Positions 1 to 64,000 of a DNA stretch of 64,000 bases are shown one piece after another (the first letter of the stretch is position 1; the number at the start of each line of letters is the position of its first letter). The notes under the pieces were generated by a model, which was given only the letters and a program-made list of their open reading frames with translations, was not told the origin of the DNA and did no database searches. The position numbers were made by a program, and so were the translations under genes. The DNA comes from a virus (Duplodnaviria; Caudoviricetes): IMG/VR virus record IMGVR_UViG_3300029288_000080, positions 32,001 through 96,000 of that record. One strand, 5' to 3'.

Positions 1-13
1 GGTGGGCGAGTAA

Positions 14-1654
<1,641 letters not shown>

Positions 1655-1806
1655 ACGTCCAGGCCGACGGCAACGACATCGTGGCAGAGATCCGGGCGGC
1701 TTTTGCGGTCGAAACATTGGCGGTGCATCGCTGGGAGCCCACCGGTTAGTTTTCTCTTTTTCGGGTCAAAACTCATCGGTAAAGTCTTGCTACCAAGAGG
1801 TGCTGG

Positions 1807-2076
1807 ATGTCTGCGTCTGATTCTGATGTGATTGCTGCCTTGCATACGGTCAGTGCTGCATTGGCCGGGTCGGGATACTTCCACCGGTCTGCGCAGTTAC
1901 ACGCGATCCGTAGACGCTGTTGCCTGGCTGCTGATGCTTTGGCGAAACTGCTCCAGGAGGCACAAGACGTCGACGCCGTGCGGACTGCCAAGGTTGTATT
2001 TGAGTCTGCCATGCAAGATGTGCGGGCTGTGCTACCGGCTGACCTGGCCGATAGTCTTCCGCTGCTTAAAAACTGA
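1807..2076 (+). CDS. hypothetical protein
   Basis: ORF with upstream GAGG, in strand with neighbours. Confidence 0.55.
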   Translation: MSASDSDVIAALHTVSAALAGSGYFHRSAQLHAIRRRCCLAADALAKLLQEAQDVDAVRTAKVVFESAMQDVRAVLPADLADSLPLLKN

Positions 2077-2153
2077 TCCTGGAATATTTTCTGTTCCTGG
2101 TTAGCCGGCAGGTAAAATGATCCTCGGCCTATTTCCGGGCCATGAGGATACCG

Positions 2154-3290
2154 ATGTATTTAACAGAAGTTCAAGACGTCTTCGACGTCAACAAGTACCT
2201 GTGGGGCCTGGCCCACCCAGTTGACCCGGTTGCCGTGGCGCAGCAGTATGATCTGGATCGTGCTGCTCTGGTGGCCCAGGCGCTCCGTGGCCGTAAGTCG
2301 GATACTGCGCCCAGGTCTAGTGCCGACGACGTAACCCATGACGTCATCCACGATGTTGTATTTTGGCGGGATTTTTGCCATGCTCCCGGGTTCCGTCAGC
2401 TGGTCACGCCGTGCCGCTGTACTAACCTTGACCCAGCGGTTGCTCCGTGTGCCGAGCCTACGGATATCCCCGACGGCATCACTACTCTGGTTCGCCACCA
2501 CAATGGCATCCCGCACGTCATCAAGATTCACTATCCTGTGCTCACGTGCCAAGACGGCGTAGCCACGTTGCATTGTCGTGACTGCGGTGTCGAGGTGACC
2601 GCTTCATCCGCAATCGAGGCGGTATGTCGGTGGAACCGCGAGACCATCGCGGTGGTTCCTGAAGACGACCAGATTACCGCGTATGTACCTAAGCCCGTGG
2701 GGCCTTCTCCCGAAGATGTCGTGGCGCTCCAGGCCGTCAAAGCAGAGCGCCGACTGCATAAAGACAAAATCAGACCGGCACAGGACAAAGCCCGCAGTAT
2801 CGTCCAGCACCTTCTTGCCCACCATCGACTACCAGACAGGAGTGCAGCCACAATCCTGGTGTTGTATCGTGAAAATGCCGTGGTGTACCTTGTGACAACC
2901 TCCGTGAGGAATGGGGACTCGCGTGACTTCTATGTCGGTGAGTGGCGCGGGGCAAAACGTGATTGCGGGGTTTTTGATCGTTATACGGACCCTGCCGCGT
3001 TGGCTCAGTGGGCTGACCAACTTGCCGCGACTCTGCAGGGTCATCAAGCAGTCCTATACTACCACCTGGACGCCGTGAAAAAGAACCAGGGGTGGTACGG
3101 CACCGAAGCAGTTAGGTGCGACGCCGGTTGGTTCGGTCCCATGGACCTGACCACCGTGATCGCCCAGGGGGCCATCCCCCAGGAACCCAAGTTCAACTTT
3201 TTGCTGCCCCGTGACCATCCTGGTCACCCGGATTTCGTCCAGACAGCACCGTCTGTTGACCATGAGGATACCGATGCCCCTTCACTTTGA
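2154..3290 (+). CDS. hypothetical protein with Lar-like Zn-finger (paralogue A)
   Basis: PCRC...CRDC...AIEAVCRWN pattern resembles the Lar restriction-alleviation Zn ribbon; RBS GAGGA before ATG 2154. Confidence 0.6.
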   Translation: MYLTEVQDVFDVNKYLWGLAHPVDPVAVAQQYDLDRAALVAQALRGRKSDTAPRSSADDVTHDVIHDVVFWRDFCHAPGFRQLVTPCRCTNLDPAVAPCAEPTDIPDGITTLVRHHNGIPHVIKIHYPVLTCQDGVATLHCRDCGVEVTASSAIEAVCRWNRETIAVVPEDDQITAYVPKPVGPSPEDVVALQAVKAERRLHKDKIRPAQDKARSIVQHLLAHHRLPDRSAATILVLYRENAVVYLVTTSVRNGDSRDFYVGEWRGAKRDCGVFDRYTDPAALAQWADQLAATLQGHQAVLYYHLDAVKKNQGWYGTEAVRCDAGWFGPMDLTTVIAQGAIPQEPKFNFLLPRDHPGHPDFVQTAPSVDHEDTDAPSL

Positions 3291-4468
3291 ACATGAGACA
3301 CAACAGCCGGACGCCAACGCCCGTGCCCGGTTGAATATTTGGTTACGTTGGGCCGCTACCGCGCCAGAGAAAATTGTCCAGCAGTGCATGTACGAGGTGA
3401 CACAGTGGTGGTGTCATGGAGATCCCCAGGAGAGTGCCCAGGCCAAGGAAGTGGAGTTTCTGACCAGATTGCGCGCAACAGTAGGGAGCGACGCCCTCCT
3501 CCACGTAGACTTGGCCGCGTACGCAGAACCTAAAGACGTGTTGGACGACCTAGCTTTTTGGCGGTTTTTCTGTGCCCAGCCTGGTTTCCACCAGATTGTT
3601 TGGCCTTGCAGGTGCACCAACAGGCCAGCAGGTAGTTCTGCCGAGGTGCCGACTCCACAGTACCCTAGTTTTGCTCCGGGTGATTCCGTGGTTTTGGCTT
3701 GCCCAAAGTGTTTCGTCAGTGTGGAGTCCGCCACTCCCCTGGGGGGCGATTTGTCGGTGGAATCATGAAACCAAGAAAGCGGCCGAGATTGCAGCGAAGC
3801 TACAGGAGGACAGCGGCGGGTACGGGCCCAGCCCTACGCCGGGAGAACCGTCCCCCGAGGGTGCAGCGCGACTTGAGGCCGTCAGGGCAGAGCGTCAGGC
3901 TACCCGTAGCACTCGTGGCCGCGCCCTGTATGATCGCCTTGCCGGCATCGTTAACTACCTGATGGACTACTGGAAAATCGTGCGACGAGACGGCCAGGTC
4001 GTCACGGTGTTGTATAAGGAAGACCGGGTTCCTTATCTGATCACCCGACAGGTTGACGCCAGGACCGGTACCGCCACGTACGCGGCCAGGTTGGCCAGGG
4101 GTGCAGAACTACTGTGTCTTCCCGGTGCATTAGACCATTTGTTTGTGGGGAAGCAGAAACCCGACCCTGCTGTCCAGCCAGAGGTGGTTAAGCACCAGAT
4201 CACACATCTCATTAATGAAAATGCGATTTTGCACGTACTGGACCACCATGTTGTGACGGGGTTGCTCAACCAAGAAACCCTTCCAGACACCGGTTGGACT
4301 GACCCGGTTGATTTGGCCGTCGCGATGGCAGCCGGGAAAATCCCGAAGGAACCGCCGTTTGCGGCCTCTGGGTCCCAACAGACAGTATCCCAGCAGACTC
4401 CGATCATTCAAATGAACCAGGACCAGGAAGGCCAAGAAATTAAGCAGTTTGCCGATAGCATCTTATAA
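3274..4468 (+). pseudogene. Frameshifted paralogue B of 2154..3290 (or assembly indel)
   Basis: ORFs 3211..3768 and 3572..4468 join across a G6 run at ~3741-3746 to give PCRC...CPKC...GAICRWN; shares FWRxFCxxPGF with paralogue A. Confidence 0.65.
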
Positions 4469-4480
4469 AGAGGTGTCCAG

Positions 4481-4969
4481 ATGACGTGTTGGCTTGACTA
4501 TACCCCAGAACCCGACGCTCCATTGGTCCAGCAGGTTCGCCAAGCGCTACAACAGGGTAGTGTTGATTCTTGGCTGCGGGACCTCTTGCCCTGCAGGATT
4601 GACGGCTGGTACGCGTTCAGCAATGCCGTGAAGCGCTATTTTGCCGACCAGCTGGTTTTAACGTGCACCCGTGGGGCCACACATCTTCGGGACGCCCTGG
4701 ACGCTGACCTCAACTGGGTTGTCCCTGATGACCACAAGCTGTTCGGTGTTTACGCCGCTGGTTCAACTCCGCAGCATGATTTTCATGTTCGTGGCCAGCA
4801 CGCGTACTGCACAGTTTGTGGCCGTCCAGTGCAGGTTACCCTATTCGGCAATGCCATTTTGTATGTGGTGCTGTGCCCTACCCTGACCCAGCAATATTTA
4901 GCCCCACCGCAGAAAAATACCGACCCTGGTGACGGAACGTACCGCTGGGTCTGCGAAGCCGTTGTTTGA
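4481..4969 (+). CDS. hypothetical protein (CTVC motif)
   Basis: ORF with RBS GAGGT. Confidence 0.6.
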   Translation: MTCWLDYTPEPDAPLVQQVRQALQQGSVDSWLRDLLPCRIDGWYAFSNAVKRYFADQLVLTCTRGATHLRDALDADLNWVVPDDHKLFGVYAAGSTPQHDFHVRGQHAYCTVCGRPVQVTLFGNAILYVVLCPTLTQQYLAPPQKNTDPGDGTYRWVCEAVV

Positions 4970-4994
4970 CGGGTGCAAGTGAGTATTGTGTATT

Positions 4995-6065
4995 ATGTCG
5001 ACGCAAACGACACCAGTAATTTCGTGTTCAACAGACACACCCCGTTGCGGCCTTGGGGACGCCATGCTGGACGATATGTCGGCATTGGCTGCCCCGCTTC
5101 CGCACAGCAACGTAGTAGGCATAGATCAACCACGGCTTCGGCGATTTCTTGACTATTTGAGCTTGGCCTGGCTTTCCCACGACTGCAGATTTAGCACACT
5201 GTATTTAGAGCACCCTACCGAGACACACTGGCGACTGGTCTGGTGGTGTCGATGGAATCTGTCCCCGACGGTGTGGGATGACGCCCGCCGTGCACTATTG
5301 TCAGACGACCAGGAGCAACTGGACGACAGTATTGACCTAGACTACAACTATGAAGAAGGTGGCCACGAGGGCATGGTGCGGCGACTTCGTGATGGGTTTG
5401 CCCCGTTGCTCGTTTCTGGCGTGACCCAGGGGCAACTACTGGGTCTTTTGCTGCCCTATTTACCTGCAAAACACGGTTCCAACAACGCCAAAGTTCTGCG
5501 GGATTTTATCACGGCTCGTCTTGTGGACCCACTGGCACAAGCGGGTAACCTCTACTACTGGTTTATCGACGATGACGACGCTGGCCCGCCCAACGCTGCT
5601 GTCGTGCTGGATTTGCCAGCTTGGCCTTGGGAAACGGTCTGGGAGCCTATGTGGCAAGAAGCGCAAAAGCGATCCAAAGAACTGCGTGATTGTATGGCAC
5701 GAGGTCACGTCACATACCTTGCCAAGATCGCCGCGATGATCGAGCCGGTAGACGGCCTCGTTACGGTGTACTTAGGTAACGAGTTTCCAGCGATTACCGA
5801 CCGCACCATCCAGGTGACGGCGGTGTGCCGACCAGTAACGCGCAGGGCCGTTCATGACGATGGCTCTCCTGCAAAATCTCCGCTAGTTCTCTCTGGGTGC
5901 TATCATATTCTGGACGACATCGAAGCCAGTGCCGTGTTGCCCACCGACGAGTTATACGTGCGGGTTTGGCAATCAGATTTAGAGCAGTTCGGTAATAAAG
6001 ACTACACAGTCCCTGCAGTTTCAACCAAGCGTTTTCATGAACTTGGTCAGGCGAGCACGAAATAG
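4995..6065 (+). CDS. hypothetical protein
   Basis: Long ORF; no family recognised. Confidence 0.65.
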   Translation: MSTQTTPVISCSTDTPRCGLGDAMLDDMSALAAPLPHSNVVGIDQPRLRRFLDYLSLAWLSHDCRFSTLYLEHPTETHWRLVWWCRWNLSPTVWDDARRALLSDDQEQLDDSIDLDYNYEEGGHEGMVRRLRDGFAPLLVSGVTQGQLLGLLLPYLPAKHGSNNAKVLRDFITARLVDPLAQAGNLYYWFIDDDDAGPPNAAVVLDLPAWPWETVWEPMWQEAQKRSKELRDCMARGHVTYLAKIAAMIEPVDGLVTVYLGNEFPAITDRTIQVTAVCRPVTRRAVHDDGSPAKSPLVLSGCYHILDDIEASAVLPTDELYVRVWQSDLEQFGNKDYTVPAVSTKRFHELGQASTK

Positions 6066-6133
6066 GTCGGTAAAATCTCCTCACGGCATTATTGCCGACG
6101 GCGCCCCTAACACCAACAAAGGAGGCCAGCGCC

Positions 6134-6865
6134 ATGTCGATCGCCCACGATGCCCAGGGAACCATGGATTTATTTGTCCAGTTCAGCAAATGTCTCGGAG
6201 CCTTGCCCTTCGTCGAGGAGGAAGGATTCCAGCAACTTCGCGGCCGGATCATCGCGGCCATGAACAAAATCCTTGACGAGCAGAAGATGCCCCAGGTTAA
6301 TACTCCTCCAGTGACCGAATCGGAACCTGCGGAAAAGGCATTTTCTTTCGCAGGAGGCTGCAGCGACCCCACGGCGTCCAAAAGCAAGCAACCCGCCACT
6401 GACCTGCTGTATCTTCTGCTGAACCTGAATCTTTTGCCCGACGACATTGCCTATTGTCTTTCGGCATCCCCGTGGATGCAAGGGCCTACTGTCGCGATTG
6501 GGACGACACTGGGTCAGGTGTTCAAGATCATGGTGGAGAAACAGGACGCTGAAATCCACGTGGCAGATTTAGTGGTTGATGGTGCGGCACGACGTTGTTG
6601 TGGCCACGATTGTCAGTATGTAACAACCAACTATGGCACTTCTATGAAGTGCGCCCTGAACGCCGCAGACCCACAAGACCTCACTGCTATCCCGAGGGAT
6701 TCTCAAGATTTCGTGATGGACTGCACTGCGCTGTGTGCCATGGCTCGTGGAGTTACTGGCAAGGCTAAAGTAACATTGGTGGACAAGCCAGCGGTATTTA
6801 CCCACGCCCATTCAATGTGGATTCGTAAACTCCAAGATGAGTCCTGTAAACCCTCGGCCGAGTAG
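6134..6865 (+). CDS. hypothetical Cys-rich protein
   Basis: RBS GGAGG before ATG 6134. Confidence 0.6.
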   Translation: MSIAHDAQGTMDLFVQFSKCLGALPFVEEEGFQQLRGRIIAAMNKILDEQKMPQVNTPPVTESEPAEKAFSFAGGCSDPTASKSKQPATDLLYLLLNLNLLPDDIAYCLSASPWMQGPTVAIGTTLGQVFKIMVEKQDAEIHVADLVVDGAARRCCGHDCQYVTTNYGTSMKCALNAADPQDLTAIPRDSQDFVMDCTALCAMARGVTGKAKVTLVDKPAVFTHAHSMWIRKLQDESCKPSAE

Positions 6866-6928
6866 TCCGTCCTGTTTTCACGATCCCGCACGTTAATCTT
6901 AACCAAACCCCCGAAAGGAGTTGTTCAA

Positions 6929-7990
6929 GTGGACCCAGTTCCCGACCCTAGTGACGACGTCTCGCTGATCCCTGATTTCTCCCAGTCCAAGCAACAGATC
7001 CATTGGCACGACTGGACCTGGCAGCTGTCCAATAGTTTCGCGCCGCCTGGCCCCGAAGTCCCATTCCCGGCCCGCTGCACCCCGTACTACTGGGACCTGC
7101 TGGAGCAGTTGGGCCCTGACCACCCGTTGCACCGCACCGTCGTGCCCGACGTTGCCGAGTTGATTGTGGCGCCCTGCGAGCAGCAGGACCCACTCGGCGA
7201 GGAACACGACTCCCCTGTTCCAGGTCTCGTGCACCGCTATCCAGACCGTGTCCTCTTGCTCGTGACCAACCAGTGTGCGGCGTACTGCCGGTACTGCACG
7301 AGGTCCAGGCAGGTCGGCCGCAGTAACGGCGGCTACAACTACGAGGCCATCCAGTATATCCGGCAGCATCCAGAAATCCGCGACGTCGTGATCTCGGGTG
7401 GTGACCCCTTGACACTCCCGACCGGCCAGATCGAGACGATCCTGGCGAAGCTCTCGGCCATCCCGCACGTCGAGATGGTGAGGATCGGGACCAAGGTTCC
7501 GCTGGTCTTGCCCCAAAGGATTGACCCTGACCTTTGCGAAGTGCTACGCCGATTTCATCCGTGGATTTCAATCCACTGCACTCATCCCGACGAGATCACC
7601 CCGGAGGCCGAAGCCGCGTTGAACCGACTGGCTTCCTGCGGGTGCCCCCTGGGCGCTCAAACCGTGCTGCTCAAGGGTATCAACGACGACCCTGAGGTCA
7701 TCCGGAGCCTCATGGTCAAGTTGCTGAAGAATCGTGTCCGCCCCTACTACCTCTATCAGTGCGACCCTGTCCCAGGAACCAGCCATTTCCGCACTGATCC
7801 CCAAGTGGGTGTTGGGATTCTGCGGCACCTTCAGGGCAAGATCAGTGGCTACGGGATCCCCAGGTTCGTCATTGACCTACCTGGTGGTGGCGGCAAAATC
7901 CCGTTGAATCCTGATTATGTCGTGGACCGAGACCCCGATGGCATCGACCTGGAAAACTGGCAGGGCGGGCGGTTCCGGTATCCTGGCTAA
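6929..7990 (+). CDS. kamA: KamA-family radical SAM protein (lysine 2,3-aminomutase/EpmB-like)
   Basis: GLVHRYPDRVLL, CAAYCRYC (CxxxCxxC), ISGGDPL, QTVLLKGIND, PYYLYQCD, DLPGGGGK (PLP lysine). Confidence 0.9.
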   Translation: MDPVPDPSDDVSLIPDFSQSKQQIHWHDWTWQLSNSFAPPGPEVPFPARCTPYYWDLLEQLGPDHPLHRTVVPDVAELIVAPCEQQDPLGEEHDSPVPGLVHRYPDRVLLLVTNQCAAYCRYCTRSRQVGRSNGGYNYEAIQYIRQHPEIRDVVISGGDPLTLPTGQIETILAKLSAIPHVEMVRIGTKVPLVLPQRIDPDLCEVLRRFHPWISIHCTHPDEITPEAEAALNRLASCGCPLGAQTVLLKGINDDPEVIRSLMVKLLKNRVRPYYLYQCDPVPGTSHFRTDPQVGVGILRHLQGKISGYGIPRFVIDLPGGGGKIPLNPDYVVDRDPDGIDLENWQGGRFRYPG

Positions 7991-7997
7991 AGTCCCC

Positions 7998-8025
7998 TTG
8001 ACACCGTCCTAACCCACCTTATCTT
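7998..8025 (+). promoter_or_regulatory. sigma70-like promoter for hsp20
   Basis: TTGACA-16 nt-TATCTT. Confidence 0.5.
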
Positions 8026-8057
8026 GGGCCCCACAATTTCCAAGGAGGCCCACAGCC

Positions 8058-8438
8058 ATGTTCTCTCCGTATGCTTCGCTACTTGATTCTCTGCTGCGCC
8101 ACGACTACCAGGACCACGATGACCCTGTGGTGCCCAGGTGCAACCTGTACCCCCAGGACCGAGACTACATTGTGCAGGTCCAGATGCCTGGGGTGCCCCG
8201 CGATGCCATCGACATCCAGGTGGATCGAGGCATCCTGACGATCCAGGGGAAGTCGGAAATCCCCGGGACGCCAGACCCGACTCGTCAAGAATTCAAGTCC
8301 ACTGTTTATCGTCGAGAGTTCCACGTGGCCGACGAGGTGGACGTCGCGAGCATCACGGCCAAACACCAGGACGGCATCCTGACCCTCACGGTCCCGCGAG
8401 GCAAGGCTACCCAGGCCCACAAGATTTCGGTCCAGTAG
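8058..8438 (+). CDS. Hsp20/alpha-crystallin small heat shock protein
   Basis: MPGVPRDAIDIQVDRGILTI and ITAKHQDGILTLTVP signature, C-terminal ISV. Confidence 0.9.
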   Translation: MFSPYASLLDSLLRHDYQDHDDPVVPRCNLYPQDRDYIVQVQMPGVPRDAIDIQVDRGILTIQGKSEIPGTPDPTRQEFKSTVYRREFHVADEVDVASITAKHQDGILTLTVPRGKATQAHKISVQ

Positions 8439-8445
8439 AAAAAGA

Positions 8446-8474
8446 TTGACATCGGCCTGGGTCCACGGTAAAGT
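8446..8474 (+). promoter_or_regulatory. sigma70-like promoter
   Basis: TTGACA-17 nt-TAAAGT just upstream of ATG 8481 (possibly leaderless). Confidence 0.55.
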
Positions 8475-8480
8475 ACCTAC

Positions 8481-8924
8481 ATGGACCCCAAGGTCACGAC
8501 CGAAATCAGAAACCAAGTGGACCAGGTGCTGGTTCGTCTGGCCCGAGTGCCCGAGCAGCCCCCGGGGCTCGGGTGGGACCCCCAGGATCTCAATGGTGCC
8601 TGTGCCGTGGCCTCGTGGCTGTTGTTCCGCGCCCTACGGGACCAAGGCGTCGAGGCCGACTTCTGCATTTCGGCCGACGAGGGCCATTGTTTCTGCATGG
8701 TCGGGGACTTCGTGGTGGACCCAACTGCTCGCCAGTTCGGTTTCTGCCCTGACGTGGTGGTCGCGGAGACTCAGTACCTGACCCAGCGGTATCGACAGGG
8801 CGACGAGGAGTTCCCTTGGGCCCTGGGCCGCAGGGTCTCGACCGAGCCCGAGATCCAGGAGATCCTGGCGGACTGGACCCCGGACCAGCAGCCCCGCTAT
8901 TATCAGGATAAGGGGATCCTCTAA
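8481..8924 (+). CDS. putative transglutaminase/papain-like fold protein
   Basis: Cys (GACAVAS), His (GHCF) and Asp (VVDPT) in the order typical of a C-H-D triad. Confidence 0.5.
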   Translation: MDPKVTTEIRNQVDQVLVRLARVPEQPPGLGWDPQDLNGACAVASWLLFRALRDQGVEADFCISADEGHCFCMVGDFVVDPTARQFGFCPDVVVAETQYLTQRYRQGDEEFPWALGRRVSTEPEIQEILADWTPDQQPRYYQDKGIL

Positions 8925-9202
8925 TGCCGATTGACCAGTATTGCACGTGCACGGTTCTGGTGGAGCGGGGCCCAGATCGCCCCGTGGGTGGTTGCATCAG
9001 GGCCTTGTCCTACACCATCTGGAGTATCTCGGAGATCCCCGACCATGTGGTCCAGTGGCTCGCGAGCAATTCTATCGTGGTGGGGCCGGGCTGCCAGGGC
9101 CAGCGGTTCAGTATCGCGGCTCGGGGACGAGGCAACCACCAGGATCACTTGCACCTAACCCACTGGGTCCAGGTCGACTGGACCATTGATTCGGGAGATT
9201 AA
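8924..9202 (+). CDS. hypothetical protein
   Basis: TAATG translational coupling with the upstream gene. Confidence 0.55.
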   Translation: MPIDQYCTCTVLVERGPDRPVGGCIRALSYTIWSISEIPDHVVQWLASNSIVVGPGCQGQRFSIAARGRGNHQDHLHLTHWVQVDWTIDSGD

Positions 9203-9212
9203 ACAACGGTTT

Positions 9213-9292
9213 GGCCCATGGGTCGCGGACAGGATTTGATGCTCAGATGCGGGGCACCATAACCAACCCTAATGGTCCGCGGCCCTTGGGTC
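9213..9292 (+). ncRNA. candidate structured ncRNA (18-bp terminal stem, ~44-nt loop)
   Basis: GGCCCATGGGTCGCGGAC (9213-9230) pairs with GTCCGCGGCCCTTGGGTC (9275-9292) with G-U pairs and one mismatch; followed by AATTTTT. Confidence 0.45.
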
Positions 9293-9314
9293 AATTTTTC
9301 AGGTAAAGGTTTGA

Positions 9315-9386
9315 GGGCCTGTCATCTACTGGCTAGGATCTGGGGCTCATAACCCCATGAACACGGATCGGAACCGTGCGGGCCCA
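9315..9386 (+). tRNA. tRNA with CAT anticodon (Met, initiator-like), atypical T-loop
   Basis: Acceptor GGGCCTG/CGGGCCC, D-stem ATCT/GGAT, anticodon arm TGGGG-CTCATAA-CCCCA, T-arm CACGG-ATCGGAA-CCGTG, discriminator A, no encoded CCA. Confidence 0.85.
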
Positions 9387-9404
9387 TAGTCAGAAAGCTA
9401 ATCC

Positions 9405-9872
9405 ATGCACGGCTACGGTACTGCTAAAAATGACAAACATGCTTGGCTGACACGGTCAGGCTCTCGGTCAACTGTGCCGAGCCCGCGTGGGCACTTCTTC
9501 GACTTGGTTGCACCAGAAAATCTTGAAGAACTGCCCTTGAATCAGCAGCGCAATATTGTTGCGAGGCAGTTTGAACTTGGCTGTGAGAAACTGAAGGCCC
9601 TGAAAGCTGACGCCAAAACGACCGTGCTGTCGCGCCGCCAGTATGACGCCTTGCGGGCCGAGTTGGTCGAGCGAAATACTTTCTGGTCGATTAAGTTGCA
9701 GGAGATCAACCGACAGATCAGTGCCGTGAGCACTCCGCCATTTTCCAAGGTTTTTCTTGAGGTCGCGAAGGAGATGCTCCCGACTGATGTTTTCCGACGA
9801 ATCTACGAGGCAACCCAGAAACGTCTCGAGGAGGTCCAGGAGGCGCGTAAAACAGAGGGTGTTGCTCGTTGA
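9405..9872 (+). CDS. hypothetical coiled-coil protein
   Basis: ORF, helical composition. Confidence 0.6.
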   Translation: MHGYGTAKNDKHAWLTRSGSRSTVPSPRGHFFDLVAPENLEELPLNQQRNIVARQFELGCEKLKALKADAKTTVLSRRQYDALRAELVERNTFWSIKLQEINRQISAVSTPPFSKVFLEVAKEMLPTDVFRRIYEATQKRLEEVQEARKTEGVAR

Positions 9873-9997
9873 TCCAGGAGGCAAGATGAACCCGAGTCAG
9901 ACTGGCAGACAAAGGTTTACGTTTGAATGGCTTGAAGGTGGGGAAGCACACTTAACTGCGCTTAAACAGTGTACGTCGAGAATCAGAAATACCTACA

Positions 9998-11470
9998 ATG
10001 GCTTGTAAGTTTACCCCGACGTTCATCGCGGAATTTCCTCTCCGGACCACCGAGGCCGACGAGGTAGAACTGTCCGTCAGGATGGAGGCGGCCCGCCATA
10101 TTTACAACGCCTGTTTGGGTGAGTCACTGCGGCGGCTTGCTCTGATGCGGGAGTCCAAAGCATGGCAGGCCGCCAGGAAACTGCCCAAAAAGAAACGCAC
10201 CGAGGCGTTCAAGGCGACCCTAGAAAAGTTTGGCTTCTCACCGGCTTCCATCCAGAAATTCGCCGAGCAATGCCGAGACGCCTGTTGGATCGGGGACCAT
10301 CTTGGCTCCCACGACACCCAGACCACCAGCCTCAGGGCTTTCAAGGCTGTACAGCAGTATATGTTCGGGAAACACGGTCGCCCTCGATTCAAAGGGTACA
10401 ACAGGCTCCACAGCGTTGAGGGCAAAGCTAACGACGTAGTTCGTTTCAGGGTTGTACATGAGGTGCCCATGATCTTATGGGCTGGATTAGTGCTGCCATT
10501 GTTACTGGACCCACAGGACCGAGGTGGTTGGCAAGCCCAGGCCCTTAAATGCAGGACAAAATATGTCAGAATACTGCGCCGTACTATCGGGACCACAACC
10601 AGATGGTACTGCCAATTGATCCAGGAAGGCACAGCCCCGAGGAAAGCGCGACACCCAACAGGTGACGGAACTGTGGGTTTGGACATCGGGCCCAGCACCA
10701 TCGCGATCGTGGCACAGGACACCGCTCAGTTGGAAACCTTCTGCGCTGGTATAGAGCCACCAGCACGGAGGATCAAGTTGATCCAGCGGGCCATGGACCG
10801 ATCACGCCGTGCCACCAATCCCCAGGCGTACAACCCAAATGGTACCCATCGCCGGGGTGCACGGGCCACCACCAAATCCAAGCGGTACCGCACTTTAGCG
10901 GCCGGAAAAGCCGATCTTGAGCGTCGTCTGGCCGCAGAACGCAAATGCGCCCAAGGCGAACTGGCCAACCGGGTCCTGGCCTTGGGCAACACGGTCAAAA
11001 CGGAGGCCGTGAGTTATAAATCTTTTCAGCGCAATTTCGGACGTAGCGTGCAGTGTAGGGCTCCCGGTATGTTTATCTCGATCCTCAAGCGCAAGGCTGA
11101 AAGTGCCGGTGCTTCCGTGACGGAGTTTTCCACGTACCACACGAAGCTCTCGCAGTTTGACCACATGACTGGTCAGTGCAAAAAAAAGCCACTGAGCCAG
11201 CGGTACCATGAATTTCCAGACGGTACCAGAGTGCAGCGCGATCTGTACTCCGCGTGGTTGGCCCGCTACGTTGAACACGATCGACTCGACGTTTCCCAGT
11301 TGAAAACCGACTGGGCGGCTGCGGAACCGCTGCTGCGACAGGCGGCGTCGAGTTTCAACCAATCTGCGAGTAGGGGAGGCTCTGCCAACCCTTACGGTCC
11401 TGACCGTCAGAGCGGATCGTCTGTCAAAGAGGTAAAGCCGTTTCGTCGAGGCCACGGAGGTGTAGCGTGA
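9998..11470 (+). CDS. tnpB: TnpB RNA-guided endonuclease (IS200/IS605 family)
   Basis: RHIYNACL HTH, GRPRFKG, RuvC D (VGLDIG), E (VKTEAV), D (QRDLYSA); no tnpA nearby. Confidence 0.9.
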   Translation: MACKFTPTFIAEFPLRTTEADEVELSVRMEAARHIYNACLGESLRRLALMRESKAWQAARKLPKKKRTEAFKATLEKFGFSPASIQKFAEQCRDACWIGDHLGSHDTQTTSLRAFKAVQQYMFGKHGRPRFKGYNRLHSVEGKANDVVRFRVVHEVPMILWAGLVLPLLLDPQDRGGWQAQALKCRTKYVRILRRTIGTTTRWYCQLIQEGTAPRKARHPTGDGTVGLDIGPSTIAIVAQDTAQLETFCAGIEPPARRIKLIQRAMDRSRRATNPQAYNPNGTHRRGARATTKSKRYRTLAAGKADLERRLAAERKCAQGELANRVLALGNTVKTEAVSYKSFQRNFGRSVQCRAPGMFISILKRKAESAGASVTEFSTYHTKLSQFDHMTGQCKKKPLSQRYHEFPDGTRVQRDLYSAWLARYVEHDRLDVSQLKTDWAAAEPLLRQAASSFNQSASRGGSANPYGPDRQSGSSVKEVKPFRRGHGGVA

Positions 11471-11500
11471 GCGAGAACCGTGGAGAGATGGAACATCGAC

Positions 11501-11540
11501 AACCTCGGAACCCCTGGGCTTCAACTCAGGGGAGGTTCAG
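11501..11540 (+). mobile_element. IS605-type right end / omegaRNA 3' end
   Basis: Hairpin CCCCTGGG-CTTCAA-CTCAGGGG followed by AGGTTCA(G), typical of IS605/IS1341 right ends. Confidence 0.7.
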
Positions 11541-11640
11541 GGTCAATCCTGACAAAATCTGGCCCGACCCTGATGGCACCATCATGGAGCGGTACCGCCG
11601 GCAGTACGAAGGCATGGATATTTAGGCAAGGAGGTGTATT

Positions 11641-12063
11641 GTGATGGTGACCTTTTTTGACCTTGTGTATGGTGTCATGCTGGGTTTAACGAAACTTGGT
11701 GTGTTCACCATTCGAACCGATGCTGCTGCCCACGCTGCCGCAGGTAAAGGTATTTTAGAAACACTGATAGGTCATAACTATGCAAATGGCCACGGTTGTA
11801 CTTACCACGTGGAAAGAAACAAGGAGGTTAGAGAACTATTTTTCGGCGAGATCGCGTTTACTAATGCTGTACATCTGTATTTATCTCCTGTTCTTCCTTG
11901 GACGCCACAGCAGAATACTAATCTGACGGGTGTGCACATATGGGGGTTTGTTGGTGATACTGCTACGACAGAAAACGTAGTCTCAAAACTACAAAAATTT
12001 TTCTGTGTCGAGAGCACCCCCCCAGAAAATCTGGACCCTCCGGGAAGCCGTGGAGCAAAATAA
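11641..12063 (+). CDS. hypothetical protein (lower GC)
   Basis: RBS AAGGAGG. Confidence 0.6.
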   Translation: MMVTFFDLVYGVMLGLTKLGVFTIRTDAAAHAAAGKGILETLIGHNYANGHGCTYHVERNKEVRELFFGEIAFTNAVHLYLSPVLPWTPQQNTNLTGVHIWGFVGDTATTENVVSKLQKFFCVESTPPENLDPPGSRGAK

Positions 12064-12214
12064 AACTCGACAGCAATGCTGTGTCTGTGGCAAGGCCACC
12101 GTGCGGGTGGCCCTGTGCCTCACGGCGGTCCAGTATTGCCGATGCGTTGAGCATTTGGCGAAATAACGGGTAAAATGCAACCAGGCGGGCACTGGGCCCG
12201 CCGAAAGGATCCAG

Positions 12215-12568
12215 ATGGGTGAATTAATTAATTTGGATGGTACACCAGCTCGCTCTACCAAGGAGCCAGATCAGCCTGACCAGGAGCCCGAGGTCCAGCA
12301 GTTGCCACCCGGCGCCATGGTGATGGTGATCCCGATGGTTTGTCCCAGGTGTCAGGCCCAGGTGGCCATGCAGGTCAGGCCCGTGCTTCTGCACGTCAGG
12401 GCCGACGGGGTCCTGATGGCCGGGCCGGGTGAGCACGACGAGATCGTCGGGCAAGCCTTTACCGTAGGGCTGGACCGCCCCGGGATGCAGTGCCCCCAGT
12501 GTACCGGCAGCGGCCTGGTGGTGCCGTCAGGGATGCCTGGTGGTCTACCGCCGATGGGACCACGCTGA
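12215..12568 (+). CDS. Zn-ribbon protein
   Basis: CPRC...CPQC. Confidence 0.6.
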   Translation: MGELINLDGTPARSTKEPDQPDQEPEVQQLPPGAMVMVIPMVCPRCQAQVAMQVRPVLLHVRADGVLMAGPGEHDEIVGQAFTVGLDRPGMQCPQCTGSGLVVPSGMPGGLPPMGPR

Positions 12569-12771
12569 TGGCCAAGCGTAAGCCCGAGGGCCCCACAGTG
12601 GACCGGATCACCGTGCTCAAATGGCTGGCCCAGCAGAATCGGGTCAACCGGGACTTGGAAACCATTCTGGTTGACATGACCCGTCAAACTTTGCAGTATC
12701 GTCGGATGCTGCACCGGCTCAAATGGACCGTGCGGCCCCGCCGGTTCAAACTTGCCCGAAAAGGTGTTTAA
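12568..12771 (+). CDS. small basic hypothetical protein
   Basis: Coupled TGATG start, MAKRKPEG... Confidence 0.5.
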   Translation: MAKRKPEGPTVDRITVLKWLAQQNRVNRDLETILVDMTRQTLQYRRMLHRLKWTVRPRRFKLARKGV

Positions 12772-13640
12772 TGCTTCTTGACGAAACCCGCCAAGCCCTG
12801 GTCAAGCAGTTCGAGCACACCGACGTCCTGGACCATGGGTTCGTCCGGCTCGACGATTTAATGGGCGATGACCACGATGTCTGCCGGGCAGCCAGGCTTT
12901 CCACTGGAAATACCAGGGCGAAAATTGACCTCGTGCGAGACGCCAAGCTCATCCATTATTTGATGCGGCACGAGCACCTGACGCCCTTTGAGCAGTGTGA
13001 GATCAAACTGCATATGCGGTTGCCCATTTTCGTAGCCCGGCAGATTCTACGCACCCGCACCGCGTCACCGAACGAAATGTCAGGACGCTACAGCGAGTTG
13101 CCCAACGAGTTCTACATTCCTGAAAATCAGCATATCCGCAAGCAGGACTCGATCAACAAGCAAGGTAGCGCCGAACCCGTCGACGAACTGACGGCGCGGA
13201 GACAAAGTTTTGGTATGCGGAGCGTCTGCGAAGCCGATTTTGACCAGTACCATGTTGGTCTGGACGCGGGTGTGGCACGCGAGACCGCCAGGATTGTGCT
13301 GCCCCTCGGCACCTACACGGAAATCATTTTCAAAATCGACCTGCGAAATCTACTGCACTTCATCGTGCTCAGGACCGACCCTCACGCCCAATATGAAATC
13401 CAAGTCTACGCCGACGTCATGGCCAAGATCGTCAGGGCATGGGTGCCCCAGACCTGGGATGCTTTCGAGCAATACCGGCTCAACGCTACCGTAGCTTCCT
13501 GGGCCGTTATGACGGCCTTGGCTAAAAATCCCAACTGTGTTGCCAGCATTGCTGCGGCCTTGACTGATAGCAACCCTAACGTTGTGGACTTCAGAACTAC
13601 GGCTGACGAGTTCATCGTGGCGCTCAAGTCGCTTGTCTAA
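12771..13640 (+). CDS. thyX: FAD-dependent thymidylate synthase ThyX
   Basis: VLDHGFVRL, AARLS, HLTPFE, PIFVARQ, R-T-R-TASPNEMSGRY, GVARETARIVLP, DLRNLLHF, HAQYEI. Confidence 0.92.
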   Translation: MLLDETRQALVKQFEHTDVLDHGFVRLDDLMGDDHDVCRAARLSTGNTRAKIDLVRDAKLIHYLMRHEHLTPFEQCEIKLHMRLPIFVARQILRTRTASPNEMSGRYSELPNEFYIPENQHIRKQDSINKQGSAEPVDELTARRQSFGMRSVCEADFDQYHVGLDAGVARETARIVLPLGTYTEIIFKIDLRNLLHFIVLRTDPHAQYEIQVYADVMAKIVRAWVPQTWDAFEQYRLNATVASWAVMTALAKNPNCVASIAAALTDSNPNVVDFRTTADEFIVALKSLV

Positions 13641-13799
13641 ATTAGGCCAGTTGTCCAGCGTGGACAACCACCCCATTTTAAACAACTTCGTGCGGCTATC
13701 TACTAAGTAGTTTTTGATCTGTACGTTAATGTATCCTACTTACCCACCAGGGTGTTCCTGGTGGTCTACCACCGGGATGGCCCGGCGAAAGGATCAATC

Positions 13800-14597
13800 A
13801 TGTCGCTAATCTTCATCCTGTTGCTACTGGCGATTCCCCAGCAGCACGACACCACGGTGCCCGATGCTATCCGGACGTTCGTGCCCGGCATCGTGGCGCC
13901 CACGACACTGCCGACCGACGCCATGATCGTCAGGGCCATCAAGGCCCTGGAGGCCCGGGGGGTTCCGGTCACGGACGATAGGGCTGCCCAGTACGCCAAG
14001 TTCATCTTGGCAGCAGCTCGACGCCATGGGATTGACCCCTACCTGCTGGTCGCGGTGGCGCGTGTCGAGTCCAACTTCACGCCGGCAGTTCGGCCTGATT
14101 TTCGGTGCAAGACCCCTGGGTACCAGTATTGCAGCCAGGACTGTGGAGTTACCCAGCAGAATTTCTCGGGGCGTCCGAAGTGGGTGTTGGCTCGCTGCAA
14201 GCAAGTCCAGCAGGACCCGGCTGAGTCATTCATGTTGGCGGCCGACGAGTTGGCCAAGCACGCGGTCTGGTGCCGTGAAAAAATCCACCTGGACAGCACA
14301 CCTGAGCGTTGCATCTTGAACCGGTACAACGGTGGCCCCTACTATCGGCGGGTCGAGCAGTGCCGCAAGATGGGGTGTGATGCTCTTCCCCTCGAGCGTC
14401 AAGGGCGTTGCCGATTCAGCCAGCGGCGCTGCATGGTGACCGCCACCTACTGGACCAAGGTCATGTGCTACCAGGAGGCCGCCAGGACCGCGACGACCCC
14501 GACGAAAAACTGCCACTGGTGTTGGAGCGTGGACGACATCCCCAGCCACTTTTCTCAAGGGATCCAAGGTAATGCTGGATCCAAAGCCATTAGATAA
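13800..14597 (+). CDS. SLT/lysozyme-like lytic transglycosylase with signal peptide, Cys-rich
   Basis: GIDPYLLVAVARVESNF (catalytic E), DCGVTQ, RYNGG; hydrophobic N-terminus. Confidence 0.75.
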   Translation: MSLIFILLLLAIPQQHDTTVPDAIRTFVPGIVAPTTLPTDAMIVRAIKALEARGVPVTDDRAAQYAKFILAAARRHGIDPYLLVAVARVESNFTPAVRPDFRCKTPGYQYCSQDCGVTQQNFSGRPKWVLARCKQVQQDPAESFMLAADELAKHAVWCREKIHLDSTPERCILNRYNGGPYYRRVEQCRKMGCDALPLERQGRCRFSQRRCMVTATYWTKVMCYQEAARTATTPTKNCHWCWSVDDIPSHFSQGIQGNAGSKAIR

Positions 14598-14630
14598 AAC
14601 TTTTTACCTTGTGGTGAGGCAAGGGATTTC

Positions 14631-14659
14631 TTGACTGTCTTGCCTCGCCATGCTACAGT
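14631..14659 (+). promoter_or_regulatory. sigma70-like promoter for the TA pair
   Basis: TTGACT-17 nt-TACAGT with extended TG. Confidence 0.55.
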
Positions 14660-14665
14660 ACCCCT

Positions 14666-15007
14666 ATGTTTAACCATCCCACCAGTTACCGTAGTGCCAT
14701 GTCTCCGCCTGTTTTGTTGATGGAACGGTCGTACAAGTTTTTCGTCAACAGTCGGGAAGACCCTAGAATGCACATTCATGTGTGCGAAGGGCGTAATCCT
14801 AGACAAGCCACCAAAATGGCCAGATTTTGGCTAGAGCGCGACGGGAGACTGGAAGTTTCTTTGGACGAGTCCCCGACCGAAACGTTCGGGTTTAGTCCGT
14901 CGGAACTGGCCGTTTTTCAGGAAATGGTTGAGGAACACCTAGACGTTTTTGTAGCCGATTGGCAGAAGAGGTTTCCCCGTGCGCCCACTAGAGATCGTCG
15001 CGGTTAG
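14666..15007 (+). CDS. DUF4160 family (DhiT-like) toxin component
   Basis: FFVNSRED.MHIHV...ARFWLE...GFSPSEL motif. Confidence 0.75.
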   Translation: MFNHPTSYRSAMSPPVLLMERSYKFFVNSREDPRMHIHVCEGRNPRQATKMARFWLERDGRLEVSLDESPTETFGFSPSELAVFQEMVEEHLDVFVADWQKRFPRAPTRDRRG

Positions 15008-15224
15008 CGGACAAGGACTAACGCTGCGCCTGTACGACCAGCAACCTGATGGCGACGACGTTGTCCTGTTGTTCACGGATTTCCCGTGGTTCGCTGGCCA
15101 ACCTATGGTCTTGCTACAGCAGTACGATGACATGGGTGGCCAAGTCTGTTGGCCTGCCCTTGACGTAGACCTAGACTACGCCACGATGCGACACCCCGAG
15201 CGGTATCCATTGGTCCACTGCTAG
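14979..15224 (+). CDS. DUF2442 family (DhiA-like) antitoxin component
   Basis: FTDFPWF...VCWPALDVDL...HPERYPL; paired with DUF4160. Confidence 0.75.
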   Translation: MRPLEIVAVSGQGLTLRLYDQQPDGDDVVLLFTDFPWFAGQPMVLLQQYDDMGGQVCWPALDVDLDYATMRHPERYPLVHC

Positions 15225-15335
15225 CCCCCTTCTCCCGTCGTAACCGGCTGGTTCTAGCTGGTCCCCATCCCCGTAGCCTCGGCCCACCACGTTAATATTT
15301 AATGGAAGGACCCACAGTGGTTCTGGTGTACCCCC

Positions 15336-16028
15336 ATGCCCACTCCCGTCGATATCATGGCGATGGCGCAGGAACTGCGCGATCTCCTGTCACTCCACCT
15401 GGCCCCTGTTTTCGTCGTGGAAGAGAAAATGGAGCGGATCGACGACGCCACCGTGGTCTACACGGTTGACTCAACCGATGAAACTGCTGTGTCGTCGGCG
15501 GTCAAGAAATCCGTGGACATTTTCAAGGTCCAGCGCGAGGACATTGATGTCAAGGCCGAGGGGGTAGCCCAGGATCCCCAGCGGTACCGTGCCACCATTA
15601 CCCTGACGACGGCACCCGAGTCGGTCGCGGGGGAACTGGCGGCCCACAACGCTGCGGTCAAGACCGCCGACACCTCTGGGGTCCTGCCGGTCGCCCTACA
15701 GGTTGGAGAACATCTTTTCGGCCTGGAAGACCAGCAGGGCAAGGTTGTGGTCCTGCAGGACGGGATTGAGGTTGGGTCGGGTGCATCGACCGCTGAGGCT
15801 TTCGGGCTGCTCTTTACCTTGGCGGTCCCGGTGTTTTGGACCGCGTTGTTTCCCACCCGGGAAACACCTGATGATCAAGAGAACCAAATTAATCGTGACC
15901 GAGACATTATTGACGGGATCATGCCGCTCCTGCTGGCCAGCCCAGCGGTCCAGGGTGACGCCGCCGACCTTTTAATTTCGTTTTATGAAGCCGCGACGCT
16001 CCGGAAGGCGCCGCCCCAGGATGCCTAA
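15336..16028 (+). CDS. hypothetical protein (VKTAD motif)
   Basis: ORF downstream of the promoter motif at 15288. Confidence 0.65.
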   Translation: MPTPVDIMAMAQELRDLLSLHLAPVFVVEEKMERIDDATVVYTVDSTDETAVSSAVKKSVDIFKVQREDIDVKAEGVAQDPQRYRATITLTTAPESVAGELAAHNAAVKTADTSGVLPVALQVGEHLFGLEDQQGKVVVLQDGIEVGSGASTAEAFGLLFTLAVPVFWTALFPTRETPDDQENQINRDRDIIDGIMPLLLASPAVQGDAADLLISFYEAATLRKAPPQDA

Positions 16029-16601
16029 ATGTGGACATTTGCCGCCGATTTGAAATCATGGGAGTCGGTGGGAGGGATCGTGGTCGTGGTGCTGTCGGTT
16101 GGAACCTCGATCGTGTCGTTTTTCCTGTCCCGCAGGGCCAACGCGTTAAAGCGTGACGAGGAACAACAGCGCAAAGAAGCGGAGCAACAGGCCGCGGCCC
16201 TGAAACTTTACTGTGACCAACAGGTCGGGGCTTTGGCGGCGTCACTCCAACAGCTCAAGACCGCGGTAGAGTTCGCGGCCCAAGCGTTCCAAGATGTCAA
16301 GCAGCAGCAGTCCGCCGCCGTCCAGGAGATCTGGGCCACGGTCGACACGATGGAAAAGAATTGCACTCGTCACCAGTCCGTGGGGTTTGGCGAGACCATG
16401 CAGTTGCTCCGGCGAGATGTCGACAAGGTGTTGGCTGGTCTGGACCGTACCGACCAGGAAATGCGCCGCTACGTCTCGACTGAAAGTTATCGGCATGACT
16501 TGAAGTTGTGGACCAACAGTTTCAATACCATGAGACAGTCGATCCACGACCTAGCCTTGCTGGTCAGGGGTATCCTGGAGGCCGGTCGCGATGGCAACTG
16601 A
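16029..16601 (+). CDS. membrane-anchored coiled-coil protein
   Basis: N-terminal TM segment then coiled coil. Confidence 0.65.
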   Translation: MWTFAADLKSWESVGGIVVVVLSVGTSIVSFFLSRRANALKRDEEQQRKEAEQQAAALKLYCDQQVGALAASLQQLKTAVEFAAQAFQDVKQQQSAAVQEIWATVDTMEKNCTRHQSVGFGETMQLLRRDVDKVLAGLDRTDQEMRRYVSTESYRHDLKLWTNSFNTMRQSIHDLALLVRGILEAGRDGN

Positions 16602-16890
16602 CGCACGTCAAAACTTTTTAGACACCCTGGATTCAGACCAAGACATCGATCTTGGCGATGAAGTCACGACCTCGGGGATCACGATCGAGGATGACGCGGG
16701 CGAACGGTGCATCACGGCCGTGATCGCCCAGTTCGAGGAGGAAGGTGACCCGGTTCGCGCGGCGTTTCTCGAGGCCATGCGGGCCACGGTCCTGGAAGCC
16801 CGAAATACCGCGATGCTGGCGAGAGCTGCCTGCAAGGTCTTGGCTGAAAAGCGTCAGCGTCGCCAACGGCATGGGTCCCATCCTCGATGA
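16591..16890 (+). CDS. hypothetical protein upstream of terminase
   Basis: Overlaps terminase start (ATGA). Confidence 0.55.
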   Translation: MATDARQNFLDTLDSDQDIDLGDEVTTSGITIEDDAGERCITAVIAQFEEEGDPVRAAFLEAMRATVLEARNTAMLARAACKVLAEKRQRRQRHGSHPR

Positions 16891-19800
16891 AACGACGCCG
16901 TGCTATTGACCTGGACGACCTCACGGTTGCACCAGGCCCTACTGCTAGTCCAGAACCTGTTGCCACGCCGGACCAGGACTCCTTTGACCAGGATGTCGTC
17001 AACGCCTTGCCCACCAAGGTACAGGACGATATTGATTTCGGCGAGGAAATCAGAGACGACTCTGGCCTGCCTGATCCGGTCGCGATGGTCCGGCAGGCCA
17101 TCGCGGCTGACCTGGATTCCTCGGTGTTCTCTGGTCAGCAGTTCCCGGAAGCACCGAACTGCGTGGAATGGTGCCGCGGGCATCAGTGGCTCAACTACGA
17201 GACCGATCTGTTCGCCCGGCAGATCCAAGTGCTGGTGAAGTTTTTCGAGGACGCCTGTTATTTCTGCAGCGACGTGGAATACATCCACGACGCCCGGGTA
17301 GACGACTCACCCGCCAATGCCCTTTCCCACTACAGTTTATTGCAACGTGGTGTCTGCCCCAACTGCAAGCGAAACCGTACCGAAATCCTTACTGACTGGA
17401 TCAAGGACCCACGGTATGGCAAGTTTAACAGGTGGGACCCCTGCGTGGAGCCTCGACCGGTTCCGCCCAACGAGCTGGTTGGCATCTGGGGCCAGCGGTC
17501 AGGGAAATCGATCACAACCGCGTCATTCATCTGGACCTACATCCTCCACCGATTGCTCGCGATGCCGAATCCGTCCAGGTACTACCGACTCGCGACCAAC
17601 GGGGTCCTGCAGGCTTCGTTTGTTTCGCCGACCCGTGGCCAAGGAAAGGAAAACTTGTGGGATCCTTTCCTGAACGCTTTTGACGCTTCCCCGTGGTTCA
17701 AGCAGGTGGTCCAGTATCTCAAGCAGGAGTCCAAGCGGTTGGGGCTCATGCTGTACCACCGGCAGCAGACCTTTTTGGTTTTCCCTGGCAAACGTTTGGC
17801 TGCACATGTCCAGGCAGCAAACAACGTGACGCTCCGTGGGGCTACGAGAGTATTTTGCCTACCTGGCAACACCCTGGTGAACACTGACCATGGGCTGCTT
17901 TCGCTACGACAAGGTGACGACCTACTGGACAGCAAGGTTTACTTGGGTGGTCATCTGCATGATGTGGTAGGCCACACTAAGGTAGGCAAAAAGCAGGTCA
18001 TGCGGTTGGGGTTGCGGTGGGGCTACTCTTTGGAGTCCACCCCCGAGCATCGCGTGCGTGTGCTGAATCCTGACCTTACGGTGGTGTGGAAGCGCGCCGG
18101 AGAAATAAATCTCGGTGATTACGTGGCGGTGGCGTTGGGTGCAAAGTTCCCAGATCATCTTCCCCTGACGTACGTGCCCAAGCGTGCTCCGAAGCGCATT
18201 TTGCGTGCCTACGAGTACATCGACCAGCACAAGGATCTGTTCTACGCCAAGGATTTGCAGGCATACGCGGGTGTGAAGCATATTTATTCCATAACCAAGA
18301 AACTGATGCGACGTGGGGTGATCAGGAAAGAGTTTATTAAGGGCGGGGAAAGAAACTCGGGTTGCCGTTTTATGGCGACCGAGACCTTCAACCTAGCGGA
18401 ACTCAGTCGGGAACTTCTGAATCATAAGTTCAAGGATCGGGATAACGCTGTGTTCCCCAGCGAAATGACCGAGGACATGGGCTACCTACTGGGGTACTAT
18501 GTTTCGGAAGGATCTTTTGCCGAGAACGCTATTGAGTTTACGTTCACCAACACAGACATGCAGGTCATGAACCATTTCGTGGCATGCTACACTCGCGTGT
18601 TCGGGGTTATTCCACGTATCACACAGTTCATGCCGTCCAAGGGCAAGAAAATGGGGTACAAGGCCAGCGTGGCCTATGCGGTCATTAAAGATTTTCTGCG
18701 CTATGTTGGTATGGCCCCCAGTACGGCCCCAACCAAATCTGTGCCGTGGGCTATCTTGCAGGCACCTAGGCGGGTGGTATTGGCATTTTTGTCCGCTTAC
18801 ATTGAGGGAGATGGTTGTTCCAGCGGTGGCGTCATAAGAATGGCGTCCTGCAGTAAAAAGTTGCTACAGCAAATCCAGTTGCTTCTACTGAACTTGAAAA
18901 TAGTCAGTTCTTTAACAAAAAGCCGAAAGCGTAAACCTGGACGTAGCCGCGAGCACAATGCGCTGTACCAGTTGGGGTTAAACAAGTTAGCCTCTACTCA
19001 ACTGGCTAAACATTTGTCTTGCGTGACCAAATGCAAAAACGTGAGCACTGTTTTTTACAATATGCGCCACGACGCGTACAAAATACCATTTCTGCACCCA
19101 TATTTCGGAAACGTTATGTATGGCAAAAGCAGCGTGTACTATTCTGCGTATGTGCGTAGTAGTCTTAATAAGGTGTCTGAAAATCATGCTTTGCGCTGCC
19201 TGGAGATGGAAGACCCTGAACTGTGTGGGCGAGCCAAAGCACTGGTGGACACTGGTGTTGTATGGATTCCAGTGACCGAGATTAAAAATCTTGGGATTAA
19301 GACAGTGTACGACCTTGCTGTGGATAGCGCGGACCATGCGTTTGTTGGTAGTGGCGTTGTGGTCCATAACTCGGCGTTGGACGAACTCGGTCATTTTTCG
19401 TTCGCGAGCAACGGGACCAAGCGGGCGTCGATCCACGACGGCACAGAAGTCTTCACCTCCCTGACCAACTCGCTCCGGACCATCAGGTCGGCGGCGGAAA
19501 GTCGCCGGGATCAACTCGGCGATTACCATGCCCTCGATGGCTACATGGTGAACGTGTCGAGCCCGTTGGACATCGGGGATCCGATTGAGCAGCGGGCTGC
19601 CATTGCCGATAAGTCGTTCCGGATGTACTTCACTAGGTACCCGACCTGGGAAGTTAACCCCAAGGAAAATGAAAACCTGATCCGTGAGGAATTCGCTGGT
19701 TCCCCCGTGACGTTTACGCGAGACTTTGGTGCGCAACCACAGCGGGCCGCCAACCCATTTATCCAGGATGAGAAAATCGTTGATGTCACCACGGTGGAAA

Positions 19801-20621
19801 AGTCACCTCACGTTTTTGACGTGACCCTCTTGACGGAACCGACCGAGACAGATGTGGCACTCCTGCGGGCCAAACTGACCAGGATCGTCAACGACAAGTC
19901 AATGCCCCGTTGTATCACGGTGGACAACGGAGAGCGGAACAACAGTTTCGCCCTGTGTGTCTCGCGCTATTACCCCGAACAGGACGGCATGCTGGTCGAA
20001 GAACTCGTGGAGTTGGCCCCGACTAAAACGGCATCGGTTGACCTGGCCTGGTGTTATAACGAACTGGTGGTCCCGCTGGTTAAGCAACTTCACTGCGTCC
20101 ATGTCGCGTACGACCGCTGGGAATCTGGCTACGCCGTCGCGGACCTCCGGACCAACTACAAGATCGACGCCCAACGGTACAGTCTCAAGTGGAAAGACTT
20201 TGAGATGTTCCGCGACGACCTTTGTGGCATGCGGGTTTTCATGGCCAAGCCGGAGGTTCCGTGGAAACAGGTCTTGACGGTCCCGTTGGCCGACAGAGCC
20301 CAGTGGCCCAGGGCCCATGCCCAAGCTCAACTCCTGACCGTGAGCGAACGAGCTAAGACGCTGTCAAAACCTACCAACGGCAATGACGACCTGTTCCGTA
20401 CGGTCGTGCTGGCCCACCATTTCATTTCCAAGTACCGCGAAGCCTACCGACACAACCAGCGGGTCGAGGGCAACAGGGCTGCTGACCGTCCCGTTGCCCT
20501 GTTCTTCGGTCGGTCAAGCCACGGGAGCGGGGCTGGTGGTGCTGGGCAACGTGGTCGTGGTCCTGGTGGTAGAAATCGCGGGCGCGGTCAGGGTGCCCCC
20601 ATGGGCCCCGGGGCCCTATAA
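16887..20621 (+). CDS. terL: Terminase large subunit with intein
   Basis: Walker A GQRSGKS, LRG, Walker B ALDE, coupling VSSP, nuclease ITVDNG...NDDL; sits upstream of the portal. Confidence 0.88.
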   Translation: MKRRRAIDLDDLTVAPGPTASPEPVATPDQDSFDQDVVNALPTKVQDDIDFGEEIRDDSGLPDPVAMVRQAIAADLDSSVFSGQQFPEAPNCVEWCRGHQWLNYETDLFARQIQVLVKFFEDACYFCSDVEYIHDARVDDSPANALSHYSLLQRGVCPNCKRNRTEILTDWIKDPRYGKFNRWDPCVEPRPVPPNELVGIWGQRSGKSITTASFIWTYILHRLLAMPNPSRYYRLATNGVLQASFVSPTRGQGKENLWDPFLNAFDASPWFKQVVQYLKQESKRLGLMLYHRQQTFLVFPGKRLAAHVQAANNVTLRGATRVFCLPGNTLVNTDHGLLSLRQGDDLLDSKVYLGGHLHDVVGHTKVGKKQVMRLGLRWGYSLESTPEHRVRVLNPDLTVVWKRAGEINLGDYVAVALGAKFPDHLPLTYVPKRAPKRILRAYEYIDQHKDLFYAKDLQAYAGVKHIYSITKKLMRRGVIRKEFIKGGERNSGCRFMATETFNLAELSRELLNHKFKDRDNAVFPSEMTEDMGYLLGYYVSEGSFAENAIEFTFTNTDMQVMNHFVACYTRVFGVIPRITQFMPSKGKKMGYKASVAYAVIKDFLRYVGMAPSTAPTKSVPWAILQAPRRVVLAFLSAYIEGDGCSSGGVIRMASCSKKLLQQIQLLLLNLKIVSSLTKSRKRKPGRSREHNALYQLGLNKLASTQLAKHLSCVTKCKNVSTVFYNMRHDAYKIPFLHPYFGNVMYGKSSVYYSAYVRSSLNKVSENHALRCLEMEDPELCGRAKALVDTGVVWIPVTEIKNLGIKTVYDLAVDSADHAFVGSGVVVHNSALDELGHFSFASNGTKRASIHDGTEVFTSLTNSLRTIRSAAESRRDQLGDYHALDGYMVNVSSPLDIGDPIEQRAAIADKSFRMYFTRYPTWEVNPKENENLIREEFAGSPVTFTRDFGAQPQRAANPFIQDEKIVDVTTVEKSPHVFDVTLLTEPTETDVALLRAKLTRIVNDKSMPRCITVDNGERNNSFALCVSRYYPEQDGMLVEELVELAPTKTASVDLAWCYNELVVPLVKQLHCVHVAYDRWESGYAVADLRTNYKIDAQRYSLKWKDFEMFRDDLCGMRVFMAKPEVPWKQVLTVPLADRAQWPRAHAQAQLLTVSERAKTLSKPTNGNDDLFRTVVLAHHFISKYREAYRHNQRVEGNRAADRPVALFFGRSSHGSGAGGAGQRGRGPGGRNRGRGQGAPMGPGAL
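17856..19370 (+). mobile_element. Intein (505 aa) with LAGLIDADG homing endonuclease
   Basis: Starts CLPGNTLV, block B TPEH, LGYYVSEGS and LSAYIEGDG motifs, ends VYDL...VVHN followed by Ser; lower GC than the extein. Confidence 0.92.
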
Positions 20622-20633
20622 GGAAGATCAAAA

Positions 20634-21014
20634 ATGTCTATTTATGACGACGTTCGTGCCGCTGCCGAGAAGTCTGGTGTGCAACTTGATCAAGGTGGAG
20701 TCTACCGGGTGGCCGGAACCCTCCGGACCGCCTACGGGGAAACCGCCACGTTCGACACCATCATGCAGGAAGTCCTCAATGCAGCCAACCGGGCCAAGCA
20801 GCAGCCCGTAGCCCCGGTCCAGCAGGTCCAGAGCGACGTGGTGGTTCAGGTGCCCCAGGGGGCCGAAGACGGCAGCCAGATTGCCTACAGCAACCTGGAC
20901 ACCGCGCTGGCCCGGGGGATTTGTCCGCGGTGCAGCAAGGCCCTCAAGAACGTCAAGCTCGCGGACTACACGGAAGCCCGGCATTGCGTGGATTGTCGCA
21001 TTACCCTTTGGTAG
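20634..21014 (+). CDS. Zn-ribbon hypothetical protein
   Basis: CPRC...CVDC at C-terminus; lies between terL and portal. Confidence 0.65.
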   Translation: MSIYDDVRAAAEKSGVQLDQGGVYRVAGTLRTAYGETATFDTIMQEVLNAANRAKQQPVAPVQQVQSDVVVQVPQGAEDGSQIAYSNLDTALARGICPRCSKALKNVKLADYTEARHCVDCRITLW

Positions 21015-21061
21015 ACCAGTCCTGACTTGTAAAATACCACAGGAATACTTAGAGGTGGCAA

Positions 21062-23335
21062 GTGTTTAGACCGCCCAGATATGACTACACCACGGGGCTA
21101 TACCGATTCCCGCAACAGCGGAAGGTCGGGGTGTACAAGCAGCCCCCGAGGGTGCCGGCGGCTCTGCGCCGTGCCTCCATGGATCCGTACTCAGGGATCT
21201 CTGGTTCATTGGGTGGAAACCGCCAGGTCTACACCCCGATGTACGAGAGAGCCGAAGCCCCCACATTGGTAGAGGATTTCCTCCCGACCGACATCAAGAC
21301 CCAGAACAAGATCTTCCGCAACATCCTCCAGTACGACGCGATCGCAGGGCCCGCCACGGAATATTGGTGTAGCATGGCGTTCTCCCGGAACGTCATCCTG
21401 AGCGACATTGACGACCCGACCGTCATGCACCTCTACGAGGATGCCACGACGGCCTGCGGGATTATTCCTGAGTTTCCGTTGCTGCTCCATGACTACCTGA
21501 CGATCGGGCGGTTTGTCTTTTTCATGCAACCGGACAAGCGCCTGGGCTACTGGGTGGACCACAAGGTCCTGGACCCCGATTTCGTCCGGATCAAGGTGCC
21601 GCCGTTCCGGTCCATGGCCCCGATGATCGACTGGCAGCCCAGTAGTGACGAGCGCGACTGGGCCCTGTCGGACGACCCCCGGGCCATGGAACAGCGGGCC
21701 ACGACCGACCCGATGGTTTTGCGCGCTATGATCGCGGGGGAATCGGTTCCGCTGGACCACGAGGACACGGTTTTCCTTCCTCGCCAGCAGCACGCGACCG
21801 ACCAGTACGGCACCAGTTATCTGTGCCGGATCCTTCCGTTCAAGATCTACGAGAAGGCCATCATGGACGCCAGCATCGCGGGGGCCAGGCGCCGCGCTGG
21901 TCCCGTGTGGCTTGCGACAGTTCCCGAGGACTACACGGCCGGCGAAATCTCCGAGATTATTGACCAGATGTTTGCCGCGGAAGACGACCCCGTGGGCGGC
22001 AAGCTCGCGTTCCGCAATGGCGTGACCCTCACGGAAGTGGGGTCCAAGGATTCCGTTGTGAACATCCGGGACGACTGGGACTTCCTCACGCAAGCGAAGA
22101 TGCGGGCCCTTGGACTTAGTGAAAATATATTGACAGGTGAAACTAACTTCAATACCATGGATAAGATCCTGTCGGCGTTCCTGGAGAAACTCCGGGCGGT
22201 CCGGGAGTTGTTCACCCGCCGGATCCTGACCGACAAGATCTACAAGACCTTGGCGAAACGCCACAAGTTCATCAAGCGGACCCAGGCAGAACTGAGCCAC
22301 CGGATCCGCATTTCCGGCAAGCACCACGACGAGTCCAACCTGTTGCTCCCAACGGTCGAGTGGGACCGCCCGCTCGAGCCCACGGCCGACCGGGACTACT
22401 GGGACATGCTGGTGCAGCTCGAGGAGAAGGGCATCCCGGTCCAGATCCGAAAATGGGCTCAAGCGGCCGGCTACGACTTCAAGGCTTTACTTCAGAACCA
22501 GAAGTCCGAGTTGAGCGACCGCGCCCAGATCTACGGGTTGCGCCAGGCTTTGGACAAGCAGCGGAAGCAATATGGGTTTGACGAGGAAGGTGGCATCGGT
22601 GGTGGTGGGGCTGGATTCGGTGGTGAGGCTCCTGGCGGCCTGGACCTCGGTGGCCCGGAAACAGGTGGCCTTGGTGAACCCGGGGGTGCTGGTGGCGGCT
22701 TGGACCTCGGGGCAGAACCTCTGGGTGGTGGCGGGGCCGGTGGCACCCCTGCGGAGCCCACGGCTGCACCAGCGGCGTCCGAGACCACGGCACCGCCCCC
22801 AGGCGGGCCCGCTGGTGCCGGGGCATCCCTGCTGAACCCTCGGTTCCAGGTGGTGGGGCCGCCCCAGCGGTATCGTCGGGCTTCGGTTTATTCAGCCAAG
22901 CCGTACGATCTGGAAATCGAAATCTCCAAGATCCCGATCTGGGAGAATGACATGACGGTCGCGTCGCTGCCCCGTAGACGCGTCGCCCAAATGGTCGAGG
23001 ATCTGGTTCATCAGGACCCCAACGACCGGCAAGGCCGCGAGTTCTACGCGACGATGAAACGGCGCCATGGATTCACGAACCTCCAGGCCGACGTGATCCA
23101 GTATTGTGCGGCTCGCGTCGGGGTTGTCCAAGCCCCTACCATGGCCGAGGAATCCGTGGATTTCCTCCAGCGGGTCCTGGCTGCTCAGGCCGAAAAGGGC
23201 CTGACCCCTGCGGTGGATCGAGAACTGGATTTCCTGGGCCACGTGGCCCATCGGGAATCCCAGGACATCGGGTTCAAGAACATGACCAGCAGGGCTGTCC
23301 CGGCCGACAAGTTGCTCACTGGCCTGACCGAATAA
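21062..23335 (+). CDS. Portal protein
   Basis: Position after terL, YGTSYL motif, AKMRALG region, Gly/Pro-rich C-terminal linker. Confidence 0.75.
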   Translation: MFRPPRYDYTTGLYRFPQQRKVGVYKQPPRVPAALRRASMDPYSGISGSLGGNRQVYTPMYERAEAPTLVEDFLPTDIKTQNKIFRNILQYDAIAGPATEYWCSMAFSRNVILSDIDDPTVMHLYEDATTACGIIPEFPLLLHDYLTIGRFVFFMQPDKRLGYWVDHKVLDPDFVRIKVPPFRSMAPMIDWQPSSDERDWALSDDPRAMEQRATTDPMVLRAMIAGESVPLDHEDTVFLPRQQHATDQYGTSYLCRILPFKIYEKAIMDASIAGARRRAGPVWLATVPEDYTAGEISEIIDQMFAAEDDPVGGKLAFRNGVTLTEVGSKDSVVNIRDDWDFLTQAKMRALGLSENILTGETNFNTMDKILSAFLEKLRAVRELFTRRILTDKIYKTLAKRHKFIKRTQAELSHRIRISGKHHDESNLLLPTVEWDRPLEPTADRDYWDMLVQLEEKGIPVQIRKWAQAAGYDFKALLQNQKSELSDRAQIYGLRQALDKQRKQYGFDEEGGIGGGGAGFGGEAPGGLDLGGPETGGLGEPGGAGGGLDLGAEPLGGGGAGGTPAEPTAAPAASETTAPPPGGPAGAGASLLNPRFQVVGPPQRYRRASVYSAKPYDLEIEISKIPIWENDMTVASLPRRRVAQMVEDLVHQDPNDRQGREFYATMKRRHGFTNLQADVIQYCAARVGVVQAPTMAEESVDFLQRVLAAQAEKGLTPAVDRELDFLGHVAHRESQDIGFKNMTSRAVPADKLLTGLTE

Positions 23336-23376
23336 CGAAATGGCTTGACTGCTGAACCCCCTTGGGGTACAAATGT

Positions 23377-23583
23377 ATGGAGGCCATGATGCCACGTAAA
23401 ATCCGCAAAGTCGCTGTGCAACATCAAGAAGAGCGACCATCCGGTCTGGACCTCTGGGATCCTGACCTGTCGTTGGCCGACAACATCGTGCTGAACGACC
23501 GTGCCGCGACCCCCAAGGACCAGTACATCGACGACGTTGACGCGATGGTTCGTCGTCTGCTTCCTGATTTCCAGACCCCGTAG
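23377..23583 (+). CDS. small acidic protein, possible antitoxin for the downstream RelE domain
   Basis: RBS GGAGG; preceded by TTGACT-17-TACAAA; directly upstream of the RelE-like domain. Confidence 0.45.
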   Translation: MEAMMPRKIRKVAVQHQEERPSGLDLWDPDLSLADNIVLNDRAATPKDQYIDDVDAMVRRLLPDFQTP

Positions 23584-23625
23584 TCCTGCCCCCTTCAATA
23601 TTTTGTCGTGTCGGAGTACCGTGTA

Positions 23626-26034
23626 ATGCCCACGCCGCAGCGTCGCAGACATTCGGCCACCCTGTACAAGCTGGTTCGCCATCCTGAGTTTGAGCACGAT
23701 TTGCAGAAAATCGGGCACAATAGCGTGTTGACCAAAATGGTGGTCACGTTTATGCAACTGCAGGACGACCCACGTCCCATGGGGTACATTCAGTTGCGTG
23801 GCTTCCGTCAAGTCTGGTACAGGGTGGTCGTGGGGGATTACCGGCTCGTGTATCAAGTGGACGACACCGCCCACACGGTGTACTTGGCGCTTGCGGTGGA
23901 CCGAAAGCAGGTGTACCCACAATTGAAGCGGCGCATCAAAAACGCCATGCTGCAGTACCGAGGACACCGGTACCGTGTCGCCCAGGTGGAGCGTCGGGCT
24001 GCCAAGATCGTGATGTACCACGGGACCTCTTCGGCCCATTTGCCATCGATCCTGAAGCATGGGCTCAGGGCTGATCCCGGCCACCGTCGGTTCACCCTGG
24101 ACAGTAAAAATTTCGACCCCGAGCACGCAACTTACGGGGGCGCCTATCTGACCCCATGGATCCGGGAAGCCCAGAAGTTTGCTTCTGACGCAGTCGACGA
24201 CCAAACTGGTGCGGACCCACTGCTTTGCGTTGTCCAGGTGGAAACCAGGGCCGAGATGATTGTGCCTGACGAGGACCATTTTATCTCGCTGACCGACCCA
24301 TTCGTTTTGGAAATCCAGTGGGCCCTTGGACCCGACGCCACCATGCTGGATCTGCTCGTGGCGGTTCGAGACGGCACTGTAGACCTGGCTGATTGGGTAG
24401 CCCCGTGGATCGCAGCGCTGAAGAGTGATGAGGGTACCCGCAACATCGTGGTGGATCCTGAAGTATTATTGCGTCACAAAACTGAGATGGTCGGGTTGCT
24501 CGTCCTGATGGTGCAGTACCGGGTGGCCCAGTGGCCCACCCAAGATCCTGCTCGGCAGAAAATCCGTGCTGACCTGGGGGTACCGGATAAGGCCACGGCC
24601 CGTCAGCAGTTTGTTGAGGCGTTGGACCGTTTTTCCCGAAAAATCCAGAGGCTCACGGACCCCCAAGGGGCCAAGAGCAAAAGCGTCAGGTCACTCCAGG
24701 ATATTGGATTCCGCGGGGCCAACCGGATCCTTGGGATTTTGAAGTACAGGCTGGACTGGGATACCCTGGCTGGCGTCGTGGTCATGGGGGAACAGAATCC
24801 CAACGTCTTGGCCGCCGTCAAGGCCCTGTACCCGACCAAACCCTCGATCCAGTGGCAGGACCGCACAGGACAGGTCATTTTCCAGAAGCCCGCGGCCAAG
24901 GCTGCGGCCCGCCTGGCCTACCCTGTTGCTGCCCCCAACTGGGCAATGGAAAAACGTCGTATCACCGCAGCGATCCAGCGGCTCCGTGGAGTCGTCGAGG
25001 CTTGTGCTCCGTTGTTGCGAGATAGCCCCCAGGCAGAAAACATCCGTGATTATCTGGGAAACAACGCGACCGTACACGCCGAGCAAATCGCCGGGGTCCT
25101 GGGCTATTTGGAGAAGCCTACCCGCGGGCTGCTGGAGCGACTGGACCTCGGGGGTACTTTCCACCAGATCCAGGACCATTTGGATCTGTACCGCGAAAAA
25201 ATGGACGTGGTGGACCACGTCGTCCAGGACTACCAAAAAGAGTTGCAGCGTAGTGGTGCCGACGATTACTCTCAGGAAGACCTGGACCACCGGTACAACT
25301 TCACCCAGGACGTTAAACCGATCCTCATGGCCCTGGAGATGGTCCCGGGGATTCTGCAGGATTTTCGTAGATTTATCCAGTATGTCGACACTGATGCTCG
25401 CTACTTTGACCACGCCAACAAGGTGGCCCCGATGGGCGGTCGCCACGATGTAGTCCCGCCTGGTGTTGCTCCGGTCGAGATCATGTGGCACGCCACCACG
25501 GCGTATCGAGAAATCATGTCCGGTGGATTCAAAACCAAAGATGAACTGGGTGGCAAGGCCGCAGGGTTAGGTGGTGCGGTGGAAGGCATTAGTTTCACCG
25601 GGAGCCAGGAAATCGCCGAGGGGATCGCCGCGGCCCTGGTGGACCTGGTGAGGTTGCTCCGGGGTGACCTGACCCGCGAGGCTCTGGAGCAGTACGGGGC
25701 ATCCTTGGGGCTGGACGCCGCTACGGTCACCACGGCCTACCATAATGCTGTAGGTTCCAAAGCCAACCAGAATCCACTGGATGCGTTCAACTTCTACCAG
25801 GCGTTTCAACACATCTTGAGCCAGGCTGGGTATCAAGGACTTCGGTACGACCCGCTATTTTTCGGGATTGACCCAGCGGTCATGGCTCAGGTGGATCCCA
25901 AGAACATCGGGGTCATTGAAGCCAAGATTGACACGACCCAGGCCCATCGGTATCTCCGGTCCATGGAGGAATGGCGGGTGCCGAAATCCGCCATCCTGTC
26001 ATTCGGGCCCGTGGGCTCCCAGGTGCAACCGTGA
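23626..26034 (+). CDS. Polyvalent protein: RelE/ParE-like + ART-like + helical + ART-like
   Basis: RelE-like DPRP.G...YRVVVGDYRLVYQVDD; ART YHGTS...ILKHGL...AYLT; second WHAT...GFKT...ISFT...EEWRV. Confidence 0.7.
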   Translation: MPTPQRRRHSATLYKLVRHPEFEHDLQKIGHNSVLTKMVVTFMQLQDDPRPMGYIQLRGFRQVWYRVVVGDYRLVYQVDDTAHTVYLALAVDRKQVYPQLKRRIKNAMLQYRGHRYRVAQVERRAAKIVMYHGTSSAHLPSILKHGLRADPGHRRFTLDSKNFDPEHATYGGAYLTPWIREAQKFASDAVDDQTGADPLLCVVQVETRAEMIVPDEDHFISLTDPFVLEIQWALGPDATMLDLLVAVRDGTVDLADWVAPWIAALKSDEGTRNIVVDPEVLLRHKTEMVGLLVLMVQYRVAQWPTQDPARQKIRADLGVPDKATARQQFVEALDRFSRKIQRLTDPQGAKSKSVRSLQDIGFRGANRILGILKYRLDWDTLAGVVVMGEQNPNVLAAVKALYPTKPSIQWQDRTGQVIFQKPAAKAAARLAYPVAAPNWAMEKRRITAAIQRLRGVVEACAPLLRDSPQAENIRDYLGNNATVHAEQIAGVLGYLEKPTRGLLERLDLGGTFHQIQDHLDLYREKMDVVDHVVQDYQKELQRSGADDYSQEDLDHRYNFTQDVKPILMALEMVPGILQDFRRFIQYVDTDARYFDHANKVAPMGGRHDVVPPGVAPVEIMWHATTAYREIMSGGFKTKDELGGKAAGLGGAVEGISFTGSQEIAEGIAAALVDLVRLLRGDLTREALEQYGASLGLDAATVTTAYHNAVGSKANQNPLDAFNFYQAFQHILSQAGYQGLRYDPLFFGIDPAVMAQVDPKNIGVIEAKIDTTQAHRYLRSMEEWRVPKSAILSFGPVGSQVQP

Positions 26035-28052
26035 GCCACGACAAGGCCAACCTGACCTTCATGAACGAAGCGGTGGACCACTACGCTGGCCAGACCAACC
26101 TGGTCCTGACGGCCTACCAAGATCGCGTTGCCGTGGGGTCCATAGAATACACCGAATACCACGGGGTCCCCAGCATCTCGATGGTGACGGTCCGGCCTCA
26201 ATATCGTCGCCAAGGCATCGCGACTCAAATGCTTCGCTGGTTGCAACGGCAATACCCCGATGTCGAAATCGGAGGTCAGGACAACCTGACCGACCTGGGG
26301 GCCCAGTGGAGCCAGAATATTGCCTGGCAGGATCGACCTAATCCACGGTACCAAGAGTTGACCGAAGAAAAGGCCCAGTTGGAAGCCGAGGCCGACCGTT
26401 TAATGGCGGTGTTTGACCAGGGATCGGTGCCTAAAAACCAGTTGAACCAGCTCGGCGACGATATGAACCGGGTGCATGATCGGCTTTATCAGATCGAGGA
26501 GGAACTCCACGGGATGAAACCTGCCCGGCGTATTTTCACCGGGGCCACAGTGGAGCAACTGGACCAGCTATTTCCCCGGGCGGGCAAGCAGGTGGACGGT
26601 CGCGATGTTCGCCTCGGCCCTGTGGACAACACCGGGTCCATCGCGGCGTCGTTCAACGACTACGAAGTGCTGCCCGGTGTTAGAGAAATCCCCATGGGGT
26701 TGTTCGGTGATGCTCTGGACCCCTACAAATCCTACTACGCCAAAAACGATATTGAACGTTGCGAGGAACTGGCCGAAAAGATCAAAGATTCGGGCGAAAT
26801 ATCGCCCCTGATCATCGTGGTGGACCATGAAGGCTCCGAAGCCCCGTACATCCTGGAGGGTGGGCACCGAGGTTCGGCACTCTGGCTCCTGGGGGCCAAG
26901 TCATTCCCGGCTCTGGTTGTGCTGGACCAGGACGAAGTTGAAGACGACGTGGTCAAGACTGCCCAGACGGAACGCCACGCCTACCTATACAGTGCGGCGG
27001 CCAAACGGTACCTGTACCACGTGACCCCGTATCAAAACCTTCAGGATATTGCAGAGTATGGACTAAAGCCCCACACCAGTTACGTGCAAAAAGGCAAGGG
27101 TGTGTACCTCACGGAGGTCGCTGGTCTCCCAGCTTGGTGGCGCTGGGCTTACGACCGGTCTGGGTCCACGGTAGACTCGGTCACGAAAGAACATGTTTTT
27201 CTTGGTGCTGTGGTACTCAGGACCCCACTGCTCAGTCGCGCCGACCAGTTGAAACTGGACAAAATGGGCACTTGCGATGCTGAGGAGGAAGCTACTGCAC
27301 CTAATAATCTGAGAAGGTTTTTCAATCCTGAGCGAGTTCTGCCCAAGCAAACCGCATGTTCTCCAGAACACCAACGGCGTTACAACGAGTTGGTCAAGCA
27401 GTTGACCGACAAGGCCAAGGCATACCGGCACCGTGGGACAGTTCCACCCCAAGACCTACAGGTCTGGACCGGTACCCGCTGGACCAATGTGGTCAACTGG
27501 ACCAACGTGAAAGTCCCGTACAAGATCAAGGATTTGTTTGAATCGTTGGCAGCCAAGACCATGTACGACAAAAAGACTCTGCAGAAAACAGCCGAACCAC
27601 TTTTTGACGAAGGTTTCGTGGGGAACCGCTGGGGCAGCCAAGGTGCCGGCCTGCTCCTGACCACGGGCGAAAAGGTCCTGCTGTTACTCCGGAGCGACGA
27701 GGTCGAGGAACCCGGGACCTGGGGGATTTCTGGCGGGGCGGTCAGGCGTGACTCCGACACGGGCGACTTCCAGGACCTCAAGCAGGCCGCCCTCCAGGAA
27801 GCCCGCGAGGAAATGGGCCGGGTGCCACCCCATCGAATCGTTGGCCAATGGGTCTACCAGGAAGGTCGGTTCCGCTACACCACATTCGTCGGGATGGTTG
27901 ACCCCGAGGTTCTGGATCAATGGGAACCCAGGCTGAATTGGGAAAATGACGATTATGGCTGGTTCACACAAGATGAACTGGCCGACCTGGACCTGCATTT
28001 CGGCGTCGTGGCGCTCCTGGACGCTCGCCCCGATTTGGTATTCAAGGAATAG
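26031..28052 (+). CDS. Polyvalent protein: GNAT + ParB-like + ART-like + Nudix
   Basis: PQYRRQGIA (acetyl-CoA motif A); PLIIV...ILEGGHR (ParB/Srx); YLYHVT...IAEYGL...GVYLT; WGISGG...AALQEAREEMG (Nudix box). Confidence 0.78.
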   Translation: MSHDKANLTFMNEAVDHYAGQTNLVLTAYQDRVAVGSIEYTEYHGVPSISMVTVRPQYRRQGIATQMLRWLQRQYPDVEIGGQDNLTDLGAQWSQNIAWQDRPNPRYQELTEEKAQLEAEADRLMAVFDQGSVPKNQLNQLGDDMNRVHDRLYQIEEELHGMKPARRIFTGATVEQLDQLFPRAGKQVDGRDVRLGPVDNTGSIAASFNDYEVLPGVREIPMGLFGDALDPYKSYYAKNDIERCEELAEKIKDSGEISPLIIVVDHEGSEAPYILEGGHRGSALWLLGAKSFPALVVLDQDEVEDDVVKTAQTERHAYLYSAAAKRYLYHVTPYQNLQDIAEYGLKPHTSYVQKGKGVYLTEVAGLPAWWRWAYDRSGSTVDSVTKEHVFLGAVVLRTPLLSRADQLKLDKMGTCDAEEEATAPNNLRRFFNPERVLPKQTACSPEHQRRYNELVKQLTDKAKAYRHRGTVPPQDLQVWTGTRWTNVVNWTNVKVPYKIKDLFESLAAKTMYDKKTLQKTAEPLFDEGFVGNRWGSQGAGLLLTTGEKVLLLLRSDEVEEPGTWGISGGAVRRDSDTGDFQDLKQAALQEAREEMGRVPPHRIVGQWVYQEGRFRYTTFVGMVDPEVLDQWEPRLNWENDDYGWFTQDELADLDLHFGVVALLDARPDLVFKE

Positions 28053-28058
28053 GCAATC

Positions 28059-28505
28059 ATGTTGCTGCGATACAAGGGTGCTGTATACCAGGCGGTGAGC
28101 CAGGGTGCTCCTACCAGAACTGCGGCCACTCGACAAGCACGATTCTTTACTGTGGACGAAATGCGTGCTTTTGGTAGGAAGTCTCCCTACAGCGTGAAGA
28201 TTTTGATGAAGGCCAGGGAAGGTTTGCGCCCATTGGGATTTTTAGGCATGACCTGCCAGCAAGAATATTGCTCCACTGACGCTGATTTTGCAGATGAGGC
28301 AACGGCCAAGACTGTCCACTATAAGGCGGCTGGGGTGCTCCACGCCGTGATGAGCCATTACGGCGAAGTCGCGAAGACACAAGATGGCAACAGCGTTGTT
28401 TTGCGCGTGGAGGCATCCGGCGTGGAAGCCACTGTCTCGTGGTCACGGGCCCGCTGTATGTGCGAAAATCCTTGGCATGTCACGGTCGTGTGCTACTGCG
28501 TTTAA
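28059..28505 (+). CDS. hypothetical protein with LRYKGAVY leader
   Basis: Shared N-terminal motif followed by RTAA. Confidence 0.6.
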   Translation: MLLRYKGAVYQAVSQGAPTRTAATRQARFFTVDEMRAFGRKSPYSVKILMKAREGLRPLGFLGMTCQQEYCSTDADFADEATAKTVHYKAAGVLHAVMSHYGEVAKTQDGNSVVLRVEASGVEATVSWSRARCMCENPWHVTVVCYCV

Positions 28506-28531
28506 ACAGTGACAAGAAAGTTGGTGAAGTC

Positions 28532-29392
28532 ATGACCACCACGATCACCTTGGCTATCATGTTGGCGGTTTTCACTGGGGTGTTGTACGGGATTAAACGC
28601 TGGTGGCACCCTGGGGACCCCGCCGATATTCCCTTGGCCCACGTCGCCACCATGGGGATGGTGGCCGGTGTCTTGGCGGTCCTGGTGGGGTTCGGGTTCC
28701 TGTACCTGAGTTTCCAGTCGGCCCCGGTGCACCCGGCTGTCCAGCAAGCAATACAGGTCAAACCTGTGGTGTTCCGAGGGGTCACCCGGCGGGACGTCGT
28801 GGTCCAGTATCCTGGTGTCAGGGTCGTGGTCGACGACAGCGACCCCGGGGCCCCGCCGGTTGAGAATCTGCTGCTCCGGTGTCCTGCTCAAGACATTACC
28901 CACGTGCAACCTGACGGCTCGGTCCAGTGCGTCCAGGAGGGTACCGTAGCCGCCAGGGCGCTGTTGAGCCGGGGCCAAGATCTCCAGGATGTCCGAGATG
29001 CCACTCCATCGGTTCAAATCCAGGGATTCCTAACGACGGCCCCGGCCCAGGTCGCCACCGACGTGGCAGCCAGGAAGCCCATGGACCGGTACGCCGAGGT
29101 CGTCTATTTTGTCCTGACGTTCCTGGGGGTGCTGCTCCGGCTCTACTGGGATGTCGTGCAAGCCCCGAAAACGGGACGACGTCGTGCCACCCTGCTGGCT
29201 CCCCAGACCCTGGTGACCAGTCTCGTGCTGGCCATCGCGACCTATGCCATGATCATCCAGAGTGGCTTGGCCGGGACTAGCGACCTCTTGACGTTCAAGA
29301 CCGGGATTTTTGCTGTGTATAATGGCCTGCTTTCAAAATCTTTCCTGGACTTGGCAACATTGAAAACTGCCGCGACCCCCGCGAACCCGTAG
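28532..29392 (+). CDS. multi-pass membrane protein
   Basis: About 4-5 hydrophobic segments. Confidence 0.65.
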   Translation: MTTTITLAIMLAVFTGVLYGIKRWWHPGDPADIPLAHVATMGMVAGVLAVLVGFGFLYLSFQSAPVHPAVQQAIQVKPVVFRGVTRRDVVVQYPGVRVVVDDSDPGAPPVENLLLRCPAQDITHVQPDGSVQCVQEGTVAARALLSRGQDLQDVRDATPSVQIQGFLTTAPAQVATDVAARKPMDRYAEVVYFVLTFLGVLLRLYWDVVQAPKTGRRRATLLAPQTLVTSLVLAIATYAMIIQSGLAGTSDLLTFKTGIFAVYNGLLSKSFLDLATLKTAATPANP

Positions 29393-29417
29393 TAAGTACC
29401 TGGATACGAGGATTACG

Positions 29418-31019
29418 ATGCCACACCAAATTGTTGACCTTCGTGACCCCGCATGGAAACCCGCGAAGAACAGCATATTCTACGGAAGCGCCAGACGCGT
29501 CGAGTGGATGGGATCAGTGGGCAAAACCAAGATCTTTCTTTACCGCTGGGGCAACGGTAACCTCGTAGAATGGCGTGATCTATGCGACCAACTGCACGCT
29601 GACGGCGCTCCAGTGCAGGGTGTTGTACTGACCCGACAAGGTAGACTGATCGTCGAACACAGTATGGGTGACACGTCATGGTCGGGTGCACGTAATCGTT
29701 TTACTGGTGGGTTGCAACATGTTTTATTTCCTCTCCATGAGGCTGGGCTGATCCGCGACACCACCACGGTTTACGCAGGCAACTGGGCGTCAGTGACGGG
29801 ACAGCGTTTGGGCTTGGTCCGTGATTTATTGGCCCATCCCGAAGGATTGCCGGTGCCGAAGCGACTGGTTCTATACCATGGGACCAACAGCAAGGCTGCC
29901 GAGGACATTTTGCACCTTGGCCTCCGGGCCGTGCCGGTGGACCAGCGGGCCTGGAAAGGGGATAGGTTGTCTCAGCATCCCAGCTACCGCCAAGAAGCCG
30001 TGTACCTGACGGTGGACCCCCAGCAAGCGCAATACTACGCCAAGAAAGCTGTCAATGTGGCACGGCGACGTGGATCCCAAGGAGTTAAACCGGTAGTATT
30101 GCGGATAACGATTCCCTCCGGAAGTATTAAAAATCTTCGTCCAGACGACGATTACTTGGCCAAGGTGCAGAAGTCTGAGCAAGACGTGGACTGGCTGGAA
30201 TCACTGAAGTACATGTCGCAAGTGGCTTACCTAGGTAGCATCCCAGCCAATTGGATTAAGGTTGCGTGGGAAGGAGTCAAGGAAGAACAGAAATTGGCTG
30301 GTATTAAACCTACTATGACGATTCCTTCGCTCGACGATCTCCTGGCCCTGATGCATCCCGAGACCCTTGTGGCGGTTCGAGACACGTTGGAGCAGGACGC
30401 ACGGCAACGACGAGAAATCCGTGACCCCACCGAAGCCGAGATCGTCAGGGAAGCAAAACGACTGGCTCTTGAACAAAATCCTGACCTGCCTGGGCGGATC
30501 CGTCAGCGTCGCGATCCTCAAGACCGCACCAGGGCCCTGGTGGAACTGGATCAAGCCGTTGACAACTTGTACCCCGAGGTCCAGGAGGCTTTGACTGCCC
30601 AGCGGGTTGACCAGGCGGTGCACCAGGGATTGCAGGACCGATATGATTTAGCCGTAGAAAATATCCAGGTGATCGACGGCCTGGATTGCTTCCGGGTCAT
30701 GACGTTGTCGAGAGACCAGGACCCAACCGTGCTGTCTCCGCTGGGCATTTTCTGGGCCCATGAGATCGACGGTGCTGGCGATTACTTCGTCACGGACCAC
30801 TCTGCACGTAAGAGCCGCGGTGACGTTACCGTGATGTACCGGGCCAGGATCGATATTCAAGGCGTAGACATCACCAAGACCCTGGTGAACAATCTGATTA
30901 ATCCGCAAGAGACAGAAGTGCAGTTTCGCCCCGGGGCCGACATTTTCGTCTACGAAGTCCTGTGTCTGGAAGGCCAATGTCATGACGATGCCATTGTGGA
31001 CGCTTGGCGAAAATGCTGA
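29418..31019 (+). CDS. ART-like domain protein (possibly two ART-like domains)
   Basis: LYHGTN...ILHLGL...VYLT...AQYYA...VVLRI; C-terminal FRVM...LGIFW...ETEV. Confidence 0.65.
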   Translation: MPHQIVDLRDPAWKPAKNSIFYGSARRVEWMGSVGKTKIFLYRWGNGNLVEWRDLCDQLHADGAPVQGVVLTRQGRLIVEHSMGDTSWSGARNRFTGGLQHVLFPLHEAGLIRDTTTVYAGNWASVTGQRLGLVRDLLAHPEGLPVPKRLVLYHGTNSKAAEDILHLGLRAVPVDQRAWKGDRLSQHPSYRQEAVYLTVDPQQAQYYAKKAVNVARRRGSQGVKPVVLRITIPSGSIKNLRPDDDYLAKVQKSEQDVDWLESLKYMSQVAYLGSIPANWIKVAWEGVKEEQKLAGIKPTMTIPSLDDLLALMHPETLVAVRDTLEQDARQRREIRDPTEAEIVREAKRLALEQNPDLPGRIRQRRDPQDRTRALVELDQAVDNLYPEVQEALTAQRVDQAVHQGLQDRYDLAVENIQVIDGLDCFRVMTLSRDQDPTVLSPLGIFWAHEIDGAGDYFVTDHSARKSRGDVTVMYRARIDIQGVDITKTLVNNLINPQETEVQFRPGADIFVYEVLCLEGQCHDDAIVDAWRKC

Positions 31020-31044
31020 TTTATCCTACACGTTAATATCTATC

Positions 31045-31359
31045 GTGGAAATAAAATTGCCGGACCAACTGGTTCGCGAGCAAGCCATCAGGGCTTCTCG
31101 TGAGTACCTCACCACGTTCGCCAAGATTGTCCAGCAGGTCAGGGAAGTCCTTGCTGATATTCAAGGCCCCGATGAACTTCGTCGATTTGGTGGAGAGTCG
31201 GGTGTCTTGGCCATGACGGCCGAGTCGGTTTTGTCAGAAACTCCATTCAGCGAACAAAATCAGGGTACCTGCCTTGCCTTTTGTTCACTGGCGTCGGTGA
31301 TCAGGCGCGATATTGCCGACGGCACCTTGGCCCAGGCGGTCAAAAAGGAAACAACATGA
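31045..31359 (+). CDS. hypothetical protein
   Basis: GTG start just after the promoter motif at 31029. Confidence 0.5.
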   Translation: MEIKLPDQLVREQAIRASREYLTTFAKIVQQVREVLADIQGPDELRRFGGESGVLAMTAESVLSETPFSEQNQGTCLAFCSLASVIRRDIADGTLAQAVKKETT

Positions 31360-31646
31360 ATAGAATTATTCGTCACGCTGGACATCTGTACCGGGAAGTC
31401 AAGACCGCTGATGCTGTCCCGGCGGAAGACCCTGTCGAGTTCATGGAGCAACTTGGCGAAAACTACGCCAAGGATTTGGCCCGCCAGGGTCTACGACCAT
31501 CCACCGGTGGCCAGCAGATGGATACTGACAGTTTCAACGCGTTCGAGAATCATTTTGACCGTGAAATGACCGATGAGGAGCACGACGCCTGGTTCACAGG
31601 ATTCAATCGTGCTGCCCAACGGTTGTTCAAAAACCGACATAAATAA
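31356..31646 (+). CDS. small acidic protein with IRHAGHLY leader and VKTAD
   Basis: RBS AAGGA; shared motif. Confidence 0.65.
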   Translation: MNRIIRHAGHLYREVKTADAVPAEDPVEFMEQLGENYAKDLARQGLRPSTGGQQMDTDSFNAFENHFDREMTDEEHDAWFTGFNRAAQRLFKNRHK

Positions 31647-31648
31647 TC

Positions 31649-31858
31649 ATGGAAGAAAAAGCCAAAGTCCAGGGAACCATGCGAGTGAATTGTTATGCTG
31701 TCCTCAGCGATTGCGTGGAACGTGGGGTGCAATCCGGTTGGTACCATGCCCACAAGCACACTGACGACCCCGACGAGGAATCCATTCGGCGCCACGTTGT
31801 TGACGATGTCTTGAACGAAATCTGTGAGTACTTCAACTTTGACGATCTTGAGCAATAG
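31649..31858 (+). CDS. hypothetical protein
   Basis: Small ORF in operon. Confidence 0.6.
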   Translation: MEEKAKVQGTMRVNCYAVLSDCVERGVQSGWYHAHKHTDDPDEESIRRHVVDDVLNEICEYFNFDDLEQ

Positions 31859-31866
31859 GTACTGAA

Positions 31867-32754
31867 ATGCCATTTGATCTTGGGATTGACCCTGGTGCGG
31901 ATCCTGGCCTTGACCCTGTGGTTGATGAACCCGAGGTCAAGACCCCGGCGAAAAACTGGAAAGCCCATGAGTCGGAAATCATCCGGGCGATCCGGGATCA
32001 ACTCGGACATCCTGGCGACGACCAGCGGGGCGAAGTTTCGCTCGTGGGCCCCAAGGTAGTCTCGACCTACGGGTCCAGTGACCTGGGCTACCAAATCAAG
32101 GGTTCTTTCCGGGCTAAGTTTCCGGTTCAGGGTCCAGGGCCCTACTGGTTCGTGGCGAACATTTCTCCTGACGATACCCTGATGTTTCCGGTGATCACGA
32201 CTGCTAATGATGGCAACCCCATCCGCGAGGCCCAGGTGAAACAGGTCAAAACTGCCGCCACGGATGTTCCGCACCTTTTTGCCGCGACGGTCAAGCCGCT
32301 GGAAAATCTCTACCGCTTCTGGACCGCGGTGCTCAAAGAAGCGAAATCCCACGAGTCGGACTCCAGCACGTCGGTCTGTATTTCCAGCGAGCCCGGCGAG
32401 TACTCGATGTTTTCGGCCGACTGGATGGAGCGGGGGCTTCAGCAGACCATCGAGATGTTCCACGGGCTCTTGACCTTGTGGAAAAGCAGCACCGCGGCCG
32501 TCAAGGCCATGCCGGTAGCCTATGCGTACTACAACCAGCTCGCGGGGATCCGTGAAGCCGTGGTCGACTTGTCCGAGCATGCCCTGGACCACCAGGTGGG
32601 CTTTTTCTGTATTGACCAGCGGGGTGTCCGGGCACTCTTGACCTTGATCACGCAGGCCCGCCGCGACGCCATGGACTTGGCCAAATATTTGCCGTTGAAA
32701 ATGGCTCCTCGACGTAAGCAAGCTGCTGTTTCACCGTGGCGCAGGCTTTCCTGA
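31867..32754 (+). CDS. hypothetical protein (VKTAA linker)
   Basis: ORF in operon. Confidence 0.65.
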   Translation: MPFDLGIDPGADPGLDPVVDEPEVKTPAKNWKAHESEIIRAIRDQLGHPGDDQRGEVSLVGPKVVSTYGSSDLGYQIKGSFRAKFPVQGPGPYWFVANISPDDTLMFPVITTANDGNPIREAQVKQVKTAATDVPHLFAATVKPLENLYRFWTAVLKEAKSHESDSSTSVCISSEPGEYSMFSADWMERGLQQTIEMFHGLLTLWKSSTAAVKAMPVAYAYYNQLAGIREAVVDLSEHALDHQVGFFCIDQRGVRALLTLITQARRDAMDLAKYLPLKMAPRRKQAAVSPWRRLS

Positions 32755-32972
32755 TGGACCATCCAGTAAATCCCAATGCGGAGTCCAACGCGGCCCTGAT
32801 GCTGGCGGCGGTCCGACAAATCATGGCGAGGGTCACGACCGTTGAGGATCAAATATTGGTCCTTAGCACTGATTTAGAACAACATGGGGTAACCTGCGAG
32901 CAGTTGCGGGTCGCGATTGAGATGTTGCGACAGGACGTCACGGCCTTGAAGGCGGCGATTCCGCGAGATTAG
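32754..32972 (+). CDS. small coiled-coil protein
   Basis: TGATG coupling. Confidence 0.5.
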   Translation: MDHPVNPNAESNAALMLAAVRQIMARVTTVEDQILVLSTDLEQHGVTCEQLRVAIEMLRQDVTALKAAIPRD

Positions 32973-33087
32973 CACGTTACTTTATAGTGGTATGGAAATC
33001 CATGGTGATTTCCATGTGGAGCAATCATGGGCCTCTACCAGCAGTCCGCCAAGCACCTTAATCTTTAGTGGGTCTACTATTGTTATC

Positions 33088-34335
33088 ATGCTGATTAAAC
33101 GCGCGCACAAGGTGGAGCTGAGCCCAAACAAGGTGCAGGAACTGGCCCTGGCTAAGTCTGCCGGCGTTGCCCGTTTTGCGTACAACTATGGTCTTGAACT
33201 TCACGCACGGCACTACAAAGAAACCGGAAAACATCTTTCTGCTGTAAGTATGCATAAAATATTATGTGCAGAGAAAAAAGACAAGTTTCCATGGATGTAC
33301 GAGGTGTCAAAATGTGCTCCACAGGAAGCGTTCTACAATGTGGAGGCCGCGTTCATAAATTTTTTCAAAAAGCGAAGTGCACATCCTAAATTTAAGAAAA
33401 AGGGGCGTAGTAAAGATTCTTTCACTCTCGACAATTCTGTTTTCAACACAAAAAGTATTAGAGGCCGAGGCGTACACCTGCCTAAAATAGGCACTGTTCG
33501 GTGTAAAGAAATTCTTAGTATTGAAGGCAGGATTCTGTCCGCCACAGTATCTAAGGATGCAGACCGATGGTTTATCTCAGTTATGCAAGAAGTCGAGATT
33601 GATTTAAGAGAAGAAGACAAACCCAAAGGGAATCCCATTGGGATTGACCTTGGGATTAAAACGCTAGTCACGACGTCCGACGGTGAGGAAAAACAGGAAT
33701 TTGTTCTTCCGTATTATCTGGACACAGAAGAAAAGAAAATAAAGAGAGCACAGAAGAGGCTTTCAAAGAAGGCAAAGAAGTCTAAAAACTGGTTCAAGCA
33801 GGGCATCAGGGTAGCACGACTCTACCGTAAGCTGCGGAACAAGCGTACTGATTTTATTCATAAAACGACGACACAACTGGCAAAAACCAAGTCAGTCATC
33901 GTCATGGAAGACCTTAACGTTAAAGGAATGGTGAAGAATCATTGTTTGGCCAAATCTATTAGCAACGCAGCTTTTGGTGAAATAAAGCGCCAACTTGAGT
34001 ACAAAACTATTTGGTATGGGTCGGAGTTGATCATGGTGTCAAGGTGGTTCCCAAGCAGTAAAATGTGCTCAGCATGCGGCTTCATCAAGAAAGATTTGAG
34101 TTTGAGCGAAAGAACTTGGATCTGCCCTGATTGCCACACCGAGCATGAACGCGATTTTAATGCTGCGACTAATATCTTGGTTGAAGGGCTAAAAATCAAT
34201 ACCGTGAGCCACACGGGAATTAACGCTTGTGGAGATGGGAGTTCATTTGTTGACTCGTCAACAAATCAGCCTGTCGTTGAAACAAGAAGGGGCCAATCCT
34301 CTATTCTTCAAAACAATGGAGGAGTATCCTCATGA
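33088..34335 (+). CDS. tnpB: TnpB RNA-guided endonuclease (IS605/IS607 OrfB type)
   Basis: ARFAYNYGL HTH, PKFKKK, GIDLGIK, VMEDLNV, FPSSKMCSACG...CPDC, RDFNAA; AT-rich relative to flanks. Confidence 0.92.
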   Translation: MLIKRAHKVELSPNKVQELALAKSAGVARFAYNYGLELHARHYKETGKHLSAVSMHKILCAEKKDKFPWMYEVSKCAPQEAFYNVEAAFINFFKKRSAHPKFKKKGRSKDSFTLDNSVFNTKSIRGRGVHLPKIGTVRCKEILSIEGRILSATVSKDADRWFISVMQEVEIDLREEDKPKGNPIGIDLGIKTLVTTSDGEEKQEFVLPYYLDTEEKKIKRAQKRLSKKAKKSKNWFKQGIRVARLYRKLRNKRTDFIHKTTTQLAKTKSVIVMEDLNVKGMVKNHCLAKSISNAAFGEIKRQLEYKTIWYGSELIMVSRWFPSSKMCSACGFIKKDLSLSERTWICPDCHTEHERDFNAATNILVEGLKINTVSHTGINACGDGSSFVDSSTNQPVVETRRGQSSILQNNGGVSS

Positions 34336-34730
34336 GCGGCGATTGGACCCGAGTTTGGGGCGGTGGAAGTAGTTGCGGGGGATCCTGCGACCAATACATC
34401 TGCATCCCGCGGTCCGCTGTGTCCAATCCACCGGAATCCACCACGTCGATCCTGGACGGTCTCCCGACCAACATCACGACCATCGGGGCCGCCATGTCGG
34501 TCTGGATGGAGCGGTTGCGGCGTCGCCTTGACGCCAAGAGTTGTCTCGTGACCGTCACGACCCTCAACACCACGTATGTCGCGACACTGCCCGGCGCGAC
34601 CGTGACCATGACGATCTCTGGCGGATATTTTCCGCTGTCGGTTCAGTACACCCGGGCCCAGTCCACTGGGTCCGCAACCTTTGACAATTTTCCCGCCGCG
34701 CTCGACTGGTTGGTCGCGCGTTTGGCATGA
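34332..34730 (+). CDS. hypothetical protein, probably the 3' part of a gene interrupted by the tnpB insert
   Basis: ATG lies at the end of the AT-rich insert with RBS GGAGG; can be joined in frame with 32992..33042. Confidence 0.55.
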   Translation: MSGDWTRVWGGGSSCGGSCDQYICIPRSAVSNPPESTTSILDGLPTNITTIGAAMSVWMERLRRRLDAKSCLVTVTTLNTTYVATLPGATVTMTISGGYFPLSVQYTRAQSTGSATFDNFPAALDWLVARLA

Positions 34731-34796
34731 CGACCGCGTCTCACCTTTCAACTATACCAACGCGGCGTTCACGATCACATCAGGAGGATTTTGACC

Positions 34797-36308
34797 ATGC
34801 GTAAAGTTCCAGTTGGTAAGAATGTCGCTCGCCGGCCTGTAGCGCCCCAGTCCACCGTGGCTGGCCGCCTCGCAGCTCTCCGGGCCCGTAGCCGTCGGGT
34901 CGCCGAGGGTTTCGAGAAGTTCACCGACGAGCCCGAGGTTGACCCCCGGGACGTGGAGTTCCTCGACGAGGAGCTTCCCGAGGGCGATATGGGTGATCTC
35001 GGTGACCTTGGCGATCTTGGTGACCTGGGCGACCTCGGGGATTTCGAGCCCTTGGATTCTGAGGAAGGCGGCGACGAGGGTGGCTGCGGTTGCCCGGTGG
35101 GCCAGCACTCCGAGTGCGTAGACGACGAGGCCGGTGAGGCTGACGAGAAGGATGACGACAAGGAGGAAAAGGACGACGACAAGGAAGACAAGAAGGAGAA
35201 AAAGGAAAAGGACGACGAGGACAAGGATGACGACAAGGAGGACGACGTGAAGGAAGACAAGAAGGAGAAGGACGCGTTGGTAGAGGAGCGGCTGGCCCGT
35301 TTCAAGGCGATCCAGAAGACCCGTCAGGCCGAGGCCTTCAAGGCTGCCCTGCCGGCCAAGAAGCCCGTTGCTGCCCCGGTCAAGACTGCGGAACCCGTTG
35401 TCCCCGTGGCTGCCCCCGCTCCGATCAAGACGGCCGAACCCGTTGTGGAGCCCGCAGCCGTGGTGGCACCTGCTGCCCCGGAGGCCGAGGAGTCCAAGAT
35501 TTCGTGGAGCCCCCTGGTCACCGAGTCCATCCTGGCGGACCTCAAGGATCCCGAGGTTGACCTGACCCTCAAGTCGGCTTCGTCCAACCCGTACTATGTG
35601 CTCTGGATCAACGAGAAGCCCGTGGGTGAGCTTCATGAGGCCGACCTGGACCTCGACGATGCCGGCAAGGACACGTTCCGGTCGGCCCAGTACGTCAGTG
35701 GCGTCCGGGGCGTGATCCAGCAGTTCGGTGCCGTGGAGGCTCTCCGGGACCTCAAGCTCCGGTACTACGCTGCCAGCACCCAGGAGAACGACGCGATCAA
35801 GCGGGCCAAGACCGAGATCGCCCAGGATGCCGATGCTGCGTTCCGCAAGCGTGTCGCCACCATGGTGAACGATATGTTCTCGACCATGAACCTGGCGTTC
35901 CAGGCGTCGCAGAAAAATTTCATTTTGCAAAACGCCCTCAAGGACGCGGTCGTCGAGAATTTCCGGTCCGCTGGGGTGCCCGAGGGTGTCGCGATCGACC
36001 TGATCGAGGACGCCTTCACGAAGGCGGGGCCCGAGTATTTCAAGGCGATGCTCAACAAGGCCCAGGAGTGGCTGGGCTACGAGCCCGAGGCACTTCGGCA
36101 GATCGAGGCCGAGGTTACCGCCATGCAGTACCGGCATCCCCGTGACCAGTTCGGTAGCCAGATCAACGACGAGATCCCTGCCGTGACGGTTCCCCGGGCC
36201 GCCAACGTGGCCCGGGTGGCCCAGACGGTTGTCGAGGATGACCTCGACACCATGATGGCGGCGGCCCGTCGAGTGGGTCGCGCCACCGTGAATCGTCCCC
36301 GCCAGTAA
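34797..36308 (+). CDS. Prohead core/scaffold-like protein
   Basis: Basic N-terminus, (GDL)n repeat, D/E/K-rich tract, KTAE motifs; upstream of protease; codon bias like the MCP. Confidence 0.55.
   Translation: MRKVPVGKNVARRPVAPQSTVAGRLAALRARSRRVAEGFEKFTDEPEVDPRDVEFLDEELPEGDMGDLGDLGDLGDLGDLGDFEPLDSEEGGDEGGCGCPVGQHSECVDDEAGEADEKDDDKEEKDDDKEDKKEKKEKDDEDKDDDKEDDVKEDKKEKDALVEERLARFKAIQKTRQAEAFKAALPAKKPVAAPVKTAEPVVPVAAPAPIKTAEPVVEPAAVVAPAAPEAEESKISWSPLVTESILADLKDPEVDLTLKSASSNPYYVLWINEKPVGELHEADLDLDDAGKDTFRSAQYVSGVRGVIQQFGAVEALRDLKLRYYAASTQENDAIKRAKTEIAQDADAAFRKRVATMVNDMFSTMNLAFQASQKNFILQNALKDAVVENFRSAGVPEGVAIDLIEDAFTKAGPEYFKAMLNKAQEWLGYEPEALRQIEAEVTAMQYRHPRDQFGSQINDEIPAVTVPRAANVARVAQTVVEDDLDTMMAAARRVGRATVNRPRQ
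34983..35045 (+). repeat. 9-bp tandem repeat encoding GD(M/L/F) x7
   Basis: ggcgatatg ggtgatctc ggtgacctt ggcgatctt ggtgacctg ggcgacctc ggggatttc. Confidence 0.85.
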
Positions 36309-36314
36309 GTTCTT

Positions 36315-36348
36315 TGGGGCCGGCAGGTCAAATCTTGCGCCCCCTTTT
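36315..36348 (+). terminator. intrinsic terminator-like hairpin
   Basis: GGGGC..GCAGG-TCAAA-TCTTGC-GCCCC followed by TTTT. Confidence 0.5.
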
Positions 36349-36383
36349 CAGTGCTGCGGAATGTTGTGAAAAAAGGTAAATCT

Positions 36384-36668
36384 ATGAACCGTGTCATTCG
36401 CCACCACGGCCACATTTACAAGAAAAGCACTACTCAGGTTCTAGCCGATGGTCAGCCGCGTGATTTACTGAGCATGGCAGGGGAACACATTTTGCTCGCT
36501 GTGGGCAGTTTAGAGAGGGTCATCAACGGTCAAGAAGACCCCCAGTTTTTCGTGGAAAGTGACTCGTCGGGCAAGACGCTGTTCAGCATGGCAGAGAGAC
36601 TAAAACAAATGCTCCGACTTATTGACAGGATTCACGACAGTATGGACAGCAAAGACTACTCAGATTAA
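36384..36668 (+). CDS. small protein with IRHHGHIY leader
   Basis: RBS AAGGT; shared motif. Confidence 0.6.
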   Translation: MNRVIRHHGHIYKKSTTQVLADGQPRDLLSMAGEHILLAVGSLERVINGQEDPQFFVESDSSGKTLFSMAERLKQMLRLIDRIHDSMDSKDYSD

Positions 36669-36709
36669 ACCATACTGAGTTTAGACCTCTTTCAGCATCA
36701 GGAACAGCC

Positions 36710-37486
36710 ATGTCAGCACCGTACAGAATCGTCCAGCAAGGCCCCGGGATCCACGTCGGCGACGTCATGTCGGCCACCCTGGTTGACGGCCGTCCCCTCA
36801 CGATCGAGGGGTACAGGCTTGAGCAGTACCAGCGGTCCGGCAAGACCATTGTGGCCGGTGAGGGACTTAATGCCTGTGCCTGCGGGGCCCTGGAGATTGA
36901 CTGGCTTCCTTTTGCCGCCGAGCAGTACCACTGCAGCCCCGATATCAAGGACTACGTCCTGGTAGAAGTGCCCACGGTAGTTGCCACTTTCCCTAACCGA
37001 AATGGCGATGCTTTCCCCTACGAGGAACTGACCGCGTGGCGCACCATGGCGGGACGCCCTGCGTACAAGACATTCATTGGAAAGCCGGTCCACCAGGACC
37101 ACGACAACCAGGACGACACCAAGGCCAAGGGGGTCATTTTTGACGCGACACTTCGGAAGCATCGTGGTCAGCCCCATGTCGTGATTTTGAAGGGCTTCGA
37201 CCGGTCCAAAGACCAGCGGCTTGCCGAAATGGTCCAGAAAAAAAACCGTGTTGGCCATTCCATGGGGACCCTGGTTGAGGAAACTGAATGTTCCATCCCG
37301 TCGTGTCGCTATCGCGGCGACGGGATCAAAACCTGCCAGTGCATCCGTCAGGGTGCCGGCAAGGGTGAAATCGTCAACGGACACCTTGTTTATGAATTGC
37401 TCCGTCGGTTCACCTTCATAGAGGACTCAAGCGTAGAGGACCAGGCTAATGTTTCAGCCGTGAGCGACCGCATCTGGAATCCATAG
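36710..37486 (+). CDS. Prohead (maturation) protease-like protein with Zn-finger insert
   Basis: PNRNGDAF, YKTFIGKPVHQDH (His), KGVIFDA, GHSMG (Ser), C..C..C, FIEDSSV; located between portal and MCP. Confidence 0.65.
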   Translation: MSAPYRIVQQGPGIHVGDVMSATLVDGRPLTIEGYRLEQYQRSGKTIVAGEGLNACACGALEIDWLPFAAEQYHCSPDIKDYVLVEVPTVVATFPNRNGDAFPYEELTAWRTMAGRPAYKTFIGKPVHQDHDNQDDTKAKGVIFDATLRKHRGQPHVVILKGFDRSKDQRLAEMVQKKNRVGHSMGTLVEETECSIPSCRYRGDGIKTCQCIRQGAGKGEIVNGHLVYELLRRFTFIEDSSVEDQANVSAVSDRIWNP

Positions 37487-37494
37487 AGGGCAAC

Positions 37495-38514
37495 ATGACC
37501 ATTTTCTATATCGACACCGTTGAGGCTCTGGACCGCTGGTTCGGCAAGATCAAGGGATACACCCGCGTGGAAGCCAACAACACCGGTTACTACCAAGAGG
37601 ACATGGAGCCGTCGTTCATCAATGGCGAAGAACTTGTCCAGGCGGTTCTGGACCAGATGCACCCCTATGTCATCCGGGCTTATTCTGAGCCGGAACTCAT
37701 GACTGTCGACGTGGATATGCGGACCCTGCTCTACGACTATATGGTGGGGACTGGTGCCCGCGACGGCGACTACACCGAGCAGGATCTTGAGGCCGAGATG
37801 GAAGACAACGCCCTCGGGATCCTCACGGGCGTAAAGCGCGAAATGGAAATCAGGGTAGACCCATACCAGTACGTTCATGAAGATTTTAATGCTGACCAAG
37901 GCGGCGAAGAAGCGCCTGCCCAGCGACATTCTCACGTAACCCATGGCTCCCAGGAGCCGCGAAAGGAATCTGTCATGACCCAGAGGAACCGTCCCGCACG
38001 CCGCCGTGCCAATGCTGATGTTGCTCGCGCGCAGGCCCGCACCGCCATGAAGCTCCGGATGGAGAACCAGCGGACAGCAGCCGTGAACCGTCTCCGCCGT
38101 CGTCTCGCTGCTGTCCGGGCCGCCAGGGCCGAGCGGGTTGCCGCTGCCCAGCCCGAGGCCCAGGAGACCCGTCGTCCCAGCCGTATCCTCAGGTCTGCTG
38201 CCGAGCGTTCCGTGGCCCGTCGGGACCACGAGGTCACGACCAAGAGCGTGGCCCGCGATGAGGTTCGTCGTCGCATCGCCGCGATCCGCCAGAAGGCCGC
38301 GGCGGCCCGGTTGGCCGCTGGCCAGCAAGATACTCAGCCCGAGGTCAAGCCGGCCGATCGTTTTGCTGCCCTTCGTGAGCGCCTGGCCCAGCGGCGTCGC
38401 ATTGCTGCGATCCGGACCGCCCTGGCCGAGCGTCGTGCTTCGGTAGAACATGACGCTGAAGTGGCCCCTCCGGTCATCCGGGTCAAGGGCGTCAGGTACG
38501 AGAGGATCGACTGA
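37495..38514 (+). CDS. acidic domain fused in frame to an Arg/Ala-rich domain (internal start at 37975)
   Basis: Internal AAGGA RBS + ATG MTQRNRP. Confidence 0.55.
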   Translation: MTIFYIDTVEALDRWFGKIKGYTRVEANNTGYYQEDMEPSFINGEELVQAVLDQMHPYVIRAYSEPELMTVDVDMRTLLYDYMVGTGARDGDYTEQDLEAEMEDNALGILTGVKREMEIRVDPYQYVHEDFNADQGGEEAPAQRHSHVTHGSQEPRKESVMTQRNRPARRRANADVARAQARTAMKLRMENQRTAAVNRLRRRLAAVRAARAERVAAAQPEAQETRRPSRILRSAAERSVARRDHEVTTKSVARDEVRRRIAAIRQKAAAARLAAGQQDTQPEVKPADRFAALRERLAQRRRIAAIRTALAERRASVEHDAEVAPPVIRVKGVRYERID

Positions 38515-38528
38515 CCAATAGTTTCGTT

Positions 38529-38560
38529 GGTTCCGTGAGGTCAAATCTCGCGGAACCTTT
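38529..38560 (+). terminator. hairpin/terminator
   Basis: GGTTCCGTGAG-GTCAAAT-CTCGCGGAACC-TTT. Confidence 0.55.
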
Positions 38561-38587
38561 CGGCACCATGTGCCCCTCGAGAATAAA

Positions 38588-38857
38588 ATGAAAAATCCTC
38601 GTGTTAGGACCGCGGCAGAACAACGATTCGACCGTGACGCTATTTTCCAGTGGGTCGTGTCGGTCATGACGGCCGCGACCGACGAGTTGGAAAACATTTC
38701 TGTCGCGATCCAGGATATTGACACGAGCGAAAATCCTGCCGACGGCACCGAAATGCGGGCCGTCCTGCAGGAGCGAATCGGTCAGATCGAAACCACGGTG
38801 GACTGGTGCATCGCGAAGATTACGGCGCTGCGTCCGGCCAAGCCCCAGGCCCGCTAA
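38588..38857 (+). CDS. small protein with VRTAA leader
   Basis: MKNPRVRTAAE start. Confidence 0.55.
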   Translation: MKNPRVRTAAEQRFDRDAIFQWVVSVMTAATDELENISVAIQDIDTSENPADGTEMRAVLQERIGQIETTVDWCIAKITALRPAKPQAR

Positions 38858-38871
38858 CCAAAGGAATCAAG

Positions 38872-39771
38872 ATGAACATCCAGGACAAGTCAGTCATCAA
38901 GGCATTTGCGAATCGTCAGGCCCGCAAGGTTGAGGGCACCAACTTGGTGTCGGCCAACGGCACCCTGCAGTACCGTGGGGTGGTTGTTGCCCGATGGAAT
39001 CGTGGTCGCGTGGAAACAGCACGGAACCGCGTGGAGCCCAGGGTGTTCAGCGTGATCCAGGGGTCACTCCGCAGCGCTACTGTCAAGACTGCCGACGATG
39101 CCGGTGTCGTGGCTCCTCCTGCTGCGGCACCCATGGGTCCTGCTGATGGAATGCCGGGGGCTGGCGCCGCCCCTGTGGCCCCCCGGGGTTCGGTGTCGCC
39201 TGGCCTCAAGGCCGCGATGGGCACGGCCCTGTCGGAAGTATTCGACGAGTTTGGTCCCGAGATCTACAACGGGATCGTCAAGGCCACGACCGCGGCGCTC
39301 AAGACCGCGTTCACGTCAGGGGTCCAGGAAATCCAGACGACCGTCCAGACGGAGTTTGGCGAGAAGGGCGTCGAGCAGGCCCAGCGGTATTTCCGTCGGT
39401 GGCTCCAGGAAATCACCTCGGACGTGTCGCAATACGGGGTCGCCGACATTATCCTGGCGGCCGAGCACACGGCCGCGACCCTCGCGGCCGACTTCCCCGA
39501 GGAGCAAGCCCCGGACGCCGGGGTTGCCGACCTGGCTGCCCAGGAACCCCAGGGTCAGGAGCCCGCCGAGGACTTGATGCCAGTCGAGGAGCTGCCTGAC
39601 CTGGAGGCTGTGGAGCCTGCCGCTGAACCTGCCGCGACCGAAACCCCCGCGGTCCCGGCTGCCCCGCCGGCTGGTGGTGCCCCTGGTCAGCCCGTTGACC
39701 TCCTGGCGCAACCTGTTGCTGCCCTTACGCCTCGTCAAATCGTTCTAAAGCCCCGCGTTACCCGGCGCTAA
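38872..39771 (+). CDS. head-region hypothetical protein (VKTAD)
   Basis: RBS AAGGA. Confidence 0.65.
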   Translation: MNIQDKSVIKAFANRQARKVEGTNLVSANGTLQYRGVVVARWNRGRVETARNRVEPRVFSVIQGSLRSATVKTADDAGVVAPPAAAPMGPADGMPGAGAAPVAPRGSVSPGLKAAMGTALSEVFDEFGPEIYNGIVKATTAALKTAFTSGVQEIQTTVQTEFGEKGVEQAQRYFRRWLQEITSDVSQYGVADIILAAEHTAATLAADFPEEQAPDAGVADLAAQEPQGQEPAEDLMPVEELPDLEAVEPAAEPAATETPAVPAAPPAGGAPGQPVDLLAQPVAALTPRQIVLKPRVTRR

Positions 39772-39787
39772 AAAGGAAACCATCACC

Positions 39788-40624
39788 ATGGCAAACCAAA
39801 ATCGTCGCAATGCTTTCCGTCGTCTCGCCGATGCACCCCCCAGGTTCACCGAGCAGGATGAGTGCAGCCAGTTGGTTCATGACATCGAGGAAGCTGAAGC
39901 CCTTGGAATGGGCCAGGCGGCCAAGCAACTCCGGGATGAACTGGCCAGGATGTGCCCGGACAAGAAGGTGGCGACGAAGGTTGCCAGTATAGACGCACTG
40001 GCTTCTCTTACCCAGAATCTGCTAAGATTCTTGGACACGGATCCAGTTTTAGAGCAAGACTCAGATATTACGAAATATATGCAGCGGGCGTACAAAATGG
40101 GCCACTATGATGGTCAGCAAGTGGGCTATGATGAAGGGTACGCTGCGGCCAAGACATCTGTTTCTTATGCTGCCACCCGCAAGGCCGCAGTCGACCTGAC
40201 CGAACAGGAACTCGCTGTGCTCAATCGCGCGTTCACGGTGCTGCAGACCAAGGGGATCAGTCTGGACGAAGCGGTCCAGCAGTTCGAAGAAAGCAAGAAG
40301 GAAAAGAAGGCGTCGGTTCGCCGTCGTGCCGTTTCGACCAAGTTGACCGATTCCATCGACTGCGAGGACATCTTGGGTGGAACCATTACCCAGGATGGTG
40401 GTTTCTGCGCTGACCTGAACAAGAAGCCTGGCAAGGCTCAGTACATGGAAAAGGCCGCTGCACTTCGTCGCCGTCGTCTGTCCACCGGGATCGCCAAGAA
40501 GGAATCCGACCCGATCGAGTGCGATGACATCCTGGGGGGCGACGTCACGGAAGACAAGGGATTCTGCCAGGCTCTGAAGTCCAAGCCCAAGGTCAAGAAG
40601 TTTCAGATTGACCGAGCAGAGTAG
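39788..40624 (+). CDS. modular head-region protein with two copies of a Cys-pair peptide
   Basis: Short modules separated by RLA/KVA/RKA/RRA. Confidence 0.65.
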   Translation: MANQNRRNAFRRLADAPPRFTEQDECSQLVHDIEEAEALGMGQAAKQLRDELARMCPDKKVATKVASIDALASLTQNLLRFLDTDPVLEQDSDITKYMQRAYKMGHYDGQQVGYDEGYAAAKTSVSYAATRKAAVDLTEQELAVLNRAFTVLQTKGISLDEAVQQFEESKKEKKASVRRRAVSTKLTDSIDCEDILGGTITQDGGFCADLNKKPGKAQYMEKAAALRRRRLSTGIAKKESDPIECDDILGGDVTEDKGFCQALKSKPKVKKFQIDRAE

Positions 40625-41058
40625 CCAAAAGGAACACTCCAATGCCGACCCCTCTGCTGAGCCCCATGGATAAATTTACGGTCGTGGCGATTCCAGATCA
40701 CATTGACCCTGACCACGCGGAAGTGTGGGAGCAAGAAAACTGGGTTGACCTAATTTGGACCGACGTGACCCTGGACCAGTACAGGATGATTTGTCGTGGA
40801 ATGCTGCCACAGGACGCGACCCATGAACAGCATTTCTTTTTTGCCGCTGACGTACCGGTCCAGGCGTTGATCCGGTGGGTAAAGGGCAAGATTGCCCAGC
40901 AGTCCAGGATGGCCGGGGTTCATCGTCGTGCTGTCTCCACCAAGTTGACCGATTCCATCGACTGTGAGGATATCCTGGGCGGCACCGTCAAGCAGGATGG
41001 TGGCTTCTGCGCCGACCTGAACAAGAAGCCACGTGCGCCCCAGTATATGGAGAAGGCG
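40322..41058 (+). repeat. ~135-bp dispersed repeat (40322-40456 vs 40924-41058; degenerate copy ~40475-40590)
   Basis: Near-identical peptide and DNA, e.g. ccaagttgaccgattccatcgactg. Confidence 0.85.
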
Positions 41059-41088
41059 ACGGCGCAACGCCGTCGCATGCCCCGTTAA
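40642..41088 (+). CDS. hypothetical protein with one copy of the Cys-pair peptide
   Basis: RRAVSTKLTDSIDCEDILGG...FCADLNKKP. Confidence 0.65.
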   Translation: MPTPLLSPMDKFTVVAIPDHIDPDHAEVWEQENWVDLIWTDVTLDQYRMICRGMLPQDATHEQHFFFAADVPVQALIRWVKGKIAQQSRMAGVHRRAVSTKLTDSIDCEDILGGTVKQDGGFCADLNKKPRAPQYMEKATAQRRRMPR

Positions 41089-41354
41089 CCAGATGTTCCG
41101 CACCGGCTCCGCCATGCTGGACGGGATCCTCTCGACCGTTGCGAAACAGCAGTTGGCCAGCAGGGAAGATCGTGTTGATGAAGCCCGGCAACAGTTTGAC
41201 TCCTGCTCGGTGCGAGAAATGTTGACTGGGATCGCCGACCTTCAGGCCCAGCAGTACCGGGATTTCGACCTCCATTTTGGCAATCAGCCGAAGTCCAATT
41301 TTTCCATGACCATCAGGGCTGCCCTGGCCCAGTGGGCCGCAGACATTACTCGTG

Positions 41355-41774
41355 ATGAATCTCGTTGATCTCAACCGTGCCGTCGTCGCTGCTGCCCGAC
41401 AGGCCAAGCCGGTCGGTAGGGTTTTGTTCGCTGGGCTCACCAGGATCACGGCCGTCAGGACCGCCGACTGGAAATACCGTCAGTATACCAATCCGTCAGC
41501 CCCGTCGCCCGCCACGGCCCTGGCGTTGCGGCCAGGCGGCGTCATCACGGTGTCGTTGCAGAATCACCCGGCCACCGCGTATATTGACTCGGTCCGCAGG
41601 ATCCAGCATAATGGCCGCCCCACTTTCATTAAACTGGTCCTCATGATCGACACGTCCAAGTTGGCCGTGACGCTTGACCATGAAACCAAGTGTTCCTGCC
41701 TGTACTGCGGAACAGAACCCCGGGATAATTCGCCGTCGTGCAGATCATGCGGCGCGCCCTTGCCGAACTGCTGA
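41355..41774 (+). CDS. Zn-ribbon protein (VRTAD)
   Basis: CLYCG...CRSCGAP at C-terminus. Confidence 0.6.
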   Translation: MNLVDLNRAVVAAARQAKPVGRVLFAGLTRITAVRTADWKYRQYTNPSAPSPATALALRPGGVITVSLQNHPATAYIDSVRRIQHNGRPTFIKLVLMIDTSKLAVTLDHETKCSCLYCGTEPRDNSPSCRSCGAPLPNC

Positions 41775-41787
41775 AAAGGAAACCAAA

Positions 41788-42297
41788 ATGATCCGTAGAA
41801 ATCGCCGTGTTGCATCACCAGAGTTCACCAGTTACGAGGAGGCGTGGGCATTTGCTGGCCCCAAGGTCAAGCAGATTGCCGACGACATCGCCGAGCAACT
41901 CCAGATGGTCCAGGAAGCCTTGGCGGCCGAAGGGATCGCTGTCGAGGTTACACCCCCATTTGAAGACCATAGTGACGACTATGGGTTTCTGCTCGGGATA
42001 GCAGTCACGGAACCAGATTCTGCCACCGGAGATCTGAACGACGACCTGACTGTTGACGTGCAAGTTAGCCTACTGGACAGCACCGACGCGTCAGAGCCAA
42101 CCGATCCAGACTGGGGCGTCAATATCAGTGTGAACGTTTCGACCGCAGCTGGCCGAATGTTGGGCGGGTATGCCCCGTATAATTATTCCGATCGAGTCTG
42201 GACCAAGAGCCCTGAGGAGTTGACCAGCAGGATGGATCAGTTTGACGCCAGCGCCGTGGCCGATGCGATCACTGATTTCTACGCTAAAAACGCTTAA
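41788..42297 (+). CDS. acidic protein with basic MIRRNRRVA leader
   Basis: RBS AAGGA. Confidence 0.65.
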   Translation: MIRRNRRVASPEFTSYEEAWAFAGPKVKQIADDIAEQLQMVQEALAAEGIAVEVTPPFEDHSDDYGFLLGIAVTEPDSATGDLNDDLTVDVQVSLLDSTDASEPTDPDWGVNISVNVSTAAGRMLGGYAPYNYSDRVWTKSPEELTSRMDQFDASAVADAITDFYAKNA

Positions 42298-42476
42298 TTC
42301 AACATTTTCTTCTCGCCCGTTCCTCTGCCAGTTTTCCCGCCTGATTAAATCGCCGGTCACGTTACTTTATAGTAGCGAATCACCACATCAACCAAACTGC
42401 TGGATCAAGAATTTCGATAAATCGGCGTTAAGCCGGAAAACCATGGCTCATGGGAGCCAGCACAATGGAGGCCAAG

Positions 42477-43304
42477 ATGGCTATTGCTCCTGGTGCTTCT
42501 CAGCGCGGGAAGCTGGATCGTACGCGCAGTCGTTTCACTCGCGTGACCGAATTTCCTCTGGTCACGGGGGTTCCGTTCACTGAGGAAGGTCAGCTCGCCA
42601 TGGCGGTGAACACCGGGACTGGTGTTCATGCAAGCCCGTCGATGGCCGTGGCGGCCAACACTGAGGTTCCGCTCGGCGTGATCCTCAACGGCACCATCAT
42701 GGCGTCGACTTTCACGCATTTCGAGACCGGGACCGTCCCGGCCGCCCTGACCCACCAGCTCAAGTTCAACAACCTGGCGGTGAGTGACCGCTGGACCCCC
42801 CTGGTCGAGGCGTATTGCTACGTGGTGGCCAGCGGGCTGGAAATCCCCGTGACCGCAGCTGCCGCTGCCGCGGGTTCCTGTATGATCAATCAGGCCACCG
42901 GGCTCGTGACCTTCAACGCCCTGCAGACCGGCGGCATCCTTTCCATGGTTGGGGTGGCATTTGCGATTCGCTATCGCTGGAACATGACCGTGATCCAGTC
43001 GTTGTCGTTCTGCAAGTCCAGCCCGATTGGTCGTAGTTCCGAGGGGCTCTACGAGAAGATCATGATCGGGCGCGGCCATGGTTGCCGCTGCTTCACGACC
43101 CACTACGACGCCGACGCCATCTGGACCCTCGGGATGCAGACCGGCGCGACCAACTCGCCGTGCCTCGGGGTTAATGGGCTCTGGTCCACGATCACGAATA
43201 CCACGGGTGGTCCGCTGGCTGGTCCTGGCACGGCTTTCGGGCGCGTCATTTCGCTCCCGAGCGCCAATGACCCGTATGTTGGGTTTGAGTACAACACCCC
43301 GTAG
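42477..43304 (+). CDS. putative capsid decoration/structural protein, paralogue 1
   Basis: Two genes upstream of MCP; highly similar to 43475..44281 (ends ANDPYVGFEYNTP). Confidence 0.6.
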   Translation: MAIAPGASQRGKLDRTRSRFTRVTEFPLVTGVPFTEEGQLAMAVNTGTGVHASPSMAVAANTEVPLGVILNGTIMASTFTHFETGTVPAALTHQLKFNNLAVSDRWTPLVEAYCYVVASGLEIPVTAAAAAAGSCMINQATGLVTFNALQTGGILSMVGVAFAIRYRWNMTVIQSLSFCKSSPIGRSSEGLYEKIMIGRGHGCRCFTTHYDADAIWTLGMQTGATNSPCLGVNGLWSTITNTTGGPLAGPGTAFGRVISLPSANDPYVGFEYNTP

Positions 43305-43474
43305 CCGAGATGCTGATTTTGCGACTACATAGCGCGGCCCCGATTAAATCGTTAGGCACGTTATTCTATAGTAGCAAATCACCGCATCAACTGATCAGCA
43401 GCATCAACGAAAGTGTCGAGACCAATCTCGACCGAATAATCGGCTCCCTTGAGCCCTAACTTTTGGAGGCCATG

Positions 43475-44281
43475 ATGGCACTTGCACCTGGAGCTTCTCA
43501 GCGCGCGAAGCTGGATCGTACGCGCAGTTACTTCGAGCGGGAGACCGAATACCCGCTCGTCACCGGCGTGAATTTCACCGAGGAAGGTGAAATCGCCATG
43601 GCGGTCAATACCGGGACCGTCGTCCATGCCTCGCCGTCGCTCGGCGCCGCTGTCACGGAGGTTCCGCTCGGCGTGATCCTCAACGGCACGATCGACGCCG
43701 TGACGTTTGCCCACTGGGAGACCGGGACTGTTCCCGCGGGCTTGACCTACACGACCAAGTTCAACAACATCTCGGCTGACCCGTACAACGCGGGTCCCCC
43801 GCAGCTCGCCGACGCCTTCGTCTACAACATCGTGACGGGCGCCGAGATCCCGGTCGTGGCTCCGGCGCCCGGTGCCGGTTCTTGCTCGATTGTCCTGGCC
43901 ACCGGGGTCATCACGTTCAACGCCGATCAGTTGAACGTGCGGTTTGGTATTCGTTACCGTTGGGACATGACGGTCGCGCAGTCCCTGGCGCTTTGCCGCA
44001 TGAGCCCTTACGGGCGTTCGAGCGAGGCTCTCTACGGCAAGATCAACATCGGCCGTGGTCACGGTTGTCGCGTGTTCACCACGCAGTACAACGCCAACTC
44101 TGTATGGACGCTCGGGCTGCAGACTTACCCCACGGGGCCGTTTGACGCGTCGCCGTGCCTCGGGGTCAACGGTCTCTGGTCCACCTGCGCGGACAACAAC
44201 AACGGCACCCCGTTTGGTCGTTGCATCAGCCTTCCGGGCGCCAACGACCCCTACGTCGGGTTCGAGTACAACACCCCGTAA
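43475..44281 (+). CDS. putative capsid decoration/structural protein, paralogue 2
   Basis: Directly upstream of MCP; paralogue of 42477..43304. Confidence 0.6.
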   Translation: MALAPGASQRAKLDRTRSYFERETEYPLVTGVNFTEEGEIAMAVNTGTVVHASPSLGAAVTEVPLGVILNGTIDAVTFAHWETGTVPAGLTYTTKFNNISADPYNAGPPQLADAFVYNIVTGAEIPVVAPAPGAGSCSIVLATGVITFNADQLNVRFGIRYRWDMTVAQSLALCRMSPYGRSSEALYGKINIGRGHGCRVFTTQYNANSVWTLGLQTYPTGPFDASPCLGVNGLWSTCADNNNGTPFGRCISLPGANDPYVGFEYNTP

Positions 44282-44308
44282 CCGCGGGAAGGAATAAAGG
44301 AGTCTCAA

Positions 44309-45424
44309 ATGTCGATCTACAGTTCCAAGCTTGTTAACCGCCGGGGTGAAGATGTCGCCGAGCAGCCCCGGTACGCAACCCGGTCCAACGGGACCATCGA
44401 GAAGACGGGGTCCGCCCTGACGGACGCCCAGGGCAACTACAACGCCCAGGACCGCAAGGACCTGATCAACGTGATCAAGACCCTGACGGCCCAGATCGAT
44501 TCTGGCGACGTGGTTCGCCAGGCGTCGGTGGACGACCAGGCTGTCGCGAAGCTGATCACCGCCGCGATGTCCCAGAACGACGTCAAGGCCCCGGGGGGCG
44601 CGTTCGAGCGGGTCGGCCAGGTCGTGGCCGATATGGTTTCTGAAACGATGGGCCGCCAGATGTTCACCGACAAGATCCTGGCCCGCAAGGATGCCAAGGA
44701 GGGTCTCGGTGTGGTTCCCCCGGTCGAGATCGACCAGATGGACGTGACCGCGTGGCACCTCGTGTCCAACGGCAACGTGGTCGAGTCGCTCGTTAACCCC
44801 CGGTACGTCTCGGCCCAGGGCTTCTGGATCACGGGCCTCATCTACGTGGAAGAGCAGGACCTGTTCTTCGCGGGTTCCTCGTTCCTGGAGCGCAAGCACC
44901 AGCGGGGTCTCGAGGCCATCGGGGTCCGTGAGGACAACGTCACGAAGTTCCTGTTGGACCAGGCCGCCCCGATCGACAACGACCTCCTGACGTTCGGTAC
45001 CTTTACCCCGACTGCTTTCGGCGCTCTCCGTGATCAGGTTTGGGGCTGGGGCCTCAACCCCACGACCGCCCTGGTGGCCGTGGACCTGCAGCGCGACATC
45101 CTGGCGGACTCCGACTGGCACGATGTGTACAGCCCGGTCGAGCAGCACATCCTGTTCCAGGAGGGCAAGTTCGGCAGCGTGTTCGGTGTGGAAATCTTCA
45201 CCGACGGTTACCGGCTGGACACCCTCCGGGTGCTTGAGCGCGGCGAGGTCTACATGCTCGGCGCCCCCGCGACGCTTGGTGTGAAGATTCCCCTCATTGC
45301 CCTCAATTCGGAGCCCGTCAACCAGCACCTCAATGGAATTCCAAAGAAAGGGTGGTGGTTGTCCCAGTACGAATCCATCGTACTTGCAAACAGCAAGGCT
45401 GTGGCCAAGGGCACCAAGCTGTAA
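44309..45424 (+). CDS. Major capsid protein (HK97 fold)
   Basis: 371 aa, strong RBS, strong codon bias, EAIGVRED helix, GKFGSVFGVEIFTD, C-terminal KAVAKG; follows the protease and decoration genes. Confidence 0.78.
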   Translation: MSIYSSKLVNRRGEDVAEQPRYATRSNGTIEKTGSALTDAQGNYNAQDRKDLINVIKTLTAQIDSGDVVRQASVDDQAVAKLITAAMSQNDVKAPGGAFERVGQVVADMVSETMGRQMFTDKILARKDAKEGLGVVPPVEIDQMDVTAWHLVSNGNVVESLVNPRYVSAQGFWITGLIYVEEQDLFFAGSSFLERKHQRGLEAIGVREDNVTKFLLDQAAPIDNDLLTFGTFTPTAFGALRDQVWGWGLNPTTALVAVDLQRDILADSDWHDVYSPVEQHILFQEGKFGSVFGVEIFTDGYRLDTLRVLERGEVYMLGAPATLGVKIPLIALNSEPVNQHLNGIPKKGWWLSQYESIVLANSKAVAKGTKL

Positions 45425-45472
45425 CCACCGATTGAACCTTTCCTAACCCCTACCTGATTTGTTTATTCATCA

Positions 45473-45499
45473 GAAAGGCCGGCTAATACCCGGCCTTTC
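45473..45499 (+). terminator. hairpin after MCP
   Basis: GAAAGGCCGG-CTAATAC-CCGGCCTTTC, 10-bp perfect stem. Confidence 0.55.
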
Positions 45500-45542
45500 G
45501 CACGAAAAAACAAGTCTAACGACCCAACCAAAGGATTTCCCA

Positions 45543-46847
45543 ATGCGCAAGATTACGGCCAACTACTGGGGTGAAGAGTATCTCGACGCTGTCCTACACG
45601 AGATGGGCGTCGGTGACGGCGACGAATCCCCCGAGTTGCCCCCGGAGATTGACGTGCCCGACGCAGTCATGCCGGTGGTCCAGAAGCAGTACCAGGAACT
45701 CCTGGCCAACGAAGCCCCGGATCCCAAGTATTTCCTGCAGGGGGTGCAGATCACCGTCGCGGATTATTTCGACGGCAAGGTTGAGCCCTACACTCGCGAG
45801 GCCGACATCATTGCGATCTTGGCCGACGGGTTTGCCACGGAGGAGTTTTTCGGCTGGCGGGGCGGTTCCCCAGACTACAGTTTCTGGACCATGCACCAGC
45901 ACGAAATCGCTGATTTGTCCGCAGCCATCGGGGTTGACCCCGATCAACTGTTTGACGACCTGGGCAAGTTGGCCGTGACGGCAGCAGCGGAAGAGGGTCG
46001 AAAGTTGACCCAGGAGATCCGTGACGCCAAAGCCGAGGTAGACGAAAAAATCGTCAATACCGTGGAAGAAAACTGGACCCAGCCGATCAATAACATCATC
46101 GCGATGTGGACTCGCTATCTGGACCACGAAGTAGAAAATCCCCGCGACGTGACCGTGGATGAACTCGTCGCTATGGTGCCGGATTCCGACGAAATCGGCT
46201 ACGTCCACATGGATTTCATTGACGTGATGGACCAGGTGCTTCCTGGCTTGGCCCGTCAGGTTCTCCTGGCCCCCGATCCCCGCCAGACCGAAATCCCGTT
46301 CCCGAAGCGGCGCGGTCGGCCCCAGAAGCATTTCTACAAGAAGTCGTCGTCGGACCCCACCCTTGTTGACGATTTAGTTTCCGACGTGGTAGACGCGGTC
46401 CACGCCCATACCAAGGGCAAACCAGTCCACGTCGACGAGACCTACACGTTCGTCTACGGGTTGGTGACCTCCATGGTGGAGCAGCTGCCTGACGACCAGG
46501 TCGCCCCCTGGGGTAACCGCGACGACTTGATCGCTAGGGTCACGAACACCGCATATGACGAATGGCGACGTGATCTTGGCCGCGACCTTCACCGCCATGA
46601 ACGACCTTTTGGGCGTGGTGGTTTTGGTCGCGGCGGAAACGCCCGTCGCGCCGCCAGCGACGACGATTTGATCGAGCGGTACCTCGGGACCGAAGGGCCG
46701 GAAGCCTTTGGGTCCATCGAGGAGATCGAGGAATACTTCAAGCCCGAGTCCCTGGATTATATGTTCGGGCCCGAGGGTGGCCACCCCGACGCCAACGAAG
46801 CCCGTGTGGCTGTGACGAGGGCGTGGCAGCAGCGACACGACCAGTAG
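45543..46847 (+). CDS. acidic modular hypothetical protein
   Basis: MRKITA leader; modules separated by KKS/RRA. Confidence 0.65.
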   Translation: MRKITANYWGEEYLDAVLHEMGVGDGDESPELPPEIDVPDAVMPVVQKQYQELLANEAPDPKYFLQGVQITVADYFDGKVEPYTREADIIAILADGFATEEFFGWRGGSPDYSFWTMHQHEIADLSAAIGVDPDQLFDDLGKLAVTAAAEEGRKLTQEIRDAKAEVDEKIVNTVEENWTQPINNIIAMWTRYLDHEVENPRDVTVDELVAMVPDSDEIGYVHMDFIDVMDQVLPGLARQVLLAPDPRQTEIPFPKRRGRPQKHFYKKSSSDPTLVDDLVSDVVDAVHAHTKGKPVHVDETYTFVYGLVTSMVEQLPDDQVAPWGNRDDLIARVTNTAYDEWRRDLGRDLHRHERPFGRGGFGRGGNARRAASDDDLIERYLGTEGPEAFGSIEEIEEYFKPESLDYMFGPEGGHPDANEARVAVTRAWQQRHDQ

Positions 46848-46854
46848 GTGCAGC

Positions 46855-49800
46855 ATGTCGGTTAATCCTGACAACAGAATCCCCGAGCCTCCATTCACCA
46901 CCGCAGAAGCCGGGATCATCGGTGACACCATCGGGATTATCTGGGATCAAGTGGATTTCTCGGTGGACCAGTTTCTGGCCGGGCTCCAGGTAGAGTTGGA
47001 ACATGGGGCCCGGGATCCCGAGACCGACGTGACCCAGGACGACCCCTACGAAACCGGTAAAATCGCTTGGGCCCACCTGAAAGAAAAGCCTGACTACTAC
47101 GAGGGATTAGCCGCGATGGAAAAAGCCAACGAACCTGCTGCCCAGGCTGCCCCCAAGGACGAAGGCGCTATCCCGATGTCGCCCAACAACATGGTGGCCC
47201 CTATGGATTCGACTACCCAGGCGAAGTCCGCTGAAGTCGAGAAGTCAGCGGTGGTGAAGCGTTGCCGCCCCACTGATTGCCCCGATAAACCTGACGATGA
47301 AAAGCGCTGGTGCCTCTTGACCCACGACGAAAAGAAAGCCTTGAAGTGTGCCCCGACCCGTGAGGAAGCCGTCAAGCAGGAAAAGAACGTCAACTTCTTC
47401 AAGCACCAAGGGACCACCATGGAACCTCGCTACACCATCCTGACCGCCGCGATGATCCTGCGGGAAGCTGCCCAGGGCCGTGACGTTGACGACATGGATC
47501 TCTCGTGGGACTCAGGGGCCATCGGGACCATCACGAAGGAACTGGATTCCGCCGCGATCCGATGGGTCCAGTCGGATGCGTTTCCCAAGGACGACGAAAC
47601 CTTCGAGATGCTGGATCCCGTCACGGATGACCGTGCACTCCCGGCCAAGCCCGACGAGTATTACCCGGTGTTCATCAAGTTCTGCCAGCGGTACGGCTTG
47701 GACGTCGAGGATCTGGAAAAGCGTTGGGGTGGCCGGTCCATTGACCATCGGCTTACCGCCGTGGCCCGCGACTTTGCCCACAAGATCGTGCCACAGTGCA
47801 CCGAACAGTCCAGGGTTTGCCAGGATGTTGGCGGTGCCATGGCGTTCACGTTCGTCTCTCGCATCCCTGGCGTCATCTACATCGCGGCCGAGACGGAAGG
47901 CAAGCAGCAGTTCAACTTCAAGCCTCAGTTAACGAGGCAATACCGCGACGACAAGGCCGCCCCGACCAAGCAGGCTGGGGCCAAGCGTGCTGCCCTGGTT
48001 AAGCGAAATCGTGACCTCCGGGTTGCCGTCCTGGTCAACGTCAAGTCCATGTGGAACCCCAAGTTCGCCGAGGCGTTGCAGCGGAGCCTCACGAACCTGG
48101 GGGACGAGCCCGGCCAGCACCCGCTTGACGAGAATACCCTAGAGGCCCAGATCCCCGACACCGAAGTGGCCCGGGAAGCCCTGAACCTGTACTACACGGT
48201 CTGGGCCGCCACGATGGAAACGCTCTACAACTTCGGCAAGAAGGTCGGGAACGAAAATGTCCTGAACGTCACGACCGCTAGGTTGTCAGCCGCGATCACG
48301 GACCAAGCCTTCGGGGCCAGCAAGTTGATGCCCGAGCCTCCCGCCCAGAATCTCCAGGCGGAGTACAAGCAGTTCATCCAGATGAACAAGTTGACCAAGG
48401 GGTTCGACGTCAACCAGATTGTCCAATGGGCCACCGGGACCGCAGGCAAGACCTACAAGCAATGGGAAAAGGCCCTGACGGACCGGTGGAAGCAGGAGAA
48501 GCCCGCCGATAAGTCCACGGCAACTCCGCCGCCGGTTCCTGGTGGGGCAACCCCTCCTCCGGTTCCCCAGGACGCCCGCAAGCAGAAGCAGGGTGCTGTT
48601 GCGTCAGTGGACACCGATGAAATGGCTTGGGTCAAGGCTGACCTCGATGCCATCCAGCGTGACATCGACACTTTGGGTTTGGAAGGTGCCGCCCGTAAGA
48701 ATCTCGATATCATGACCGCTGCGTTGTCCGAAAATCAGGGTGGCATCAACGAGTACGTGAACAGTTTTTCTCTTGACGGTTTCACGGAAGCGTTTGCCCG
48801 CTGTGGCATGCAAGTTTCCTCCAAGACCAAGGTCAAGACCGCCGCGACCACCCGGGTATATTTTGACGACCTTGGACTTGTTGCGGTCATCAAGGTGACG
48901 CCGGAATCTCAAGCCATCATGGATGAGATGACCCCGCACAGTAAATACGCACTCCTCCTGGGTGACGAGGAACAATTTAATGCGCTCAAAGAAGTAGAAG
49001 CGGTAGTGCGGAAGCAGAAACTGTCGACTCCGCCCCGTGGAGCCAAGGTGCAGCGCAAGGCCATGGACTTGGACGAAACCCGCGCTCTTAAAAATACCAT
49101 GAAAACCCGCATGGCCGACGAGCCCGCAGGTCTGGGCGGCCCGCTGGACCGTGGTGACTTTCACTACATGACTATGGACGACCTTCGGAAAGTCCCGCTC
49201 GACCCAATGGCCGGGGACATTGGTGGCGTCAGTACCGTGACGAATCAGTTGCCCCAAGGTGTCGACGATCCTGACGTTGACCTGGAGATTGTTGACCTGC
49301 TCCTGGGCCTTGGGGCCCAGCATGACCCTGACGATCAGTATACCCTCATGACCCCGGTGGGTCCCCTGTACTGCCGGGTGGGTCACGATGCCCTGTACTG
49401 CCGGTTCCGCGACATCGAGGAAGCCCTTGGGGTTGTGGATTGTGACGCCCATTCGGGCGAGTGGAACCAGTATTACTTTGACGACGAGTCCCCCGAGAAG
49501 TTCGTGGGGCGACTGCGCAAGTTGCTCAACAAGGTCATGGAGCCCCCTGTTCCCATGGTCCAGGTCACGAGTCCCGGGATGGCCGACATGTTGGGGTTCG
49601 ACCAGCCTGGTCCTCTGGACCCTGATCTTGGTGGCCTACCGGATGGCCTGGAAGACTTTTCACAGGTCAGGGGCGCTGGATTCCTCGGGGTCAAGCCCAA
49701 GACCAAGAAGCTCCAGAAGGCCGAGGCCATGGCCGACAAGGCCCTGGTACAGATGCTCCAGGAGTTTGGGGCCCAGCAGAACCTTGACGCTATGTATGAC

Positions 49801-50880
49801 TGGGAACTTGACACCCCGGTGGGCAAACTGGGCTGCACGGTGCGTAATGGTGAGTTGTTCTGCCGGTTCGACAACCCCGAGGCCGCGGCCCTCGTGACCT
49901 CGTGTAATCCGTATTCCGGAAAATGGAATTTCCATTACACCGGCAAGGACCCCATGGTTGCGGTCGTGGAAGCTCGACAGAAAATTTCACGCCTTATGGA
50001 TCAGGTGGGTCAGCAGCGCGAGACCAGCAAGATCCGCAAGTTTGTTGACAAGTGGAAGGGAGCCAAGGTTAAGGTTGCTATTCCGCTGGATCCCGACCAT
50101 GCCTGGGAGCAAAAGATCCAGCAGTCGAGCAAGTCTGGCATGAAGTTTTTCAGCAATGACGACGCCACCTACGTGGTTACGCCCAGGGGCACCTCGTGGA
50201 TCGTTGCGGTCCCGGGTGAACAACTCGAGGAACCCATCCAGATTTCGGCTGTTCCAGAGGACTCGGTCGCGTTGTCCAGCAACCCTGTGCTGGATCGGTT
50301 GCTCACGCGATTTCCCCGGTGGTGCAGGCGCCAAGGGGTTGGCGGTCGCGCAGCGTCGGTCAAGCCCACGGGCATCCTGCACTCCGCTTCCTTGGGGCTC
50401 CAGATTGGGTTCCGTGGGGGTGCAGCCGTGCTGTCCCGGGATGACGGTGCCACCTGGGAGCAGGCCAGCAAGGTCGATTGGGACCAGGTTCAACTTGATT
50501 GCACAGCCCACCGGTGTGAGCAATACCAAGAATGGCCCCAGGAGGTTCGCGCGACGTTCCAGAAACTAAAAACGCGCGTAGGGGCTAGGTTAGAATGGTA
50601 CGAGCCAGGCGAGGGGTGGTATAGCAACGACCGAGGTGCGGAACCAGACGACGTAGATCTACACGACGACGCCCTTATGCCAGCGGCCGAGGCGTTGGCC
50701 GAGTATACACTGCTGGGTGGACTACCTGATGACCCTGCGGGTCAGAGCCGTAAAAAGCACGCTCACGACCGCTACCAACGCCAACTTGACCTTCTCGCAG
50801 AAAACTTTGGTGTGGACCTGCACCGTCGTCATGACCTCCACCAGCGTATCCGCGGGCTGGCCGATCGGTTGACCGCGTGA
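46855..50880 (+). CDS. Large modular protein with N-terminal DUF5661-like domain and a duplicated internal domain
   Basis: GLQVELEH...KIAWAHLKEKPDYYEGL; repeat TPVG.L.C.V...CRF...C..SG.WN; K/R-x-A linkers. Confidence 0.7.
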   Translation: MSVNPDNRIPEPPFTTAEAGIIGDTIGIIWDQVDFSVDQFLAGLQVELEHGARDPETDVTQDDPYETGKIAWAHLKEKPDYYEGLAAMEKANEPAAQAAPKDEGAIPMSPNNMVAPMDSTTQAKSAEVEKSAVVKRCRPTDCPDKPDDEKRWCLLTHDEKKALKCAPTREEAVKQEKNVNFFKHQGTTMEPRYTILTAAMILREAAQGRDVDDMDLSWDSGAIGTITKELDSAAIRWVQSDAFPKDDETFEMLDPVTDDRALPAKPDEYYPVFIKFCQRYGLDVEDLEKRWGGRSIDHRLTAVARDFAHKIVPQCTEQSRVCQDVGGAMAFTFVSRIPGVIYIAAETEGKQQFNFKPQLTRQYRDDKAAPTKQAGAKRAALVKRNRDLRVAVLVNVKSMWNPKFAEALQRSLTNLGDEPGQHPLDENTLEAQIPDTEVAREALNLYYTVWAATMETLYNFGKKVGNENVLNVTTARLSAAITDQAFGASKLMPEPPAQNLQAEYKQFIQMNKLTKGFDVNQIVQWATGTAGKTYKQWEKALTDRWKQEKPADKSTATPPPVPGGATPPPVPQDARKQKQGAVASVDTDEMAWVKADLDAIQRDIDTLGLEGAARKNLDIMTAALSENQGGINEYVNSFSLDGFTEAFARCGMQVSSKTKVKTAATTRVYFDDLGLVAVIKVTPESQAIMDEMTPHSKYALLLGDEEQFNALKEVEAVVRKQKLSTPPRGAKVQRKAMDLDETRALKNTMKTRMADEPAGLGGPLDRGDFHYMTMDDLRKVPLDPMAGDIGGVSTVTNQLPQGVDDPDVDLEIVDLLLGLGAQHDPDDQYTLMTPVGPLYCRVGHDALYCRFRDIEEALGVVDCDAHSGEWNQYYFDDESPEKFVGRLRKLLNKVMEPPVPMVQVTSPGMADMLGFDQPGPLDPDLGGLPDGLEDFSQVRGAGFLGVKPKTKKLQKAEAMADKALVQMLQEFGAQQNLDAMYDWELDTPVGKLGCTVRNGELFCRFDNPEAAALVTSCNPYSGKWNFHYTGKDPMVAVVEARQKISRLMDQVGQQRETSKIRKFVDKWKGAKVKVAIPLDPDHAWEQKIQQSSKSGMKFFSNDDATYVVTPRGTSWIVAVPGEQLEEPIQISAVPEDSVALSSNPVLDRLLTRFPRWCRRQGVGGRAASVKPTGILHSASLGLQIGFRGGAAVLSRDDGATWEQASKVDWDQVQLDCTAHRCEQYQEWPQEVRATFQKLKTRVGARLEWYEPGEGWYSNDRGAEPDDVDLHDDALMPAAEALAEYTLLGGLPDDPAGQSRKKHAHDRYQRQLDLLAENFGVDLHRRHDLHQRIRGLADRLTA

Positions 50881-51059
50881 CCCTCGCGCAAGCCATTGCC
50901 CTGGCCTGGGTCCAACGGGCCACTATTGACGAGCGTGACGCCCACGCGGTGGCCACCAGCCTGGTCCAGGAAATCAAGTCGATCAAGCGGGAAATCCGCG
51001 ACGAAATCCGTCGGGCCAGGAAACTGGGGGCGGATCGCTACCAAAAGGAAGTGTTGTGA
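50877..51059 (+). CDS. small hypothetical protein
   Basis: Coupled on both sides (GTGA). Confidence 0.45.
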   Translation: MTLAQAIALAWVQRATIDERDAHAVATSLVQEIKSIKREIRDEIRRARKLGADRYQKEVL

Positions 51060-51910
51060 TGCAATCCAAGTCTATGCTTCGAGGAACCCGCAGGGTTGCC
51101 GCGGCCCCCGAGATGCCCATTGAGTTTTTTAACGCGTACGTGGAAGCGGCGCTCTGGAGCACCACCGACAACTCCGACGAGCAAGGTGGTGAACCCCTGG
51201 ACCAGAACTACTCGGTTGACGACATTGCCGACGAGTCGTTGGCCGCGATGGAGCAGGATTGCCAGGCGTTCTGGCAGGCCAACCACGAGGACCTTGGGCA
51301 GTATCGTGACCCGCAGTACAGCGCCGCTGAACTTGGTGGCCATGATTTCTGGCTGACTCGGAATGGCCACGGCGCTGGTTTCTGGGATGGCGATTTGCCC
51401 GATGACGTAGGCAAGCGCCTGACCGAGGCCGCCAAGGCATTTGGAGAGGACGACCTGTATGTCGGGGACGACGGCAAGATCTACAACTCGGCTACGCCGC
51501 ACCAGTACAACGAAGCCCTTGACCAGCAGCCCGAGTGGGTCAGGGGTGCTGGAGTGCGCGGGGATAAGGCAGTAAACCGCTCTAAGAATAAGCGTATCGT
51601 TCAGACTATGGACGACATTAAAACAGCGTTGGTCCAGATTGGCTACACTCATCGGCAACAGGGTATCGCGGACCAGTACCAGCAAGAAGTGTCCGACGTT
51701 GACTCTGAGGTCAAACGGTTAACCACGGTGTTCAAGCAGCATGGACTGGTGGGGTTCCATAATCGGGAGGATGACCCTGCGGTCACGACTTGGCATTTCG
51801 ACAGTGCTGGTGCCCAGCGTGGATTTGGTGCCAAGGTCATGGTTTATAGCGATCAACCCAACCTGGTCCTGGTCAACGTCATGGATTCAAATTCGGTGAG
51901 GTCCTGGTAG
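51059..51910 (+). CDS. hypothetical protein (FWLTRNGHGAGFWD domain)
   Basis: Motif I recall from phage hypothetical proteins; LRGTRRVA leader. Confidence 0.65.
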   Translation: MQSKSMLRGTRRVAAAPEMPIEFFNAYVEAALWSTTDNSDEQGGEPLDQNYSVDDIADESLAAMEQDCQAFWQANHEDLGQYRDPQYSAAELGGHDFWLTRNGHGAGFWDGDLPDDVGKRLTEAAKAFGEDDLYVGDDGKIYNSATPHQYNEALDQQPEWVRGAGVRGDKAVNRSKNKRIVQTMDDIKTALVQIGYTHRQQGIADQYQQEVSDVDSEVKRLTTVFKQHGLVGFHNREDDPAVTTWHFDSAGAQRGFGAKVMVYSDQPNLVLVNVMDSNSVRSW

Positions 51911-51913
51911 AAA

Positions 51914-52336
51914 ATGCCCCATTATAATCCACGGGCTGCGATCCACCCGGTGTACCCCAAGGTTGTGCCAGACGAGTTCAACCCCGGATACCACTCGGTC
52001 ATGACCCCTACCCACCATTACCGGAGTGTCCCCCAGGGCGACGTCCCGGTGCTGTTGCAGCATTTGCACGACATCGAAAACTATGACGGGCTTCCTACTG
52101 ATTTTAGGGTCCGGTACACCACGGGGACCGGGAGCAACGCGGCCGGCACCGAGTACGAACAGTGGCCCGGTGAACCCACCGAGGATGCCATCCGGGCCCA
52201 CGTGGGCGACGAGATCGATTGGCCTGGTGGCCGCGCCGAGGTCGTCGGGATTTACCGGGACATCGACGGTGACATTGACCAAGAAGGCAATGTCGCGTGG
52301 GTCACGTTTATCGTGCGGCCTGTGGGCCAGAGGTAG
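51914..52336 (+). CDS. hypothetical protein
   Basis: ORF in operon. Confidence 0.6.
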   Translation: MPHYNPRAAIHPVYPKVVPDEFNPGYHSVMTPTHHYRSVPQGDVPVLLQHLHDIENYDGLPTDFRVRYTTGTGSNAAGTEYEQWPGEPTEDAIRAHVGDEIDWPGGRAEVVGIYRDIDGDIDQEGNVAWVTFIVRPVGQR

Positions 52337-52339
52337 AAG

Positions 52340-52666
52340 ATGTCCAGGTTCAGGATTGCCCAGCCCGACCCCGACGCGATGCCGCTCCTGCAGGTGGGCG
52401 ACTCAGTCGGGACCCCAGAGGGTCAAGGGATTGTCGTCAATATCGCGCTGCAGATCGCCGACTACCAAGGGGACGTCCAGATCGATCCCCCGGCTATCCT
52501 GATCCAGTTGGAATCAGGGCAAACCCAGCAGTTTTGCCTGTGCGAACTGGACTTTGGGTCGGAAGAAATCAACGAAACGGTCGGGAAGGAATTTTCCCGC
52601 CTTTGGCCCCCGATCGACATGGATGTCCCGGATGCCGCTGTTGTCCTGGCGGCCCGGAAGGAATAG
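52340..52666 (+). CDS. hypothetical protein (MSRFRIA leader)
   Basis: ORF in operon. Confidence 0.6.
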   Translation: MSRFRIAQPDPDAMPLLQVGDSVGTPEGQGIVVNIALQIADYQGDVQIDPPAILIQLESGQTQQFCLCELDFGSEEINETVGKEFSRLWPPIDMDVPDAAVVLAARKE

Positions 52667-52668
52667 CG

Positions 52669-53805
52669 ATGCTCCCTGCAGTTGGAACCAAAATCAAGAC
52701 GCTCGAGGGTGTTGACCTCGGTGGTGGTGCTGTGGTCCAGCGGGTGGGTCCTGGTAAGACCACGCTCCTGTTGACCGACCAAAACCGTATCGTGACCTAC
52801 CGGGTGCCCGACGATATCGCGTGGGCCCCAGACGACCAACTTGACGCCACTGGGCTGGACGACACCGTCGTGGACGAGTCAGCTCAGGATTTCGGCCCTG
52901 CTACCAAACGGATCACCCGGCTCCCCAAGCAATGGGGGCCCGCAGACCCGAACCATTTTTCCCCGATGTCCGACGTGACCTGGCGACCCGAACAGTGGGA
53001 CCAGCGGTATCTCCGGCGCTGGTACAGCAAGGAAATCGAAATGCCCAAACAATCGGTTGACTATCTTCGTGGAACCCGCCGGACCGCTATCAAGGACACC
53101 ACCGCGGCCGATTCTCACGCAACCATGGACCTTGTTCAATGGGACCCTGAAGGTGCTGACCAGAAGCCTGCTGAACTGGAAGCTTTGGCCCTACAGTTCC
53201 GCCAGGACCTCGATGCCCTCACGATCGAGTGGCATCCCCAGTTCGGCCGGGGCAACAATGTCAGCCCCTCAGAGTTCATGCTGGTCTGGGGCCCTGACCA
53301 AGAGTTGGCTCCGGGTCAACAAGATGAACTCTGGCGCTTTATGGTCTCGGCCAAGATGTACGATGTCCGCGAGTATCAGGCGTGGAAACGACTGCGTTCC
53401 AGTGACCAGTGGCTCCGGAGTGAGTTGCCCAGGGCAGCCAGGACCGCCGACACCCTGGTGCAGCACCCTGGCCCCATGGAGATCGACGTCGAGGACTGGT
53501 TCGACGACATTGATCCTTGGGTAGACTGGCTGGCCCGCTTTGACTCGTTTGACCGTGCAGTCCAAGTGGCCCACAAGGTCGCGGCAGAAGAGGGAGCAGT
53601 GCTGGCCCGGGATGTCTTCCAGTACGCCCAGAAGGTCGTGCTGGACGCCAGGGACCGCTACCAGGAGGGCACTCTGGACCTGGACCCTGGCCAACTCGTC
53701 AGGCTCAACCAGTACCTTGCGGAGATGCACCTGGACCCCGTGGAAGGCCCTGACGAGACCCGTGGCCAGGACCTTGCTGACATCAGGCAGGTGTGGGGCA
53801 GGTGA
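52669..53805 (+). CDS. modular hypothetical protein (internal start at 53041)
   Basis: RBS AAGGA at both starts; LRGTRRTA and ARTAD motifs. Confidence 0.6.
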   Translation: MLPAVGTKIKTLEGVDLGGGAVVQRVGPGKTTLLLTDQNRIVTYRVPDDIAWAPDDQLDATGLDDTVVDESAQDFGPATKRITRLPKQWGPADPNHFSPMSDVTWRPEQWDQRYLRRWYSKEIEMPKQSVDYLRGTRRTAIKDTTAADSHATMDLVQWDPEGADQKPAELEALALQFRQDLDALTIEWHPQFGRGNNVSPSEFMLVWGPDQELAPGQQDELWRFMVSAKMYDVREYQAWKRLRSSDQWLRSELPRAARTADTLVQHPGPMEIDVEDWFDDIDPWVDWLARFDSFDRAVQVAHKVAAEEGAVLARDVFQYAQKVVLDARDRYQEGTLDLDPGQLVRLNQYLAEMHLDPVEGPDETRGQDLADIRQVWGR

Positions 53806-55385
53806 TGTCCCAGATGCCCCAGCGAGGACGGGTCTGGCGGCGCCAGGAGGCCCTAGGACAGGGGCGCCAGCCTCGTCCGGAGTCTGGTCGCCTGGTCGCC
53901 CAGCACCTCGTCCTGGTCATCAGGGTGGCCAACGGCGTCGTCCACTACGCCGACTACACTGCCCATATCAAATCGCCCATCAGGGCTGCTTGGCATATGG
54001 ACCTGGACAGGTTCACGGTGTTGTACCAGTTTGACGCCAAGGCAACGAAGAACAGGACAGCCAGGCTGGCTGCTACCCCGGCGGTCCCGGCGGCTGACCC
54101 CGCCAACGTGGTGGACGCCCAAGGGCTCACGACCGACCCCAGGACCATCCCTTACTTGCCCATCGCCGACAAAGTCGTCAAGCAGTACAAAATCATCTCG
54201 ACCACTGGGTACCCTGTCAGGGCGGTAGTTGAAGGCGATGGCGTTGATCTGTTCTACCAGTTGGACCGGATGTCCAGCAAGAGTGCCACGCTTCAATTGG
54301 ATTTCAAGCAAGGGGCCCAGCAGCCCCAGGAAGTTATCTTCACGCTTCAGTGCGCCAAGCCCGAGCCTTTTGTGGCCCCGACGCCCAAGTGCACAATCCC
54401 ACAGTTGCTCACGGCCTTGGCGTCGTTGCAGCACTGTGCCACTAAGCCCAAATCAGCCAAATACACCAAAGACCAGATCGCCAAGGAGACCGCCAAGGCC
54501 CAGGTGGTCGATCTGCTGGTCGGGTTGCTCAACAGCAATCCTGGCCGTTGGGGTGAACTTCCGCAGAAACCCAAAGATCTGGTCGCGTGGCTATCCGAAA
54601 CCCCCGAGTCCATCAAACAGTTCAAAGATCTGATTGGTTTTCTCAAGACCGTGGGAGCGCAACGCTGGGCCGACATTCTGAAGCGGGTGCAGATCCGCCA
54701 GGCAGTCGGGACTCCAGTATTGCCTGCCATCGAGGCGTCGATCCTGCAGGTCATCCGGCATGAATGGAAGGGCGACGTTTCACTGGCCGGCCAATACGGG
54801 GTTGTACAAAACAATGCCGACGGCACCGTCCTGGTCCAGTTGTTTGGTGCCCCATACCCGACGTTTTTCGCCATGACGCCCCAAGGTAAAATTGCCGAAA
54901 TGAATGTGTCGCTGTGCGAGGGGGACTTCGCGACCAAGAACCCCCAAGTGATGCCCAGGCTCATCACGGCCGAGATTTCGCTGTTTGCGGCTCGCAAGGG
55001 AACCGCGGCCCCGGGCAAGAGCCCAGCGGCCCCCACTGACCTCAAGGCCCTGATGCCCCAGTTTGCCGACATGAAGCCCGAACAACTGCGTGCCCTGCTG
55101 GACAAGGGTGTGGTGGTCCAGCAGGACGCCAACAAGAATATGCTGATCCAGGTCAACCGGGGCAAGGACCCTGCCCCGGTGTTCACCCTGCAGGCCCCGA
55201 CCCGAAACGATACCTTGGCCGACCAGCAGGCTGCCCAGGCGGAATTGCAACTGGAGATCGCCCAGGCGGTTGAACAGGCCGGCACCCCCTACTACTTCAT
55301 GGTGCGGCCGACCCAGCAGGGCGAGCTTCGCGTCACGGTCCTGACCCCCGACAACCCTACCCCGATCCACAGTTTCAAACTTTAG
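53805..55385 (+). CDS. hypothetical protein
   Basis: Long ORF coupled to upstream gene. Confidence 0.65.
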   Translation: MSQMPQRGRVWRRQEALGQGRQPRPESGRLVAQHLVLVIRVANGVVHYADYTAHIKSPIRAAWHMDLDRFTVLYQFDAKATKNRTARLAATPAVPAADPANVVDAQGLTTDPRTIPYLPIADKVVKQYKIISTTGYPVRAVVEGDGVDLFYQLDRMSSKSATLQLDFKQGAQQPQEVIFTLQCAKPEPFVAPTPKCTIPQLLTALASLQHCATKPKSAKYTKDQIAKETAKAQVVDLLVGLLNSNPGRWGELPQKPKDLVAWLSETPESIKQFKDLIGFLKTVGAQRWADILKRVQIRQAVGTPVLPAIEASILQVIRHEWKGDVSLAGQYGVVQNNADGTVLVQLFGAPYPTFFAMTPQGKIAEMNVSLCEGDFATKNPQVMPRLITAEISLFAARKGTAAPGKSPAAPTDLKALMPQFADMKPEQLRALLDKGVVVQQDANKNMLIQVNRGKDPAPVFTLQAPTRNDTLADQQAAQAELQLEIAQAVEQAGTPYYFMVRPTQQGELRVTVLTPDNPTPIHSFKL

Positions 55386-55418
55386 CGGCTAATCCTGGTG
55401 CTGCTGGCACCAGGCCAT

Positions 55419-55434
55419 CACGTTAATCTATAAT
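55419..55434 (+). promoter_or_regulatory. putative phage late promoter (representative copy)
   Basis: CACGTTA-ATC-TATAAT; related copies at 6889, 13722, 15288, 31029, 32973, 33054, 42358, 43357, 58368. Confidence 0.7.
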
Positions 55435-55503
55435 GGGAAATCAGCCCAGCTGGGCTGATTTTACGCTACAGTTTTGCTCTCCTGACCCATCGAGGAAATC
55501 CCC

Positions 55504-57186
55504 ATGTTGAAGGAAACGGTAATCTCCCGTGATGTCGCGACTGCGGCCCAGACACTTGACCACGATGTCGGCGCTGCAACCTACAGTCTTGCTCCTACGC
55601 TCGCGACCCAAGGATTCTACCTGCGCGCCGCGGCGGGAAGAAACTACGATGCGTATGAAATTACCGCGTCGTTCGCAGGCGGCGACGGAACTGCGGTGTG
55701 CACGGTTAGGCCCTGGTTTTGGGTACCAGCCCATGATCCCACCGGACTGGCCGGCGGCACCTGGATCGCGGGCAAATACATTGAAGGTATTTCGGCCGGG
55801 GCAATCGCGACCGACACGAGAGCACCTGCGCGGCGGCTAAATTCGGTGCCGGTGGCCGCTACGCGCTGCTATCTTCAAGTTGTAGCGATCACGGGTACGG
55901 CCCCGACCAACGTGTACATCACGTGCTATGGCTTGGAAGGCCCGGTCGCAACCGTCGACGCCGACGCTTTGGAAGTGGACATCGAGGGTGGCGACATTGA
56001 AATTGGTGCAGTGGAAATCAAAGACCACACCACCGACGAACGCGGCCATGTCAAAAAGGCCAACGCGGTCGTCGCGGTCGACGACACGGTCCAGATGGTC
56101 CAGATCCAGGGCCCCGATGGTCTTGCTACGCCGTCGGGTGCGTCATCGGCGGTACCAGTTTGGGTTGATCTGGCCCACGCGCCCGTCAGTGCTTTCACGC
56201 AGGCGACGCATAATAGCCCGGCCGATTTTGCCGCTGGGTTCACGAGCAACGTTTCGGTAACGTGCAGCGGGGCACCTTTCGTAATTTCGGATGCGAACTG
56301 CCGGATTGTGTATCTGTTGTACAAACCGGTGGCTGGGATTTGGTCGGCTCCATTGATCAACGGAGCCAATGGCGTGTCAATGACGTCGGCGGCCAACGTC
56401 ATTACCGTAGTGGGTGCTGGGACACCTTTCGCCGCCGGTGACATCTACTGGGTGGGGGTCCAGCAACGTGTTCCTGCTGCTGTCAGTGCGTTTGCGGAAG
56501 CGACTCACGTCTGTCCTTCCGATTTTTCGGCGGCGTTCGCGACCAACGTGACGGTTCTGTGCAGCGGGGCGCCCTTCACAATCGACAGTGCCGATAATCG
56601 CGTCGTATATTTGCTGTACCGGCCGGCGGCTGGAAACTGGTCGGCCCCATTGGTCAATGGGGCCAATGGAGTCTCGCTAACCGCCGCTGCCAATGTCATC
56701 ACGGTCACGGGAGCGGGCACGCCGTTCGCCGCTGGCGATACCTATTGGATCGGGGTCCAGGCACAGGAGAAGGGATTCAGTTCCGCAGGTAACTATAACA
56801 ATGTTACAGAGGTCAGTCCGATCAATTTAGTGCCGATCACCGAGACACTCATAAACTCGACCAATGTGGCGGCAGCCACGGTTCAGCTCCCGAGTGCCAG
56901 TGGCATGTCGATGCTCGGTTTTTCTGGTCTAAGCATTTCCGGCCAGTTGATCGACGTGAGTTCCTTGATCGTCGAGGTCACCGACGACGATTCTGGAACC
57001 CTATGGCACCAGGTCTATTTCTATGATTGCGTCAACAATCTCGTCACCAATATCATCACGGCCACAGGCATCACGGTCAACTTTGCCATCAGCGTCGACA
57101 ACTGCAATTTTCATTCGGTGCGGGTCACGTACGTGACCCCCGACGCAACAAATACCCTGAACGTGCGCTGCCGCAGGATTTATTAA
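55504..57186 (+). CDS. virion structural protein, beta-rich, with 99-aa tandem duplication
   Basis: A/T/V/G-rich; repeat units begin at 56185 and 56482. Confidence 0.65.
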   Translation: MLKETVISRDVATAAQTLDHDVGAATYSLAPTLATQGFYLRAAAGRNYDAYEITASFAGGDGTAVCTVRPWFWVPAHDPTGLAGGTWIAGKYIEGISAGAIATDTRAPARRLNSVPVAATRCYLQVVAITGTAPTNVYITCYGLEGPVATVDADALEVDIEGGDIEIGAVEIKDHTTDERGHVKKANAVVAVDDTVQMVQIQGPDGLATPSGASSAVPVWVDLAHAPVSAFTQATHNSPADFAAGFTSNVSVTCSGAPFVISDANCRIVYLLYKPVAGIWSAPLINGANGVSMTSAANVITVVGAGTPFAAGDIYWVGVQQRVPAAVSAFAEATHVCPSDFSAAFATNVTVLCSGAPFTIDSADNRVVYLLYRPAAGNWSAPLVNGANGVSLTAAANVITVTGAGTPFAAGDTYWIGVQAQEKGFSSAGNYNNVTEVSPINLVPITETLINSTNVAAATVQLPSASGMSMLGFSGLSISGQLIDVSSLIVEVTDDDSGTLWHQVYFYDCVNNLVTNIITATGITVNFAISVDNCNFHSVRVTYVTPDATNTLNVRCRRIY

Positions 57187-57198
57187 AGGAGCACCAAG

Positions 57199-57600
57199 AT
57201 GCAATTCTGTCTGTACAAAGATCGTTTTGTTGAGTTTAACCTGGACTTCACCCAGGCGGCCGGCGCCAGCTATGACGCCTGCACGGCTTCAGGCGACGTC
57301 ATGGTGTTGGGCTGCAACGTATACGTTGAAATTCCCGGCGGCGGAGATTTGACCTCAATTTCCGTTCAGAGCACGGCCACGACCCCCATGGTTCTGCTCA
57401 CGGCCGGCGAAGGCATTACCGCGAATCTCCTGGCCCAGAGCCATCCAGCCGCCGCGTGCCAAGCCTGGATTGCGCCCTGGACCCTTCGGTCCGGCCACAA
57501 GATCCAGTACACCATCACGGCGGCAGGGGCAGCCCATACGGGCTCGGGCAAACTCATTGTTCACTGGGCTCCAATCTCTGCCGGAGCAGTGTTGACTTAG
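57199..57600 (+). CDS. putative virion structural protein
   Basis: RBS AAGGAG; beta-rich composition. Confidence 0.55.
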   Translation: MQFCLYKDRFVEFNLDFTQAAGASYDACTASGDVMVLGCNVYVEIPGGGDLTSISVQSTATTPMVLLTAGEGITANLLAQSHPAAACQAWIAPWTLRSGHKIQYTITAAGAAHTGSGKLIVHWAPISAGAVLT

Positions 57601-57602
57601 CC

Positions 57603-58151
57603 ATGCCGATGCTACCTGAAACCGAACTCAAGAAAATTGATCTCGCCGGCACCCAGGGGCTGACCGGCACGGTCGATTCCTTGGCCTATCGGGTCCAAGA
57701 GGTCGAGCACCATTTCCACAGCGCCAACCTGTGCTACGGCAAGGCCGCGGGCGACAACATGCTGCTCGATTCATTGGTGCCGTTTGTTGCCACGGCGGGG
57801 GCCATCGGGGTCTATGGGGTCGAGACCCTGTGCCACGACGGCACCGTCGTGCAGGGCGGCTCTGCCGTCCAGAAAATGGACTTCGGCCGGATCGTTGTGC
57901 TATCCAGCACCGCGGCGGCCGGCGCACTCTACATCCTGCAGTTCCTCCACGGCACCGCTGACATCGGGACCGCCGAGATCGCGACCTCCATGTACTATGT
58001 GGTCCCTGGGGTCGGGATGCAGAAATCGAGCGGCATTGTGATCTCGGTGCCGAGAATGCCGTGCAACCACAAGATTTGGGCCAAGACGAAATGCAGCGCC
58101 GCAGGTGAAACCATTTCATTCCTGTTCGACATCCACGTGTACCCCGGGTAG
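57603..58151 (+). CDS. putative virion structural protein
   Basis: beta-rich composition, in operon. Confidence 0.55.
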   Translation: MPMLPETELKKIDLAGTQGLTGTVDSLAYRVQEVEHHFHSANLCYGKAAGDNMLLDSLVPFVATAGAIGVYGVETLCHDGTVVQGGSAVQKMDFGRIVVLSSTAAAGALYILQFLHGTADIGTAEIATSMYYVVPGVGMQKSSGIVISVPRMPCNHKIWAKTKCSAAGETISFLFDIHVYPG

Positions 58152-58155
58152 CACC

Positions 58156-58332
58156 ATGGACCTAACTGACCGCATAGTTGACTTCCTGGTGGAAGAGCAC
58201 CGCGACGGTAAGCTGACTCCCGAGCAGGTCGATAAAATAGTGCGGGCGTTCTGTCCTGGAGCGACCACGCGGGATTCCAGTACTGCCACGACGATCAAGA
58301 TGGCCATTATGAAAGACCACGACTGCCCCTAG
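58156..58332 (+). CDS. small hypothetical protein
   Basis: In operon. Confidence 0.45.
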   Translation: MDLTDRIVDFLVEEHRDGKLTPEQVDKIVRAFCPGATTRDSSTATTIKMAIMKDHDCP

Positions 58333-58419
58333 CTCCACGTTGATTTTCTTTTCCTGCCTGACCTGTTAACCTTAATCTTTATTAGGTATCGTTTACTGAG
58401 CCTTGACCCAGGGATGTAG

Positions 58420-59145
58420 ATGCTGAATCCGATTCCATCTGGACCCAAGCGATCTGGTGTGTACCAGATTGTGAACCGCGTGAACCACAAGGTTTATGTC
58501 GGGAGTTCGCACGAAATAAGCTATCGGTGGAAGCAACACCGAAAAGCTTTGGTTTCTGGCACACATCATTGTCGTCATTTACAGCACGCGTGGAACCTAT
58601 ACGGAGCCGACACGTTTGAGTTTGAGGTTGTTGAGCACTGCACAGAGGAACAGTTACTATCCAGGGAGCAAGTCTGGCTCGACGCCGCTGTGGCGCAGGG
58701 CATTGCGTATAATGTCTGCCCGGTAGCGACTTCCCCACTTGGTGTAGTTCGATCTGACGAATTTAAAGAAAAATGCACGACATTATGTTGGGGAACCAAC
58801 GATCCAAGGGCGCGATGCGCTCCCCTGAAACCAGAGCCCTGATGAGTGCCGCGGCAACGGGTCGTGTGGCTTCTCCCGAGACCCTGGCGAAGTTGAGCCG
58901 AGTCCCACAAGGGGATCGTGCCTTCCGAGGAAACCCGAGAGAAGCACCGCGTCAACATGTTGGGTAACAAGCATCGACTCGGACAGAGCCCATCCGAGGA
59001 AACCAAAGTCAAGATGGCAGAAGCTCATCGTGGCAATCAGAACGCCAAGGGCAAGCATTGGAATCTGTCGGAAGGAACCAAGGAGCGAATGAAAGCTGCT
59101 TGGTCCAGACGGAAAGCTAAAGCAGCGGAGACAGTTAATGCGTAA
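58420..59145 (+). pseudogene. GIY-YIG homing endonuclease with NUMOD3 repeats, broken by two compensating frameshifts
   Basis: SGVYQIVN...KVYVGSS, HLQHAWNLYG, REQ, YN; SEET-K repeats spread over three ORFs (shifts near 58770 and 58897). Confidence 0.75.
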
Positions 59146-60430
59146 TCTTAGACCCGCAGAGCTGGCAAGAGGCTTAGTGCTGGAATATCGTACAGAAAAT
59201 CCTGGCGATATTTCTCGTTTGGGAGGTACATCGGCGGGGACTACTAGATGGGATCAAGATAAGGGTGAATATTTTAATGGTACAGACCATTATGTCACAC
59301 TGAAACCAAGCGAACAGATATTTTCGTCGGGGTTCTGGTCTTGTGTGATTGAGTTTACGCCTAATTTTGATTTAGATGAAGGCGTCCAGCGTTCGTGGTT
59401 TATGGATAACAGTACAAATGTTTCGTTTGTTAAAAACAGTGTTGGCAGTTTGATTTTTACGGTCAATACTGCGTCGGTAACTGTAACGCTTGCAAACTAT
59501 AGATCATATTGGAATTCATCCGGAAGAAACGTAATTGCGCTTGCGTACAGAAACAACGCGCAAACTATGTGGCTAAATGGCGTCCAAATCGGAACGGGAG
59601 CCGGTGCCAATGCGTCATATTCACTTTCCACATCATATGCTGTTGGTGCAAGAACCACCGGAACATTCAAGTTCTCCGGTTACATTCATTCCATCAAGTT
59701 CTTCAAACACGCGACAGCCGGAGAATTACTTACAGCCCAGGAAGCTGCTGATTTTTTCACGCGCGCGACCTACCGGTTCCGTGAACATGCAACTTGTATA
59801 CTTCCTTTTTCCGCCGCAACCCATGACGCTACTAATAATCGAACTTTAGACGTTAGTGGGAAAGGTAATCACTTTCGATTTGGCGACGGTTCCCTGGTAA
59901 CAACTTTCCCAACGAAGTTAGCGACCAGGGGATATAGTTTTGATGCGGGTGGTTCTTTGCAGCGTTTGAATGACTTTGGCATCAATGGAAGCGACTTTAC
60001 TGTTTGCATGTTGTACAAAAAAAATACGGATGTAACTGCATATGAATGGTACAACAGAAATATACTTGGTACAACTGGTTTAGGGCAATATTATGCCGCG
60101 GCATCTTATAGAACATTACACAACAACGGGTCCGCGTCAGACATCATTAGTGGCGTATCATATTCAAGCAGCCTTAGATTTTGGACTACAGCTTATGTAG
60201 CATCGACATCCAAGGCAGATATATATCTAAATGCAAAATTTGTGGAACAATCCCCAGCGCTTCAAGTAGCCAACGGGTATGGGTATGGGTTTCTTCTTGG
60301 TAATAGTACTGACCATGCGTCTGGTTTGAATGGTTCCATCTTCTATTTTTCCCTATACCCATTCGCGCTTACGCCACTTCAGATAAAAGCTGAATATCAG
60401 TATGCTGTTTCCGGAATAAACAAGGTATAG
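59138..60430 (+). CDS. LamG/concanavalin A-like jelly-roll domain virion protein
   Basis: YFNGTDHYV, MWLNGVQ, FSGYIHSI, LDVSGKGNH, IYLNAK, ALTPLQIK; AT-rich. Confidence 0.7.
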   Translation: MRNLRPAELARGLVLEYRTENPGDISRLGGTSAGTTRWDQDKGEYFNGTDHYVTLKPSEQIFSSGFWSCVIEFTPNFDLDEGVQRSWFMDNSTNVSFVKNSVGSLIFTVNTASVTVTLANYRSYWNSSGRNVIALAYRNNAQTMWLNGVQIGTGAGANASYSLSTSYAVGARTTGTFKFSGYIHSIKFFKHATAGELLTAQEAADFFTRATYRFREHATCILPFSAATHDATNNRTLDVSGKGNHFRFGDGSLVTTFPTKLATRGYSFDAGGSLQRLNDFGINGSDFTVCMLYKKNTDVTAYEWYNRNILGTTGLGQYYAAASYRTLHNNGSASDIISGVSYSSSLRFWTTAYVASTSKADIYLNAKFVEQSPALQVANGYGYGFLLGNSTDHASGLNGSIFYFSLYPFALTPLQIKAEYQYAVSGINKV

Positions 60431-60581
60431 AAATGAATACCCTAATCAAAAGTGTAGGTTTCTTTGGTTCACTACGTTCACGGGTATCTTCGGCCGCCGA
60501 AAAAAATTTTCGGGCGGCTAAGAAAAAGGTAGCAGCATAATGGTCTTGTTGGTGTGTAAAACGATTGTCTGAGGCCGCACC

Positions 60582-61241
60582 ATGGAAACCAGCACCGTCA
60601 AATCCGGCATCTACCAGATTGTCAACAAGGTAAACGGCAAGGTTTATGTCGGGAGTGCCGTTAATATCAACGAACGCTGGTACGAACATAGGCGTACTCT
60701 AAATAAGGGCACGCATGCAAACGTGTACCTTCAGCGCTCTTGGTGTGAACACGGAGCGGATGCTTTTGTGTTTGAAATAGTTGAAATAGTTGCAGATGCG
60801 CAAGATTTAATTGCACGGGAACAATTTTGGTTGGATCGACAGTGTGTGGTAAGCCACGGATACAATATTTGCCGTATTGCTGGGTCCACGCTGGGTAAGG
60901 CACACTCGGAAGAAACAAAAAACAAAATAAGCACTGCGTTAACAGGTAAGTCGCTTCCTTCGGAGACACGCGCCAAGATTAGCGCCGCGAAGAAAGGACA
61001 TAAGTTTGGTCCTATGTCTGAGGAGCATAAAGCACGCATAAGCACATCCAAAAAAGGGAAACCAGTAGCCACCAAAGAACAGCACGCTACACTAGCAAAC
61101 AGATTCATAGAACTGAATAAGGCGCGCATTGGTGTTCCTTTGTCCGAAGAGCACAGGGCTAAGATAAAAAACAGCGTCACTGTTGCGCGAGCACTTCGGT
61201 CGGCGGGGCAAATCCTTACCACCGATAAAAGCGAGGAATGA
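60582..61241 (+). CDS. GIY-YIG homing endonuclease with NUMOD3 repeats
   Basis: SGIYQIVNKVNGKVYVGSA, LQRSW..HG, REQFW, GYNI, HSEETKNKIS repeats. Confidence 0.88.
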   Translation: METSTVKSGIYQIVNKVNGKVYVGSAVNINERWYEHRRTLNKGTHANVYLQRSWCEHGADAFVFEIVEIVADAQDLIAREQFWLDRQCVVSHGYNICRIAGSTLGKAHSEETKNKISTALTGKSLPSETRAKISAAKKGHKFGPMSEEHKARISTSKKGKPVATKEQHATLANRFIELNKARIGVPLSEEHRAKIKNSVTVARALRSAGQILTTDKSEE

Positions 61242-61243
61242 TT

Positions 61244-63217
61244 ATGTCGATCCTTGATGACCTCGTCCGTGCTGGCCAACTTGCGCTCTACTGGGACTTC
61301 CGCTCCGGAACTTTCTTAGACTACAGTGGACACGGTTTCAACGGCACGGTCGGCGGTTCAATGGGTTCGCCGCGCCCCTGGTTGGACGCCAGGCCCAGTG
61401 GATACTGCACGAGCGCTGCGGCACTCCCGGCCGACAATTATTCTGGCTGCATCCTATTGGGTCAGCGCCATTACACTCCAGCGGCGGCCCAGTATTGCAT
61501 CTGGATTGACGCGACCCACTACGCTGTATTTGGAACCGGAGGATTGTTCTCGGTTTATGGTGCCGGTACCATCAGGAACTCGGCCTCGGTCGTAGGGGCC
61601 ACTTGCGTCGGTTGGAATCAGGTGGCCGGAACCACCGGAGCAATTTATCGGGATGGCAGTTTGCTGGGCGCTTTTTCGGGAAACCTGGACGCAGTGTCGT
61701 TGGCGGCTGGAACTAAGTATTTCTTCAACGCCAGTGGTGGCGCTTCGCCCTTGGCCTATGGGATCAAGGCCCTGGTCATTACCTCAACGGTGTTGTCTGC
61801 AACGCAGCATAGTCAATTGGTGGCTGACTTGGCGACACGGGATAGATCTTGGACAACCCGCACACACTCTATTCGGCAGGCTGACTGTAGTGTTGACCCT
61901 AATACCCCCGGTTTAGTTGCCGCTTGGGATACTATTGAAAACGGTATACTGATCGATATTATCGGTGGGAAAAATGGAACCCAAGTCGGTTCACCGGTAT
62001 CAGCAAGTAAACCTTATGGTCGCGCAATTAAATTTGGTTATGAATCTGGGTTTACGTTCAACCCAGCTATGGGGGTTACGGGTCCATTCAGTATTTCATT
62101 TATTGCTGAACCGACTGAATACACAAATGCTGCCAACCATTTTATTATTCATGGGGCTTCTAGTGGTGGGAACCAAATCATTCTATTCAAAAGTGGTTCT
62201 GTATGCAAACTATCCTTTAGCGCTTCTATTGGTGGTACGGTAAGAAGTTTGAACGCAACATCTTATGATTGGTATACTGGACAGTGCAGACACATTGTTT
62301 GCTGCTATGATGGTCAATATCTACGGATTTATCAAAATGGCAATCTTGATGCTACTTCACCTGAATATCTTGGGGCAACCACATTTTTTTCCGGTGCCGG
62401 AACTGGTGTAGTCGGATATAGGTCCGGTGTTTCCGGAAACGATTACACAGGGTGCATAAAAGGTGTACAGGTTTACAATACCGCTAAGACAGCCGAACAG
62501 GTTAGGGGGCTGTACGAAAAATCGGGGCTAAAAGAAATTCAAGAAACATCTTCTTTCGGAGTACCTGTATCAACAGCAAGTAGGGGTGGTATAACCGGTT
62601 CCTATTTAGAAAATACCCGATGGGCTTTCGGTTCTACCACCCCGAGATACACTATCGACGTTGCTTCGATATCAGGGGAAGCCTGCAAGATGCTGGTTTG
62701 CGGGACCGCGGGACCGCTTTACAAACGAACCCCCAGCCAGTTCACAGACCAGCAAGCCGGCTACGGTTCTTGGGAATGGACCTGGATTAAGTCAGCCGCG
62801 GGCAGCATGGACGTCATGGTGGTCGCGAGTGACAAAACCGCCCCCGGGACCGCTGGCAACAACGGCTATTTCGTCCGGGTCGACGCCAACGAAAAAGTCT
62901 GGCTGTACAAAGCGGCTGGCGTGACCCTGACGCCGTTGCTCTCGACCGGCAACGATTATGTTGTCGCGGGAACCGCCTATACGTTCCGGTTGACCAGGAC
63001 ATTTGCGGGTGTGTGGACCCTTTGGATCCGGGGCCTCGCGGCCAGTCCAGGTTGGACCTTGGTTTCCAACGCGGGAGGTGGAACCAATCCCACGGCTGCG
63101 GAGAACACGTATACATCTAGCCTGTATAGCATCATCGACATTGACGCGACCGACCGGGTTTCCGTCGGGGCGCAGTCCGGCAACTATTCGATGGTTTGGC
63201 GACCTTTCGTTTTTTAA
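61244..63217 (+). CDS. LamG/concanavalin A-like domain virion protein (receptor-binding candidate)
   Basis: DYSGHGFNGT, GLVAAWD, HIVCCYDGQYLRIYQNG, GCIKGVQVYNTAKT. Confidence 0.7.
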   Translation: MSILDDLVRAGQLALYWDFRSGTFLDYSGHGFNGTVGGSMGSPRPWLDARPSGYCTSAAALPADNYSGCILLGQRHYTPAAAQYCIWIDATHYAVFGTGGLFSVYGAGTIRNSASVVGATCVGWNQVAGTTGAIYRDGSLLGAFSGNLDAVSLAAGTKYFFNASGGASPLAYGIKALVITSTVLSATQHSQLVADLATRDRSWTTRTHSIRQADCSVDPNTPGLVAAWDTIENGILIDIIGGKNGTQVGSPVSASKPYGRAIKFGYESGFTFNPAMGVTGPFSISFIAEPTEYTNAANHFIIHGASSGGNQIILFKSGSVCKLSFSASIGGTVRSLNATSYDWYTGQCRHIVCCYDGQYLRIYQNGNLDATSPEYLGATTFFSGAGTGVVGYRSGVSGNDYTGCIKGVQVYNTAKTAEQVRGLYEKSGLKEIQETSSFGVPVSTASRGGITGSYLENTRWAFGSTTPRYTIDVASISGEACKMLVCGTAGPLYKRTPSQFTDQQAGYGSWEWTWIKSAAGSMDVMVVASDKTAPGTAGNNGYFVRVDANEKVWLYKAAGVTLTPLLSTGNDYVVAGTAYTFRLTRTFAGVWTLWIRGLAASPGWTLVSNAGGGTNPTAAENTYTSSLYSIIDIDATDRVSVGAQSGNYSMVWRPFVF

Positions 63218-63229
63218 CCAGGAGACCTC

Positions 63230-63985
63230 ATGGCCACCACGGTTTTGAATCTCACGAGTGCTGACCTTATCCTGCCGCTCCCCGTGAACCAACGGGTGCC
63301 GGCCGGTGGGTCACTTTATCTCCCGTACGTCGAATACGATGTCCTGACCAACGATCCTCGGTTCGCCGACATGATCGCCAGGGCGATCATCCGGCTGGAC
63401 AGCCAGGATAACCGCGTCGACACTTTGGAGGTCAAGGCCGAACCTGTAGGCCTGGATTACCTTGAGATTGCCGACTCTGAAGCCGATTGGGCCAAAAAGA
63501 AAGCCACGTTGGCCAGTCTGATTGATATGATCCCCGTGGCCACGATCACGACGCCCGGACTCATGAGTGCCCTGGACAAAACCCATCTTGAGGAGTTACT
63601 CGCCATGCTCGATACCCCTGCGGTTCAAGTTGCCGACTACGCCACCACGACCAGTGATCTGACCCCCACGGTCGTGACCGATGGTTTCCCGCTACCGATC
63701 ACTGGGTTCAAAGAAACGATTGTGTTCGCCGCGACCATCATGGCCGCCGGGGCCGCGACCATCACGGGGATCGTCTGGCTCTGGCAGGCCCTCGCGACCG
63801 TACCGGCGTGGTATCCGCTCCGGTCCATCACGCTGGGCAACGAGGCCGTCGTCGTGGCCGACACTGACCAACTGGTTGGAAGCGTTGCGGAGATCACGTG
63901 GCCCAGGGGAGTCACCAGGGTAACATGGCAGACGATTTCGGAAACCGGGACGCCTTCGGACCGCAACATCACGATCACGGCGTAG
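63230..63985 (+). CDS. putative virion/tail fibre-associated protein
   Basis: RBS AGGAG; GLMSALDK motif typical of phage fibre proteins. Confidence 0.55.
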   Translation: MATTVLNLTSADLILPLPVNQRVPAGGSLYLPYVEYDVLTNDPRFADMIARAIIRLDSQDNRVDTLEVKAEPVGLDYLEIADSEADWAKKKATLASLIDMIPVATITTPGLMSALDKTHLEELLAMLDTPAVQVADYATTTSDLTPTVVTDGFPLPITGFKETIVFAATIMAAGAATITGIVWLWQALATVPAWYPLRSITLGNEAVVVADTDQLVGSVAEITWPRGVTRVTWQTISETGTPSDRNITITA

Positions 63986-64000
63986 CCATGGACATCCGAC

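Follow-up and report, generated by a model that had tools for sequence, protein, structure and literature searches.

The inserted DNA described here is most probably (at roughly 70%) an ISDra2-like element, derived as a TnpB-only form from insertion sequences of the IS200/IS605 type and equipped with its guide-RNA gene, which sits at the start of a head-module gene in a large uncultured phage and persists and spreads by guide-directed cleavage. Elements of this kind are known, and it is the position that is instructive here; a new class of system is not at hand. As the ancestor of Cas12, TnpB is commonly credited with retaining a transposon at its site once TnpA has excised it. The window, i.e., the whole stretch of 64,000 nucleotides analyzed here, had been the subject of an earlier sequence-only reading, in which an AT-rich block with a TnpB splits a phage gene and acts as an RNA-guided homing element; its observation is confirmed, and its interpretation supported, in part.

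Boundaries of the Insertion

The earlier reading had proposed a search for the empty allele in related phages, and two related contigs (L006 and L038) indeed have the same site empty, with flanks that are collinear by tblastx. The site is therefore known in both states, filled in the window and empty in L006 and L038, and the comparison defines the left part of the locus as follows:

32973..32990, + strand: the host gene's own promoter-like motif CACGTTACTTTATAGTGG (exact match; same place in the empty L006 and L038)
32992..33015, + strand: 5′UTR hairpin ATGGAAATC / GATTTCCAT (perfect 9-bp inverted repeat)
33016..33068, + strand: orphaned original Shine–Dalgarno sequence (SD) GTGGAG (33016–33021), original ATG (33027) and 13-codon ORF to TAG at 33066–33068 (aligns with the empty alleles)
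33031..34338, + strand: inserted element (empty sites in L006 and L038, collinear flanks, GC content)
33054..33071, + strand: promoter-like motif in the left end of the insert, CACCTTAATCTTTAGTGG, 18 nt (one mismatch to the phage motif)

The element spans 1308 bp at about 33031–34338, which replaces the block limits of 33043–34337 given before. Its boundary can be placed only to within 3 nt, as GGC stands both at 33030–33032 and at 34338–34340; the AGC that had been noticed at both junctions is not this ambiguity, and the AGCG at the right end is element sequence. With a slash marking the border, the real junctions read ATG G/GC... on the left and ...AGCG/GC GAT on the right, which places the insertion point four bases into the coding sequence of the host gene, behind a 5′ flank of ..TCATGG and with no target duplication beyond the ambiguity of 0–3 nt. 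The AT-rich character of the block was borne out by a GC content of 0.438 versus 0.547 and 0.602 in the flanks, and this low value suggests a recent arrival, for which reason the intactness of the host gene is no proof of its continued expression. A blastn search against GenBank phages returned no match to the insert or to the 131-aa host gene and no relatives, the only matches being short ones of about 72% identity inside the neighboring ORF 34791–36308.

The motif CACGTTAnnnTnTAGTGG, which had been taken for a phage promoter, occurs six times in the window versus 0.18 expected, and at up to one mismatch 11 times in the genome, strand-consistent with the genes; it lies upstream of virion genes. 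Both copies named in the sequence-only reading were recovered, the exact one at 32973 and the one-mismatch copy at 33054 inside the insert and before tnpB. In alignment, the latter corresponds to CACCTTAyACTnTAGTnG at the left ends of three related elements (L031, L032, L034); a CACCTTAAAnTnTAGTAG motif also precedes an ordinary gene in L031 and L032/L033. Searches of the record, which is about 70% complete, for a T7-like RNA polymerase and for sigma-70 region 2 gave no match, and the RNA polymerase control also matched nowhere.

The TnpB Nuclease and Its Relatives

33088..34335, + strand: tnpB, 415 aa (Pfam; ISDra2 alignment; the start aligns with the N-termini of homologues)

The protein matches HTH_OrfB_IS605 (PF12323), OrfB_IS605 (PF01385) and Cas12f1-like_TNB (PF07282) above the Pfam cut-offs as well as ISDra2 TnpB (8H1J/8BF8) with E=7.5e-67. 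In the latter alignment the catalytic positions are matched, so that the RuvC residues D187, E274 and D356, which had been reported as intact, are all in place; the same holds for the CxxC...CxxC zinc finger (C327, C330, C346, C349). Versus four relatives, pN is 0.15 and pS 0.64–0.76 (dN/dS about 0.1). Judged by residues and substitution rates, purifying selection acts on a nuclease that is intact, and a nuclease-dead repressor of the TldR type is ruled out because the catalytic residues are intact. No clear SD precedes the tnpB start at 33088.

The closest elements, with a TnpB that is 69–78% identical, sit at other loci and all come from metagenomic contigs; of these contigs, L031 and L034 at least belong to related phages of higher AT content and retain the promoter motif. 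The relatives compared stem from SRR32119647, ERZ1292629, ERZ27247837 and JGI 3300037067. The flanks of L031, L032 and L034 seem to end in ..ATG close to the point where three-way similarity stops, these boundaries being approximate, and no empty sites for the relatives' insertions were found. Similarity among the three closest relatives extends about 95 nt upstream of tnpB versus a left end of 57 nt here, where the relatives' TTGACA box and CTTGACA/TGTCAAG inverted repeat are missing and no convincing left-end hairpin was found. In a scan of IMG/VR with the TnpB, identity did not exceed 43% across the larger part of the protein and reached 50% on a partial segment, matches that are uninformative for the element ends.

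That the element lacks a transposase was correct as far as element and window are concerned. Elsewhere in the genome, about 60 kb away and outside the window, lies the sole match to Y1 TnpA (PF01797; G000:125070-125420), which adjoins an unrelated TnpB of 32% identity. Serine recombinase (PF00239) has no match in the genome. An autonomous IS200/IS605 element was rejected for want of a Y1 TnpA in cis, and an IS607-family element or IStron because PF00239 is missing from the genome and Rfam gives no match in 32000–36000.

Predicted Guide RNA and Right End

34196..34338, + strand: predicted scaffold of the guide RNA (omegaRNA), which begins within the 3′ part of tnpB (constraint, covariation)
34202–34206/34212–34216, 34226–34230/34282–34286, 34234–34239/34270–34275 and 34245–34254/34257–34266, + strand: conserved scaffold stems
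34297–34305/34315–34323, + strand: terminal hairpin of the scaffold
34318..34334, + strand: GGAGGAG (3′ arm of the terminal hairpin)-N7-ATG 34332 (in relatives, AAATGAGTATAGTTTTATGAACG occupies this place of the right end)
34332..34730, + strand: present reading frame of the host gene, 132 aa, MSGDWTRVW... (85% identical to P0001 and P0002)
34339..34354, + strand: predicted guide GCGATTGGACCCGAGT, i.e., host-gene codons 3–8 (directly 3′ of the right end)

Over the final 100 nt or so of tnpB, third-codon-position identity rises to 0.85–1.0 versus 0.2–0.7 elsewhere, as would be expected of a scaffold that overlaps the coding sequence. Its 26 pairs are 98.9% paired and seven of them carry compensatory changes, versus 2.1 in shuffled controls (0/500 reach 7) and at most one in slid controls. 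The scaffold is nearly identical to that of the relatives over 34196–34296; the last 42 nt or so differ, with a terminal hairpin of unlike sequence and a shorter tail, and by this divergence the guide RNA may be impaired. Neither the genome nor the fetched loci contain a source paralogue for the divergent tail or for the left end. Exact-pattern scans of viral and metagenome contigs for the conserved guide-RNA core gave 0 matches, and an Rfam scan of 32000–36000 at E up to 1 returned nothing, neither a group I intron nor a known guide-RNA family.

In an architecture of the ISDra2 type, the sequence that adjoins the right end on its 3′ side serves as the guide. If the right-end boundary is taken from relatives and empty sites, the predicted guide falls within one base of the one named earlier, and its assignment to the 3′ flank stands; the sampled empty alleles mismatch the predicted guide at 3/16 (L006) and 4/16 (L038) positions, position 1 included. 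Taken together, the empty sites, the TnpB and the scaffold bear out the reading of a precisely inserted TnpB/guide-RNA element that lacks a transposase.

The Host Gene and Its Starts

The host gene belongs to the head module, with portal, terminase, head protease and major head protein as neighbors, and evolves at a dN/dS of 0.12–0.16, the window lineage having the fewest unique changes. P0001 and P0002 (131 aa) begin MADWTRVW, and all ten sampled distant homologues (126–138 aa) begin M-x-x-W-x-[RYK]-[VA]-[WF]. A scan of IMG/VR with the host protein gave no matches, and its AlphaFold model (pLDDT 59.8) is too poor for a structure search. In both empty alleles, the promoter motif is followed by the 5′UTR hairpin, the SD and ATG GCx GAT TGG (MADWTRVW). 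The ancestral start is thereby ATG 33027, from which the filled allele now reads only the 13 codons MGLYQQSAKHLNL*.

The sequence-only reading had instead placed the start at ATG 32992, with a 17-codon first part (MEIHGDFHVEQSWASTS) continued behind the block, such that removal of 33043–34337 between the AGC junctions restores the gene. The ATG does exist and AGC does stand near both ends, but the empty alleles join their ATG directly to GCx GAT TGG and leave the 32992 region untranslated, with neither an ATG nor an in-frame ORF there. ATG 32992 is in a frame different from that of the ancestral start and sits in one arm of the 9-bp hairpin, at the position of which L006 has a related stem. 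Moreover, the AGCG at the right end belongs to the element like the AACG of its relatives, and a search for homologues with an MEIHGDF-like N-terminus, the refuting test named beforehand, found none, the ten distant proteins all starting at the M-x-x-W motif. By this comparison, 'MEIHGDFH' is the translation of a 5′UTR hairpin and not a protein N-terminus; the insertion itself is real and precise, the proposed split into two coding parts is not, and we give the latter next to no credence. ATG 32992 also opens a 447-aa ORF, which possibly encodes an N-terminally extended TnpB, perhaps on a near-leaderless transcript; this ATG is missing from both relatives and sits in a hairpin arm.

What now opens the downstream ORF 34332–34730 is ATG 34332, which overlaps the stop codon of tnpB (ATGA) and appears, from its position, to replace the displaced host start codon. 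The earlier claim that an SD and ATG at the right end restart the host gene stands insofar as both are borne by the element; that they were built for a rescue does not. The ATG is ancestral to the element family, as relatives read ..TTTTATGAACG, and there it heads only ORFs of 12–41 codons and is not used. On this comparison, it is a conserved motif of the element family and not a purpose-built rescue device. The GGAGG in front of it forms one arm of the terminal hairpin and is sequestered in this hairpin in free RNA.

Proposed Mechanism and Alternative Explanations

According to the favored reading, transcription from the tandem motifs at 32973 and 33054 would run through tnpB into the interrupted gene, which would be translated from the right-end ATG, seven bases past GGAGGAG and probably coupled to tnpB termination via the ATGA overlap, yielding a product with MSGDW... 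at its N-terminus in place of M(G/A)DW.... For its persistence and spread, the cassette probably relies on the same means as other TnpB elements: the guide from the 3′ flank would direct cleavage of insertion-free copies in sister or co-infecting genomes, and repair from the filled copy would then copy the element. Homing into co-infecting phages is plausible; at this site it is unobserved, as the contigs searched yielded no further phage in which the site is filled. With an intact nuclease, a predicted guide and an empty site that could be reconstructed, the case lends itself to direct testing.

A wider interpretation, which we hold only tentatively and judge to be rather improbable as a whole, is that of a clade of large phages with a lineage of TnpB/guide-RNA cassettes of its own, which has exchanged a left-end promoter of the sigma-70 kind for the late-type promoter of the clade, homes between co-infecting phages by RNA guidance and independently of a transposase, and uses a target motif ending in ATG. 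Start codons would then be natural landing sites, and the conserved right-end ATG would let the gene that is hit survive; in the present copy, guide-RNA production and head-gene translation would compete for one transcript. If true, the head-gene SD and start codon inside the scaffold of this copy would constitute a translation-level analogue of the IStron conflict.

Apart from such a lineage, the element could be a stranded relic, i.e., a recent arrival from an AT-richer relative that is immobile, has a non-functional guide RNA and is tolerated only since its right-end ATG saves the head gene. The missing transposase, the short left end without TTGACA box or inverted repeat, the deviating right-end hairpin and tail, a genomic TnpA that adjoins a distant TnpB, a GC content that shows no drift toward that of the host, the lack of another filled site and the empty guide-RNA pattern scans all fit this explanation. 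We nevertheless regard it as unlikely: the TnpB is of full length with complete catalytic residues and a family-wide dN/dS of about 0.1, and the scaffold up to 34296 is nearly unchanged. Homing, moreover, requires neither TnpA nor intact end hairpins.

Considerably less probable still is a domestication by the phage, which would keep the nuclease to its own advantage, e.g., to cut the uninterrupted alleles of rivals or to control the head gene, and not as a selfish element. The phage promoter motif in the left end and the overlap of the guide with the beginning of a conserved gene in the virion module are in line with it, as is the location of the head-gene SD and ATG inside the scaffold, where binding or processing by TnpB could compete with translation. 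The occurrence of the same element family at different loci in related phages is, however, the pattern of a mobile element; the intact catalytic residues speak against a TldR-type repressor, the known rival alleles mismatch the guide, and competitive exclusion cannot be separated from homing by sequence alone. Finally, self-splicing as in IStrons could remove the element from the mRNA and restore the original frame, and a length of 1308 nt, a multiple of three, within a coding sequence would allow for it. The Rfam scan of 32000–36000 without a group I intron or other family, the genome without a serine recombinase and a TnpB that is ISDra2-like and of the IS605 type make this scarcely credible.

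Comparison with Known Systems

The closest characterized counterpart is the TnpB of ISDra2 and the omega RNA of its right end (IS200/IS605; PDB 8H1J, 8BF8, 8EXA), with the same domain order, D-E-D residues and zinc finger. As in ISDra2, a predicted structured RNA begins within the 3′ part of tnpB and reaches the right end, the guide is predicted to come from the 3′ flank, and target duplication beyond the boundary ambiguity appears to be absent. In contrast to ISDra2, the element described here resides in a phage, has no TnpA in cis, follows a 5′ flank of ...TCATGG and not TTGAT, carries a phage-type promoter motif in its left end, and supplies a gene start with its right end. With the IS1341 group, i.e., tnpB-only IS200/IS605 elements, it has in common a transposase-less tnpB with a guide RNA. 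In cyanophage A-1(L), too, a tnpB is present that is absent from close relatives; that copy is transcribed during infection and is identical to host IS copies (bioRxiv 10.64898/2026.02.14.705889), whereas the nearest relatives here lie on metagenomic contigs, several of them from related phages, and the element carries the promoter motif of the phage clade.

IStrons are IS607/IS605 elements fused to group I introns and likewise place a TnpB element in a gene, lower the cost to the host by a feature of the element's RNA and make one RNA stretch serve both as guide RNA and in host-gene expression (Zedaveinyte et al., PMC10690162). Unlike there, no intron is present here, and the cost would be lowered at the level of translation by the right-end ATG and SD and not by splicing. 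The present copy illustrates how an element can land in an apparently important gene without destroying it: It brings phage-type transcription signals along, and its right-end start codon would replace the displaced one.

T4-like phages offer a parallel in behavior with their homing endonuclease genes (Seg, Mob, I-TevI), free-standing as well as intron-borne, which are selfish nuclease genes in a late or structural phage region, are present or absent between related phages and are expected to act on co-infecting genomes, a concept reviewed in PMC13565253. They differ in that recognition is predicted to be RNA-guided here and the nuclease has a RuvC-like fold and not that of GIY-YIG, HNH or LAGLIDADG enzymes. 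According to the same OMEGA review, it is TnpB, and not TnpA, that IS605 needs in order to spread among plasmids of a population; co-infecting phages are listed there as possible TnpB targets in 'transposon non-restorative homing', and phage-to-phage homing is treated as theoretical (PMC13565253). Transposase-less phage TnpB cassettes with filled and empty alleles bear on this so far largely theoretical proposal of RNA-guided homing (PMC13565253), to which the site described here contributes a natural filled/empty pair in phages.

Precise Insertion of a TnpB Element at the Start of a Head-Module Gene

The 177.6-kb IMG/VR virus record (G000; ~70% complete), of which the window comprises bases 32001-96000, carries the insert in its head-morphogenesis module: Genes for terminase, portal, head-maturation protease, a virion protein and the major head protein lie close by on the same strand. 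As an aside, terminase large-subunit homology is confined to residues 829-1217 of a 1244-aa ORF (window 16887-20621), the N-terminal 800 residues of which are something else with a weak match to phrog_9666.

The empty allele, which the sequence-only reading had proposed to seek in related phages, is present in two of them: L006, a 105-kb Logan contig that is collinear with the window on either side of the absent insert, and L038, a 631-nt contig with the same neighbourhood. In both, the motif CACGTTAAT(A/C)TTTAGTGG precedes a 5'UTR of ~35 nt, a Shine-Dalgarno sequence (SD; GGGAG or GTGGAG) and ATG GCx GAT TGG AC. Because these alleles join SD and ATG to the host codons that the element separates in the window, the insert is delimited to 1308 bp.

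32992-33000 with 33007-33015: perfect 9-bp hairpin, one arm of which contains ATG 32992
33016-33021: original SD, retained
33027: original start codon ATG, retained, with GGC and the element's own sequence after it
33031-34338: inserted element, 1308 bp, from comparison with the empty sites (GGC at both junctions, hence a 3-nt ambiguity)
33088-34335: tnpB, 415 aa
34297-34305 with 34315-34323: terminal 9-bp hairpin; GGAGGAG, seven bases 5' of the ATG, forms its 3' arm

At the right junction the element ends with ...CCTCATGAGCG, and GC GAT TGG ACC follows; on the left it starts four bases 3' of the A of the original ATG. A TnpB-only IS605-type element has thus inserted, precisely and recently, at codon 2 of a conserved gene of the head module. 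The sequence-only reading had correctly singled out an AT-rich block containing tnpB (GC 0.44 vs 0.55-0.60 in the flanks), and its extent (~33043-34337) and AGC junctions are revised here to 33031-34338 and GGC.

The same reading had the first part of the split gene begin at ATG 32992 with MEIHGDF, which does not hold: This ATG lies in a hairpin arm, is in a different frame from the original start and has a counterpart in neither L006 nor L038. Moreover, the two close homologues of the downstream ORF 34332-34730 (each 85% identical, 131 aa) both start with MADWTRVW, and ~20 more distant family members (104-138 aa), retrieved by a profile search of 1.84 billion representatives, align from residue 1, with M-x-x-W-x-[RYK]-[VA]-[WF] at the N-terminus of 10/10 distant homologues read. 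Homologues devoid of an MEIHGDF-like N-terminus are what the sequence-only reading had itself named as refuting it. The orphaned SD and ATG 33027 now lead a 13-codon ORF that stops at TAG 33066. The interrupted gene encodes a member of a small family without annotation (P0124-P0154; 126-138 aa), whose proteins share an invariant-looking N-terminal M-x-x-W-x-R-V-W, a stretch rich in Cys and, at the C-terminus, (A/V)(L/I)DWLV; some matches are repeated domains within 400-1650-aa proteins, and the AlphaFold model of the host protein is poor (pLDDT 60).

The Right-End ATG as Probable Replacement Start Codon

The element brings an ATG and an SD in frame with the host gene, as judged from the reading frame: Seven element bases (ATGAGCG) and the remaining GC of codon 2 yield MSGDWTRVW..., which has one residue more than M(G/A)DWTRVW..., the ancestral form. 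A restart at the element's end had been proposed from the sequence alone; what changes is its origin. The right end reads ...GAGTATAGTTTTATGAACG in L031, L032/L033 and L034 (metagenomic contigs with related elements) before unrelated flanks begin, ...TTTTATGCACA at the same place in L035 and ...GAGTATCCTCATGAGCG in the window, so that the ATG is a right-end feature of ancestral origin. The ORFs that it opens in the relatives span only 12-41 codons. Where the relatives' tnpB ends with TGA, the window copy has TGG, and tnpB therefore extends to a TGA that overlaps ATG 34332 (ATGA). It is a reasonable inference that translation of the host gene is coupled to that of tnpB, which would also open the terminal hairpin; the latter lies between the guide-RNA scaffold and the right end and is analogous to the relatives' TTACCTG/CAGGTAA hairpin, with a different sequence. 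The host gene is without decay (dN/dS 0.12-0.16; 5 lineage-specific residue changes vs 12 and 12 in the two empty-site relatives), and because the insert looks recent (GC undrifted), this is weak evidence for continued expression.

Nuclease, Guide RNA and Predicted Target

TnpB carries the three Pfam domains of IS605-type TnpB. Among natural proteins of solved structure, ISDra2 TnpB is the nearest to it (E=7.5e-67); D187, E274, D356 and a CxxC...CxxC zinc finger align with the catalytic and metal positions of the latter, in agreement with the intact RuvC D-E-D noted earlier. Compared with four relatives, codons 1-365 show pN 0.15-0.22 and pS 0.64-0.76; by these sequence measures the nuclease is intact and under selection. 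Across codons 371-395 identity is 85-100%, third positions included, and the consensus fold of this 3' stretch has 26 pairs, with 98.9% of cells paired and compensatory changes in 7 scaffold pairs, vs 2.1 in shuffles (0/500) and ≤1 with partners slid. By conservation and covariation, this stretch is the expected omegaRNA scaffold, for which Rfam holds no model.

By analogy to the ISDra2 architecture, the predicted guide is the flank directly 3' of the right end, GCGATTGGACCCGAGT (34339-34354); the guide proposed earlier in this flank was within one base of it. Cleavage would be directed at the rejoined sequence ...ATCATGG|GCGATTGG..., and the filled allele would be protected because left-end sequence follows the flank on the side of the target motif (TAM). 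The empty alleles mismatch the predicted guide at positions 1, 11 and 12 (L006) and 1, 2, 11 and 12 (L038), and these two phages would probably be cut poorly. The window's 5' flank ends with TCATGG, and three-way similarity in L031, L032 and L034 seems to start just after ..CATG or ..AATG, with soft boundaries, which hints at a TAM ending in ATG.

A Promoter-like Motif Shared by Phage and Element

The 18-nt motif CACGTTAnnnTnTAGTGG occurs 6 times in the window at ≤2 mismatches (0.18 expected) and 11 times in the genome at ≤1 mismatch, always oriented with the local genes, typically 25-90 nt upstream of an ATG and often with a stem-loop directly 3' of it. Within the window, copies stand ahead of the interrupted head gene, a virion structural protein, the major head protein region and a gene shortly before terminase.

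Window 15288, 42358, 43357, 55419: copies of the motif
G000 14898 (-), 16826 (-), 108028, 132788: copies of the motif

It has no -35 box, and a phage-specific late-type promoter is a fair reading; the late class is only an inference because the incomplete (~70%) record yielded no phage RNA polymerase and no sigma factor. The copy previously noticed before tnpB is confirmed at 33054 as CACCTTAATCTTTAGTGG, with one mismatch, inside the element and 16 nt upstream of the tnpB ATG.

A further copy, CACGTTATACTATAGTGC (G000:176443-176466), directly abuts the ATG of the fourth TnpB gene of the genome, with no leader; if it is the promoter, transcription must start within the motif and the mRNA be nearly leaderless. 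ATG 32992 has a similar geometry, 1 nt past the host promoter motif and 3 nt past its TATAGT, and is in frame with tnpB without an intervening stop; the resulting ORF of 447 aa (32992-34335) is listed by gene callers as P0004. TnpB may be extended N-terminally from this ATG, although the ATG is missing from both L006 and L038.

Relatives of the Element

The TnpBs most similar to this one, at 69-78% identity, lie on L031-L035. In tblastx, the L031 and L034 flanks carry homologues (62-86% aa) of genes that lie elsewhere in the genome of this phage, as does the flank of L037, whose TnpB is more distant (60% identity); L032/L033 flanks gave a weak 37-aa match only and L035 flanks none. Members of the family are thus found at different loci, and the related phages that carry them number at least three. 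The contigs L031-L035 have a GC content of 44-50%, and L037 has one of 53%.

CACCTTAyACTnTAGTnG stands at the aligned left-end position in L031, L032 and L034, and CACCTTAAAnTnTAGTAG is also found upstream of an ordinary gene in L031 and L032/L033; hence the motif is a property of the element's lineage and corresponds in type to the promoters of the carrier phages. The more distant L036 and L037 have a good sigma-70 promoter there instead (TTGACA, 17 nt, TACTAT or TAATAT); the window copy has kept the donor-type CACCTTA and lost the TTGACA box.

Two different TnpB genes lie within ~3 kb on each of L032 (127-1389 and 2263-3510) and L034 (1430-2608 and 3001-4260), which makes these contigs unusually rich in TnpB cassettes; the L034 phage is demonstrably related to the window phage. 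In the 60%-identical relative on L036 (4233-4250), 14 nt separate the element's right end from the next gene's ATG, and the tnpB ORF continues into the flank: another insertion right at a gene start.

Mobility and Comparison with Known Systems

The absence of a transposase, claimed earlier, applies to element and window; the genome has no serine recombinase and a single Y1 TnpA (125070-125420). Three other TnpB genes lie outside the window:

G000:113266-114318 (-): TnpB gene, 42% identical
G000:125435-126517 (+): TnpB gene, 32% identical, directly 3' of the Y1 TnpA
G000:176464-177549 (+): TnpB gene, 33% identical

The adjacent pair at 125070-126517 thus forms a complete IS200/IS605 element within a phage. 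Trans-mobilisation by its TnpA is unlikely because its TnpB is unrelated and its right end different. The element studied here has a phage-type promoter motif in its left end and a conserved structured RNA, and its family is spread over different loci of related phages. We propose that read-through transcription from the two tandem motifs would serve tnpB and the host gene, which would restart at 34332 coupled to tnpB, and that RNA-guided cutting of empty alleles, with the filled genome as the template for repair, would let the element persist and spread.

The concept that homing can do without a transposase ('non-restorative' homing) is already published, and its listed targets include co-infecting phages (PMC13565253); TnpB is established as a homing nuclease for IS605 and IS607 elements (PMC10690162, PMC10055086), and phage-borne tnpB genes have been reported (bioRxiv 10.64898/2026.02.14.705889). 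Of interest beside these systems are a right-end ATG that has probably been exapted to start a gene, a left end that bears the phage-clade promoter and a guide-RNA scaffold that overlaps the signals for translation of a head gene.
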